From contig MU008156.1 in the NCBI GenBank assembly GCA_010909165.1, forward strand, positions 973,768 to 1,037,767: a stretch of DNA of 64,000 bases, in the 5' to 3' direction. Numbering within the stretch: the first letter of the stretch is position 1; the number at the start of each line of letters is the position of its first letter. Shown here in pieces: positions 1 to 64,000 of this stretch. Made by a program: the position numbers and the translations under genes. The notes beneath the pieces are model-generated. The model did not search any database. It was given only the letters and a program-made list of their open reading frames with translations, and was not told the origin of the DNA. This DNA is from Anthoceros angustus (Eukaryota; Plantae; Anthocerotophyta).

Positions 1-9
1 ACTGCCCTT

Positions 10-545
10 TTGAAAACGTGAAACTGCTCTTCTGGAAATGTGAAACTGCTCTTGTGAAAAAACATGAAACTGCTCTTGAGAAAACGTAAAACTGCTCTTC
101 TGAAAACGTAAAACTGCTCTTGAGAAAAAACATGAAACTGCTCTTATAAAAACGTGAAACTGCTCTTCTGGAAAAACAGGAAACTCGTCTTCTGAAAACG
201 TGAAACTGCTCTTCTAATACGTGAAAGTCGTCTTCTGAAAACGTGAAACTGCTCTTCTAATACATGGAACTATTCTGGAACTGTAAAACTGCTCCCGAAA
301 ATGTGTAAACGAGAAACTGCTCGTCTGAAACTGCTGAACTGAAAAAGTGAGACTACTCTTCTGGAACCGATGTTCTGGAACCGTGAAACCAGCTTCTGGA
401 GAAGTGAACTACTCTTCTGGAAACCATGTTCTGGAACCGTGATATCAGCTCCTGGAAAAGTGAACTGTTCTTCTGGAACCGTGAAACTGTGAAACCGGCT
501 CCTGGAACAGTGATCAGAGACTGCTCTTGACTGCTGCTCACTTCT
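10..545. repeat. Degenerate tandem minisatellite, ~20-30 bp unit (core GTGAAACTGCTCTTCTGGAA)
   Basis: The gaaactgctctt/ctggaaccgt core recurs many times back-to-back. Linkers vary slightly and are not unique spacers. Confidence 0.9.
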
Positions 546-601
546 CCTCTGCAACTGGTCTTGAGGACTCTAATAGGAATTGACATGCTTGTTAAACATT
601 C

Positions 602-698
602 CATTATCGTTTCTTCAAGGAGTGTTGCACTTCCCAGAGACATAGTATCCATTATCTTTTCTTCAAGGAGTGTTGCACTTCCCAAAGACATAGTATCC
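602..698. repeat. Two-copy ~48-bp direct repeat
   Basis: cattatc(g/t)tttcttcaaggagtgttgcacttccc(a/g)agacatagtatc occurs twice in tandem. Confidence 0.85.
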
Positions 699-879
699 GA
701 CGAGGGCTTTGCACCTTCAGGGTGGATGCACATTATGCCGATGAGGAAGGTTGGTTAGCTATACGCACGCATGCCAAACCTGGGGACGATGTCTGCTAAG
801 ATGCTAGGACAAGAGTAGAGGAAACCCGAATTCAAAACCAGCTGCAGGAATGTTGTAAGTCTACAATGTTTAGTGATTG

Positions 880-1699
880 TCAATGCAGAGGAGCATATCC
901 TTTCTCCTTCTCCCGCTCCCTGTCCCTGTCCCTGTCCGTGCGGGGATCAGGCACGACGACAGCCAGCACAGTGAACCCAGCCAGCACAGCCAGAACCAGC
1001 CCCAGCAGATTAGCCAACATGGGCTCAGCGTCGAAGTGCTTCGCCTGGCCCCGGAGCTGCAGCAGCGTCACCTTCTCCAGAATCCCGGTCTCGGCGGCCA
1101 GCACGGCGAGCGCGTACAGGCCCAGACCCCCAATGGCGTGCCAGGGCAGGAATCCGGCCCGGAATCCGGGCCCGGCCCCGGGGTACCAGAGCACGCAGAA
1201 TCCCCCGAGCCAGTGCAGGGAGAGCAGGATCCCAACCCCCAGCCCCACCCACGAGTGCAGGCTGTAGAGGTTGTCCTTGGGCGGGGAGCTCTCGTTGTGG
1301 GCGCGGAAGGCCGCCCAGATCCCGACCCACCCCAATCCCAGCGCCAGCAGCTGCATCCCAGGTGGAAGGCCTTGCGCTGCCGCCGGCTCCTCCCCGGTGC
1401 GGTGCACCAGCGCCGCCTCCCCGCCAGGACCACGAACCCCGCCATCGCCAGCACCGGGTGCACGTTGAACACCAGGGCCGTGTTGCCTCCCCGCCATGCC
1501 AGCCCGCCCCGGTAGCGGAGCTTCCAGAAGAGCGCGAGCACGAGAGCCGCCAGGCCCAGGAGATGCACCACCAGGGCCGCCAGGGCTGGGAGCAGGGCCG
1601 GCCCCACGCGCTGGGCCGCCGGGAGATGGCTCCCGGGAGAGAGCCCGCCGGGGCTGCCGGTGCCCGCCGCGCCCGCGCTTGCCACTGCCCGCTGCCCAT
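880..1699 (-). CDS. Cytochrome b561 (ascorbate-dependent transmembrane reductase family), intronless, with apparent 1-nt frameshifts
   Basis: Two overlapping frames combine into b561 motifs: FNVHPVLAMAGF, RKAFHL, AAFRAHNES, NLYSLHSWVG, LPWHAIGG and ETGILEK. Frame breaks fall in G-runs at ~1695, ~1420, ~1393 and ~1358. The start ATG at 1699 is inferred. Confidence 0.85.
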
Positions 1700-1941
1700 C
1701 ACCTCGGTTGGGAGCGAGACATCTGGATTCCGGAAAGAGGACCTGGGAGCGTTGTTGACTGGACACAGCTTGAAGAACCCAGTATGGAAGTGGCAGGGAT
1801 GCCACGTTCTGGGCGTGGACGTGGCGGGATTTGCCACTTGGCTCCGCTTCTGGAGCGACCTGTGGATGTCATGGATCCGGTGCCGGAGCCTGGGTTCCTG
1901 TCGGGAGGATCTGGGTTGCCGTGGCTTGCAGAGTGCTGGAG

Positions 1942-3016
1942 ATGAGCAGCTGCCGGGGCTTGTGGAGGGCCTTCTCTGTCTCTTCTGGGCGTCAGGGTCA
2001 GAAATCTGGCGGGAGGGTGAAGGAGTTTCAGGTGTATCGGTGGAATCCGGAGATGAGGCAGAAGCCTTACATGCAGTCTTACAAGGTGGATTTGGATGAC
2101 TGCGGGCCCATGGTATGTGGAATGGGTGGTGGGTTTTGGGTGGCAGGAAGGAGGGAGGGAGAATTTCTCGTGCTGAAAGGGGAGGTTGTGGGTCTTGGGT
2201 TTGGCAGGTGCTGGATGTGCTGCAGAAGATCAAGGCCGAGAAGGATTCGACTCTTGTGTACCGGAGATCATGTCGGAGGGTGTGTGTGGGTCTTGTTCGA
2301 TGAATATCAATGGGACAAACACCATTGCTTGCCTGTGCCCGGTGGATCCTGACCCCAGGACGGTGACGACCATTACCCCGTTGTCCCACATGTTTGTGAT
2401 CAAGGATCTGGCGGTGGATTTCACCAATTTCTACAACCAGTACAAGTGAGGTTTTTGGATGGAGGTTAACTAATGCTATGGAGAACAATTGTGTCTGGAT
2501 GGTTGTGGTGGATCTCACCGGATGTGTGTTGCAGGACGGTGGAGCCGTGGTTGAAGACCAAACGAAGTCCTCCGGAGGGACGAGAGTACCGCCAGTCTCC
2601 AAAGGAGAGGAGGAAGCACGATGGATTGTATGAGTGCATCTTGTGCGCTTGTTGTAGCAGTGCCTGTCCGTCGTATTGGTGGAATGCTGACAGTTTCCTG
2701 GGCCCGGCTGCGCTTCTGCATGCAAGACGGTGGATCAGTGACTCGTATGTTTCTCTCCAGCAAGCCATAGCTTGGTAGTTTTGAATTCTCTTAGACTTCT
2801 CACATTTGTTTTGGTGGAACATGTGCACTCAGGCGGGACGATTATGGCAAGGAACGAGCACTGGCTTTGACGGAGGGTGACAAGCTTTACCGTTGCCACA
2901 CCATCATGAATTGTGCTCAGGTTTGTCCCAAGCGCTTGAACCCTGGGAGGGCCATCTCGGAAATCAGGAAAATGCATGTCGAAATTGCTGTCAAGGATCC
3001 CAGTGTGCTGCTTTAG
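1942..3016 (+). CDS. SDH2: Mitochondrial succinate dehydrogenase iron-sulfur subunit (4 exons)
   Basis: Motifs: [21 protein letters not shown](R)[26 protein letters not shown] and [16 protein letters not shown], with all Fe-S cysteines present. GT-AG introns start at 2113, ~2445 and ~2746. One G is missing at ~2276 (REG). Confidence 0.95.
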
Positions 3017-3058
3017 GAGGGACAGTGGCCTTGTCCGGCTGAGGATTGTTCCAGTTGA

Positions 3059-5895
3059 TTAAGCCCCTGCCTTCCGGAGCAGAATCAGAATAGCGAGAAG
3101 TCCTCCCATGTTGGGCATCCAAGCTCCTATGAATGGGTTGACCAGATTTAACTGCAGAACGACAGCCTTGATGTAACACTAGTCAAGCAAGATAGACAGA
3201 CAGGTTCTGAAAAAATTCGAACTGTGAGATGCATACCTGGCCGAGAAGGGCTCCGCAAACATTGACTACATAGTAGCTGAAGACTATAGCAAGCATCCAC
3301 ACGAATCCGACCTGCACTCCAACAGATCAATGGTGGTAAGATGGCAAGAGATTGCTTGTGGCCTGCCTTATGAAGAAAGTGTAATGCACCGAGGCGGTCA
3401 GCAATTCTGGGAAGCACCATGTGTCGCTTCCGTGGTAAGCTCAGGCTGATCAGAGATCCAACTACCCCAAAGACCAGGCAAGCGAAGGGAAGGGCCATCC
3501 TCTGATGGAGCTTCACCTGCGGCAAACACATGTTTTTACATGCAAGTATGAATTGGTATCCAAGCGTAACATCTCGTTGCACGTTAACAAGAAGTGATAC
3601 GCGTTTGTCTCGTACCTTCAGCTTTCTACTCTCACTGAGGTTCCTACTTGCATCCAGTAGCTGCTGCAATTTGATCACCTGCACTTCTTCCAAATTGTGA
3701 AATGAGCATTTTTCGACGGACAGTTCAGAGAGACCAGAACAAGCGATGGAACCACCTCTTTGATGGTCATGTCATCAAAGTTTCGTCCATTCTGTAGTTT
3801 GGCAAGTTCCAAAGGTGCCGACGTCAGTCCTCGGAAGTCTGCAATTAGAAGCAAACAAGTACGGTGAGCAGAAGGGACCTGTACAAGTGCAACGGGACAG
3901 GAGAAATTTCAGTGACTGACTCACATCTTACGTCGAACTGGCACACAGATTGCAGAGAGTATGTAGCCAGATTAGGTGGAGAGTTAAGGGCAGGTATGTC
4001 ATCTTTGCAAGGTGCATCTGACTCAGTTATCCCTTTGCTACAGCCACCCCATAGAATATCATATTCTGCACCATTCTTAAACATCCAAGCATTCCTACTT
4101 GCATCCCACGTCGAGGACTCAGCGACCACCACTCTACGTAATCTGATGCCTGTAAATCACACAGTTTGTACTCAGCAAAATAGTTGTTTTCAGCTTTGCC
4201 TACCATCTTTTTTCTGAGCATCCCCTACAGAATTCTAATTTCAAGCCAACCTTGTTTGCGGTCGCCAGATCTGCAAGGTAACAAGGAGACGCTGGGAGAA
4301 TCTACCGCCTGATGATTCCACTTGTTACAAAGCATTCAGACAGACCTTTCAGCTATACAGAAATGACTTTCATTCAAACTTTGGTCAAGACGCATGTCAT
4401 ATCCAACACAGCTCCAGCAACAGCACAGGACAGCAGCAGCGGCAATACCTGCATCTCAAGAAGAGTTGCCTTCAGCAACAGTTCACCAGCAAGCCTATGA
4501 GCATAGAACAAGTGACACAAGCTGCCCTTCCTGCAGCCATACGAGCCGCAGCTTCTAACGCACTGGACAAGCTCATGTACTGAACACGAAAAATAGGGCA
4601 AAGATGAAGCACTGATTGTTGTTCAAGAGGAACGCAGAGTCTATGCCATCCCCGTTGGGATACCTGTAGTTCAAGTAGATAACTGGCTGTGGGGGCATCT
4701 TCAACTTTACCTGTGGACATTCGACAAAACAATAAGGGCTCCACCCAGGAATATTATACAGAACTCCTCACCTCGGCCCACACTCTCATAGCAGGTGGTC
4801 TATTCAGCTACTCCAACATGGCACCTTAAGGCTAAACATACCTGAGATGCGTCCTTTCCCTGGACGTTGACTTCAGCAGCTTCTGACTTAAGATGTTGTG
4901 CATATCTGTTTGCTTTAGGAATCACACCCTGTGAACATGCAATGCTGCCTCTATCAGGTACGCGGTTCAGTGACTGCCACTCAAGTCTGTCCCCAATAAA
5001 CCACCAAACTAGCACCTCGGTGAGGAAGAGATGACAAATGGTCACTCCAGCAAACATCACAAGTACTGGCCGGACCAGTCTCCAGGCCGTCACTCCACAG
5101 GATCTGAGAGCTGCATTATTGGTTGCGCATGTCCATAAACCAATAGTCCCATGTACACGTAAGATGAGATTCTTGCCGACCGGAAATGCGGCAAGACTAG
5201 GCAAGGAAGTTGAAGGCTAGCTCCACCTAAAATCTCATTGTCTGCCTCCATGCGTCCAAAGGCAAGCAATGGGGCTAGCAGAGACGCAATCGGAAGGGCA
5301 AATCCAACGTAAACCTGCAACCAAACATCAAACCAGCTACAGTCACCAAGCTGTCCGGGCTCTCTTCAACAGCTAAACAAAGTTCTTCCCAACACTCACA
5401 GGAACTCGCAAAACCAAAAACCGCACAGCAAGCAGCACGCTTGGCCATGAAACTCCATAACTTCCCACCAACGTGCCAAGTTCAGGCCCCGCACCTGATA
5501 CCACATCCGAGGATACCATCTGTAAAGACGTCACATCATTCAGACCGCCATAACTGTACATGCACAGGCGTCATCTTACCCATGAAAATCCCCATTGCAG
5601 TAGCTGCAGCAACTCCAAGAATCATAGGAGGAACAAGCTCAGCTAAAATATAACTGTCCAGCAGAGGTATGCCATGTGCTCTGACATCAATGCACAACAA
5701 CGACTCCCTTCGAGTGACTGAAGAGGTAATCCCCTGTCTAGACGAGGATCGTAAGACAGAGACATCCAGATGCTTGCACGCCAAACTCCTGGAATCTGAT
5801 TGGAGACTAATCCCCATCGTCCGGTGCACAGTGCTGAAGCAGTGGGCAGAAATGGGCAAATGTGGTGCCAGAGATGGCTTGCTCAGAGCCCACAT
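3059..5895 (-). CDS. LptF/LptG (YjgP/YjgQ) family permease, cyanobacterial type, ~13 exons, with a putative plastid transit peptide
   Basis: Spliced motifs in order: LLDSYILAELVPP, RVP-VYVGFALPIASLLA, DNEILALRSCGV, EGVIPKAN, LFYA, VVAESSTWDASRNAWMFKNG, NFDDMTI, KLHQRMALPFACLVFGVVGS, IVFSYY, NPFIGAWMPN. Last exons are 3516-3418, 3311-3237 and 3151-3059 with GT-AG borders. The N-terminal ~75 aa are Ser/Thr/Arg-rich. The 4449/4150 junction needs one extra G. Confidence 0.88.
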
Positions 5896-6300
5896 ACTGC
5901 ATCCCAGTTCACACAGTTACAGCGAGAAAGACTTGAGGTTGGTGAACACAAGCATGTGTTCTGAATGTCAATTGGCAAAAACTATTTCAGTCCACAGCCA
6001 GGCGGAAACTGCTTGAAACATTGCAACCGAGACTCGTAACGATTCTCAAAGTCGTCACGAGAATGGGCTCTTCCCATCACGGACTGCGTAGCAGACCTCA
6101 AAGTGGAAATGCGAAATCACCCCCAACACTTACAGATGCCTTGCCACCTCGCTGTGACCTGATTCGATTAAGCTTAATGTTCAATTACTAATACAGCTGC
6201 TTAGGAGAGGAATCCCGCCCATGAGGCTAGGCCAACATGCCCTATTCTTAAACCCAGAACCTTGGGCTCGTGAGTTCTGTCAGTTTGTGCTGCTGTGGCC

Positions 6301-8563
6301 ATGGCGAAGGTGAGGAAGAGGAAGGACAGGACGCAGGACGTTGCCAAGCGGAAGAGGCAAAGGGGATCGTCGTCGCGCGGGCAGCGGAAAGATGATTTGT
6401 TCCATCGAAATGGAGACGAGGAGCTGGCAAGCGATCATGAAGAGGGGAGTGAGCGGGGGGATGATGAAGTCCAGAGCGATGAGGAGGAGGAGGAGGAGGA
6501 GCAGCGGGAGAAGGATAGGGTGGAGACTGCGGAGGAGAAGAAATTGAGAGTGGCCACGGTTTATCTGGACAAGGTCCGGGAGTCTGTAGCTGCTGCTGCT
6601 GCTGAGGACGGCGGGGATGAAGCTGATAGGGAGAAAAGCAACGCAGGGAATAGGGACTCTCTGGTAGCTGACTTGCTGAAGCAGCGGCAGTTGGAGGAGA
6701 GCGGCCGAGTGCAGCGGAAGATCGCTGACAGGTACAGCGATCTGATTGGGTGCATTGGGGCCAGATTGATGCGAATTTTGTAGAAGTTGATGTGACCGCT
6801 GAGTGCTGTGCTGCTTGTTTGCCGTTGGCATTTTTGAATGTAGGGTTGTGGAACCATCGGAAACAGGGGAGGGAAGGTATGTCGGTCGGCGGCACAGACG
6901 CACAGTTACGGCAGTTGCGTTGACGGAAGATGATTCTAGGGGTTTCGCGGCGTCGAAGGATGGCCTCATTGTGCATTGGGATGTAGAGTCGGGGAAGAGT
7001 GAGAAGTATGAGTGGCCTAGTGGTGAAGCTTCAACTTCAGGGAAACATGCTGGGGCCCAGTCTCATGGAAACCAAGGAAGGAAGAAGCATAGCAGTCGAC
7101 ATGTGTTGACAATAGCTGTTAGCTCAGATGGAAGATATCTGGCCTCCGGTGGTCTCGATCGTACAGTACACGTCTGGGACACCAGAACTCGGGAGCATAT
7201 TCAGGTAATAAGTGGTTTTGTTCTGCAGCTTAGCTAGTGAAGGAAAGGTGCATCTTAGGGCAGCGTGATGTACAGAGGCAGAGCTTGACTTGGAGCTGTT
7301 GGCTCTTTGCAGGCCTTCCCTGGTCACAAAGGAGCTGTGTCTAGCTTGGCCTTCAGACTGGGGACACAGCAATTGATATCAGGGGCTTTTGATAGGACGG
7401 TAAAGTTGTGGAGTGTGGAAGACAGGGCTTATATAGACACGCTCTATGGGCATCAGAGTGAAGTTGTCTCGATAGATTGCGTTCGTCAGGAGCGAGTGTT
7501 TTCTGCAGGTCGGGATCGAACGTTACGACTGTGGAAGGTGAGGAGCTCCCCTTTTCGTCCTGTCACCTGTTGGCCGGTCTTTGTTCAGTTTGGAGCTGGC
7601 AAGTCAACACTTTACAGACTGCTGTGAACGTTCAGTTGTCCTATGGTCCTCATGAGCGGCTATGCCTTGTTATGATTTGCTGTTGAAAACTTTGCAGGTT
7701 CCAGAAGAGACACAGCTTGTCTTTAGAGGTTATGGTCCTTCAATGGAAAGTTGCTGCTTCTTATCAAATGGAGAATTCTTGTCAGGGTCCGATGATGGCT
7801 CTATCGCTCTCTGGAGTACGTTGCGGAAGAAGCCTGCATTCATTGTGCGTAATGCACATGGCAGCACTAGGCCTACTGATCACAGTTCTGCAGAGTCAGA
7901 AGGCTCTGAGAATCCTCTCGTTGCAGCATCCACAAAGGGGATGGCAAATGGCTCTGCAAACGGGCATGCATGTAAGCGGAGCCTACGGTGGCTGGCAATG
8001 GTGCTCATGGGGTATTGACAACTTCAGCTCTTCCAAGTTACTAATGTGGCAATGCTGATCAGATGCAAGCGACGAGGAGCCATTACATTCAAAAACCCCC
8101 ACCGTTCCCCAGGGAGCTGCGGCACAGTGGGTGGGTGCGGTTGCGGTCTGCCGTGGAAGTGACCTGGCTGCATCAGGCGCAGGTGATGGGATAGTACAAC
8201 TCTGGGCTTTAGAAGACGGGAACAAGAGTATTCGACGACTGCAGGGCCTCCCCGTTGTAAGTATCAGCTATCAGCCTCATCCAGTGCAGGCCCTTTGATG
8301 TGACACCGTATCCTCACCTAAATGACTTTGTCAAGCAGAAGGGGTTTGTCAATTCTCTGAAGTTTGCGTACAGCGGCCGCTTCCTCCTTGCTGGAGTTGG
8401 CCAGGTATGCACCTCTCATTTTCTGTTCTTGCATCCCTTGCTCCCGAAGGAACTTCTCTCACGGACCTTTTGTTTCCTGCAACAGGAGCCACGGCTTGGT
8501 AGATGGGGGTACATTCAGGGTCTCCGGAATGGAGTTGTCATGCACAACATTGATTTGTCGTAG
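6301..8563 (+). CDS. RRP9: U3 snoRNP-associated WD40 protein RRP9/U3-55K
   Basis: Basic and acidic N-terminus with ETAEEKKLRVA. WD40 repeats include LTIAVSSDGRYLASGGLDRTVHVWD, FPGHKGAVSSLAF, LYGHQSEV and VGQEPRLGRW. Multiple GT-AG introns. Confidence 0.93.
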
Positions 8564-9174
8564 ACTTGCGTCCACTTTCTTAAATTCCCAGATTAGTCTC
8601 GATCCCGGCCTGCACTTCCCCACTGGAGAAGCTGGTTGGAGCCCGTCGTCCATGTTTATGGAATCAATTTTGGCCGAGCAGTCTCCTCCTGGCGGGATTT
8701 TGCTGTTCCAGTGTGATCCTATTCTAGACTGGAGGACTTGTGCTGTAAAATATGTTGAGTTACGTAGGTGCCACACCGGTTTGTGCAGCGTACCATTTTG
8801 GATGTGGTTTGTGGGCCAACATCGGGAGACGGGTAGGTTATCGCGGGTGCAAATGGGACCAGGAGCACGCCCTCTCAGCAGCTAACGATATCGTTTACCC
8901 GCGGGGTTTTGAAATTGGACAAGTTGCCGTCTGATCGCTCAGGGCCACGGTAGGCGGGAATCGAAGCGGGGACGACTCACGAATCAACGCAGAGCTGGTA
9001 ACGAACGAATTTGAGGAATGGGGCTGCCGTGAGCCAATGTTTCGAAGCTTCACTTCGCGTGAATGAAGTTGCCATTCTCGGATTTGTCTCTGCAGTGGCT
9101 GCGCACTTATCAAGATCACCTGAGGAGACCGCGCAGATGCTTCAATCGGCTTGGATTCTCTCATTCATCACAAT

Positions 9175-11501
<2,327 letters not shown>

Positions 11502-12680
11502 ACCATAGAGGGCGAACAACGGTTAGACAAGTGATTTTCTCCTAACGGACAGGAAAAGTCGTAGATTGTTTGGGTGCATGTCACGTCCTGCTAATCCTCC
11601 GAACTCCTATTCCTCTCACTCAAGACAGGGTGTCGACTACTGCTCAGGTACCGCGTGCACTTTCCTCTGCATACATGGATGGCTGGCTGGTTGTGCCTTG
11701 TGCAATATAATGTATATTGCATTGCCTGGGGAATCACCCCAGCTGCAATGTCCCATGACAGCCAGGGTCTCATCAGCAGAGCTGTACGGTACGCAGGAGC
11801 AATATGGTGAAGATGCCCAGACTGAGCATGTGATAGTGTCACTCTGTTCACCCCAGAAAAATTAGTTTGACACTGGAAGACCTCCTGTAGAAAGAAGGGG
11901 TGACCCCCCTGCCATCCTGAAGGCCCGTCCGGGACGGTGGGGCCGGCACCGGCATGTGATGTGTACTCGGCTGGTGCCGAAAGCTAGCTCAAGTGGAGGA
12001 GGGGCAAAGGCCATATCATGAGGATAAGGTGTTGGAGACGACTCTTATCTTAGTAGTAGTAGTAGTATGTGCCATTAGCAGACTACATACCTTCAGGTTA
12101 GCAGAGGTGACTGGGTAGCAAAAGTGAAGTGTGTGAAACTGAGATTCCGGTGGCGCAGATTCCCGGGAAGCGACTTTTTTCATCTTCGCCGGGCCCGAAG
12201 CTCGCTACCCAGGGGCAGCGATATGGTCGTTATGTTCCGTGCAACCGCGAGCCCTACGTTAGTTAGGTCGTACAGCGGAGGTCACCAGACCCCAAAGTCG
12301 GAGTATCGTTGCCCTAATTCACTTCCGTCCAGTCAACAGAGGCAGCCTAGGGTTTTGCGGAGTTACTGGACCTGGGGTTACTGAAGCTGCGCCCTAACTT
12401 CCGCCGAAGGCTCTAGAAGTGCGATCCTATCCGTGGTAGGATCGACGGCGCAGGCGAGAGAGGAACCTTTGGGACGGTTGTGAATCGTGGATGAGCGCTG
12501 CGGAGGCTAAAGCAATTTCGGCGCATTTTATGCAGTTTTCTATTTACCGATCTTGCTCCAAATAAATAGTTTTAACTCTTCACTAGGCAACGGGAGGCTC
12601 AAAGGGGGAGGAAAGAGGGGGAAGTAAGCTCTCTCGTTGTGGGCTGAAGGCTGAACTTGGCTTGGCGTTTGTCGGCTCGC

Positions 12681-12705
12681 CTCGACTCGACTCGACTCGA
12701 CTCGA
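12681..12705. repeat. (CTCGA)5 microsatellite upstream of the caprin-like gene
   Basis: ctcgactcgactcgactcgactcga seen directly. Confidence 0.9.
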
Positions 12706-12994
12706 CCCGCTCGGCTGCGAGCGCAAACGCAGCGCAAGGAAAGGCAGAGCGCGGAAGGGAAGGCGGACGCTGCGAGAGCGAGGGAGCGGGCGGAGTGAGG
12801 GCCGGGCTTGGAGGGCAAGCAATCGGGCGGGCATGGATTTGTGAAGGCTTGATGGTGGGAGAGAGGGCGTGAGGAAGAGACGAGCGGGGGCGGGGCGTTG
12901 TGCGGCCCGGCGCCTGGAGGAGACGGGGGACGGGAAGGAGGGGAAAGCAAGGGGGAGAGGTTTGAGGAGGGGAGTTAGGGTAGGAGAGGGAGAA

Positions 12995-15264
12995 ATGGCG
13001 GGGGTGGAGGTGGCGCATGCCGACGAGGGCTACGCCAACACGGGCGGGCCCAAGCACGGGCCTGTGCTCACCATGATGAGCAAGCGGCTGCGGGCGCTGA
13101 AGAAGAAGTACAACCGCATTTTGCAGATAGAAGGCAACAAGTTGGCGGGCAAGGCGGTGAACAAGGAGCAGGAGGACGTGCTCAAGACCAAGATTGCCAT
13201 CGCGGCGTTGATAGACGAGTACGAGAAACTGCAACTGCCGCTGCAGCAGGCGGTGAAGGAGGAGGTGGCGGAGCGGGAGAAGGAGTTGATGACGGCCACG
13301 CTGGAGCGGCGGGACGAGGAGGAGAGCGTGGCGGATGAGAAAGAAGCGGGAGCCGTCGGGGAGGAGCGCAAGAAGGAGGAGGTGGTGAATGCCAATTCGG
13401 CGCGGGAGGCGGGTTCGGAGGCGGAGCCTGTGGCCGCCGCGGTTCAGGACGGGGATGTCGGCGGGGAGGGGAAGGAGGAGGCGCACCCCGCAGAGCCGGA
13501 GGAGGAGCCCGCGCTGGTGCGGGACTCGCTGGCCGCGGAGGAGAGCGGGCTCAGGGACTACCAGTCCGACCAGAGCTTGAAAGAGGGCCCGTTCAAGGAC
13601 GGGCTCTCGTATAATCAGATTGGGGATCTGTTGAAGCTGCTTTACTTCGCGCAGCTTTTCGACGTCCGCTCGCAGGGGGAGGCGCCGTCTTTCGTCTGGA
13701 CCAGAGTGCATGAGAGAAGCTCCTGCCTGTCGTACGATTTTGTGACTGACGATTCCACGTCGCCGTTGCTGGAGAAGGACCTGGATGCGTTGTCTCTGTT
13801 CGGGTCCTTGCTGGTGTCCCGGCCCCCGAATGTCACGCTCTCGCATAAGGAGGCGCTGGAGCGGTGCATCCATCACGCGCAGCAGTGGCTTGCCTGCTCG
13901 GAGGATGTTATCCAGGACAGCCTTAATGTTTCTTGTATCCTCCTCTGTTGTTAATGCTGTGTTTTTTTTCTTGTTTTCTCTTGTAAATGATGCTGCTTGG
14001 TTGTGTGCGTGGCTTCCGTTTGTGGATGGTTCTGCTTAACTCTCTAGGTCAGATTCTCGTTTAAGGGATCGGCTGAACAGGATACTTTCGTCCGAGTACT
14101 TCACCATGACTCCAGAGCTTCAAACTGTGAGCCAGCAAACAGCTGCCGCAGCAGCCACTGCTGCCGGCCAATATGTCACAAAGTTGGTGCATGAAGGCTC
14201 TGTCGGAAGCATTGGTGATGTTGAAGATGGCCCAGGTTATTTCACGCATCAGGTATGGCTTCTCTGCTTTTTTCGTGTACTGACCTTGAAGTCAATCCAT
14301 CTGACGCTTGCTGGACCCTGCTGGTACTGAAGGGGCAACTTGTTCTGCAGGATCAGGCTCAGCAGCAATTTTATCAACCGAGGGCTGACTTCGTTCCTCC
14401 ACCTCAATTAGCTGGTGCCAATGGACTACCTGTGGGGCATGTTATAGCCGCAAATGGCTCCTTTGTTCCTGAGAGCCAGGCCATTGCTGTGGATATACCT
14501 CAGGTCTGGCTTTACCAAGGCCTTTTTAGATGACTGTTTCCGCTCTGGCTACTTGTGAACTGAGGACACTGTTTCAGCGTGGCTCTAGGCTGCTTGTATC
14601 CAATGCTGCGTTTGCTACAAGCTGCTGACCCAACTTTGTGTGATTGAGTTGTTTTTTGATGGACAATGTTGTCTTGGTTGTTGTGAAATGACTTTGGTTG
14701 CTATTGAGACATGGATCCAGCAGGCCCCTGTATCTGAAATGTCTGGGTCTGTCCGTTTTTTTGGTACTTTTCCCTTCTGACCTGCTTTCCGTGCCTGCTG
14801 GAGTGTCTGTGGAACAGTTTGGCAGTCATGAGGATGTTAGTCAATCGGCCATCAGTCCAGAGGCTGCACTAGATCAAGATCAGGCACAGCTCCCGCAGGC
14901 AGCTCAGCCGCTGCAGACGCACAAAGGTCAGCAGCATCATGGTGGTCCAAGGAATGGTGGAGGCTATCAAGGAGGGCCAAGAGGTGGTCGACATGGTGGC
15001 ATGGGAGGATATGGGATGGGCGGTGGAGGCAGAGGTGGCTATCCAAATGGTGGTCGTGGTGGGAGAGGAAGGGGAGGGGGCTTTCCGAATGGTGGTCGTG
15101 GGGGTTACTATGAGCAGGGCAACTATCAGGGCAGGAACCACTATAACAACGGCGGTAGAGGTGGTCGAGGTGCCAGGGGTCCTGCCGTTTACAATGGGCA
15201 TGGGAACGGTCCTGCACCTTCTCCTGCACCAGCTGCAGCTGATGCTGCAGCAGGATCAGCTTGA
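12995..15264 (+). CDS. Caprin-1-like glycine-rich RGG RNA-binding protein (Arabidopsis At1g27090-like)
   Basis: Motifs: GPVLTMMSKRLRALKKKYNRI, NKEQEDVL, DLLKLLYFAQLFDV, HERSSCLSYDFVTDD and RDRLNRILSSEYF. C-terminal RGG/YGG repeats. The last-exon acceptor is not pinned down. Confidence 0.8.
13935..14052 (+). other. U12-type (minor spliceosome) GT-AG intron
   Basis: Donor is T|GTATCCTC. A CTTAAC branch site lies at 14035-14040, 12 nt before the AG used. Splicing restores ...VS-Y-SRLRDRL. Confidence 0.75.
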
Positions 15265-16591
15265 AGACGCGCCATCTGGCTACCTTCGTATGTGCAAATT
15301 TTGATGTCCGCTGATCCTAGGGTGGGTCTCTGCTCAGAGCTGACGAGGTTCTCACTGTAGAATCTCTGGATAGTCATCAGGTCTTTACTTTTTTGAGGGA
15401 TGCCTGCTTCGATGAAAATCGAAGCTGGGTGGCATTGATTGCTTTACATGGTGATAGTGAAAACATTCGACCTTCTTTTTAGTCATATCCGTATGTGAAG
15501 GGTTCCCTCTCCTGTGTTTCCCGTTTACAGATAGTCATGGAGAGGGTGGTCAATAGACTTCTGTTAGTGTTATTTAATCCGGCTTTTCTGAATTGTAACA
15601 TAACTTCTGCAACAGTCGTGGGAGTTGAGAGTTAGACGCTCAAAATCAGTATTAAAATTTTCCTATTGGGCCCCGAATGGGCTCACAGTTTCTTCCGTCG
15701 AAAATCTTGACTCTCAGTACCATTAGCTGCTGTAACCCCTGATTTCAAATCCTAGTAGGTACTCTTCACAGAAAGGGACTTAAACGTGTGTCGGAGAGAG
15801 GTACTGAAGTGTACAGTAGGCGATTAATGCAGGTCCTTCCCGTTAGCTCAGGGGTAATTCAAGAACGCTTCCTCAGCCACTGCGGGAGACTTTGGTCCAC
15901 CCACCCAGCAGCTCACCTGCCCGATCGTTCAGCTTCTAAGGCCAGCGTCTGCGGAGCACAACTATGGCTCATTGCCCAACACATTACTGTTAAACTTGAA
16001 CCCATGCACATCAGCCAGAAGACACTAAAACACGGATCTGTCAGTGTTTAAACTGAAGCAGTACTTTTAATCATTCCCCTGACTCGTCCCTATGTCGTTC
16101 CCTATATGCCTATATGTATGTCGATCTTGGAAACACATTAGAGAATGCAAACTGTGCACCTTAGAAGCAGCGTTACCCTCGGCAGTCTCGCTGTTACACC
16201 AGATGAGCCCAGTTTGCTTGTAACTAGAAAGAACGTCAATTCCATCCCTCTGAAACCCCAGAGAGCAGAGTTTCTCACCTTAACGAATCAAGCCTAAGAG
16301 AAGAATCCTTGTTGTCTCGGCAATGTACAGTCTTGAATCCTGACCTAAATAAACATATAGAAGGAAAATCTCAACACTACACAACGTAGCTGGTCTAAGA
16401 CTGTCACACACTGCAGGCCCATGACCGACCACTATGCTCATACGCGCAGGGCCCAAGATGGTCAGCAGAAGCTCGTCAAGGGGAAGAACAATATATTGTT
16501 CGTGTGAAAAGACATCATCTTACAGAGTGTGCCATGCTTTGTATCTCATATCTCGAAATCTAACCCAGAGTCGCTTGAGGTGATTTCATGG

Positions 16592-19500
16592 CTATTCACT
16601 GCGCATGGAAGAAACTGACTGCGCTGAAATTGATGCCGTCGGACTAGCCGGATCCCGGTGCAGGCCACCAAGAGGACGACCAGCAAGGAGCCTGGTAATT
16701 GCATCATCAGCTGTGATTTGGAACCAATCGTCCTCAGGTAGCACACTGATTCACAGCCGGAGCACAATGTCAGAAAGACTGCATTGATGTGCTCCCACAA
16801 ACTTGTCAGCAACATAACAACAGATCTGTTTGCTCATTCCATTTCTCTTACCTATTCGGATCCATTCCTGTCGTGGCAAATGCATTCACTGCACGCGATA
16901 TGATGTCAGATACAACTTGCCGCATGTGTCGGGAAGAATACTTTCCATGAGTTGCAATTTGGATGACAAATTGCATATCCAGCACAAACTGTGGTTCACA
17001 CAGGTGCTAACGTCAGCTCTGCCAAAATTTTAGTCGGCTGCATACCACAATTGCTGAGAGCTAGCTATTTTCACTGGGAAAGAGAAAGTCGGCTTACTTG
17101 CTGCAAGCCGATAGGACCTAAACCTTTGGAGCCCTCCTCAATGGCCTCCCAAAAATCTAAGTCATCTGACAGCCATATAACCACCGTTTCTAGCAGCCTC
17201 ATCAATAGTAGTGTCACCACTCGATCCCTTCCAGCAAGAACATCTGTAGCAGTTTGAGCTACTGAAGTCAATTTGGCAAAGAGAGCCTGCAACATTTTCA
17301 CTTTGTTATCTCATGCTTCTAGTGTCATTCAATTCGTTGAGCTTCAAACTCCCTGACATCACAGTGAAGCTCATCTGAAATGGTTAGAACAAACCTGAAA
17401 AGGCTTCGACGGCAACGGATCATTAGCCCATTCAGCATCTCCACCATTTGCATCTAAGCTTATGTACGTCTCTGCGACCAGCTGGGCATCAGGATCTTCA
17501 GAATAGAAGACAAGTTCAAAGAACTGCTGCCTACAATAGTAATCTCTCAGCTTATCCACAGCTCGCTGCAACCGTCTCCTCCAATCCTTTTGTTCTGGTA
17601 GTCTTGCAGCAAGAGCACTGCCTTGCCTTTCAGACCCTCTTCGTCCTCTTGGCTCTTCTTTACTAGGTTGGTACCCAGGAGCAAGTTTCATTGCAGCTCG
17701 TGGCAGCAGCTCATCGGCCAGGGCAGCAGCATTGCCAAGTAGGGCTACCTGTTGAGCTTCAGTTTGGGCGATTCGAACATTTCTGGCATCGAGGTCCTCA
17801 TTCTCAACTCCATCTTCAACTTCAGGTGCCAATGGTACAGCTTTCATAAGCATACCAATGTATTTCTCAAATAGTTGGGCAAGACCATCCAAAGTGGGTC
17901 CGCCAAGTTGCATACTTATCAAAGGAGCTACATCTTCCAGAAAATCCTGTGCAGTCTCAGGGGAGAGAAGTTAGCTCACGAGAATCCTTGGGGAAAGAAA
18001 CCACAACAGCACATCACAGGAGATTTATTTGTACCTGCACCATCGTATTAAACCTATGTGCACTGCTTGAAAGTTTCAGATTAGCCACAGACCCGACAGA
18101 TACACCAGGTCGGTTGGTACCACGTCCAGTGCTTGGAGAGAGAGTAAGCTGCCAGTCATCAGCAGCGGCGAGTGCTGCAACACTCTCCTCTATGCGCCTA
18201 AGATTGGCCTCCAACGCCTGTTCAACACTTGGACGCACAAGCTTAGACAAAACAGGACACAATGCTAAGCCCTGCTCCTCCAATAATGCACAGTGCCCTA
18301 GGGCAATTTGCACACACTCTGCGGCAGCCCGAAGCCCTCCTGCTGCTGCTGATGAGGACAAGACATGCTTCTTCACCAACATTGCAAAATTCTCTGTCTC
18401 ATTACGAGACCACAAAACAAGCTCTGATGCATAATCAGGCTGCTCACCAAAGACAGCCACAGAATCTCTTGCTGCTTGAGCAATGGCAGAGAACACCATT
18501 TGAGACAATGCTGCAGTGTACGCCCCACCATATGAAGTTCCCGTGGGTCGGAGGGCCCGAATATTATGTTGCAACCGCTCATGGTGAGAATTTAATAACA
18601 AAGTATGAGCCCTGGGTCCATCCCCCAGCCTGTCTAGAGCTGCAATTGCACCACGAAGTTCAGATCCCCGGACAGATGGCTGTTGTGCAGCCTCTGCAAG
18701 CTGCTCTGACAGCCTCGCTCTGCGCTCAGTCAAGGCTTCTCGGAGATTGGCTGATGCTCGGGCCCTCCTCTCATCCCTATCAGGATCTCCAACATCCAAA
18801 ACCAGCTTCTCACCTTCATCAAGAGTAGCCAGTGCCTGCTCCACCTTCCTTTCAGCCAAGAGAACATCCAACAAGTCGGGGATAGCCTCAGCACGTCTCT
18901 CAAAGTCTGTTGGTGAGAGGTCATCTAGCCCATCCGGAGAGTCACCAAGGCTCCCTGCATTGTTTGGAAGGGAAGGTACCCCCCCTTCTGCCAAACCCTG
19001 AATGAGAGCTGCCTGTGATGACAGAAGATTTCGCATAGCCACAAGTTCACCTTCCAAATCAGAAATTTCTCGAGATGTCCTGGTGAATAGGGCAAGCCAC
19101 ATGATCCATTAGACACGTTCAGGTTGGAGGTGTAACTCGGTGCACCTCTCACATGCCACCTGACGCTGGACGGGAACAGTTCCTGCTCTCAGAATCTCAT
19201 TTCAAATCAGGGGTGCTAAGAACGTTGCAAGCTTCCAGTTTCCCAGTGTGGCTTAGAGACGAAAAGAAGAGACGAGAGTACATCAGCATCAACCTGGGCA
19301 TGCTTGAAGTCCAAGCCAGTGATACCTGATGAAAGCCGAGTAGTTCGCATAGACACTCTTCCGCATTTCCTCTGCTGATGCCTTCTTCAAATCCAGAAGC
19401 TCGGAGCATAACCGACGAATTCCCTGCAGCAACCCCGGCATGGTGATGCTAAGAAACAGCAAAGACTTCCTATACAGAGAAGTAAGAAACAAAGACTTGG

Positions 19501-19751
19501 ATCCAATTTGCCTTTCCTACAGAACATCCCACCAATCATACAAGGTCCAAAGAAGTGGAGAAAGGTCATTGCACCTTTTCGCTCATGGATTGACACTTCG
19601 ACTGCACATAGGCAGATGCATCAAAAGTTTCCGACTCAAAAACCGACAGCTCCTCAGTAAGAACTCCATCCAGCCCAGCAGACCCGTTTGACATCAAGGA
19701 GCCTGACACATTGCCGGTCCTCGAACGGACAGACGGCTTCAACGACCCCAT
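16592..19751 (-). CDS. EXO84: Exocyst subunit EXO84 (EXO84b-like), multi-exon
   Basis: Motifs: FDASAYVQSKCQSMSEK, LLDLKKASAEEMRKSVYANYSAFIR, TSREISDLEGEL, LKLSSSAHRFN and QQFFELVF. The C-terminus is VLPEDDWF...SPTASISAQSVSSMRSE* with the stop at 16592. Confidence 0.93.
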
Positions 19752-20795
19752 GTCTCCCACTTAGAGTATACTAATCCGCTTGCAAATATCGAACAGCAGG
19801 AGGCATCTAATCCGGCAACTTGTCAATGCACATGCTCCAGAACTAGACAGCGCGATGTGAGTACTCCTTCAGCGGAATTTGACGATACAATCGGCACCCT
19901 GCTTCCTTCCTGTATGTAGCAACCTTCCAGCTGGTCTGCATCATCCACTTCCCCAGATCCAAACCCTGGACTCCAGAATCTGGTGCAGGAGCTCCGTTCA
20001 GCTTCCCTAAACTGCATGCAACACTCGGCGAGAAGATCCTTTCTGGTTATCGAACTGTAGATCGGCCTCCGGTGATCGGAATCAAGTCACCGTCCGGTCG
20101 TTTCGGAGTTACCTCCCGCTTCGCAGAATCACTGGTGTTGCCGCAGATCAGCCCCTGCAACAACAATTTCCGAGTTGCACGTTTTCTTTACCGACTCTGA
20201 CCGAGCAGGAACGCAAACCTCATCCATTCACAGCAGAAACATCTACCGTGGAAGCCTTGCCTGCGTCGATAGGAATCCGCAGAGTAAAAACTATTCTTGA
20301 CGATCAGAAAAAGCTTCCGGGGGCTTCAGGGGGTTTTTTTTATCGGTCGGACTGACATGCCACGGAAAGCCACGCTTGGGAGAAGGCCAGGAGGACCTGT
20401 TTCAGAGAAGGCGAGGAGGGAGTCGTGAACGAATCTAGGTCTTTCTTTGCCTCCTGCTCGCGGCTGGTGTGATCTGACGTTGTGTCACTCTTTTACCAAT
20501 GCTATTGAGATACCCAGACTTGTGGGGTGAGCTGGCAACGGGCATTCTTTTCGTCGTCATGTGCACAGGCTGCTGCGTATTAGAGCTGGAGGGAGTGTGC
20601 TGTGCTACGTCATGGCTAAGCTACTTTGTCTTCTGCCTTCAGGTATGATTGTGTGATTTTGGTGCCGTAGATGAGGGGGTTAGAAAGCTGGTTGAGTGAT
20701 GAGTCCTCTCTGTCGAATGTACAGCTTTCGGGCAGATGATTTTGGAGAGGGCTCGTCATAACCATCCTGGTGGCAGCTTGTATCAGTTGAAGCCT

Positions 20796-22376
20796 ATGAG
20801 CAGTGTGTGCGGACAAGTCAGTCTTAACTGCTCTGCTTCCTCTCATTATGCTCGTTGCAGAGGTCTATCGCCGAGCATTCCTCGCAGGCTTTTCGTGAGT
20901 GCGGCTCCACTGCATTTCTTGGCACGCATCATGGGGTCATCTTTGCCAGCCAACGCTGCTTCGGAGGCAGAACAGGTCCCTTTTTACTATGCCCTCTTTT
21001 CGAGCATTTGAATGATCCATATTGTCGTGAAGTGATGAGGTGGTCGTGACAGTTGTTGTGTTATGCTCAGGTTCTGAAAACAGTGGAATGGCCGGAGGAA
21101 TTTCCTTTCAAGGCTGAAGATTTCCAAAGATATGATGAGTAGGTTTCTGGTTGTTTTCCATCCTCTTGCCGTGAGTTTTTCTTTCCTGTTTCATTTGGAG
21201 CAAAAGTTGATGTGGCAAGCACATTTTGGTGTCCATGTCATGGTAGATGTTATTTTTCATGTCTACACTGTTTTGCCTGTTGTCGTCGGAATGTAGGTCT
21301 GCAGACACACTATTCTACGCTTACCCACGGTTTGTGACACACATCGATGATGCTGCAATCAATGCGCTCACAAAGTACTACAAGTCAGCCCTTCCACCTA
21401 GTAATACTCCTGGTATTGCAATCCTTGACATGTGCAGCAGCTGGGTGAGTAGCGCATCGTGGCATCGGGCATATTTCATTTCGTTGATGAGTTCACAGAG
21501 GCTGCTCTCTCTGTTTGCTTACTGTCCTGGTGGTGGTGCAGATCAGCCATTACCCAAAAAATTACAAGCAGGAGAAGATTGTAGGATTAGGCTTGAACGA
21601 GGATGAGTTGAAGCGCAATCCTGTGAGTTCGTCCTTGGCTTGGAAGTCATATGGCTGACCCCCAGTCGTGCCCCTAGTTGTAGTTGTGAGACGACTGCTA
21701 AGGGATTGCATCGCTGCTTTCCAGGTACTCACCGAGTATGTGGTGCAAGATCTGAACGACAACCCTAAACTTCCGTTCGCTGACAACAGTTTCGACTTCG
21801 TGACTAATGCAGTACGTGCTTGACTTGTCTCCGGGTGCAGCAGCGAGGACCTTTTAAGGGTCCATGCACCGGAGAAGGTTTGATAGGTGTGTTTGTGTTG
21901 AGTGGTTGCAGGTGAGTGTCGACTATTTGTCGAAGCCTCTGGAGATATTCAAAGAGATGCAGCGAATTCTGAAGCCAGGCGGGACTGCCGCAATGAGGTA
22001 GTGGGCCAGACACGGAAATGTGGCGGGTCGTCTTCACATGTTCCCTGCCCCGGTGTGTGGCTGAAGTGTGTGGTTGCATTTTCAGTTTCTCGAACCGATG
22101 CTTCTGGACGAAGGCCATTTCTGTGTGGACTTCAACGGGGGACATTGACCACATCTGGATCGTGGGGTCGTACTTCCACTACAGCGGGGGTTTCGAACCG
22201 CCTCAGGTAGGGTGTAACCCGCCCATAGATTTGGTTGGCGTGCTAACGTGGCGAAACTCAGTACGTAATATGGGTGGCAAATAATGTATCCCGATTTGCA
22301 GGCCCTGGACATCTCGCCTAATCCGGGACGAACCGACCCAATGTACGTAGTGTTCTCCAGGAAACTGAAGGCCTGA
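20796..22376 (+). CDS. Class I SAM-dependent methyltransferase (At4g29590-like, probably plastid-targeted)
   Basis: Motifs: WPEEFPFKAEDFQRYDE, PRFVTHIDD, ILDMCSSW, LTEYVVQDLN, VSVDYLSKP, FSNRCFWTKAI and DISPNPGRTDPMYVV, joined by GT-AG introns. Confidence 0.9.
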
Positions 22377-23296
22377 TCGCAAAACATGTTCACCTCCATG
22401 GCACTCAGGCCAGCGAGTGTTGTCGCACTTGCGCCAGGCGCTGTAGTTGTACTCTAGAGCGGCCGGCTGCAGAAGAGGCGAGGCGGCTGGTGGGAGGCGA
22501 GTGAAGCGGCCTGTAAATTATCACTTTCCTTCGCTTCCAGGCCTCGTGAGCTGCGAGCAAGTCTCCAACCTGTAGCACACAGGTGTTTCACATTCCCTGG
22601 GAGCCAGTGCCTAAAGCTGATATCAGGCCATCATCTACGGACACGCGCGAGGGGCCATGTGGAAGGTCTGGAGCGGGCGAGCGTTGAAGGAGTCGTGGAA
22701 GGGGACGGAAGAAAGTGTCGCGGGCTGCAGGTACGATCTCGGACACTGGGTCGTGGTGAGCCGGACGTGGTCACGCTGTGATTTAAAAGAATAGACTGAC
22801 GGAGCGGAAAGGGCGGATGACATGCTGCGACTGTTTCAGCTTTTGCGACTCTTGAGCGTGATGCCCCTGTCCTATTTGATCGCGTGTGTGTAGGTACAGA
22901 CTGTATCCAGGCGCTTGGGAAGCGTCCAGACTTGAATACTTTTCCTGTCTCCTGTCCTGTCGGAGTTTCATGCATTCACTTTTCCGCCGCTGCGTGAAAC
23001 TCTGGAAGGTCCATCAGTGCCCGTTGCGTCTCTCACGTGCAGACGTCCGGAGACGCGGCACGTCCGCCCCAGACTGCACATTGATTAAGGCGCTTCGGGC
23101 CTGCGAACTTGAACTTGCGATTGCGACTTCGGAGTCCGGACGCCGGGTTTAAATATGCATATGTGTCCAGAAAAAGCTCCTTCACGGAGTCGAGTCAGTT
23201 TGTAAACATATGTACATACAATGTCCAAAGCATGCGCAGCAGATGTGCAGTCTGCAGAGTGACAGAAAGGCCTGTGCGGCGTCGACTCCACTCTTA

Positions 23297-23332
23297 GGGC
23301 TCCTGGGCTCCTGGGCTCCTGGGCTCCTGGGC
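23297..23332. repeat. (GGGCTCCT)4 tandem repeat
   Basis: Seen directly. Confidence 0.9.
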
Positions 23333-23423
23333 GCGGGGCCCACACACTGTGCACAGGTGCATCTTCCAACGGCAGGGGTGACGGGCCGAGGCCCATGAGA
23401 CTGGCCTTTGGAGACGGCTAGGG

Positions 23424-23642
23424 GATGGGAAGGGAAGGGAAGGGAATCGGAATTGTTCCGGCAGTAACAAGCCAGTGATGGAGTCCTGGAGGGAAGGGGA
23501 GGGAAGGGAGGGAAGGGAGGAAGGGAAGGAAGGGAGGAAGGGAGGGAAGGGTAGGGAAGGGAGGGAAGGGAGGAAGGGAGGAAGGGAGGGAAGGGAGGAA
23601 GGAGGGAAGAAGGGAAGAGGAGGGGGAGGAGAGGGGAGGAGA
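23424..23642. repeat. Polypurine (GGGAA/GGAA)n tract
   Basis: About 150 nt (roughly 23490-23642) is almost purely G/A, with a shorter GA run at 23424-23446. Confidence 0.9.
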
Positions 23643-24444
23643 GGTACATCACGCATTGCACATCCCCATAAGTATTGTGTTTCATTGAGGGAAAAAAACG
23701 ATGGGGAAAAACCATCCAGCACGGGACGATGAAGGTGGACCTTGTGCTGCATTCCGACGAGAAGCATCCAAAATGGCTCCAGGCAAACACGGGTGGTTGG
23801 AACTCGGAACGTTGTGCAGCATTAGTATGCTAATGAGAAGCATCCAAGCTGTGCAGAGTTGTAATCCACATCTCCCGGAGCCAGGGGGGAGGACCCACAC
23901 CCCGACCCACATGGGGCGATGCACCCGCATCCGCCGCCGCCTCTGAGAGGAAACTGGAATTCACGCCATGGCGTACTGGCATGCCATATTGAATGTAGGA
24001 ATCAGGATTACGGGATAGGCAGCTGATAATCCCCGACCACACAAAAGGGCCCGGGCCAGGCTTCGTCGGACTCGGAAGCGGGAGCATCTTGAACAGGCCA
24101 TGTTACACAGGCGTGTCGTTTTCCTCGTCGCGCGTAAGAAAAATATCCCCCGACACATACACTGTTACACGACTCAATGATTCATCGGGATTGGAGGCTG
24201 CACCAGGACTGGACACTGTGCACTATTCCCGTGGCCCGCTTCCTGGAACGTCCCAAAAGCGCTACTGCCTTCCACGCTGGTCCCGTCGCAGCCCTGCCTT
24301 CCCGCCTCCCTCGACCTCGAGGGAGAATCGAATGGATCAGCCCGCGCCATGACGCCCCGACCATTGGCCCGCCTTGCGAAGCCTCTGGACTCCAGACCAC
24401 ACACGGTTGGAGCCCGCGGTTAACCTGGGATCAGCGCCAGGGCG

Positions 24445-24460
24445 TATATAAAGACGTCAC
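24445..24460 (+). promoter_or_regulatory. TATA box followed by a GACGTCAC motif (cupin gene 1)
   Basis: tatataaagacgtcac lies ~70 nt upstream of the ATG. The same arrangement, tataagaagacgtcac, occurs at 28053-28068 before cupin gene 2. Confidence 0.55.
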
Positions 24461-24522
24461 CACCTGCCCCAGCTTCAGGCAGCTCTTCTCCTCCCCCGCC
24501 TCGACCGCTCTGCCGCACAGCC

Positions 24523-26079
24523 ATGGCGCGCTCCTCCGGCACGGCCCTGGGCCTGCTCCTTGCCTCCCTGGCCGCCTCCCTGTGCGCAGTCGCCGCCCTC
24601 GACCTCGCGCCCAGCTACGGCCGCCTCACCGTCAACAATGCCGGGGGCCAGGTCGTGGTCTGGGACGGCTACCCCGAGTCCGCGGGATTCAACCTCGCCG
24701 CCTGGGAGCTCACTTTGAACGAGAACAGCATCAACTTCCCCGGCCACCAGGACACCGACTCCATTGCGTACGTGGTGGAAGGTGCGGTGCCTGGCTCGCC
24801 GATTCCGCTTCCGGGGCTTGCCGGTTCCGCAATTCTGGCAGTCGTGTGAGCGGGGGATGTGGGTTGTTGTGTGGCTGCAGGTCAGGCTAAGTACGGGCTC
24901 GTGATCGCCACCGGGAAGCGGGTGGACACGCAGACCGTGAAGGCCGGGGATGTCATCCTGGTGCCCAAGGAGGCCTCCTTCTGGTTCTACAATGACGGCA
25001 AGGGCCCGTTCAAGGTGTGGGGAGGAGGGGATACCTCCAAGAGCCTCAAGCCCGGCCACATTCTGGTGCGCAGTCGCGTCCATTGCGTCGTGCATTTTTG
25101 TCGTGCTTGGGCTCCTCTCCCGCTGCTCCCGCGTTGCGCTGAAACACGTGCCTGTTCTTGCGCAGAGGATTGATCATGTGGGCGCCGGGAGCCTGCTCCA
25201 CGCCTTCTCCAAAGACGTGCTGGCCGCCGGCTTTAACGTGCCTGACGAAATCGCGCTGAGCAAGATTGTGCGCTCGCAGCACGAGATCAGCCTGGCCAAG
25301 CTGGACAGCCCTCTGGACCTCTCCAGCCTGCCCTCCGTCCAGGGCGGTGACCACGTCGAGAAGTGGCCGGGGCAGGTGGTGTTCCCCCTGCTCAGCGAGC
25401 CCCCCCACTTCAGCATCCAGGGCGGAGGTGCTCTCTACAACCTGGTGACGACGTACGGCGAGTACCCCGAGCTCAAGGCTGTGCACCTCGGCATCGAGTA
25501 CGGAGTGCAGGAGCCGGTGAGTGTCTCTCGATTCTGTAAGCCGGCAAGGATGGAATGATGGAGTGTGGCTTCCCTGCGCTCACACCACACTCTTCGATAT
25601 GGCTATGGCAGGGTTCCGTGCAGGGTCCGTTGTGGGCGCCCAACAACCACATGCTCTACTACTTCACGAAGGGAAGCGCGCGCTACCAGATCGTGTCTCC
25701 GGTTCTGAGCGAGCTCCTGGTGGACACTGAGGTGCACCCCGGGCAGGTTGTGGCCATCCCGGCGCAGTACCCCTTCGTCATCATCGCAGGCTCCGAGGGT
25801 GTGGAGTTTTTCACCTTCGCCGATGTCGACACGTGAGTCTCTTCCGCCACAGCCTTCGTGCATTCGAAACAGGTTGGATTGGATGGAATGCTGACAGCTT
25901 CTCCGCTTTGTCCGTGCAGCCCCACCGGCAGCAGCCTGTACGCCGCCTTCCTGGATTTCCCCAAGGAAATCGTGGCTGCTGCATTCAACGTCCCTGTGGA
26001 CGAGGTCTCCTCCTTCGTTGGCAAGCGCGACCACAACATCATCCTCCCTGCTTCCAAGATCATCAAGTCCGTTGTGTAG
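24523..26079 (+). CDS. Secreted 11S globulin/glutelin-like bicupin, copy 1 (5 exons)
   Basis: Exons 24523-24781, 24881-25065, 25166-25516, 25612-25832 and 25920-26079. A signal peptide precedes LDLAPSYG, followed by AYVVEG, KAGDVILVP, FWFYN, LLHAFSKDVLAA and YYFTKGSARYQIV. It resembles the At1g07750-type legumin-like cupins. Confidence 0.88.
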
Positions 26080-26100
26080 GTTCTAGGATCGTAGCCCGCC

Positions 26101-26322
26101 GGGTCTTTGCATCCTAGGTCGGATGCAGCGATTGGTGACACTTGTCTCACACCATCCTGCTGAAGTGCGGAGTCGCAACTGGGATTGAGCCTACTGGCTT
26201 GGCTTACAGAGCTGTCTTCTACTAGCGTGTCTGTTTGGGTCTTTGCATCCTAGGCCGGATGCAGCGATTGGTGATATACGAGATCTCACCAACCTGCTGA
26301 AGTGCGGAGTCGCAACTGGGAT
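26101..26322 (+). promoter_or_regulatory. Two tandem copies (136-bp period) of a structured 3'-UTR element
   Basis: Each copy has a tgcatcc-N6-ggatgca hairpin, a central hairpin, and the invariant ctgctgaagtgcggagtcgcaactgg. Confidence 0.6.
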
Positions 26323-26707
26323 GAAGCCTACTGTAGTCTTGGCTCTCCGGAGCCGTAGTAACTACTACTTGTGTGTCTGTACAAACTGCTTTTATATGTG
26401 TGTAAGCTTCGAGCACTCATCTTTCTCTCCAGATGAAGATGGAGGAAGCCGAATATGTTTACTTCTAGCATTTGTCTCCCATTCCATTCTCGATTTGCGC
26501 GGATCCTTTTCTGCACTTCCTTGGCCATCCCTCCCACAGTTTTCCCTGGTGGCCGGAAGCGAAGAACAGTAGAAACGCAGTCTAACTGCTGTGGTGGAAG
26601 CCAGATAACTGGGATTCGAAGCAGCCTTGTGCTGGCACAACCAAACTAAAGCACCCTTGGTGAACTAGCTAGGCCAGAAGGTTGCTGCAATTTTGCCAAT
26701 CGCTGCA

Positions 26708-26875
26708 GCCGAGAGTTTGAGCAAACGTCCTGGGAGTTTGCTTCAATCCCCTTGGTGAGGTGGGTGAGCCAGGAGTTTGCTGCAGTCTTCTCATAGCCGG
26801 GAGTTTGAGCAGAAGTCCCGGGAGGTTGCTCCAACGTTCTTGTGGAGGTGGGTGAGCCAGGAGTTTGGTGCACCT
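26708..26875. repeat. ~89-bp two-copy direct repeat
   Basis: gccg(a/g)gagtttgagca...ggtgggtgagccaggagtttg occurs twice. Confidence 0.7.
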
Positions 26876-28167
26876 GGCCAGCCTTCTTCTTGAAGGATGA
26901 CATCACGCAAGTGCTGGATTCGATATCCCAGTGTACCGATAAGCAAACCAGAGCAAGAAAAGTGGTAAGATCCCATCCCAGTATTATTCCACCCGACTTA
27001 ATTTTAGAGTTGCTTGGACACATTCGGTAGTTTGTCGATCAGGCAGTACAACGAGCACCTGTGTCTGTTGGCTATGGCCTGACCAAGGCTACTTCGATCA
27101 AGCAGCAATACCCGATCTTAGATTAGGGTATTACATATGTACTGGACCTCAACCTGCATGCTCTGTCCGTTTCTGCCATCTCTTTGTCGAGCTGTTGAGT
27201 TCTGTGCTGCAAAACCCTTGACTTGGTCCTTTTTATTGCAGAGTTGGTGTGTTCTATTTTCTATTGGGGAGTTGTGTGCGTGAAACCACTTTTTATTGAA
27301 TTGAATTGAATGACAGATAACACCGTTTGTGAAGGGTCCTGGCCAGATACCAGAATATGCGTACGTTGTGCAATCAAATATGTACATGTACGTATGATGG
27401 ACAAAATGGTTAAATGGGTAGGTGAGGGCCTACTCTCTCTCACGTGATGTGAGAGAGTAGCTGCAATAATGCTCAGAAAGCTCGATCACCTGGAAGGGAC
27501 TCTGGCACTGCTTATTAAAATGATACATAAGTGTACGTTTCACATCACAAGAAATGCGCGACTCCGGGTCCCTACGCTCCCAGGGACTGCCACAGCGCTG
27601 CTGGCCTGGCACCTGTGCATGTCCGTTTATGTAGACCTTTACTATCATCATTTTATATTCCCCCGGTAAACTTATTTCCGATGTAGGTAGTACGTACTAT
27701 GCATATGGCCCGCCCGCATGACTGGCTGCAGGACTGCTGACGCCAGAGCATCTCCACGAGGGAAGCGGCTTGACCGGTCCAGCGCACAAGGCAACGAGGC
27801 GGGGCCATGGCGGAGGGGGGCCTTCCCTGCAGCAGCGCCTCGTGCTGCCGTTGTTTTTTTTCGCAGCTGCAATTTGATGCTCCGTAAATGCTTGCAACTG
27901 TTCCGTCTGCATCTGCACTTGGCCCCGACAAGCGTCCAGGAGCATCGCACTCGGGGCCCGGCTTATTGCGGGATGGATTACACCAGCGCTTGATTGGCGC
28001 TCGCTGAATAACCGCATCCGGAGCTCCCCGCGCACTACGGGCCAGTGCGGAGTATAAGAAGACGTCACAGGAGGCAAGCATTTCAGGCACAAGTTTCTTC
28101 CTCATCCCGTCCTCTCCAGCTCCAGGTCCCGTTCTGGTGTTTCGGCCTGTCTCGGACAGCAGCAGCT

Positions 28168-30019
28168 ATGGCTGGCTTTGATTCTATTCTGGTTGCCGCC
28201 TGCCTGGCCGTCATGGCTGCCTCCGCGCTTGCTCTGGACCTGTCTCCCAGCTACGGCCGCCTCACCGTCCACAATGCTGGTGGCCAGGTCGTCGTGTGGG
28301 ACGGCTATCCCGAGTCCGCGGGGTTCAATCTTGCCGCCTGGGAGCTCACTTTGAATGAGAACAGCATCAATTTCCCCGGCCACCAGGACACCGACACCGT
28401 TGCCTACGTTGTGGAAGGTGCGAGTCGGCTCGATGTGGCTGTTGCAATTGCGCGGTCTTGTGCCGCAGTGTGTTTTCTTGTATCCGCGTTCAATGGTCTG
28501 GGATGCATGTTTGCGGCTAGAGAACGGGGGATTGTAGAGTGGGAGGGTGTTGATGCAACTGCCGCGCTTCTTGATGCAATGGCTAGACTCGGTGCCTTTC
28601 CTAGCGTTAAGATCTTGCATGCAATGGCTATTCTGTTCCCTCGCATGATCTAGGATCGTTCATGCAATGGCTGGTGTCTTCCCTCGCTTTAGGATCGCCT
28701 GGTCTCATTGCATGTGTTTCTTGCTCACAGGTCAGGCCAAATACGGTCTGGTCATTGCCACCGGCAAGAGAGTTGAGACCAAGACGATCAAGGCCGGTGA
28801 CGTGATTCTCGTCCCCAAGGAAGCAACCTTCTGGTTTTACAACGATGGAACGGGCACGTTCAAGGTCTGGGGAGGCGGTGACACTACCAACAGCCTCAAG
28901 AAGGGCCACATCTTGGTAATTACGCTGCTGCACTGCCTTTGCACCTCTTCTGCAAGCGCACATTTGGCCAGGTGCAAAGATTTATGCAATGTTCCAGACA
29001 TCTTGAAGCTTCCAGGCTAACATTGAGTCATTCTCTCCTTGTCGACGCTGCAGCGAATTGACTCCGTCGGCGCCGGTAGCCTCCTCCACGGCTTCACCAC
29101 GGATGTCTTGGCAGCTGGCTTCAACGTTGACGAGGCCACCATCACCAAGATTGTAAACGCGCAGCACCAGATCAGCCTGGTCAAGTTGGATGCACCTCTG
29201 GACCTTTCTGGCCCGGCTCCCGTTCGTGGGGGAGACCACGTCGAGACCTGGCCTGGACAGGTCGTGTTCCCGCTCTTGAGCGAGGCCCCTCATTTCTCCA
29301 TCGGCGGTGGTGGTGCTCTGTACAACTTGGTGACATCCTACGGCGAGTACCCCGAATTGAAGGCTGTCAGCCTCGGCGTTGAGTATGGAGTGCAGGAACC
29401 TGTAAGTCTATCTTCCTCGCAGCTTGCTCCTTTTTCCTCCTCGACACTTCATGAATTACATCATCGGCTTCTCTCCCACTGGAAAATTAGCCTGACTCGG
29501 ACTGGTGTTCGCGTCGTTTGTCTGCAGGGATCCTTCCTTGGTCCTCTCTGGGCGCCCAACAACCACATGCTGTACTACTTCACCAAGGGAACAGCGCGCT
29601 ACCAAATCGTCTCCCCAGTTACCTCTGAGCTCTTGGTAGACACCGCGGTGTTCCCAGGACAGGTTGTTGCCATTCCGGCACAGTACCCCTTCGTCGTCGT
29701 GGCAGGATCCGAGGGAGTCGAATACTTCACATTTGCCGACAACGATACGTAAGCGTCGTCTAATCTTTACTCTTGTCCTTTTCGGTCGTCACCCAAACGC
29801 TTTGGTATTTTTGGCCTTGACTCAAGTACTTCGATGTCGTCAATGCTTGTGCGCAGGCCCACCGGCAGCAGCTTGTACGCTGAATTCCTGGACTTCCCCA
29901 AGGAGCTTGTGGCTGCTGCCTTCAACATCCCTGTGGACCAGGTGTCCACCTTCGTGGGCAAGCGTGACCACAACATCATCTTCCCTGCGTCCAACAACAA
30001 CATCCTATCCGTTGTTTAG
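28168..30019 (+). CDS. Secreted 11S globulin/glutelin-like bicupin, copy 2
   Basis: MAGFDSILVAACLAVMAASALA-LDLSPSYG. It has the same 5-exon layout as copy 1, high similarity to it, and ends in NNILSVV*. Confidence 0.88.
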
Positions 30020-30050
30020 GTTCCTTGTTGCAAAGTGGGGAAAGGTTTGA

Positions 30051-30125
30051 CATCCTAGGTCGGATGCAGCGAGTAGCAGCTCTGACCTGCTGCTACAATC
30101 TGCTGAAGTGCGGAGTCGCAACTGG
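30051..30125 (+). promoter_or_regulatory. Third copy of the structured 3'-UTR element (cupin gene 2)
   Basis: catcc-taggtc-ggatg hairpin, gtagcagc/gctgctac hairpin, and the invariant 26-nt tail. Confidence 0.6.
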
Positions 30126-30799
30126 TGATGCCTACCTAGTGGATTGCTGGATGCAGATGTGTTGTAGAAAGATACAGGCGCATAAACGCTCCCGGGCCCG
30201 GCTAGAATAAACCCCGGGACGCTGGTTCGCTAGCCCTGTTTGGGCCTTTTGTAAAAAGTGAAATCTTATCGGAGACACCTTAAATATCAATATCGTTTGC
30301 ATTCCCATACATACATACTTACATATCTACATATGAGTCACACTGGGCCCGGTGCCCGTGCCCGTGCCCATGCTGGTCCCGCACTGCCGCCGCCGCAGTC
30401 GCCGAAGTCTATACTCTCTCCGGACAGTGCGTCCTGACTCGTGTGTCGTTTTATTTCTTGTGAGAGCCGGTGGTTGTGCCCTGGTAGCGCAGTGTGTACT
30501 AATTGTAGCAAATCGGACCCGCACTCTCCCACGCCTACTTACGGCCCTGCAGGCCGGAGCTGCCGGGCTACCTACAGTGGTGTTGGGCTGAGGGTTTTCA
30601 GGGTTTGACGGATCGAAGATGTTGTGTCTCTGTCCTTCATTCTTCCCCACTGTGCAGATTCATGCCATCGATGATACTGTCCTGAATGAGTGGAGTTCTC
30701 TCTGTCCTCAGTAGGTGGAAGGATTGAGGTCGCACAGCCAAAGAAGTACATCAAGTATGTTCCCAATTTCAAGCTTTAGCTCGTTGGGAGGAGCTTGGC

Positions 30800-31457
30800 G
30801 ATGACGGCTCTAGCAGCGCAGCAGGCACTGTGGTGCACACTACTACTGTGGTGTGTCAGACATGGCCAGAGGAAGCGGTGGAAGCAGTGCTGCTTCGGTT
30901 ACCGGCGGCAGCGCAGGCCCGCTGCCGAGCTGTGTGCAAGGCGTGGCTTGCAATTCTCACCAATCCAGAGCTCCTCCGGCGGAGCTTTCTCCAGTCACTT
31001 TCGCACACGACGCCGCCTCCCCTGTGTACCATTGCGCATGGTTGTGAGATGGAGCGATGAACACTGCCCATGTATAAGGCCTTGAAAGTGGAGCTGTCTT
31101 ATTTGCCATAGTTGTTCCATTCTATTCATGTGGAACTTCACAAGTGTTCAATGTATGGTTTCTTGTGCATTAGCCGTCGCCTAAACGAGGGATTGCAGTT
31201 TTGTGTGTTCAATCCAGTGAACCAGAGCTTCAAAATTTTGCCCATGCTTGAGAAGCTTTGGAACTAATATAGAGAGGGATCTTGCGTGCAGGATGGGATT
31301 TGCTGCAAGAGAAATGGCCGACTGGTTGTCACACTGCAGCAGAGTGGCGCCGGACTACTTCCAAGTGGATCCCCTCAAGGAATCGCCGGACCAGGTGATC
31401 TCATGTCGTGAAATCTATAAGAACGTCGTGATTAAGCATCCTGAGCTTAGATCTTAG
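30800..31457 (+). pseudogene. F-box protein pseudogene
   Basis: F-box motif WPEEAVEAVLLRLP...RCRAVCKAW and downstream CSMYGFLC...CVFNPVNQSFKILP lie in one frame. In-frame stops occur at ~31058, ~31109 and ~31266. The 3' end abuts the Copia fragment. Confidence 0.7.
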
Positions 31458-31830
31458 ATTGCTACTTAGATGGGGTGCCTAAAGGGAGTGGATGCCCTTG
31501 CTGCAAGTAGCCTAAGCACATGGTACAAGTTGTTAAGTACCAAGTCCCAAGCATCCTGAGCTTAGATCGGTACTTAGATGGGGTGCCTAAAGGGAGTGGA
31601 TGCCCTTGGTGCAAGTAGTTTAGGCACACCATGATACAAGTTGTTAAGTACCAAGTCCCATGACGGAAATCCATCTATAGTGGACTTAAATAAAATTCTT
31701 CTTAAAGATGGGGTGGCTAAAGGGAGTGGATGCCCTCGGTGCAAGTAGCTTAGGCACACCATGGTACAAGTTGTTAAGTACCAAGTCCCATGACGGAAAT
31801 CCATCCTTAGTGCACTTAAATAAAATTCTT
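31435..31830. repeat. Three ~115-130 bp tandem repeats at the F-box/Copia junction
   Basis: agatggggtg(c/g)ctaaagggagtggatgccct...gttgttaagtaccaagtccca occurs three times. aagcatcctgagcttagatc occurs at 31435 and 31550. Confidence 0.85.
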
Positions 31831-33121
31831 CCTTCTTCTTCTTCTTCATGTGCGACCAGAGGCTCCGTATTGACTCGATTGATAGAGAATGTAGAGAAGT
31901 TTCTTGACTTCATGTGCTGAGGAGGGCTCGTGTTGACCTCGGTTGATAAGAAATTTGGTACATGAAAGTTTCTTCGATTGCCAACTAGTAGCTGACCCTT
32001 GCAAGAGTACACAGTAGGCCGCTATAGACTTCCCAGAATCCACATCCCCTGCCCAGTCTGCATCACAGAAATAGGAGAGAGTGCTACTACCAATCTGGGA
32101 GTATTTCATGAACATGCCTTGAGTCCCCTGCAAGTAACGCAAAATGCGTTCCATTGCCACCCAGTGTTTCTGACCAGAGTTAGCTAAGAAATCGGAGACC
32201 AACTAGCCAAGTATAAAAGGCTACCGACAGCCTCCCCATAAGGTATGGATGACATAGCCACCCATTCAGAATCAGTAGTGGGGCTATCTTTTATTGATAA
32301 CTTATTACCAATAGAAACGGGTGTAGAAACAGGGTTGATATCTTACAAGCTAAACTTCGTTAACAGCCGACGATCGTTTAAAGGTCCATTGAGGAAAGCT
32401 ATTTTGACGTCCATCTGGTGCACGATCAAGTTACTGTATGTTTAACGGCATAGTACAAGAGTATGCACATGGAGGAGGGCTTCACCACGGGACTGAAAGT
32501 TTCATTGTAGTCTAATCCTTGCACCTAAGTATAACCACGCGCCACTAACTTGGCCTTATAAGGAGCCACAAAACCATCAGGATTGAGCTTCAGCTTAAAA
32601 ACCCACTTCGAGGTAATAGCTTTCCAGTCTACTTGTAGTGAGACTAATTCCCAAGTTTTGTTGTTGATGAGATTGTAGTATTCCGAATCATTGACTTTAT
32701 GGCATTCTGCCTTTTGTGGGCCAGATAATGCTTCCTTGTAAGTGGCTGGTGTGTCAGGAGTATCAAGGACTGATAAGGCTACAGCATGAGCAAAAACTGT
32801 CAAACTAGCATGTGGAGCATCAGAGGGCTATGACCTAAACACAAGTTAGAGTATCACCAGGAGAATAAGGTGGATGCAGCCACTCAGAGTGAGAACGATG
32901 CTCTCTGGCTAACCTACGCAAAGGCCGAGTCATAGGATCTTCCTCCGTGATAGCATCAGCAAGGTTTGGTTGTTCCGGGAGGTCTAGTAAGTGTTTACTC
33001 AGGGTCGAATACGATGTTTGCCATTGGTGCATCCGAGCATCTAGCTGTATAGTCTGTGCAGACCTAATACGGGGTGCGGACATGCTACCAAATGGCTGGA
33101 TGCGCTCCGGCTCTGATACCA
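31460..33121 (-). mobile_element. Decayed Ty1/Copia LTR-retrotransposon fragment (PBS + RT + RNase H, gag/PR/IN absent)
   Basis: PBS TGGTATCAGAGC at 33121-33110. RT motifs are YKEALSG...NKTWELV...SKWVFKLK...YKAKLVARGY. RILRYLQGT and FCDADWAGD...SWQSKK follow. Many stops and frameshifts. Confidence 0.85.
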
Positions 33122-34654
33122 TAATGACTTATTTGCATTGCATCATCAGGTAGCATGGGAAAGCGGAGCACATGTGGAGAGCAGACGAGGTCACCTCACA
33201 TTTTTGGTTGAGTTGTGAAGGAAGTTAGTAGGAATGGAACTTGTCAAAAGTATCTTGTGACACTTTTTCAGCTTTGTAGTTTTTCAGCTTGACAGTTTTA
33301 CAACTTAACATGTATTGTTACACGGCAATACTTCCTCAGCACTTGTAGGAGGGAAGGACAAGTAGGATGATAGGAGGAGGAAACTGGGTTCCAGAATACA
33401 GGCAACTACTGTGAGATGATAAACATTTGACAGTCGACGGCACCTCACAATTGTGAGATGCCACATTTTCTGGCCCAAGCATGAACTAATCAGATGCCAT
33501 GAACCAGCAGCAATAAAAGCTTTTAGAAAGAGTTCGTCTCTACAGGTTGGATTTCGGCAAGTACCTCCAAAAGCTGAATGTGGTTGCCAGGCAGGAGGGT
33601 ACGCAATAGGAGCATATGGCTATTTTTATAGGAATTTAATAGTAAAAATAATAAAAATTAGTTCACACGTTTTTATGAAGAAAATAGGATGGAGGTTATG
33701 GGGTTAATACCTATGGTTTCAAAGATGTCGTATCCTAAAGATTTAAAGCTGATATGTAAAAGCTCAAAGATAGGTTCTCTATGATTAAGGCTGCTTTGTC
33801 AAAACTAAGGCCTAAAGACAAAGTTTGTATGGCTTAAAGCTCATTGGTAGAGACTTGACTAGGCCCTCATATACAGTGTTTAAGGTTTAATGTTGAATTA
33901 GAGATGAAGTTTCTAAGAGTAGCATCAAATTTCTAGGATTTTATAACTTGTTAGTAGAAGGTGTAAGATAGGCTACGGCAAAGTTTCTGACTCTCATTGT
34001 TTAGGGCTTGAGTGAGCCAGGAATAAATATTTCAATTGTTAGTAGAAGGTGTAAGATAGGCCCCAACCCCTTAATACACCCTTCACTTGCCGGAAGAATG
34101 ACCCATAATCAGCTAAAAAGTCTCGGATCTTGAATCCGCTCTCAAGAAAAGCCATGGCTCAAAATGAGGCTCAAGCGGCTCATTTCGGCCTTATGTGGTT
34201 AACACGATCTCAAAGTCTCAATTCCAAATCCCAGGAAGGTATATGGGGTTGGTTATCTCGACGAGTGTTGGGATTCCTGTGCCTCGCATCGAAACGCGTG
34301 CTACACACCTACACTCTGGAGCTGGTAGAAGCAAATCTAATTTATTAAAGGTTGTTCGGGAAGAGCGAACAAAATGAAAAGAAGTCCCAGCACGTAAGAT
34401 AAGTAGGTAGCTATAGCTCTGGCTGCTTATCATTGGAGGAGCGTGATGGGATAGCGCTGCAATCGCCAGTTGCGCCGGATGGTTGGTGGGGACGGCATCG
34501 TGGAGCTGCGCCAGTTTCGCCGCAACGGCACGTCGTGCGCACCGAACAGCGTGCCGTTTTCCCTCTCGCCCCGTATATAATCCTAATCCGTCCCTCACAG
34601 AACGTCGCTCCAGGTTCCTCCTAGTCCTCGAATCTTCCTTCTCTAACAGCGGCC

Positions 34655-36275
34655 ATGGCGGCGGCCCGAATCGTGCTGGTTGCAGTCTGCCTGTCGCTGC
34701 TGCAGGCCTCGGCGGCAGCCTTGGACCACCTAGACCTGAGCCCGAGCTACGGCCGCAAGGTTATCGACAACGAGGGCGGAGTGGTGGTGGTGTGGGATCA
34801 CTACCCCGACACCGCCTTCCTCAATTTGGCCGCTTGGTATGTAGGCCTGAACGAAGGCGGCATCCAGTACCCGGGCCACCAGGATGTCGATTCCCTGGCC
34901 TACGTCTACGAAGGTCAGGCACTGCAGTCCATTGTATTGCATTGTATTGCGCTGCATTGCATTGCCAGCGCCGGAGCTGTAGCTGCGCATGCGTGGTTTG
35001 ATGCGCCCTATCCCTGACCCCGGCAAACCGCAATGTGAGTCCGCAGGATCTGCAAAATTCGGCCTGGTACTGTCCAACGGCAGGAGCGTGGCCACCAAGA
35101 CCATCAAGGCGGGGGACGCCGTGCTCATACCTAAGGAGGCCGTCTTCTGGTTCTACAACGACGGAAAAGGCATCTTCAAAATCGCGGGGATCGGGGACAC
35201 CACCAGCGGGCTTAAGCAGGGCCAAATTCTGGTACGCGTCCGATGCCGAGTCCGTATCCCTAGTCCGGTTTGGGAGCAATGTCGATTTGATGCATGCTGC
35301 AATGTGTGATTGGCATTTGGCTTATCCACGTCTGGCCTGGCAGAGGATTGATGTGGCCGGGGCTGGAGGGATTCTTCACGGCTTCACCAAGGACGTGCTG
35401 GCCGCAGCCTGGGATGTGGACACGGCCACGGCCACGGCATTCATCCGCGCGCAGCACTCCATCTCCCTCGGGCTCGCCAAGGGCCCGCTCTCCCTGTCCC
35501 CGCCGGACTCCGCGCTCTCCTACGACGGGGAGTTCGTGTTCCCGTTGCTCAGCAGGCCGGCCGATGTGAGCATCGTGAACGGCGGGTCGCTGTGGAACGT
35601 GGTCACCACCCGGGGCTTGTACCAGCCGCTCACCTCTGTGCACCTCGGAGCGGAGTTCGTGCAGCAATTGCCGGTAGGTTTCCTCGGACTCTTTCCTCCG
35701 TCCTCAATGTGGATGCAATGTTGCAAATTTCCTAATGCGATTCCTGAAACGCGTGCTGTGCGCTGCAGGGTTCCTTGTTCGGCCCAGCCTGGGCTCCCAA
35801 CGCGCACATGCTGTACTACTTCACCAAGGGAAGCGCGCGCGTGCAGCTTGTGCGCCCCGTCGACAGCCGCCTCAGTCTGGACACGGAGGTGCACGCAGGC
35901 CAAGTGATCCCCATTCCCAAGCAGTTCGGCTTCGTCATCGTGGCCGGGGCTGAGGGTGTGGAGTACTTCACTGTGGCTGACAACGATGCGTGAGAACCTG
36001 CACCTCCCGTCTCCTCAATTCGATTGTGCCACCGTCTTGGATTGCAGAACTTGCTCTCATCACTGGAAGACTGTGAATTTTGCAGGCCGACCGGCTCTTT
36101 CGTGGCAGGCAAGCTTTCTCAGTACAAAGGCATTCCCAAGGAGATTGTGGCGGAGTCCTTCAATGTGGATGAATCCCTGGTGCGCCAGGTGATCGGCCAG
36201 CGTCCCTACAGCTACATTATTCTGCCCCCTCACGACAATCCCACGGCTCAAGCCACCATTGCCAACGTTGTGTAG
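34655..36275 (+). CDS. Secreted 11S globulin/glutelin-like bicupin, copy 3 (more divergent)
   Basis: MAAARIVLVAVCLSLLQASAAA-LDHLDLSPSYG, PGHQDVDSLAYVYEG, KAGDAVLIPKEAVFWFYN and MLYYFTKGSARVQLV, ending in TIANVV*. Same intron positions as copies 1 and 2. TATA at 34574. Confidence 0.88.
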
Positions 36276-37123
36276 AGGATGCGTATCTGCTTGCTCTGCG
36301 GTGAGACCTCGACAAATTTAGCTATGTAGATATTAGAGACTGTTTGCATCTGGCGCAGGGGAATTTTGTGTGTATAGAGAGCGCTTTTGAAGGAAATAGA
36401 ATTTTGCGGGAATCTTTATCTCCGCCGGTAATACTTGAAGTTTGCCCTGTGGGCTGCCTCAATTATTGGAGGTTCCTTCCATAAGGTTAGGTACCTACCA
36501 AATCTTACTTCCTGCCTAATCCTATTCGTTCGCAATTAGTATATTCTGTACCGCTTGCACCACGTGGCCCAGCCTGAATGAGTGTGCCAGAAGCAGGGCC
36601 TGGCAGCGCGCTTGGCGTGTCACGTGCCCCTCCATGCCAATTATTTGAGCGAGGCGAGCCGTGGCCAGTACACTACATATGCAGTACGAGAGTACACATC
36701 CGGCTCCGAGGTGCACTGCCAGTAGAACGATGTTCGTCGTCAGGGAGCCTTTAGTCGCCTTTTGCCCTTTCTGTTTATCATAAATTATACTAGACACGAG
36801 CAGTCTGAAAGAAGAACTGGGACGGCTCTCGAAAGAGACAACGGAACAATTGCAGATCACATAACAGGCAATATCCGTATCTTTTGATATAAATTGTATC
36901 CTGAAATTTATTTTTTACATCATATTTATATTATGTATTACATCATAGTGCTAGATGTCGGATTTTATTCAAAGACTATTTCGGAGTCTGAATCTGAAAC
37001 ATTATCATCGGCCGACCACGGGTGCATTTATATCGGACTCTTTTGAAGCACTCTAGCAGCTGAATTGTGATTTAACAATCAGCTGCAAACAACAAGACTC
37101 ATAAGAAATCCTATTGAAATCAA

Positions 37124-37760
37124 TTGATTGTTTTCGATATTCATTCACCTACTCATCACAGTCTAGATACAACAGAACCAATCACAATCGAGGAAGAAAG
37201 CGTTGCAGTTAGCTGGTTGTCCATTTTGATGTTCTATTTTGGGGACAAGACAGACATGGAGAAGATGAACTTTGCCTCTCCACAAACATGTGGCTTCTTA
37301 GAGCTTGTGTAGCTTTCATCTTCTGGTAGGGGTTGTCTGTAGTTTTGTTAGAGCAAAATGTTATCCAGGTATGTACTGAGCTATTTTTTGTGAACACAAT
37401 CATTTTTCAGTAGGTAGATAGCATCCTTCAGCTAAGCCAATACTCAGTCGTAAGCTAGGGCATTTGCTAAAATATGGATACCTTTTGTTGTCAATCGATG
37501 TTCCGATGATCCATCCCGTAGCTTTATATTTCTTCTTCCAAACAAACATTCCAGGGAATAACAATATCCTTTGTTCCAGCAATCTTCAATTGACCGGTGG
37601 ATTGTGGCTTGTCCAGTGTTAGCCGAATACTCTAAATAATTCAACACATCGTACACTCCACCCCATCTAAGCTCTAAAGGAAGAGTGATCTCAAATACTG
37701 GATCTATTCGCATGCTCAAACACGCAGCAAGGACTCGGAGAGCAAGCAAAATAAACAATC
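37124..37760 (-). mobile_element. Possible decayed hAT transposase remnant
   Basis: LELRWGGVYDVL resembles the hAT TRWNSTYDML motif. W...NKRYP.ILA resembles the hAT dimerization domain. The frame is interrupted. Confidence 0.3.
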
Positions 37761-37843
37761 TGGAACATTTTGTGCGGCAAGATGGAGGGCATGAGCATCG
37801 GGACTCGAGAGGTGGGAGGGCAGCTCATCCCTCTCCGTTGGAA

Positions 37844-40800
37844 AAAATAGGAAGGAAGGAAGGGAAATTTAAAAAGGAGAGAGAGCTTCACTGTTCGCGC
37901 ATGCGCGCCACCACCCTGAGTGTACCCGACATGGCTCATATGTCGCTTTCACAACAAAAGGGGGTTCTGGCTAAAATCCCGTACGCGTCTTTTTTTGGGC
38001 AAAAACACGCATTCCCGTTTTTTTAGGCTTTGTTTGAGGGGGTTCGCTAATCTAAATGTGGTGTTCAAACTCGTGGCGGCACACCTTGCAAGTTCATTTG
38101 GTCATACTGTACCGCATCCATGGGTGGGCACTGCGATTTTGAAGGGGTGAAGATAATTAAATCCTTCAGTTACACGCCATGTCCACCATTCATCTCATAC
38201 AAACGTTTCTGTTACAAAACAGAAAGAGCGAGATAAGTGTGCAAACAAGTTTGGGCACTGCGACGTGGCAATGTGCAAGCTTGTTTGTGCAAAATAAGCA
38301 AAAAAATCTAGGTGCACAAACATGTTTGCGCACTCGGGGGCAAGAAGACTCAACTATGCAAACAACAAAGTATTTTGGCACATTCTACATAGTATTGTAG
38401 CTACGTTACATTCGACACCCACTCTTCAAGCTCAGGTGCAATATGATCTACCCCCTACTAGAAAAGGGCACCCTATGTTACACTTTATGTTAAGATTTGG
38501 ACCCCTGGATGTAACACTCATGTTGCAATTTTGGGGTCATGTAACACTTATTGGGCCCCTTGTTACACTTTGGCTTGGAAACCATACCACGGTTGTTGCA
38601 ATCATGTTGCAATGGTGTTGCAATTATGTTAAGATGAAGTGAGAGGTGGTTTGCCTCTCTCAAAATTGCAACATGATTGCAACATCTAAAGTGTTACAAG
38701 AGAGGTCTTGTAACACTTTTGGAGGCTTGATGCGAACCTCCTCCCCATCCACCATTGCCCTTTTACTTTTGCCCTTTGAAATACCACGTTTTACTTGGTA
38801 GTTACCCGCCCTTCAATACGACCACATATAAATACGTATCAATACATCCTTGTACTATATGTAGTCTACGGTGATAAATGTAATGTATTATTCTAAGTGC
38901 TATACTGTATTCAATTTCATATAAATAAGTTTGTATATTATCGTGTCATCATTACTGATACATACATATTCATGATACGATACTTTGTATTTACTATACG
39001 TGTAAATAGCGGCACCCTTTATACCCCTACTTTAGCATGTTGGCTTGCGGTTTGTCCTTCCGTCAACAATAGCCATCTTCCGCCATGGCCCAAGAAGATA
39101 TTGTCCCCACCTATCACCTTATTGTGACGATCACCGTGAGGTTATGCCCTACAAGATTGTCTTGTCGGAGGAGATTTGGTATCGCTGGCTTATGCTTTTC
39201 GCCTCCATGTAAGGCACTTCCTACTCGTCGTGTATGCACCTACGAAACTTCCGCCCTCCGTTCGATTCAATTTTCTTCTTCCCTCCACTTGCGTTTGGTG
39301 GCAAGCTTTGCCACTTCCTCCTTCTTCCTCCACATAGCACACATTGCATACAAACCAGCATGGCGTCATGAGTTATCCAGTTAATGGGTTTGCCATTTGT
39401 CCATTACCTTCCCTCCTCCTCCTCTTTCTTACGCCTTCTTTGGACATTTTCCTCTTCCGTCCTCCTTCTTCCGGCCCGTGCCTTGTCCTTGCCCGCCGCC
39501 TCCTTCTTCCTCCTCCGTTTTCCTCTTTCGGCCTCCACCCTTTATCACGGTGGCATTGCCTCAACGGGCTCCACTATGAGTCCATGCTCTCGGCCGAGGC
39601 TGCAAGGTATATGCACACTAGGCATCCTCTTGACTGCCTCCTCTGCTGCGTCCATGTTCTCTGCAGCGTCCCCACGTCCCCCCCTGGCCTCCATCTGTGC
39701 ATTGGCCTTTGCTGATATCAACTGCACCTGCATGTTGCCCTCTTAGTCCTCCTTCATTCTCTCTCCCCCTCGACATCTGCCTCATGTTCGTTACGCGCCT
39801 TTTTGCCCCTGCCCCGACCATGGCTGCTGCTGGGTGATCCACTACTGTCCGTCCTCCGCCACCCGCTCCTCCTAGTCCCCCTGCGATTTTTTGGCTGTCC
39901 ATAGTGCACACAAGTGTGTTTCTTCCTGGTGACGGTTCAGTTGCCCCCCTCCGTGCTCCACCACCCGACTCCTGCCCTCCACACACCTTGTTCCTGCCCT
40001 CCATCGGCGTCGTCACTCCATCTGATCCCAACGGCCTCCACCCTCCCCCATGGTCACACAGCGGTCTCGGGCACCCTCCACCTCTTTTCCATTATTTGCT
40101 TGCTGCCCACACCACCCCCTCCATTGTGCCTCCATTGAATCCGGGCATCGGCTTCCACCATCCCTAGGCAATCGTGGTGTCGCGGGCACCAATATCGTCC
40201 ACTGCCTCGGTTCCCCCTCACGCCTCCTCCTGCATGCTTCCTCAAGACGCCTCGCGTCTCCACTTCCCGCCTCCTTGTTCATCGCCTTTCCCCATTCAAA
40301 GTCCGTTGTCCCTCGCCCCCTCGGCCTCCTTCCTCCCAAGCCCCTTCGCCATCTGCATTCCTTGATAGCCTCTCGTCCATGTCACCACCTCGTGCACCAT
40401 CGTTGCCTCCCACCCCTTCCGTCGTCTCGGAAAGGCCACCATATCGGGATCCATCTTCAATTCAATGTCGTTAAGCAAAATGGTCATTTCCTTGTTCTCC
40501 TTGCAATAGCCGAACCTCTAGGATCTTTTCATACACTCCCTATCTTACTTTGAAGGAACTCGGGCACGAACCCCACTATCGCCTTTCACGATTTCCACCC
40601 TTTCCCTTCTAGCAATGCACCATCCTCGAAGGTTGCCTCCCTTGTCTCAAGCTTGAGCGCCGACGCATGCAGTGCACATGTGTTACCCGTTGTCCACCAT
40701 GCCCCTCATCGGCTGCAAACTTGAGCGTGTGCACACTTTGCCGTCACTTGCCGTGCGAAACCCACCTCATCCAATGTAAATAGCTCTTCATCTATTTCCT

Positions 40801-43800
40801 TCACTTCTGCAGTGCTCCAACTCCGCATCCGGGCTGGAGGTTCCACGTCTCAAAGTCGTCAAAATCAAGTGGGCTCGGCGGCCATGTTGCCTCGCCTCTT
40901 ACCTCTCGTGGCCGTCTTCGACGAGAGGCCGCTTCTTCACATCGCCGATGTCGAATGGAGCCCGGTGTGGTGGATGAGCGAGATAGAGGCCATTTGGCCT
41001 CCCCACCCGGATACGGTTCGTGGCCGTCCTATGGTGTTCGCGGCGCCGTGCGTGACTCCCCTAGCAAGCTTCACCTCGCCATACTCCCCATCCTGCGAAC
41101 CGGTTGTCCACCACCTTCGGCATCAAGGCAATGGCTTCCTCTCGTGAAAGGTGCCGGGCCATGAGTCCGAATTCAAGGCTGCTATTTTGAAAAAGCTTTG
41201 TTTGCAAAGGCCCGGTTGTCATTTACTCCTCTTGGCGGACGGCCGGTGCACATGCTACTTGCCATAATCGAACAATTTTCGACCACAACCTTGCGGACTT
41301 GGGAGCAAGTTTCATGTCCCATTGGTTTGTCGTTACTCATGATGTATTATATTGCCCACATGGCGCCGCTCTCAATGCATTCGCATTTACCATTAATCAT
41401 CGTCTTCCGACCAAAGATTGCCTTGTGCATCCGGAGGGAGGAGACAATAGACTATAACCTGCAAACCAATCACCATACATGATTTATTCCACTTTCAAGC
41501 GTGACTCGAGTGGCGTGCGCAAGGGTGACTTGTCATGTCGGTCAGCGTATGGACGGGCACCAAACCATACCCATCCATTCCGCCAAGAGACAAGGTGTCC
41601 GAGTTTTATTGCGTGAGGGAAGTACAAGTAGTGATCAAGGATGAAGGACTTTCCCATCCCAATGTTTAATTACGGTGGCATATGTCCCCACATTGTGAGG
41701 TATAAACCGTCCCCTCACCGACGATGTGCCCGAGGCGGCAAGAGCCAAGGGATGGCCCCTCCATACCAGTCCTTGATGGCGGCGAGGGAGAGCAACCTCC
41801 CCATCCATCATCCTCGATGGCCATCGTCATTGGAATTGCAGCCCTTGTCCTTAATGGCCATCGTCGGTTTCCACCACCGGGCAACAATAATGTGCACACA
41901 TACGCAATGATCCACAAATGACAGTCGAGCGGAAGGCGGTTTTGACTTATCGGATTCCACAAACACTTTAGCTGCGCATGGACTTGTAGGTAGGCGAATA
42001 GGGCCAAAAAGTGTTCACATCCGGCCTCACTGAACCCCCCATACCGTGTGTGGTCACGAACACCATGCCCGCACCATGTGGAAGGAACCACCTCGCCCGA
42101 AGGCAAGTCCCCACGAGGATAGCCACGATGAGCTCTGCTCCACGCCATGAGGCGGTGACACCGCCTCCAACCTTTGCAAAGGATCCTTGATGGCCATCAA
42201 CGGATTTCTAGTTGTGCGAAGATGGAGACATGAACACACGCCTCGTGGTGCGAACTACCACTCCACGCCCATTTAGGTTTCCGGAAGCTAGCTCCGGCAT
42301 ACATGTCCGCAGTCATACATGGCATAAGGTAGCAGGAGGCGCGCATGAGGCATGTTTCATGAAGAGGCTCGCCGCATGCGAGGATGACCAAGAGAAAGGT
42401 AGTAGCGTGAGCGAGGGGCAAGGTGGTGACATTTAAAGCGGACCACCACCTTCTGCCTCTTGTGCCCAGGCCACATCGGGTTGCGGATGAGAGGATCTTG
42501 AATTTCAACTGTTCCTTACATGTGACAAACCAAACATGGCGCTTTGATGGTGCCGACCAATAATGACGGTTCTTGGTAAATGAGTGTGAAGTGGCGCGCG
42601 GCCATAAAGGAGGCCGAATCGAAGTTTGTTTTCATGTCTCCTAAGGGCTGGAAATCCTTTGCGGCGGCGACGCCATAGTGACGTCGAGCCGTCACCCTAG
42701 CATGGTGCCGCGTGAATACATTATCGTTACGCCATGTGATGCGCATGATTGGTGGAGAGCGGGGAGTCTCGAACGATGGACATCATTATCTAGGAGAACG
42801 AATTGGCATATATATGGCAAATTCACATAGACGGTCCTTCATTCATGGCATAATGAAAGGGGCATTTAGTTTGCTTGAATGGCTCTCACGTGCCACCCAC
42901 CGTCCTTGCACAATGGTGTAGATGTTGATATAGATTATTACCAAAGCATTGAGCAGTAGCGTCTGTCGGTTCAAGCGACCTTGTGGCATGTTTTCTTCCA
43001 TGCCATGAGTTTTCAATTATTCTAATGGCTTGCACCCACCTTCCTTGGACCATGGTGGAGGGAGAATTTTATTTGAGAGAAAGGGAACCATTGTCCTTGG
43101 TTCATGGCGGTTGTAAGATGGCCATGACCTTGTCATGGCACTTCCTTGGTCATCGCCACTCGAAATCGCATTGCAAACACTTGTCCTTGGTCACGAAATG
43201 GTCATAAAAAGCGGGGACTATATATGGCATGCATGGAGGAATGGCATACGTGGACAAGGAAGGTTTCGTGTTTGTGCACGTGCACAAACATGAGTAGCTG
43301 GGAAGGTGGCATGGCAAGGCAAGGAGCCGGTGGCATGGCATGCCACGTAGTCCCCTTCTTGGATGGAAGCACTGAAGGATGGTCCTAGCGCGGCAAGTGA
43401 GGTGGGCACGTGGAGAATGCGGTGAAGTGGAGGGTGGATGATCATCGCGTGGGCGGCGAGAGAGGTGTCGGGTCTTTGGAGGGAGCAACTTGATGGTCTG
43501 CCAAAAGGAGGCGATCTTTGAGAAAGCGGCCGCAAGAGTGGGTGTCTCTAATAGGTGGGAGCTATGGCACTTGCAGGAGAGAATCCAAAACTTTCGGAGG
43601 AGGAATCAGGCCGTGACATCGGAGGAGGAGGAATTTGGCGTGAGTCAGGAGAAAGAGGGCTGGTGATCGGGAGGAGCATGGTGGTCTTTGAGGCCGGCCG
43701 TGTGGTGGCGAGAGAGGCCATTGGTCTTGTGGACCCTTCGGTGGCGATGGATAACCCCAACAACGTGGGAGGAGGATGCTGTGGAGGGAGGCTGCTGCCC

Positions 43801-46800
43801 AGGAGTGAGGCGGTCTCGAGGAGGCGGTTGCGGAGGCGGGCCAAGGCGTGCATATGATGGTCGGAGGGCGGTGAGGAGAAGGACATGGCGGCAATGATGG
43901 GGAAGCGAGGAGGCGGATGTGGAGATGGCGGATGATGAGGTGGAGACGCACAGCTACATTGCCACTACGAAATTGGAGAATTGATGGAGCGGTTGGCGGT
44001 AAGCCACTAGGCAGCGTCATTGCCGTGTTGTCCGGCATGGGCGTGGTGGAGTGTACATGGCAGAGCCGGTTATGCGATGGAGGTTGGGTGGAGAATGAGG
44101 AGTTGGTGGTTGGTGCGGCGTGGTGATATGTAGGACGTGAGCTCTAAGTGATGTGTGTGCATGACTACGGGGAAGAAGGGAAGGAAAGGCGGTGGAAGGT
44201 GAAGGCCATGTCGGGAAGGAAGGCACAGATACTAGTGGAGAAGGAAGATGGAGGAAAGGTGGCAAGCAGGCGTCACCGTCAAGTGATCTTGGAGGCAACG
44301 TAGATGGTGGGGAACGGATGTGGGAGCGGGGGGAGAGATGGTGGGAACGGATGTGGGAGAGCCGAGAGATGGTGGGGAACTGGATGGATGAGAGAATGCG
44401 GGGCGCATGCAGATACTGGAAAACAACCGTGGCGGTGGGCCGTTTGTGGAGGAATGTGAATGTTGAGCCATTTTCTTGCGAGCCAGCTGGAGTCGCCGAT
44501 GCGTGGGTGGACCGGTGATGGTCAATCGGCAACAAAGCAGATGGAATTGGTATTCCCACCTTTATAGCCTAGCATTTCAGGGTCCTTCGCCGTGAAAGTG
44601 GTGATTGAGGCCGGATAGGTCTAGGAAGTTGTGGAGGAACCACGAAAACAATGGTGTTGGTCGAAGAGTCACCAAGTGGCGTGCAAGGCATATGGCCATA
44701 TCACTTGGAAGGCGTACATGTTTGTAGATAAAGCCAATTGCATCGGCGGCCAAAGCGATCTTTGAAGATAGAGGGGCTTGAACTATCCAAAAATTCCAAT
44801 TAATTTGTCAATAAAATCAAACACTATATATGCAAGGTATGAGGGTAAGGGTTAGCTATATATTACTATATAAACAAGTCTTGACCTATATACGTACATA
44901 TATACATTATACAAAGAGGCATATAAATACACTAATATAATATAAGTATAAGATGGATGTGTACATATATATGTACACATACTCATACTTATGTCTTGAA
45001 GCCTACAAACATATATATGTATACAAAGGATATACAAAGGAGGTAAAAAGGAAGGAAATTTAAAAAGGAGAGAGCTTCCTTTATTCGGCGCCACCACCAC
45101 AGTGTACCGACATGGCTCATATATCGCTTTCACAACAAAGGGGGTTACGGCTAAAATCCGTCTGGCGTCTTTTTGGGCAAAAACACGCATTCCGTTTTAG
45201 GCTTTGTTTGAGGGGTTCGCTAATCTAAATGTGGTGTTCAAACTCGTGGCCTGCTTGCAAGTTCATTTGGTCATCTTGTGCATCCATGGGTGGGCCTTTG
45301 CGATTTTGAAGGGTGAAGATAATTAAATCCTTGATTACGCCATGTCCACCATTCATCTCATACAAGCGTTTACATTACAAAGCGAAGGCGAGATAAGTGT
45401 GCAAACAAGTTTGGAGCCTGCGGCGTAACAATGTGCAAGCTTGTTTGTACCAAAATAAGCAAAAATCTGGGTGCACAAACATGTTTTGCGCTTTTCGGAC
45501 AAGAAGACTCAACTATGCAAACAACAAAGTATTTTGGCACATTCTACATAGTATTGTAGCTACGTTACATTCGACACCCACTCTTCAAGCTCAGGTGCAA
45601 TATGATCTACCCCCTACTAGAAAAGGGCACCCTATGTTACACTTTATGTTAAGATTTGGACCTGGATGTAACACTCATGTTGCAATTTTGGGGTCATGTA
45701 ACACTTTTGGGCCCCTTGTTACACTTTGGCTTGGAAACCATACCACGATTGTTGCAATCATGTTGCAATGGTGTTGCAATTATGTTAAGATGAAGTGAGA
45801 GGTGGTTTGCCCTCTCTCAAAATTGCAACATGATTGCAACATCTAAAGTGTTACAAGAGAGGTCTTGTAACACTTTTGGAGGCTTGGTACCGAACCTCCT
45901 CCCCATCCACCATTGCCCTTTTACTTTTGCCCTTTGAAATACCACGTTTTACTTGGTAGTTACCACCGATACACCCTTCAATACGACCATATAAATACTG
46001 TATCAATACATCCTTGTACTATCGCATGTAGTCTACGGTGATAAATGTAATGTATTATTCTAAGTGCTATACGGTGTATTCAATTTCATATAAAATAAGT
46101 TTGTATATTACGTATTACATATTACCGGTATACATATTCATGGTACGATACTTTGTATTTACTATACGTGTAAATAGCGGCCCTTTATACCCCTACTTTA
46201 TAGCATGTTGCTTGCGGTTTGTCCTTCCCACGTCAACAATAGCCATCGGCTTCACATGGCGCCCAAGAAGATATTGTCCCCACCTATCACCTTATTGTGA
46301 CGCATCACGAGGTTATGCCCCTACAAGATTGTCTTGTCGGAGGAGATTTGGTATCGCTGGCTTATGCTTTTACGCCTCCATGTAAGGCACTTCCTACTCG
46401 TCATCGTATGCACCTCGAAACTTCCGCCTCCGTTCGATTCGCAATTTTCTTCTTCCCCTCCCGCTTGCGTTCGGCCGAGGCAAGCTTTGCCACTTCGTCC
46501 GCTTCCCTCCCTGCCTTCTGCAGGCACACATTGCACATACAAACCAGCATGGCCATCATGAGTTATCCAGCGTTAATGGGTTTCCACAGCAAGCTGTCCA
46601 TTTGCCTTACCTTCCCTCCAGTCCCTCCTCTTTTCTTCTGCCCTTCTTGCTGGACATTTTCCTCTTCCGTCCTCCTTCTTCCGGCTGTCGCAGCCCGTGC
46701 CCTTGTCACTTGCCCACCGCCGGCTGCCTCCTCTACTCCTCCTCCCGTTTTCCTCTTTCGGCCTCCACCCTTTATCACAGGTGGCATTGCCTCAACTGGG

Positions 46801-49800
46801 GCTCCACTATGCAGGTCCATGCTCTCGGCATCCGAGGCAAGGTATGTCTGCACAAAATTAGGCACATCGTCCTCTTGGCCTCCTCTGCTGCGTCCATGTT
46901 CTCTGCGTCCCCCCGTCTGTCCCCCACGGCCTCCATCGCATTGGCCTTTGATATCAACTGCACACATGTTGCCCTCTTAGTCCTCCTTCATTCTCTCTCC
47001 CCCTCGACATCTGCCTCATGTTTGTTACGCGCCTTTTTGCCCCCGACCATGGCTGCTGCTGGGTGATCCACTACTGTCCGTCCTCCACCCGCTCCTCCTA
47101 GTCCCCCTGCGATTTTTTGGCTGTCCATAGTGCACACAAGTGTGTTTCTTCCTGTGACGGTTCAGTTGCCCCCCTCCGTGCTCCACCACCCGACTCGTGC
47201 CCTCCACACACCTTGTTCCTGCCCTCCATCAGGCGTCGTCCTCCATCGATCCCAACGGCCTCCACCCTCCCATACATGGTCACACCGGCGGTCGGGCACC
47301 CTCCACCTCTTTTCCATTATTTGCTTGCTGCCCACGACCCTCGCGTGCCTCCATTGACCCCAATCCGGGCATGCGCTTCCACCATCCTAGGCAATCGTGG
47401 TGTCGCGGGCACCACAATATCCACTGCTGTCACTGGTTCCCCCTCCGCCTCCCTCCATGCTTCCTCAAGAAGCCTCACCGTCTCCACTTCCCGCTCCTTG
47501 TTCGCCGTCGCCTTTCCCCATTCAAAGTCCGTTGTCCTCGCCCCTCGGCCTCCTTCCTCCCAAGCCCCTTCCGCGCCATGCATTCCTTGATAGCCTCTCG
47601 TCCATGTCACCACCTCGTGCACCATCGTTGCCTCCCACCCCTTCCTTCCGTCTCGGAAAGGCCACCATATCGGATCCATCTTCAATTCAATGTCGTTAAG
47701 CAAAATGGTCATTTCCTTGTTCTCCTTGCAATAGCCGAACCTCTAGGATCTTTTCATACACTCCCTATCTTACCTTTGAAGGAACGGCAGAACCCCACTA
47801 TCGCCTTTCACGATTTCCACCCTTCCTTCTAGCAATCAGCCACCGCCGTCCTCGAAGGTTGCCTCCCTTGTCTCAAGCTTGAACGCTGCCGGCATGCAGT
47901 GCACATGTGTTACCCGTTTGTCCACCATGCCCACTCATCGCGCAAACTTGAGCGTGTGCACACTTTGCGTCACTTGCCGTGCAGTCTGCGAAACCCACCT
48001 CATCCAATGTAAATAGCTCTTCATCTATTTCCTTCACTTCTGCGCGTGCTCCAACTCCGCATCCGTCGGGAGGTTCCACGTCTCAAAGTCGTCAAAATCA
48101 AGTGGGCTCGGCCATATGTCGCCTCTTACCTCTGGAGTCTTGACGAGGAGGCCGCTTCTTCACATCGCCGATGTCGAATGGAGACCGGGTGCGGTGGATG
48201 GCGAGATAGCCCGAGGCCATTTGGCCCCTCATCCTCCCCACCCGGATACGGCGCACGTCAACTATGGTTCGCGCCTTGCGTGACTCTAGCAAGCTTCACC
48301 TCGCCATACTCCCCATCCTGCGAACGGTTGTCCACCACCTTCGTGCCATCGGCAATGGCTTCCCTCTCAGTGAAAGGTGCGGGCCATGAGTCCTGCCGAA
48401 TTCAAGGCTGCTATTTTGAAAAAGCTTTGTTTGCAAAGGCCCATGGTTGTCATTTACTCCTCTTGGCCGGGAATGTGACATGCTACTTGCCCATAATCGA
48501 ACAATTTTCGACCACAACCTCGGACTTGGGAGCAAGTTTCATGTCCCATTGGTTCTGTTGTCGTTACTCATGATGTATTATATTGCCCACATGGCACGCT
48601 CTCAATGCATTATCGCATTTACCATTAATCATCGTCTTCCGACCAAAGATTGCCTTGTGCATCCGGAGGGAGGAGACAATAGACTATAACCTGCAAACCA
48701 ATCACCATACATGATTTATTCCACTTTCAGCGCGTGACTCGAGTAGCGTGCGCAAGGGTGACTTGTCATGTCCGGTCAGCGGTATGGACGGGCACCAAAC
48801 CATACCATCCATTCCGCCAAGCAGACAAGACGGTCATCGAGTTTTATTGCGTGTGACATGGGAAGTACAAGTAGTGATCAAGGATGAAGGACTTTCCCAT
48901 CCCAATGTTTAATTACTGAGCATATGTCCCCACATTGTGAGGTATAAACCGTCCACCTCACGCGATGCCCGAGGCAAGAGCCAAGGGATGGCCCTCCATA
49001 CCGGTCCTTGATGGCCGACGAGGGAGAGCAACCTCCATCCATCATCCTCGATGGCCATCGTCATTGTGAATTGCAGCCCTTGTCCTTAATGGCCATCGTC
49101 GGTTTCCACCACGAGCAACAATAATGTGCACACACGCAATGATCCACAAAGCAGACACAGTCGAGGCGGGCGGTTTTGACTTATCGGATTCCACAAACAC
49201 TTTAGCCTGCGCATGGACTTGTAGGTAGGCGAATAGGGCCAAAAAGTGTTCACATCCGGCCTCATGAACCCCCCCCATACCTGTGTGGTCACGAACACCA
49301 TGCCCGCACCATGTGGAAGGAACCACCTCGCCACCGAGCAAGTGTCCCACGAGGATAGCCACGAGAGCTGCTCCCGCCATGAGGGGGTGACACCGCCTCC
49401 AACCTTTGCAAAGGATCCTTGATGGCCATCAGATTTCTAGTTGTGCACGAAGATGGAGACATGAACACACGCCTCGTGGTGCGAACTACCACTCCACGCC
49501 CATTTAGGTTTCCGGAAGCTAGCTCCATACGTCAACATGTCCGTCATACATGGCATAAGGTAGCAGGAGGCGCATGACGGCATGTTTCGTGAAGCTCGCC
49601 CGCATGCGAGGATGACCAAGAGAAAGGTAGTAGCGTGAAGCGAGGGCAAGGTGGTGACATTTAAAGCGGACCACCACCTTCTCTGACCTCTTGTGCCCAG
49701 GCCACATCGGGTTGCGGATGAGAGGATCTTGAATTTCAACTGTTCCTTACATGTGACAAACCAAACATGGCGAGCTTTGATGGTCGTCGACCAATGATGA

Positions 49801-52357
49801 TTCTTTGGTAAATGCAATGAGTGTGAAGTGGCGTGCGACCATAAAGGAGCGGAATCACGAAGTTTGTTTTCATGTCTCCTAAGGGCTGGAAATCCTTTGC
49901 GGCGGTCGCCATAGTGACGTCGAGCCGTCACCCTAGCATGGTGCCGATGGCGTGAATACATTATCGTTACGCCATGTGACATGATTGGTGGAGAGCGAAT
50001 GGGAGTCTCGAACGATGGACATCATTATCTAGGAGAAGCGGAATTGGCATATATATGGCAAATTCACATACAGACGGTCCTTCATTCATGGCATAATGAA
50101 AGGGGCATTTAGTTTGCTTGAATGGCTCTCACGTGCCACACCGTCCTTGCACAATGGTGTAGATGTTGATATAGATTATTACCAGCATTGGAGCAGTAGC
50201 GTCTGTCTTCAAAGCGACCTTGGCATGTTTTCTTCCATGCCATGAGTTTTCAATTATTCTAATGGCTTGCACCCACCTTCCTTGGACCATGGTGGAGGGA
50301 GAATTTTATTTGAGAGAAAGGGAACCATTGTCCTTGGTTCATGGCGGGTTGTAAGATGGCCATGACCTTGTCATGGCATGGCACTTCCTTGGTCATCGGC
50401 CACTCGAAATCGCATTGCAAACACTTGTCCTTGGGTCACGAAATGGTCATAAAAAGCGGGGACTATATATGGCATGCATGGAGGAATGGCATCGTGGACA
50501 AGGAAGGTTTCGTGTTGTGCACTTCGTGCACAAACAAAAGTAGCGCGGGAAGGTGGCATGGCAAGGCAAGGAGCCAGTGGCATGGCATGCCACGTAGTCC
50601 CCTTCTTGGATGGAAGCACGGCGAAGGATGGTCCTAGAAGGCAAGTGAGGTGGGCCTGGAGAATGCGGATTCAAGCAAGTGGAGGGTGGATGATCATCGC
50701 GTGGGCGGGAGGCGGAGAGGTGTCGGGTCTGGAGGAGCAACTTCCACAGCGGTGGAGTGCCCAAAGGAGGCGATCTTGAGAAAGCGGAGTGGGTGTCTCT
50801 AATAGGTGGGAGCTAACTGGAGCTGCTGCTGCGGAGAGAATCCAAAACTTTCGGAGGAGGAATGCAGGGTGACATCGAGGAGGAGGAGGAATTTGGCGTG
50901 AGTCAGGAGAAAGAGGGCTGTGGTGATCGGGAGGAGCATGGTGGTGCTGCCCAAGAGGCCGACCGTGTGGTGGCGAGAGAGGCCATTGGTCTTGTGGACC
51001 TTCTGTTCGGTGGCGATGGATAACCCCAACAACGTGGGAGGAGGATGCCTGTGGAGGAGGAAACTGCCACAGGAGTGGGCGGTCTCTGGAGGAGGCGGTT
51101 GCGGAGGCGGGCCAAGGCAGCGTGCATATGATGGTCGGGAGGGCGGTGAGGAGAAGGACACCGGTGGCGGCAATGATGGGGGCGCAAGCGAGGCGATGTG
51201 GAGATGGCGGATGATGAGGTGGAGACATACCGACTACATTGCCACTACGATTGGAGAATTGATGGAGCGGTTGGCGGTAAGCCACTACGCGTCATTGCCG
51301 TGTTGTGCGGTGCATGGGCGTGGTGGAGTGTACATGGCTGTGAGCCGGTTATGCGATGGAGGTTGGGTGGAGAATGAGGAGTTGGCGGTTGGTGCGGCGT
51401 GGTGATATGTAGGGGCGTGAGCTCTAAGTGATGTGTGTGCATGACTAGGGAAGAAGGGAAGGAAAGCTGGTGGAAGGTGAAGGCCATGTCGGGAAGGCAC
51501 GAGATACTAGTGGAGAGAAGGAAGATGGAGGAAAGGTGGCAAGCAGGCGTCACGTCAAGTGATCTTGGAGCAACGTAGATGGTGGGGAACACGGATGTGG
51601 GAGGCGGGGGCTGGAGAGATGGTGGGGAACACGGATGTGGGGCGGGAGCACCGAGAGATGGTGGGGAACTGGATGGATGAGAGAATGCGGGGCGCATGCG
51701 CAATCTGGAAAACAACCGTGGCAGGTGGGCCGTTTGTGGAGGGGGAATGTGAATGTTGAGCCATTTTCTTGCAGCTGGAGTCGCCGATCGTGGGTGGACC
51801 GGTGATGGTCAATCGGCAACAAAGGATGGAATTGGTATTCCCACCTTTATAGCCTAGCATTTACAGGGTCCTTCGCCGTGAAAGTGGTGATTGAGGCCGG
51901 ATAGGTCTAGGAAGTTGTGGAGGAACCACGAAAACAATGGTGTTGGTCGAAGAGTCACCAAGTGGCGTGCAAAGGCGCTATACATATCACTTGGAAGGCG
52001 TACATGTTTGTAGATAAAGCCAATTGCATCGGTGGCAACAAAGCCACGATCTTTGAAAGGATAGAGGACGCTTGAACTATCCAAAAATTCCAATTAATTT
52101 GTCAATAAAATCAAACACTTATATATGCAAGGTATGAGAGTGACGTAAGGGTTAGCATATATATTACTATATAAACAAGTCTTGACATATATACGTACAT
52201 ATCGTATACAAAGAGGCATATAAATACACTAATATAATATAAGTATAATGATGGATGTGTACATATATATGTACACATACTTATACTTATGTCTTGAAGC
52301 CTATAAACATATATATATACAAAGGATATGCAAAGGAGGTAAAATAGGAAGGAAGGA
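37844..52357. repeat. Tandem duplication of a ~7.2-kb block (copies ~37844-45045 and ~45045-52357)
   Basis: The two copies are collinear and differ mainly by small indels. AAAATAGGAAGGAAGGA bounds the pair at 37844-37860 and 52341-52357. Confidence 0.92.
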
Positions 52358-52961
52358 CAGCCCCAGGGAGAGAGGTCCTTGTTACAATCATGTTGCAAGA
52401 GGAAGTGGAAGAGTATAAAATGGTTGTGATAGGGGGTCCTTCTCACGGTCATGATGGAGGAGGAGAAGTGAAAGAGTATAAAAGGGTGTGATAAGGGGCA
52501 ATAAATAGCAGGGTGAGGTGAGAGGAGAGAGACCAAGCATTGTGTTAAGATGGGGTGAGAAGGTGGATAAGAAAAGGACACCCAGACACCAAGCCACCAT
52601 AAAGTGTTGCAATTTTGAAGTGGTACATGAAGTGAGAGACCAAGCATTGTGTTAGGATGGTGGAGAAGGAAGAAAGAATGGACCAACTTAACACCAAGCC
52701 ATCAAACCATGTTGCAAGTTGGAAGTGTTACATAAAATTGCAACACGTATCTAAGGGTGGGAAATTATTAAAATGCTTGTGAGAGAGGGGTGTACCGGAA
52801 GGGTGAGGTGGGAAGAGAGTGCGAGTTCGTGTTAAGATGGCTGCACCAAGCAGACAGAACTAACAAACTTAATACCAAGCCTCCAAAACATGTTGCAATG
52901 TGGAAGTGTAACAAAAAATTGCCACATCGACTGTAACATAGGGTGCCCTTTTCTAGTAGGG
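38453..52961. mobile_element. CACTA/CMC-like DNA transposon with 30-bp perfect TIRs (left end duplicated at 45612)
   Basis: TIR CCCTACTAGAAAAGGGCACCCTATGTTACA occurs at 38453-38482 and 45612-45641, and its exact reverse complement at 52932-52961. The 3-bp TSD is ACC (38450-52, 45609-11, 52962-64). Subterminal arrays of ATGTTGCAA/GTGTTACA motifs occur at both ends. No transposase could be recognised. Confidence 0.8.
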
Positions 52962-53255
52962 ACCTCCAGTCTACACGGATTGGCTATAAAGCTGCTTTGT
53001 TCCTCCCCATCGTACAGATCATCGGCTAGTTCGAAACTCATTGCTGCTTCTTCTATATTCCTAGAACTCTCCTCAAACTCTTCTACATCCTACCAAAACT
53101 CATGCATGCATCGGAAGGGACATCATATGCTTTAAGCCAAGAAGCAAAATGGTAACACAAATACTACCTTCAAAAACCTAGCAGCCATGGTGAGCCGGCA
53201 TAGTTCCATAAACAGATCGATAGTGGACTTCATATGCTTAATAGCTTCTGCTTAG

Positions 53256-54786
53256 AACAACGTCTGTGTAAAAAGGGGTTTCTCCTGAAACTCCTTTTTT
53301 GCCTACCAGACGTCAGAACCTTTTGTACTTGAAAAATCCGCTTTTATAATGGGGCTTTTGCTATTTCTCTGCGGACATGTCACCCACAATCTTTTGAATA
53401 ATTGTTTTGATGCACGTTATTTGAGATTATAGATTGCAATGCGTGGCAAAAACCTAAAGTCCCATTCTCGTTCGGCTTTTTCTTTCAAAGCCCGGACCAC
53501 GAGTGCAAACTTATGCGCGCACCCGCTAAGCAGTCTCCAACATCGGCAATCATTGCGGTGTTGACGTCTCACATTTAGAGTTTTTAGGGCTTGCTGTGGT
53601 CAGTGCAAACAACAACCTTTCATTCATATCAGTCAATCCTAAGACTATACTCTACGAGAATTTTACAGGACTTTGTTTCTTAGACATTGGGACAATAATA
53701 TCTTCGTTGACCTGATGCTCTTAATCCACATGGAGTGCGAGCAGAGTGGCATGAGTGCACGCGCAGGTTGGGCCCGCCAAGCGTCTCAAGATTCAAAAGA
53801 TGCAAAGGTTCACTTCTAGTTCAAAGTTTTAACCACTAGAAAAAAGATGAGGGTTAAGTAAAGATAAGAACATATCCACGTTAGGAAGGTGCACAAAAAA
53901 GGTTGAAAACGTCGAAAGGAACCCTTTAAAACAAAAAAAATATCAAAACAAATACAAAAAAATTCAAAACATTATCAAAATTTTAGGGCAAGTGCGTGCA
54001 TTTGCCTCAAAAAACTGGACTTTTTTGTGACTTTTTTAGGGGTTTTTAGGATTTTTTAGACTTTTTGCTCTTTTTTTCTTTGGATGAACCGTCTAGGAAT
54101 GCACTAGGAGGCATGAACCATATGGGTTCATGCTCCTAGGCCCTTCTTGACCTTGGGTGCGTTCCTTGTATGCGCTCCTTGCCCCTTAGTGCGCGCTGAG
54201 CCTACCTGGTGCATGCACTTGTTCACCGGTGGGCCTCTAGCATGTTTGATGATAACCCGGTACTAGGTCACCTTGAAAGAGAATACCGTAAAGGATAAAA
54301 GGGGATAGGGTGTTCTTGACATTAGGGCATAGGATAGATATATGAGAGTGGTCTAGGTGAACCTCCATGATGTCTACTACTTGTTATTTTGTTGGGAGTT
54401 CGGCACATCCTCGGACCTCAAAGGACATGTTTCCCCATTAGAAGATTATTTTTGCGTTCTTTTTGCACGTCGTGCACAAGTTTGCACATAGCGTTGTTTA
54501 GGCGGCGCTATACAAAAACATACAAAACCACACAAAATCAAACTACGGACATGGCGAAATTATGGAACAATGAGGTCACTAGCCCTTCATCACCGACTAA
54601 ATCGCCATGAACACAAGTACAAGGCGTAGTGTAAATGACTCGGAAGTGGTGCGGAGCCGAGAATGCAAAACCGATGGATGAACACCTACAAAACCAACAA
54701 AACCAAACCAACTTAGGTTCCGTGAAATAGGGTTGATTTTTCCAAAACCCCTTTGTGGAGAAACCCCTTTCTACACAGACGGTGTT
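53256..54786. repeat. 30-bp inverted repeat pair ~1.5 kb apart
   Basis: aacaacgtctgtgtaaaaaggggtttctcc (53256-53285) matches the reverse complement of 54757-54786 at 28/30 positions. Confidence 0.55.
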
Positions 54787-54899
54787 TTAGCAAGTCACAA
54801 AAATTAGAAACGATAATTCTCCCCTTAAAAGTTTAAACGCAAGTTTATCACTTGTGAACCACCTACTAATCAGACTTTTCCTATGCTGGTTGTTGACCT

Positions 54900-57800
54900 G
54901 AAAGACGCATTCAACACAATAGTGGAAACCCTATTTTCATAGGAGTTGGATTTGGTATTCACACCACCACCCGATCCTTAGCGATTGCGGAAGTCTCTCT
55001 TGGGTCCACTGGGAGCTTTCAATGAAATATGACCAACCTCGTGGATTCATCACCACAAATGTTGCTTCACAAACTAGTATAAACACCCTGGTTGAGTGCC
55101 TGGAGGCAAACAATAGAAACGTTGAAAGACTCTACAACCAAATCAACGGGCACATCTCTACTATTAACGTTGATGTATAGGACCTGAAGGAGCAGATCTC
55201 TCAGCTTGATTACAAGCTTATGATGGTGTTGAAACCTGAATTGCTTGGTCCATCTACTCTGTGCAAAGGGTCTCACACTCTTGCAACAACCATGTCAAGG
55301 CCGGGTGGCAATAAGAGAGTGCAAGCGGGCGGGACTGGAGGTGTAGTGAATGACTTGAATGGGGACGGAGTGTCCAATAAGAAAACGGAGTGTTGAAGCA
55401 AGTCTAGGGCTGACATGTAGGCTTACTATAAAGTCCCTATCCAGGATCTGGATGAGTTCACTGGTAAGTTCAAGGCTTCCCTAATCTCACTTCATTGTTC
55501 GGTACGTAATCTAATCTTGCGTGATCTTTGCGTGCACGTTGGATAGTGGAGGAGTCACACTTGCACCGAAGGCTGAAGAGGAGGTTGCATCGGGCCATGT
55601 GCAAAATTATAAACCCACTCATTGGAAATTTCAGGCTGGAGCTTGAAGCTACTAAAAGGTTGATTGAGCCTTCCGTGAGGGCGGAAATTGGTGGGCCATG
55701 GAACATGAGTAAAATTATTGATTAAATTATGTCTAAGATGGTTCGTCAACGGAAGTGCAACACGGCTAGAAGTGCAAGGGAGTTCTTGGCTTCTAAAAAA
55801 ATAGGCCAATGGATTCCGGTAAGTTGATGAAGGCTTCAGTTTTGTGGAGAGAATACACCAGATCTGGCCTTGCAGTGGATATTGCGGACATCAAGGTTAT
55901 GGAAGCAATCCTCCACAAACGAGTTGTGGATGATGGCTTCCTTGTAAACCAAATGTTGTCACGTTGCTTGACATACACGGAACTGGCTAGAGAACCTCCT
56001 GTGAGCACAACAAAAGTGGAGGGTATGACCCGGATGATGCAAGCCGATGCTGGTGGAGACTTACCTGCTGGTGGGAATCTGTCCTTTGCTAGCATGTTTT
56101 GCTCTTGAGGGTGGTCCATAGTTTCATGTTATCATGGTTTGTTGTCCGCAATTCTCTTACCATTGCCACCATGTTTTGCTGCTGGTTTCCATTTCAACAT
56201 GCAGGAATGAGTAGAGGAATTGTACTTGGGCACATCACTATTTTTGCATCTGCTAAATGGGCATTTGCGGTTTAAGTGTTGAGTCTACACCCTAATGTAT
56301 TACGGTGTTGTCCATTTTTACCTTTTGCTAGCATGTATTTCTGCTAAACTGGCTTTTCCTGCAATAGAAACTTCTCGAGGGCCTACACTTGGACCACATG
56401 ACACTGCATGTGGATCTTGTCTTGCTGGTGGGGCATCTACCAAACTTTTGCATGCCAAATTTGTCTATGTTCAAAGTGTGTTCTGCTGTTATCAAATCTA
56501 TTGCTTTTGATAGCATGATTTGCTGATGATCTAGGCTATTCCTGATATAGGTACGAGTGGTGGTGCATTTTCTTGAACTGTACACATGAACCCAAGAGTG
56601 GTAAGCCACATACTGTAGACATGGTAACCCACCCGGCCCAGTTTGTATCATAATGTACCTTTTTCTCTGCTTGTTTTCCCGAGTCTGTCAAGCACTTATG
56701 TTGTTTGTTTTGTGCAGAACATTTCGGGGAAGTGCACAGTCGATGGTCTTGGCGTGGAGTGACAAACTGGCATAGTTTTGTAGCGTAGGGCCCTAAACAT
56801 AGTGTGGTGAATCCGGAGTGAAACATGCAGTCAGTGTAGTGCCATACCTAGTTCCCAGGATTTCATAGCATATGCATATGTAAAGCGTGAACCAACATCT
56901 CCGCTCTAGATCTGTGGAGCTCATTGCCCGCTATAATTTGCCCTCCCCTAAACCAATATTAATAAAATAATGAGTATTTATGTATTTTCAATATTTATCG
57001 AGAATATTACCATTTATATTAATTTTAAAATTAAAATGCCAGCTTACGTTACAATGCAACTAGCAACAACAAGCAACAGGGCACAACGTGATTTACAATG
57101 CTCCAAAGTTAAGTAACTCTGGTTAGGTGACCCCGATTAATATACTTTGGTTATCCCAACTCTGGTTTATTAACCGTAGTACAGTACGCCGATTACTCAA
57201 CCCCGGGTTACAGGAACCCATGGTTACCTTAACTAGGGTAAATCTCGTTTTAAAACCCGATGTTAAATCCATTGCATTGCACGTATTTGTACCCGTTGTA
57301 AGGGGCGTTGGACAACGCTTGGATTTACAACATGTTATTCAATAACATGGTAAATGGCATTGTAATTCCCATTGTAAAGGCACCTCCACTCTTATAGTGA
57401 AATTTGCTTAACCGACTGCTTGATACTTGTGTGCTATCGTGTTGAAGTGAAGAGCATTTGACCTACGTAACACAGTTTGTGAGGCATGAATATTTTGTAT
57501 AATAGCTGTTGTACACAGTGTAGGGACAAGAAGGGGGTTTTTGCGTCTGGATAGGATTAGAAAATAATTTCCTAAGGCCTTTGAAATGCGGATCTTTGGA
57601 TGTCTTTTTTGTTGTAATCCGACCTCGAATGGCCGAGAAAACCTTCAAAAACGGAAGACAAGTGCACCCTAGGATAAGTGCACCAACGCACTGCTAGTCA
57701 AGATTTATTTAAAAAAAAAAATCATTTGAAAGGCCCTTAAAATACGGATCTTTGGACATGTTTTTTATTGTAATCCGAACTTGACGCCTGAGAAAACCTT

Positions 57801-60800
57801 GAAAAACGAATTCACACATTTGGGGATAGTCAACCAGCGCTCTTTATTTAGGAGTGCACTCGTCAGCCAGCGCTCTTCTTGCAGGAGTGCGCCCATCGAT
57901 CGACGGACTTTTCTGCGGTGAGCCATATAGCAGCTCATTATGTGGTTTAGTCCCATTCGACTAGCACATCCGCATTCGAGTTTGCATTGGAAAAGGGGCG
58001 ACATTGAGAATTCATCTTCAGGGACTTGCGAAGATAGAAATTATGTTAGGGTTTGAATGTAAGATATTTTTTGATCCCGCAAGGTTGAAAATGTCCGCTA
58101 AACATGGCATTTGTAACCCCATTAAGCTTGTTGCAGCCCTTCCAGCTTGCTGGCGTCTACGTGGATGAAGCCTCCGAAGAAACTGGCGTTTGACATTGAT
58201 ATCGAGCGGATTTGAGATACTACCTAGGGACATACATTCGCTTCCAGCTTCCTCTGATTTACTTACCAAAACCCTTGTCAAAGAGGAATAATTGTATGTA
58301 CGTAACAAGAGGTTAATTGAAGTGTAAATTTAAAAAAGACTAAACATGGTATTCAGTGAAGGGGGTGAATATCCGAACCCCTTAGTTGAAACAAAACCTC
58401 CTTCCACGGATAACACATGGTTCCCAAAACCGTGTTTTTGGATTCGGGTGTCCCATACCATGGACAATGATTCTCTTGAATCGCGGTTGTGAAACAACAA
58501 AACTGTGAAGGAAGGGTCAAGTATGGCTGGCCGGCGCCGTTAGTCCTCAAAAGTAGTTTGTTTTGTGCGATGATCCATTTCCACATTGACAAAAGGCCTA
58601 GTAATAACACAACAAAACTAGGTATGGTAATACATGCCGATTGGAGACCATCCTGTTTTAGGTTCGCCAAAAATTGACCACTAGCAGACAATAGTTCACA
58701 ACTACTGGCGTCTACGTCGGGCTAACTTGTGACTCAACGGTGCTTGACACCGAATCATAAACTACGACGTTCAGTATCCGCTCAAGTTCTTCCTCGCCAA
58801 GTGTCGACTTCAACCAAAGCCCTCGAGTCCTCGTTCCCATCGTGTCTTCATCATTACCATCCCCGGCAGCGTTCTCGAGTGTTTGTTGGCCCTCCAACAA
58901 ATCGCCGATCTGCTCTTATTCAGCACTCAAAGAAACCACTTGTGCTTTCAAGGAGTCCTTCTCGCGATGCAAACCTCCTTTGCCCAGGTAATGCAAGTCT
59001 CTCGGTGGGCTTCAAAATTCAACTCCTCAAGCGCATCTGGAGCACCTCAAATCCATGAATTCTTTGTGAAATATAACTGCACATCTCAAGTCACCTCGAT
59101 GGCGATACAACTCCTTCCTGCAAATGCAGCTGTCATTGTGCGCTCCCGAGCATGCATCCGACCCAATCTCCCTCTTTGGAGAAGGTTGTAATAAGTCTCG
59201 TCATCAACCCTAGTGGTCTACGGTAGGCGGACCACCAACTTGTCATGTGACATGTAAACTGTTTTTGACAAGCGTGTCGTGAGCAATAGCGGACCTTCCA
59301 TTGTTGAATGTTCCATGCATAGCATTTGGTAGCATTGCAATTCTATCCTTTGTGCTCCCATCCTTGGACCCCATCCGATAGTTATGTATTCCGGTCTCAA
59401 ATCCACCCATCATTGTTCATGTTTGTCTTGTCCCATCTGAGCGACACCAAGCCCCTTTCCTGCTCCACTTTCGCATTGATTCTCTAGCGTATGCCTCCTC
59501 CACTCCATGCATCACAATCATCCTCGGTTCATCGCTAGTGGTCTTCTCGGAAAGCTTTGGAAGACAGAATCCATCATTGCTTATCCACCCTCTTGTCCAT
59601 AGGTCCAATGTTAAAACCTCGGGGCACATCCATGACGAGAAGTGTGTCTTGCCTTGAGAAAACCGCATATCTTGTACATCACGACTTTCGATTTGGTATT
59701 GTACGGCTCTACTGATGGGCCTTGAAAACCTCAAGACCTTCCTCCGTGTCCTTGTCCGCTGTCTGCGCTCGTCTTCAAGCCCCTTTCCAATTGTTTATCT
59801 CGAAAATAAAATGCGAAGTCAAATTTGGGAGTTTTATCGACACCGATGTCTTTCAATTGCTGCGACGCGTTAGTCATTACGCTGGAGAGGCGTGGCCCGG
59901 CGGCGCCCTCATTTTCGCGTTGGATTGAAGGCGCGGCGGCCCTAAATATATCTGTGAGTGAGGCGGAAAGCGCTTTCATGAAACATATGCGAGGACGGGG
60001 CGGTGGGCGCCGGCCGGCGCCACGCATCATCCGTCCTTCTCGAAAAAAAACGATCGGACCTTTCCGAGAAGGTTTGGAATCGTGCTAGCATATTGTCCGT
60101 AGAATGTAAAGGATACTCCTCGCGCACCTCTTCAAATGACGAGCGGGATGCTTCACCATTGCTACTTGTATGATATGAAATTTTTTCCAGCAGTGATCTC
60201 TTCCTCCATCCCCTTGGATCTATATCTCACAACACCTTCTCGGTGGCGCTTATCGGTATTCTTGGCCACACTCTCCAAGCTGTATTCCGAAAAGATTTCC
60301 GGGCTTGGCCAACATGTCTCTAGGCAGCGTACACTATCAACTGCTTGGTCATCCACTTGCCTTCCTTTCTTGCTTGTCCGCGAGAACGTGTTTCTTACGT
60401 GCAGAAGCTCTCCTGCTTCCCATTTGGAAAAAATCTTGTCCACATTCTCCACACCTTCCCATCACCTTAGCAATACGGAATGTGGGTCCGATTGTCCACT
60501 TTGTTACCTTGTACACTCGTCCTCCTTCATCGTCTTCAATCAAACCTAGGACTTTATGCAGTTGTATTTCCGGACATGGTCATTTGCACTTCTTCCCTCT
60601 TTGCGATGATCAACTCGTCCCTTAAATACGACTTGCTCTATAAAGTTCATCTTCTTTCTTGATCGGACATCATATTGTGATCTGTTGCAAGCACCGCATC
60701 ATCATGGCCCACAAACATGTGCTTCAACATATTGGAACCGCTTCTTTCCGGGTGAGATATCGATAAGTGCTTCATAGTGCGTGGTGTGGTTACCACCAAG

Positions 60801-63800
60801 AACTCCCATGACATACTTCTTTGCACGCCATTGCTTCGATCCGCACTCGGATCGGACTCTCGGATCAATCATACACAAAGAGGCGAACTCCCTCCTCTAT
60901 CCGCCCTTCGCTATAACACGGGCAAGATAGTTTGCCCAAGCCTCATCAACCTCCGGATCTGCTCGTGAGTAATATCGGCCGGTCTCAAGTTCTCCAACTT
61001 CACTAACACTTTTCCTGCACCACCTTCTTGGGTATAATCCCTTAGCGAGTCAATGGATCGCATCCCTCATAGCCTCTTCCAACCTTTCCTCGTCGGTTTG
61101 AATATGAAGCGTGGTTATGTCCCCTCCATGGCATCTTCTCTTCCACCCTTCTTTGCCTTTTGGTTTTCCTTCCCAATTCTCCGTCCCGTGTGTGCTTTAC
61201 TTCTGCACTTCCCTTGCGCCGCGCCACTCGAGGTCTGATCGTTTGGGGCATGAAGGTTGAGGAGGGCGCCGGCGGCGCGCCTCCTCTTCCTCCCCACATC
61301 CCCTGCATCCGCCATGTCCTTTTCTCCAGGGACCAGAACTGCTGACCCGGTGCCATGCTGCTCTCTTCTGCCCTGTGTGGTGGGAGGATTCAGGGCTGGG
61401 GCGCCGGCCGGCGCCCAAACCACCTGCACCTTCCTTGAATCGTATAAACCAGTCCGGATCTGGCGTTGGCAGCTCTTGGGGAACCTGAAGATGACTAGGG
61501 GCGCCGGCAGGCCGGCGCCCCTGCCGCGCATCCGGGTCATATTGCATGGTGGGAACCATAACGGAAGGAGTCGGAGTTAGAAGATTGGGAAGGTCCTCAG
61601 CATCTCTCCGATTCACTGCCCCGGATCCTTGGCAGATGCGCTTGACAAGCTGGTAAAGCCCATCTTCCTCGTCGATGGGCCAAGCTCACTCTCCTCATGA
61701 TCTTCTTCCACCACATCACCCTTCTGTATGGGCTTGGGCTCGACGCATAGACATTTCCCTCTTGTGGGCCCTCATAGTTTGTGTAATCTTTTCGCAGATA
61801 GCTCGTGAGTGCCCTCGCAACTAGTGGTGCACGGAAGATGGTAGGAAAAACATATCCACAATGTCGTTGACTCTCACATGTGAAGAAGCTGCGAAGGAAT
61901 GCGATTCAGGCAATACTCTGTCTCCTGTCGCATGGAATCGCGGAAATCTTCAACAAGGCCACGAGGTGCACACTTCTTCCAGTGAAACCCTTTCGTGCTA
62001 AGAACAAGAGACTTGTATAAGCGGATCCCGGAAACTTCCTCATCTTGGTATGCCTTTGTGGTGCACAAAAAGTGAACTCGCTCGCCTTCATTGAAGTCCA
62101 AAGTAGCCCAAACAACCCACCGCTCTTGCTCTCGATTTGGCGAGCCCCCTATATCCCATGATCCACAACTTCAACAAAGGGTCCATGGCGCATTGTGTGA
62201 GGTCATGGATCTGCACAAGCATCGTCCTTCTCCACAACCACAACATTGTCGAGCTGCCCGGATACGCGATATGGAGTCTCCTCATAGTATGGTGGAATCG
62301 GATGGAATAGGTTGTTTCCGCTCTTACCAACCTTCTTCGTCCCTTGCTCTCCAGAACCTTTGTGGAACTGATTTTGGCGAGATGATGCTGCGATTTTGCT
62401 TGCCCCAAGAATGCCCCCCCCTCCTTGGAGCATGGCCGGATGGCAAGATGTCTCCAACCGGCACGGATGGAGGTGCCTCCGATGTCCGCCGTGGGCGCGG
62501 TGCTCGCCTTTGAGCTTCCTCGGCCTTCTTGAGCCCCCGCATGGCGGCGGGTCATATTCCTCCAAAGGCTGGTCCTTCTTGCTCCTCCTGCCGCTTGCCA
62601 TCTTGATCTCTGCAATTCAAGGCAACCCCACTCCGTAATCACAAAGAGATGCACAAACAGCCAGTGACGCTAACTCACTGCTCGAAGATCCGCCTCTCAA
62701 GAGCTTGGCGCCACTTTGCACGCTTGCGCTGTCCACGGCAAAGTTGCGCTCAACTGAGCTTGCGGCGGTCTAGGCGGGCGGAGCGGCGGTGTGGCGCCTC
62801 ACTCCCGGCATGCGGCGATCACGGTGGTGGTGCGCTCGGCAGCGACAGCGGCGGTCAGGTGAGGTGTTGCGCTCGAAATCACGTGAACTTCTTTGGCAAA
62901 CCGGTAGCCCTTAAGTTCACAAGAGGAGGCCTTAACGAGCTGGCGGCGTAGTTTTCTTCCATAACCCCAAATGGTTTTCATAAGTGTTTCTCTAAAATAA
63001 CCGCTACCTTAAACTCAATTTTGACCGAGCTTACTATTTTAGGATGGCCGCCATCAACTTTTCGCCGGTGGCTGCTGCAATTATGCTTGGATTTTCCGTT
63101 ACAATCCTGCACGCCATCAACCACTTCATTGTCCGCTTATTTGAGGCAATCCCATCAACCTCTTAGGCGGTGGCACTCGGGGATGCGAGGGCCGTCCGGC
63201 GCCATATAGCAAAGCCCGGGGAGGAGGCTTCGATGTCGCTAGCCACTACGGTGCTCGCAAAGTCTTGTGCTTTCCTTCCTTGCGCATTCGATAAGTGCGT
63301 GCGATGTTGCATTTGGCCTGCGCTGGAGATGAGGTTGGTCTTGTTTCGCCATTGTCTTTTCCCGCATACCATACGTCTGATGCAACTTGTGACCATGCAT
63401 GCGCGGAGGTTCAAGTGGAGGACCGGGCCCTCGCAATTCCAAAGAAATGGAGACATGGTCCGCAGGAGGAAGAGGCTCGCTATCTTGAACGCTCCTCCAA
63501 GTTCACATATTCGGTGCAATACCCGCGAGTCCTTGTGGCGGGACTTTCTTGATAGCCCGGCCGGTAGCGCACAATCCGTGTCGTTGTAGGAAGAAGTCCG
63601 TTCCCAAAGGGAATGATAGGCCGTTTACGCGTTTGGTGATTCTTCCTAGCGCTCGTTCGGTCTCAACTCACACATACTCCTAACTACTCACAGCGTTCAC
63701 CGTCTGGCCGGTATGGCCAAGCGTTTAAGGACCCGTTCCGTCGTATCGTTCACATACATCCCTCACGCATCCGTCCTTTCCTCTCTCCCCTCACGCTACA

Positions 63801-64000
63801 CTCTTGGTCTTAGAAAAACGCAGTTCTGTGATCGGACCTCCGTCGTTCGCGGGCCTCTCGTCCGGGCTCTACACCCTCCGGTTCCTCGGCTCACGCGTTC
63901 GATCCGTTCGGTGCGGACGCGGCTCGGGGCGAGCACGGTCACCTCACCCTTCCACGCACACCACGCGTTAAGTCGTCACGGGACCTTGATCAATCTCCCG
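54900..64000. other. Decayed, probably transposon-derived sequence with no identifiable intact gene
   Basis: Only short broken ORFs, no coherent exon chain, and TG/CA-rich composition. One weak Ulp1-like motif (LNVVVYDSV, ~58760-58800, minus strand). Confidence 0.4.
57585..57810. repeat. Degenerate ~70-bp direct repeat pair
   Basis: cggatctttgga...ttgtaatccga...gagaaaacctt(c/g)aaaaacg occurs at ~57587-57655 and ~57745-57808. Confidence 0.6.

Follow-up and report, generated by a model that had tools for sequence, protein, structure and literature searches.

The current account of lipid traffic in the plastid envelope is built on the Mla-like importer TGD1-3 and the LptD-like barrels TGD4/LPTD1. 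TGD1-TGD2-TGD3 is the Mla-like lipid ABC transporter found in the plastid inner envelope of plants (PMC12096540). It is a bacterial-type lipid ABC transporter which has been kept for envelope lipid traffic, and in this respect it is a precedent for the location and role which we propose for the protein described here. It differs from this protein in having an MlaE-like permease, which does not belong to PF03739 and carries no jellyroll, and in having an MCE substrate-binding partner. The direction is also different; TGD1-TGD2-TGD3 imports lipid toward the inner envelope, export being the direction of an Lpt-type extractor.

TGD4 and LPTD1, both LptD-like beta-barrels, reside in the plastid outer envelope and are the sole relatives of the Lpt pathway so far characterised in plants (PMC12096540). 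They are outer-membrane barrels non-homologous to LptF/G and would be the natural outer end of an Lpt-type bridge. A functional link between them and an LptB2FG-type extractor is not described in the literature we searched.

The bacterial LptF/LptG proteins are the nearest relatives of the protein considered here. LptF and LptG of the E. coli LptB2FG(C) extractor have the Pfam family, the architecture and the coupling-helix glutamate in common with it, but the identity is only ~20% and pairwise phmmer gives 16-19 bits. The cyanobacterial genes annotated as "LptF/LptG family permease", for example in Leptolyngbya sp. JSC-1, Nostoc carneum and a member of the Gloeomargaritaceae, are considerably closer. 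They share with it the motifs DxYIxxELxPP, ALRSCGV, ALPFxC, FSYY and AWxPN, the homology is full-length and collinear through three transmembrane (TM) segments, a jellyroll and three more TM segments, and the sequences form one clade. In contrast to the cyanobacterial genes the present gene is nuclear, has 13 introns, encodes ~53 extra N-terminal residues and has an insertion of ~30 aa in the jellyroll. Its product is 27-34% identical to the cyanobacterial proteins, which are ~56% identical among themselves.

The gene was found in a window of 64,000 nucleotides, the whole stretch of Anthoceros angustus DNA that was analysed. With a probability of about 0.6 we take it to be a functional nuclear gene whose ancestor was a cyanobacterial lptF/lptG-family gene, acquired in the simplest case from the plastid ancestor by endosymbiotic transfer, and which encodes a plastid Lpt-type subunit. 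A nuclear, leader-bearing LptF/G of cyanobacterial derivation would be a candidate for the missing inner-envelope motor supplying or driving the LptD-like barrels. Such a gene is also informative about the components of cyanobacterial outer-membrane biogenesis that outlived the origin of the plastid.

Structure of the gene

The LptF/LptG-like gene is located on the minus strand (5895..3059), as are all the features given below. It starts with the ATG at 5895-5893, which is the first ATG past an in-frame stop, and ends with the TAA at 3061-3059; this ATG-to-TAA span is exactly the one, 3059-5895, proposed in the initial annotation. The model has 14 exons separated by 13 GT-AG introns of 77-178 nt each. 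The coding sequence of 1461 nt is a single open frame of 486 codons (486 aa), and the remaining two frames contain 27 and 28 stops. The initial annotation had counted about 13 exons splicing into a full LptF/G frame; the full frame is borne out by the model, while the count has to be raised by a 14th mini-exon or its equivalent.

Exon 1 (5580..5895) encodes the N-terminal leader, the LLDSYILAELVPP motif and TM1, and is followed by the donor G|GTAAGA. The leader, a presumed organelle-targeting presequence, comprises codons 1-73 (5677..5895), its end being placed at the start of the alignment to an HMM of cyanobacterial orthologues. An alternative intron 1 of 46 nt was rejected with an HMM score 10 bits lower. 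Exon 2 (5400..5494), placed by the same alignment, encodes a loop and the start of TM2, and exon 3 (5227..5314) TM2 and the coupling helix with E164 (NEIL); the latter exon matches positions 56-81 of Pfam PF03739 and positions 58-84 of TIGR04407. Exon 4 (5016..5110) carries the ALRSCGV motif and TM3 and matches PF03739 positions 83-119 with 30 bits. The periplasmic-type jellyroll region begins in exon 5 (4842..4928; GVIPKANRY). Intron 4, which precedes this exon, is in frame and has no stops, but its retention loses 24 bits on the orthologue HMM, and homology thus favours splicing.

Exon 6 (4664..4710), exon 7 (4449..4530), which contains LFYAHRLAGELLLKATLLEMQ, exon 10 (3756..3838) and exon 11 (3616..3678) were all placed by alignment to the orthologue HMM. 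A shortened form of exon 7 was discarded, the score falling by 23 bits. Since exons 7 and 9 cannot be joined in frame by a single GT-AG intron, a mini-exon or an equivalent is required between them. The candidate used in the model is a 20-nt exon 8 (4251..4270), which keeps the frame. A 10-nt exon (4204-4213) or a 7-nt exon (4346-4352) would also do so, in both cases with exon 9 starting at 4149. The three options score nearly equally (247-249 bits); the 4251-4270 exon has the best acceptor of the three, and its flanking introns are 178 and 108 nt. Exon 9 (3925..4142) encodes the core of the jellyroll (VVVAESSTW...NG) together with the ~30-aa insertion, which is missing from the cyanobacterial orthologues.

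The C-terminal part is encoded by exon 12 (3418..3516), with HQRMALPFACLVFG and TM4 and a match to PF03739 positions 268-299, by exon 13 (3237..3311), with TM5 (FSYY) as judged from hydropathy, and by exon 14 (3059..3151), with TM6 (AWMPN), the TAA codon and a match to PF03739 positions 328-353. With its canonical introns, its long open frame and its PF03739 matches the locus answers to the description first given of it, an intact and intron-rich LptF/LptG-family gene, and judged from its sequence it is a real gene.

Family and architecture of the protein

A search with PF03739 had been suggested as a check, and the profile was applied to the exon pieces and to the cyanobacterial orthologues; the full-length family score was obtained with the orthologue HMM. 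The four matching exon pieces follow each other in collinear order, and the best of them reaches 30.0 bits, above the PF03739 gathering score of 27.9. The cyanobacterial orthologues themselves score 290-299 bits over profile positions 1-353. The HMM built from 90 cyanobacterial orthologues aligns to the spliced protein with 247 bits (E 1e-77) over HMM positions 21-393 of 395. Because of the collinear PF03739 matches, one of them above the gathering score, and the 247 bits on the orthologue HMM, the LptF/LptG match is far beyond chance. The only solved structures matched by the orthologue profile are the LptG and LptF chains of LptB2FG.

The four motifs which had drawn attention to the locus ("LDSYIL.E", "E..ALRSCGV", HQRMALPFACLVFG and "FSYY...AWMPN") are all present in the spliced protein, with LLDSYIL at residue 78, EILALRSCGV at 164 across the junction of exons 3 and 4, HQRMALPFACLVFG at 402, FSYY at 442 and AWMPN at 466. 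Hydropathy indicates six TM-like segments at ~82-109, 122-159, 177-202, 403-427, 430-457 and 462-481, and the hydrophilic stretch of ~200 aa between the third and the fourth corresponds in the alignment to the E. coli LptF/G jellyroll. The predicted layout, three TM segments, a beta-jellyroll and three TM segments, is that of the LptF/LptG family. E164 is aligned with E84 of E. coli LptF and E88 of LptG, which are reported to be strictly conserved and required for the coupling to LptB (PMC5082905). By this alignment the protein retains the coupling-helix glutamate through which the LptB ATPase is docked. Conservation is highest in the invariant core; of 76 positions with at least 95% invariance among cyanobacteria, 52 (68%) are kept, compared with an overall identity of 27-34%. 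On these features the predicted protein is a membrane subunit of a type-VI (Lpt-type) ABC transporter.

Whether it should be called LptF or LptG is another matter. TIGR04407 (LptF) and TIGR04408 (LptG) also match the exons in collinear order; these matches are weak, with LptF slightly ahead. The cyanobacterial orthologues score 160-166 on the LptF model (cut-off 230) and 177-197 on the LptG model (cut-off 240) and are thus below both equivalog cut-offs, and in the tree the clade of the present protein and the cyanobacteria joins neither the LptF nor the LptG group cleanly. From these comparisons the protein is best filed as "LptF/LptG family", without assignment to F or G.

Leader and proposed function

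The protein has ~53 residues at its N-terminus in excess of the cyanobacterial orthologues, and its alignment to their HMM begins with residue 74 at HMM position 21. The part ahead of the conserved domain is ~73-77 aa long with 26% Ser+Thr and 7 Arg, in good agreement with the Ser/Thr/Arg-rich leader of ~75 aa originally reported. Of the first 53 residues 26% are Ser or Thr and 2 are acidic, and the first 24 are uncharged and contain no Arg. This composition fits a chloroplast transit peptide, and the extension presumably directs the protein to the plastid.

The mechanism we propose is the following. Delivered to the plastid by the Ser/Thr-rich extension, the protein would be seated in the inner envelope with its jellyroll facing the intermembrane space. 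Its partners would be a nuclear-encoded LptB-like ATPase and either another copy of itself or a second LptF/G paralogue. Driven by ATP, the complex would extract an amphipathic lipid or glycolipid from the inner envelope's outer leaflet and pass it via the jellyroll to a bridge or an acceptor, the path possibly ending at the LptD-like outer-envelope proteins of the TGD4/LPTD1 class. Plastids are, to our knowledge, not known to contain LPS. The substrate may no longer be classical LPS, because the protein has diverged strongly (~30% identity, against ~56% among the cyanobacterial orthologues). From the sequence it would seem that the bacterial machine for lipopolysaccharide export has been kept in part in the plastid.

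A more far-reaching version postulates a working trans-envelope Lpt machine in the plastid of this lineage, in which an LptB2(F/G)2-like extractor, a jellyroll bridge and the TGD4/LPTD1 barrels export a lipid A-like glycolipid or a plastid glycolipid to the outer envelope. Together with TGD1-3 the plastid would then have two bacterial lipid routes, the second of which was lost in the model angiosperms or has been overlooked there. This version is speculative and we consider it rather improbable. The LptF/G gene makes the location of the protein, its partners and the effect of a knockout on lipids directly testable. Should orthologues turn out to be widespread in algae and non-seed plants, the gene would be nothing unusual within a family that has escaped attention; if orthologues are rare, its retention would be notable.

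The alternative that survives best accepts the cyanobacterial derivation but places the protein in the mitochondria, or in both organelles, where its cargo for export would be the lipid A-like precursors produced by the Lpx pathway of plants. The lipid A (Lpx) enzymes of Arabidopsis, homologues of LpxA-K/KdtA, are reportedly mitochondrial, and the leader is basic, with 7 Arg in 73 aa and few acidic residues, a trait common to both kinds of presequence. The Arg-free first 24 residues and the high Ser/Thr content, however, fit a chloroplast transit peptide better, and the origin of the gene is cyanobacterial and not proteobacterial. We regard a mitochondrial function as unlikely.

Cyanobacterial ancestry and genomic surroundings

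The N-terminal motif of the protein was used as a DNA pattern to collect 120 genome loci, and 92 of these were labelled Cyanobacteriota. Cyanobacterial proteins score 150-203 bits, the other sampled phyla at most ~110 bits per LptF/G unit. The non-cyanobacterial sequences were those carrying one of two motifs, a sample without Chlamydiae, Vampirovibrionia, alpha-proteobacteria and basal cyanobacteria, and the present protein was the only eukaryotic sequence in the trees. The clade uniting it with the cyanobacteria has an SH-aLRT of 98 in one tree and a support of 100/100 in another. In the AU test a grouping with gamma-proteobacterial LptF was rejected (p 0.002) and a grouping with LptG weakly rejected (p 0.029). 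The initial annotation had found the motifs most similar to cyanobacterial LptF/G and had called for a phylogeny, and both the score gap and the trees bear it out. The branch of the protein is very long, ~3 substitutions per site, with long-branch effects possible, and its place inside the cyanobacteria differs between the trees; it falls either in a basal polytomy with Gloeomargaritaceae or beside Leptolyngbya/Pegethrix (support 16/54).

The nesting with cyanobacteria together with the eukaryotic gene structure indicates a nuclear gene of cyanobacterial, presumably endosymbiotic, origin. A horizontal transfer, with a donor outside the cyanobacteria or with a free-living cyanobacterium as donor at a time long after the origin of the plastid, could account for the shifting place within the cyanobacterial clade, and many phyla are outside the sampling. 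Against a foreign donor stand the 100/100 on the branch uniting the protein with the cyanobacteria and the large score gap to all other sampled phyla, and the 13 introns, the putative targeting leader and the length of the branch speak for a long residence in the nucleus. The probability of such a transfer is low, and an endosymbiont-derived Lpt permease is most likely.

The long branch might also be read as the mark of a decaying or silent relic, a gene with an open frame which is no longer expressed or whose product is no longer a transporter subunit. The identity of ~30% to the orthologues, the jellyroll insertion, the several mini-exon options at the junction of exons 7 and 9 and the lack of partner genes in the window are all compatible with decay. 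A relic would, however, hardly keep 1461 nt open over 14 exons with canonical splice sites when the other frames have 27-28 stops, nor hold the invariant core at 68% against 30% overall, nor retain the coupling glutamate. We give this explanation only a slim chance.

Concerning partners, the cyanobacterial lptF/G genes sit in clusters with lptC/A-like genes and lptB-like genes for an ABC ATPase. Among 79 testable loci the ATPase gene is directly upstream of lptF/G in 56 and an LptC/A-like gene further upstream in 50. The present gene, in contrast, has no adjoining ATPase or LptC/A gene, and neither LptB, LptC/A, LptD nor a second LptF/G gene was found within the 64-kb window. Rfam and tRNA scans of the window gave nothing. 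An ORF of ~390 aa downstream of some cyanobacterial orthologues was considered as an LptF/G paralogue and rejected (hhalign probability 0.1).

The neighbours of the gene are eukaryotic. SDHB is 42 bp downstream in convergent orientation, a WD40 gene is ~400 bp upstream on the same contig, gamma-tubulin, cytochrome b561 and Exo84 are also found nearby, and the GC content of the gene matches its surroundings. A protein search with the cytochrome b561 exon yielded two matches only, one in the zygnematophycean alga Mesotaenium (53% identity) and one in a Logan contig (58%). Bacterial contamination of the assembly, already argued against in the initial annotation, is refuted by the gene structure with its spliceosomal-type GT-AG introns, and with these neighbours and the matching GC content its probability is negligible.

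Further relatives were sought with pieces of the gene. When the stop-free piece 4803-5216 was searched against protein representatives, the sole match was a spurious repeat protein; this blank excludes close relatives alone (~60% identity or more over exons 4-5), because cyanobacterial orthologues would score just ~22 bits. With the piece 3151-3771 the search covered proteins of at most 362 aa, a length limit which hides full-length relatives, and none of the 11 candidates scored. The PDB gave chance matches only, and in viral contigs searched by exact 8-mers no related loci were found. When plasmids were searched by tblastn with a piece of the gene, E. coli LptF and a metagenomic relative, the outcome was either nothing or proteobacteria, Bacteroidota and similar, with no cyanobacteria. 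A profile search headed by a fused sequence of 805 aa had more than 120 fused LptFG proteins from Methylomirabilota/Rokubacteria among the matches listed.

Gene model and genomic neighbourhood

The LptF/LptG-like permease gene lies on the minus strand at positions 3059-5895, exactly the coordinates claimed in the initial annotation, with the ATG at 5895-5893, preceded by an in-frame stop, and the TAA at 3061-3059. A model was built by hand from the three reading frames and GT/AG sites. The pieces splice into one frame as had been proposed, the number of exons being 14 and not about 13. Exons 1 to 14, all on the minus strand, are 5895-5580, 5494-5400, 5314-5227, 5110-5016, 4928-4842, 4710-4664, 4530-4449, 4270-4251, 4142-3925, 3838-3756, 3678-3616, 3516-3418, 3311-3237 and 3151-3059. 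The 13 GT-AG introns are 77-178 nt long and nearly all end in CAG. The coding sequence of 1461 nt specifies 486 amino acids and contains 27 and 28 stops in the other two frames; exon sequence has 49.7% GC and intron sequence 46.6%. The motifs pointed out earlier are all present, at residues 78, 164, 402, 442 and 466.

The frames of exons 7 and 9 cannot be joined by any single GT-AG intron, and the gap between them (299 nt, 4150-4448) is about twice any other intron. A mini-exon of 20, 10 or 7 nt restores the frame, and the three versions are indistinguishable by homology (247-249 bits in the comparison with homologues). Splice sites favour the 20-nt candidate, exon 8 at 4270-4251, whose acceptor is the best and which leaves introns of 178 and 108 nt on either side. 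Three other variants, with a first intron of 46 nt, with exon 7 shortened or with the in-frame intron 4 retained, each scored clearly lower against the homologues.

The neighbouring genes are plainly eukaryotic (cytochrome b561, SDHB, a WD40 gene, gamma-tubulin, Exo84 and cupin genes), and contamination, which had been argued against from the start, is therefore excluded. The SDHB-like gene (plus strand, TAG at 3014-3016) is convergent with the permease gene with 42 bp between the stop codons, and the 3' UTRs of the two genes must overlap. The WD40 gene, which is divergently oriented, is found some 400 bp upstream. For the cytochrome b561 exon (883-1497, minus strand) the best relative listed is a protein from a Logan transcript-like contig (run SRR33208242, 58% identity), another being a Mesotaenium endlicherianum protein (53% identity); no land-plant protein is found among the matches listed. 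Taken alone, these matches suggest as source a streptophyte alga or a land plant of an early-diverging lineage. Two cupin-like ORFs about 6 kb apart (29039-29749 and 35035-35904, plus strand) have similar N-terminal halves and, judged from this similarity, probably represent a tandem pair of paralogues; the Pfam Cupin_1 threshold is reached by the first alone. A 566-codon stop-free frame at 1028-2725 (minus strand), rich in Pro, Arg, Ser and Gly, lies in a region of 57% GC, where it runs opposite to the cytochrome b561 and SDHB genes or in another frame than theirs. It seems to be an artefact of composition and no real gene.

Family membership and relatives

The assignment to the LptF/G family holds: stop-free exon pieces match Pfam PF03739 (LptF_LptG) in gene order, at profile positions 56-81, 83-119, 268-299 and 328-353, the best piece reaching 30.0 bits where the gathering score is 27.9, and the NCBIfam LptF and LptG models match the same exons with agreeing positions. 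In the hydropathy profile a hydrophilic stretch of about 200 residues, matching the jellyroll in the alignment, is flanked on each side by three hydrophobic segments. The protein is only about 20% identical to E. coli LptF and LptG (16-19 bits). It has the coupling-helix glutamate in common with them, E164 sharing a column with LptF E84 and LptG E88. These two residues dock LptB and are reported to be strictly conserved (PMC5082905).

Word-based and piece-based searches with the window sequence recovered no useful relatives, and therefore degenerate DNA patterns made from the window's own motifs were scanned across collections. With the coupling-helix motif 120 loci were listed from metagenome contigs; the best ORFs there are fused two-unit LptF-LptG proteins of about 800 amino acids, the better unit scoring about 104 bits and single-unit proteins at most 94 bits. 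Such head-to-tail units in single ORFs of about 780-860 amino acids (loci L089, L057, L092, L038, L086 and L192; protein clusters P0002-P0121) are common in soil metagenomes, and more than 120 clusters of them from Methylomirabilota/Rokubacteria are named simply 'LptG' by the sources.

The N-terminal motif Y-[ILMF]-x-x-E-L-x-P-P-[LMFI]-x-x-G-V was scanned against one genome per bacterial species and found at 120 loci or more, where about 20 chance matches are expected in the whole collection from the information content of the pattern. Among the 120 loci listed 92 carry the label Cyanobacteriota and 13 carry none, Cyanobacteria making up an estimated few percent only of the species in the collection, and an ORF matching the model was found at 112 of them. 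Among the matches listed, cyanobacterial proteins score 150-203 bits (best Leptolyngbya sp. JSC-1, E 5e-61), and those from Halanaerobiales, Armatimonadota, Methylomirabilota and others at most 111 bits.

The cyanobacterial orthologues are full-length PF03739 proteins (290-299 bits), and the PDB matches of their profile are LptG and LptF chains of LptB2FG structures only. The orthologue belongs to a gene cluster that is conserved in cyanobacteria: in loci of Nostoc, Calothrix and Leptolyngbya it is preceded on the same strand by a gene of LptC/LptA type (PF03968/PF06835) and one for an ABC ATPase (PF00005) (L171:2372-4955, L150:1362-3984, L141:187-2292). Of the 79 loci with enough upstream sequence, 56 have the ATPase gene immediately before the orthologue, and 50 have the LptC/A-like gene further upstream. 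Because of this context we regard the cyanobacterial family as the permease of an Lpt system; it should be noted that the transport of LPS in cyanobacteria has itself been little characterised (PMC7133116). None of the 8-kb cyanobacterial loci showed a second LptF/G paralogue. Directly 3' of the gene at L141 (2404-3606), and in six other Leptolyngbya/Elainella-type loci, there is an ORF of about 390 amino acids that has a single hydrophobic segment and matches no Pfam family; it is ruled out as an LptF/G relative (hhalign probability 0.1).

Cyanobacterial descent

The likeness to cyanobacterial proteins, which had been proposed from motifs, is borne out by the highest scores among the matches listed being cyanobacterial and by the trees. 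Against an HMM of 90 cyanobacterial orthologues the spliced protein scores 247 bits (E 1e-77) over positions 21-393 of 395. A tree of 110 rows (quick search, LG+C20) groups it with every cyanobacterial row (SH-aLRT 98), with a basal polytomy of the Anthoceros protein, a Gloeomargaritaceae sequence and the remaining cyanobacteria. A careful tree of 57 rows gives 100/100 on the branch parting cyanobacteria and the Anthoceros protein from the rest, with no resolved place for the latter within the clade; its terminal branch is very long (2.97), so that long-branch effects are a caveat. Grouping with gamma-proteobacterial LptF is rejected by the AU test (p 0.002), and so, weakly, is grouping with LptG (p 0.029). 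Trees and test alike apply to a sampling limited by the motifs, in which Chlamydiae, Vampirovibrionia, alpha-proteobacteria, Gloeobacter, picocyanobacteria and other eukaryotes do not figure.

The orthologues score 177-197 with the NCBIfam LptG model and 160-166 with the LptF model, both under the equivalog cut-offs, and the clade of cyanobacteria and Anthoceros joins neither the LptF nor the LptG group cleanly; the protein can therefore not be assigned to F or G. It is 27-34% identical to the orthologues, the median among these being 56%, and yet, where these show at least 95% invariance (76 positions), it agrees with them at 52, as would be expected if a diverged protein had stayed under constraint. 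What the sequence demonstrates is a gene of cyanobacterial descent for an Lpt-type ABC permease subunit, in which the ATPase-coupling residue and the jellyroll have been kept.

One orthologue (L243:5939-7102), on a contig titled Candidatus Sericytochromatia, is nested in Coleofasciculaceae beside L136 in the tree; that bin is probably contaminated or mislabelled.

Possible location and role

The initial observation is confirmed. The interpretation put on it is supported in part: it stands as far as an intron-rich nuclear LptF/G gene of cyanobacterial descent and no contamination are concerned. A literature search on LptF, LptG, YjgP and PF03739 in plastids, Arabidopsis, algae and bryophytes found no plant or algal LptF/G paper, and a 2025 review of plastid lipid transport has only the LptD-like TGD4 and LPTD1 (PMC12096540). 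The gene adds a member to a known family, in a host setting that is unusual, and would be of high interest if partners and plastid location are confirmed and the family is uncharacterised across the green lineage.

At its N terminus the protein is about 53 residues longer than the cyanobacterial orthologues. This extension has 26% Ser+Thr (9% in the remaining protein), two acidic residues and four Arg, the first 24 residues being without Arg. By composition only, it is like a chloroplast transit peptide; the protein may instead be mitochondrial or dual-located. In the mechanism proposed, the protein would be imported into the plastid and inserted in the inner envelope so that the jellyroll faces the intermembrane space. 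There it would pair with itself or with a paralogue and bind an ATPase of LptB type. Such a complex would use ATP to extract an amphipathic lipid in the direction of the outer envelope, perhaps delivering it to LptD-like barrels, and the strong divergence and the jellyroll insertion seen in the alignment would allow a changed substrate.
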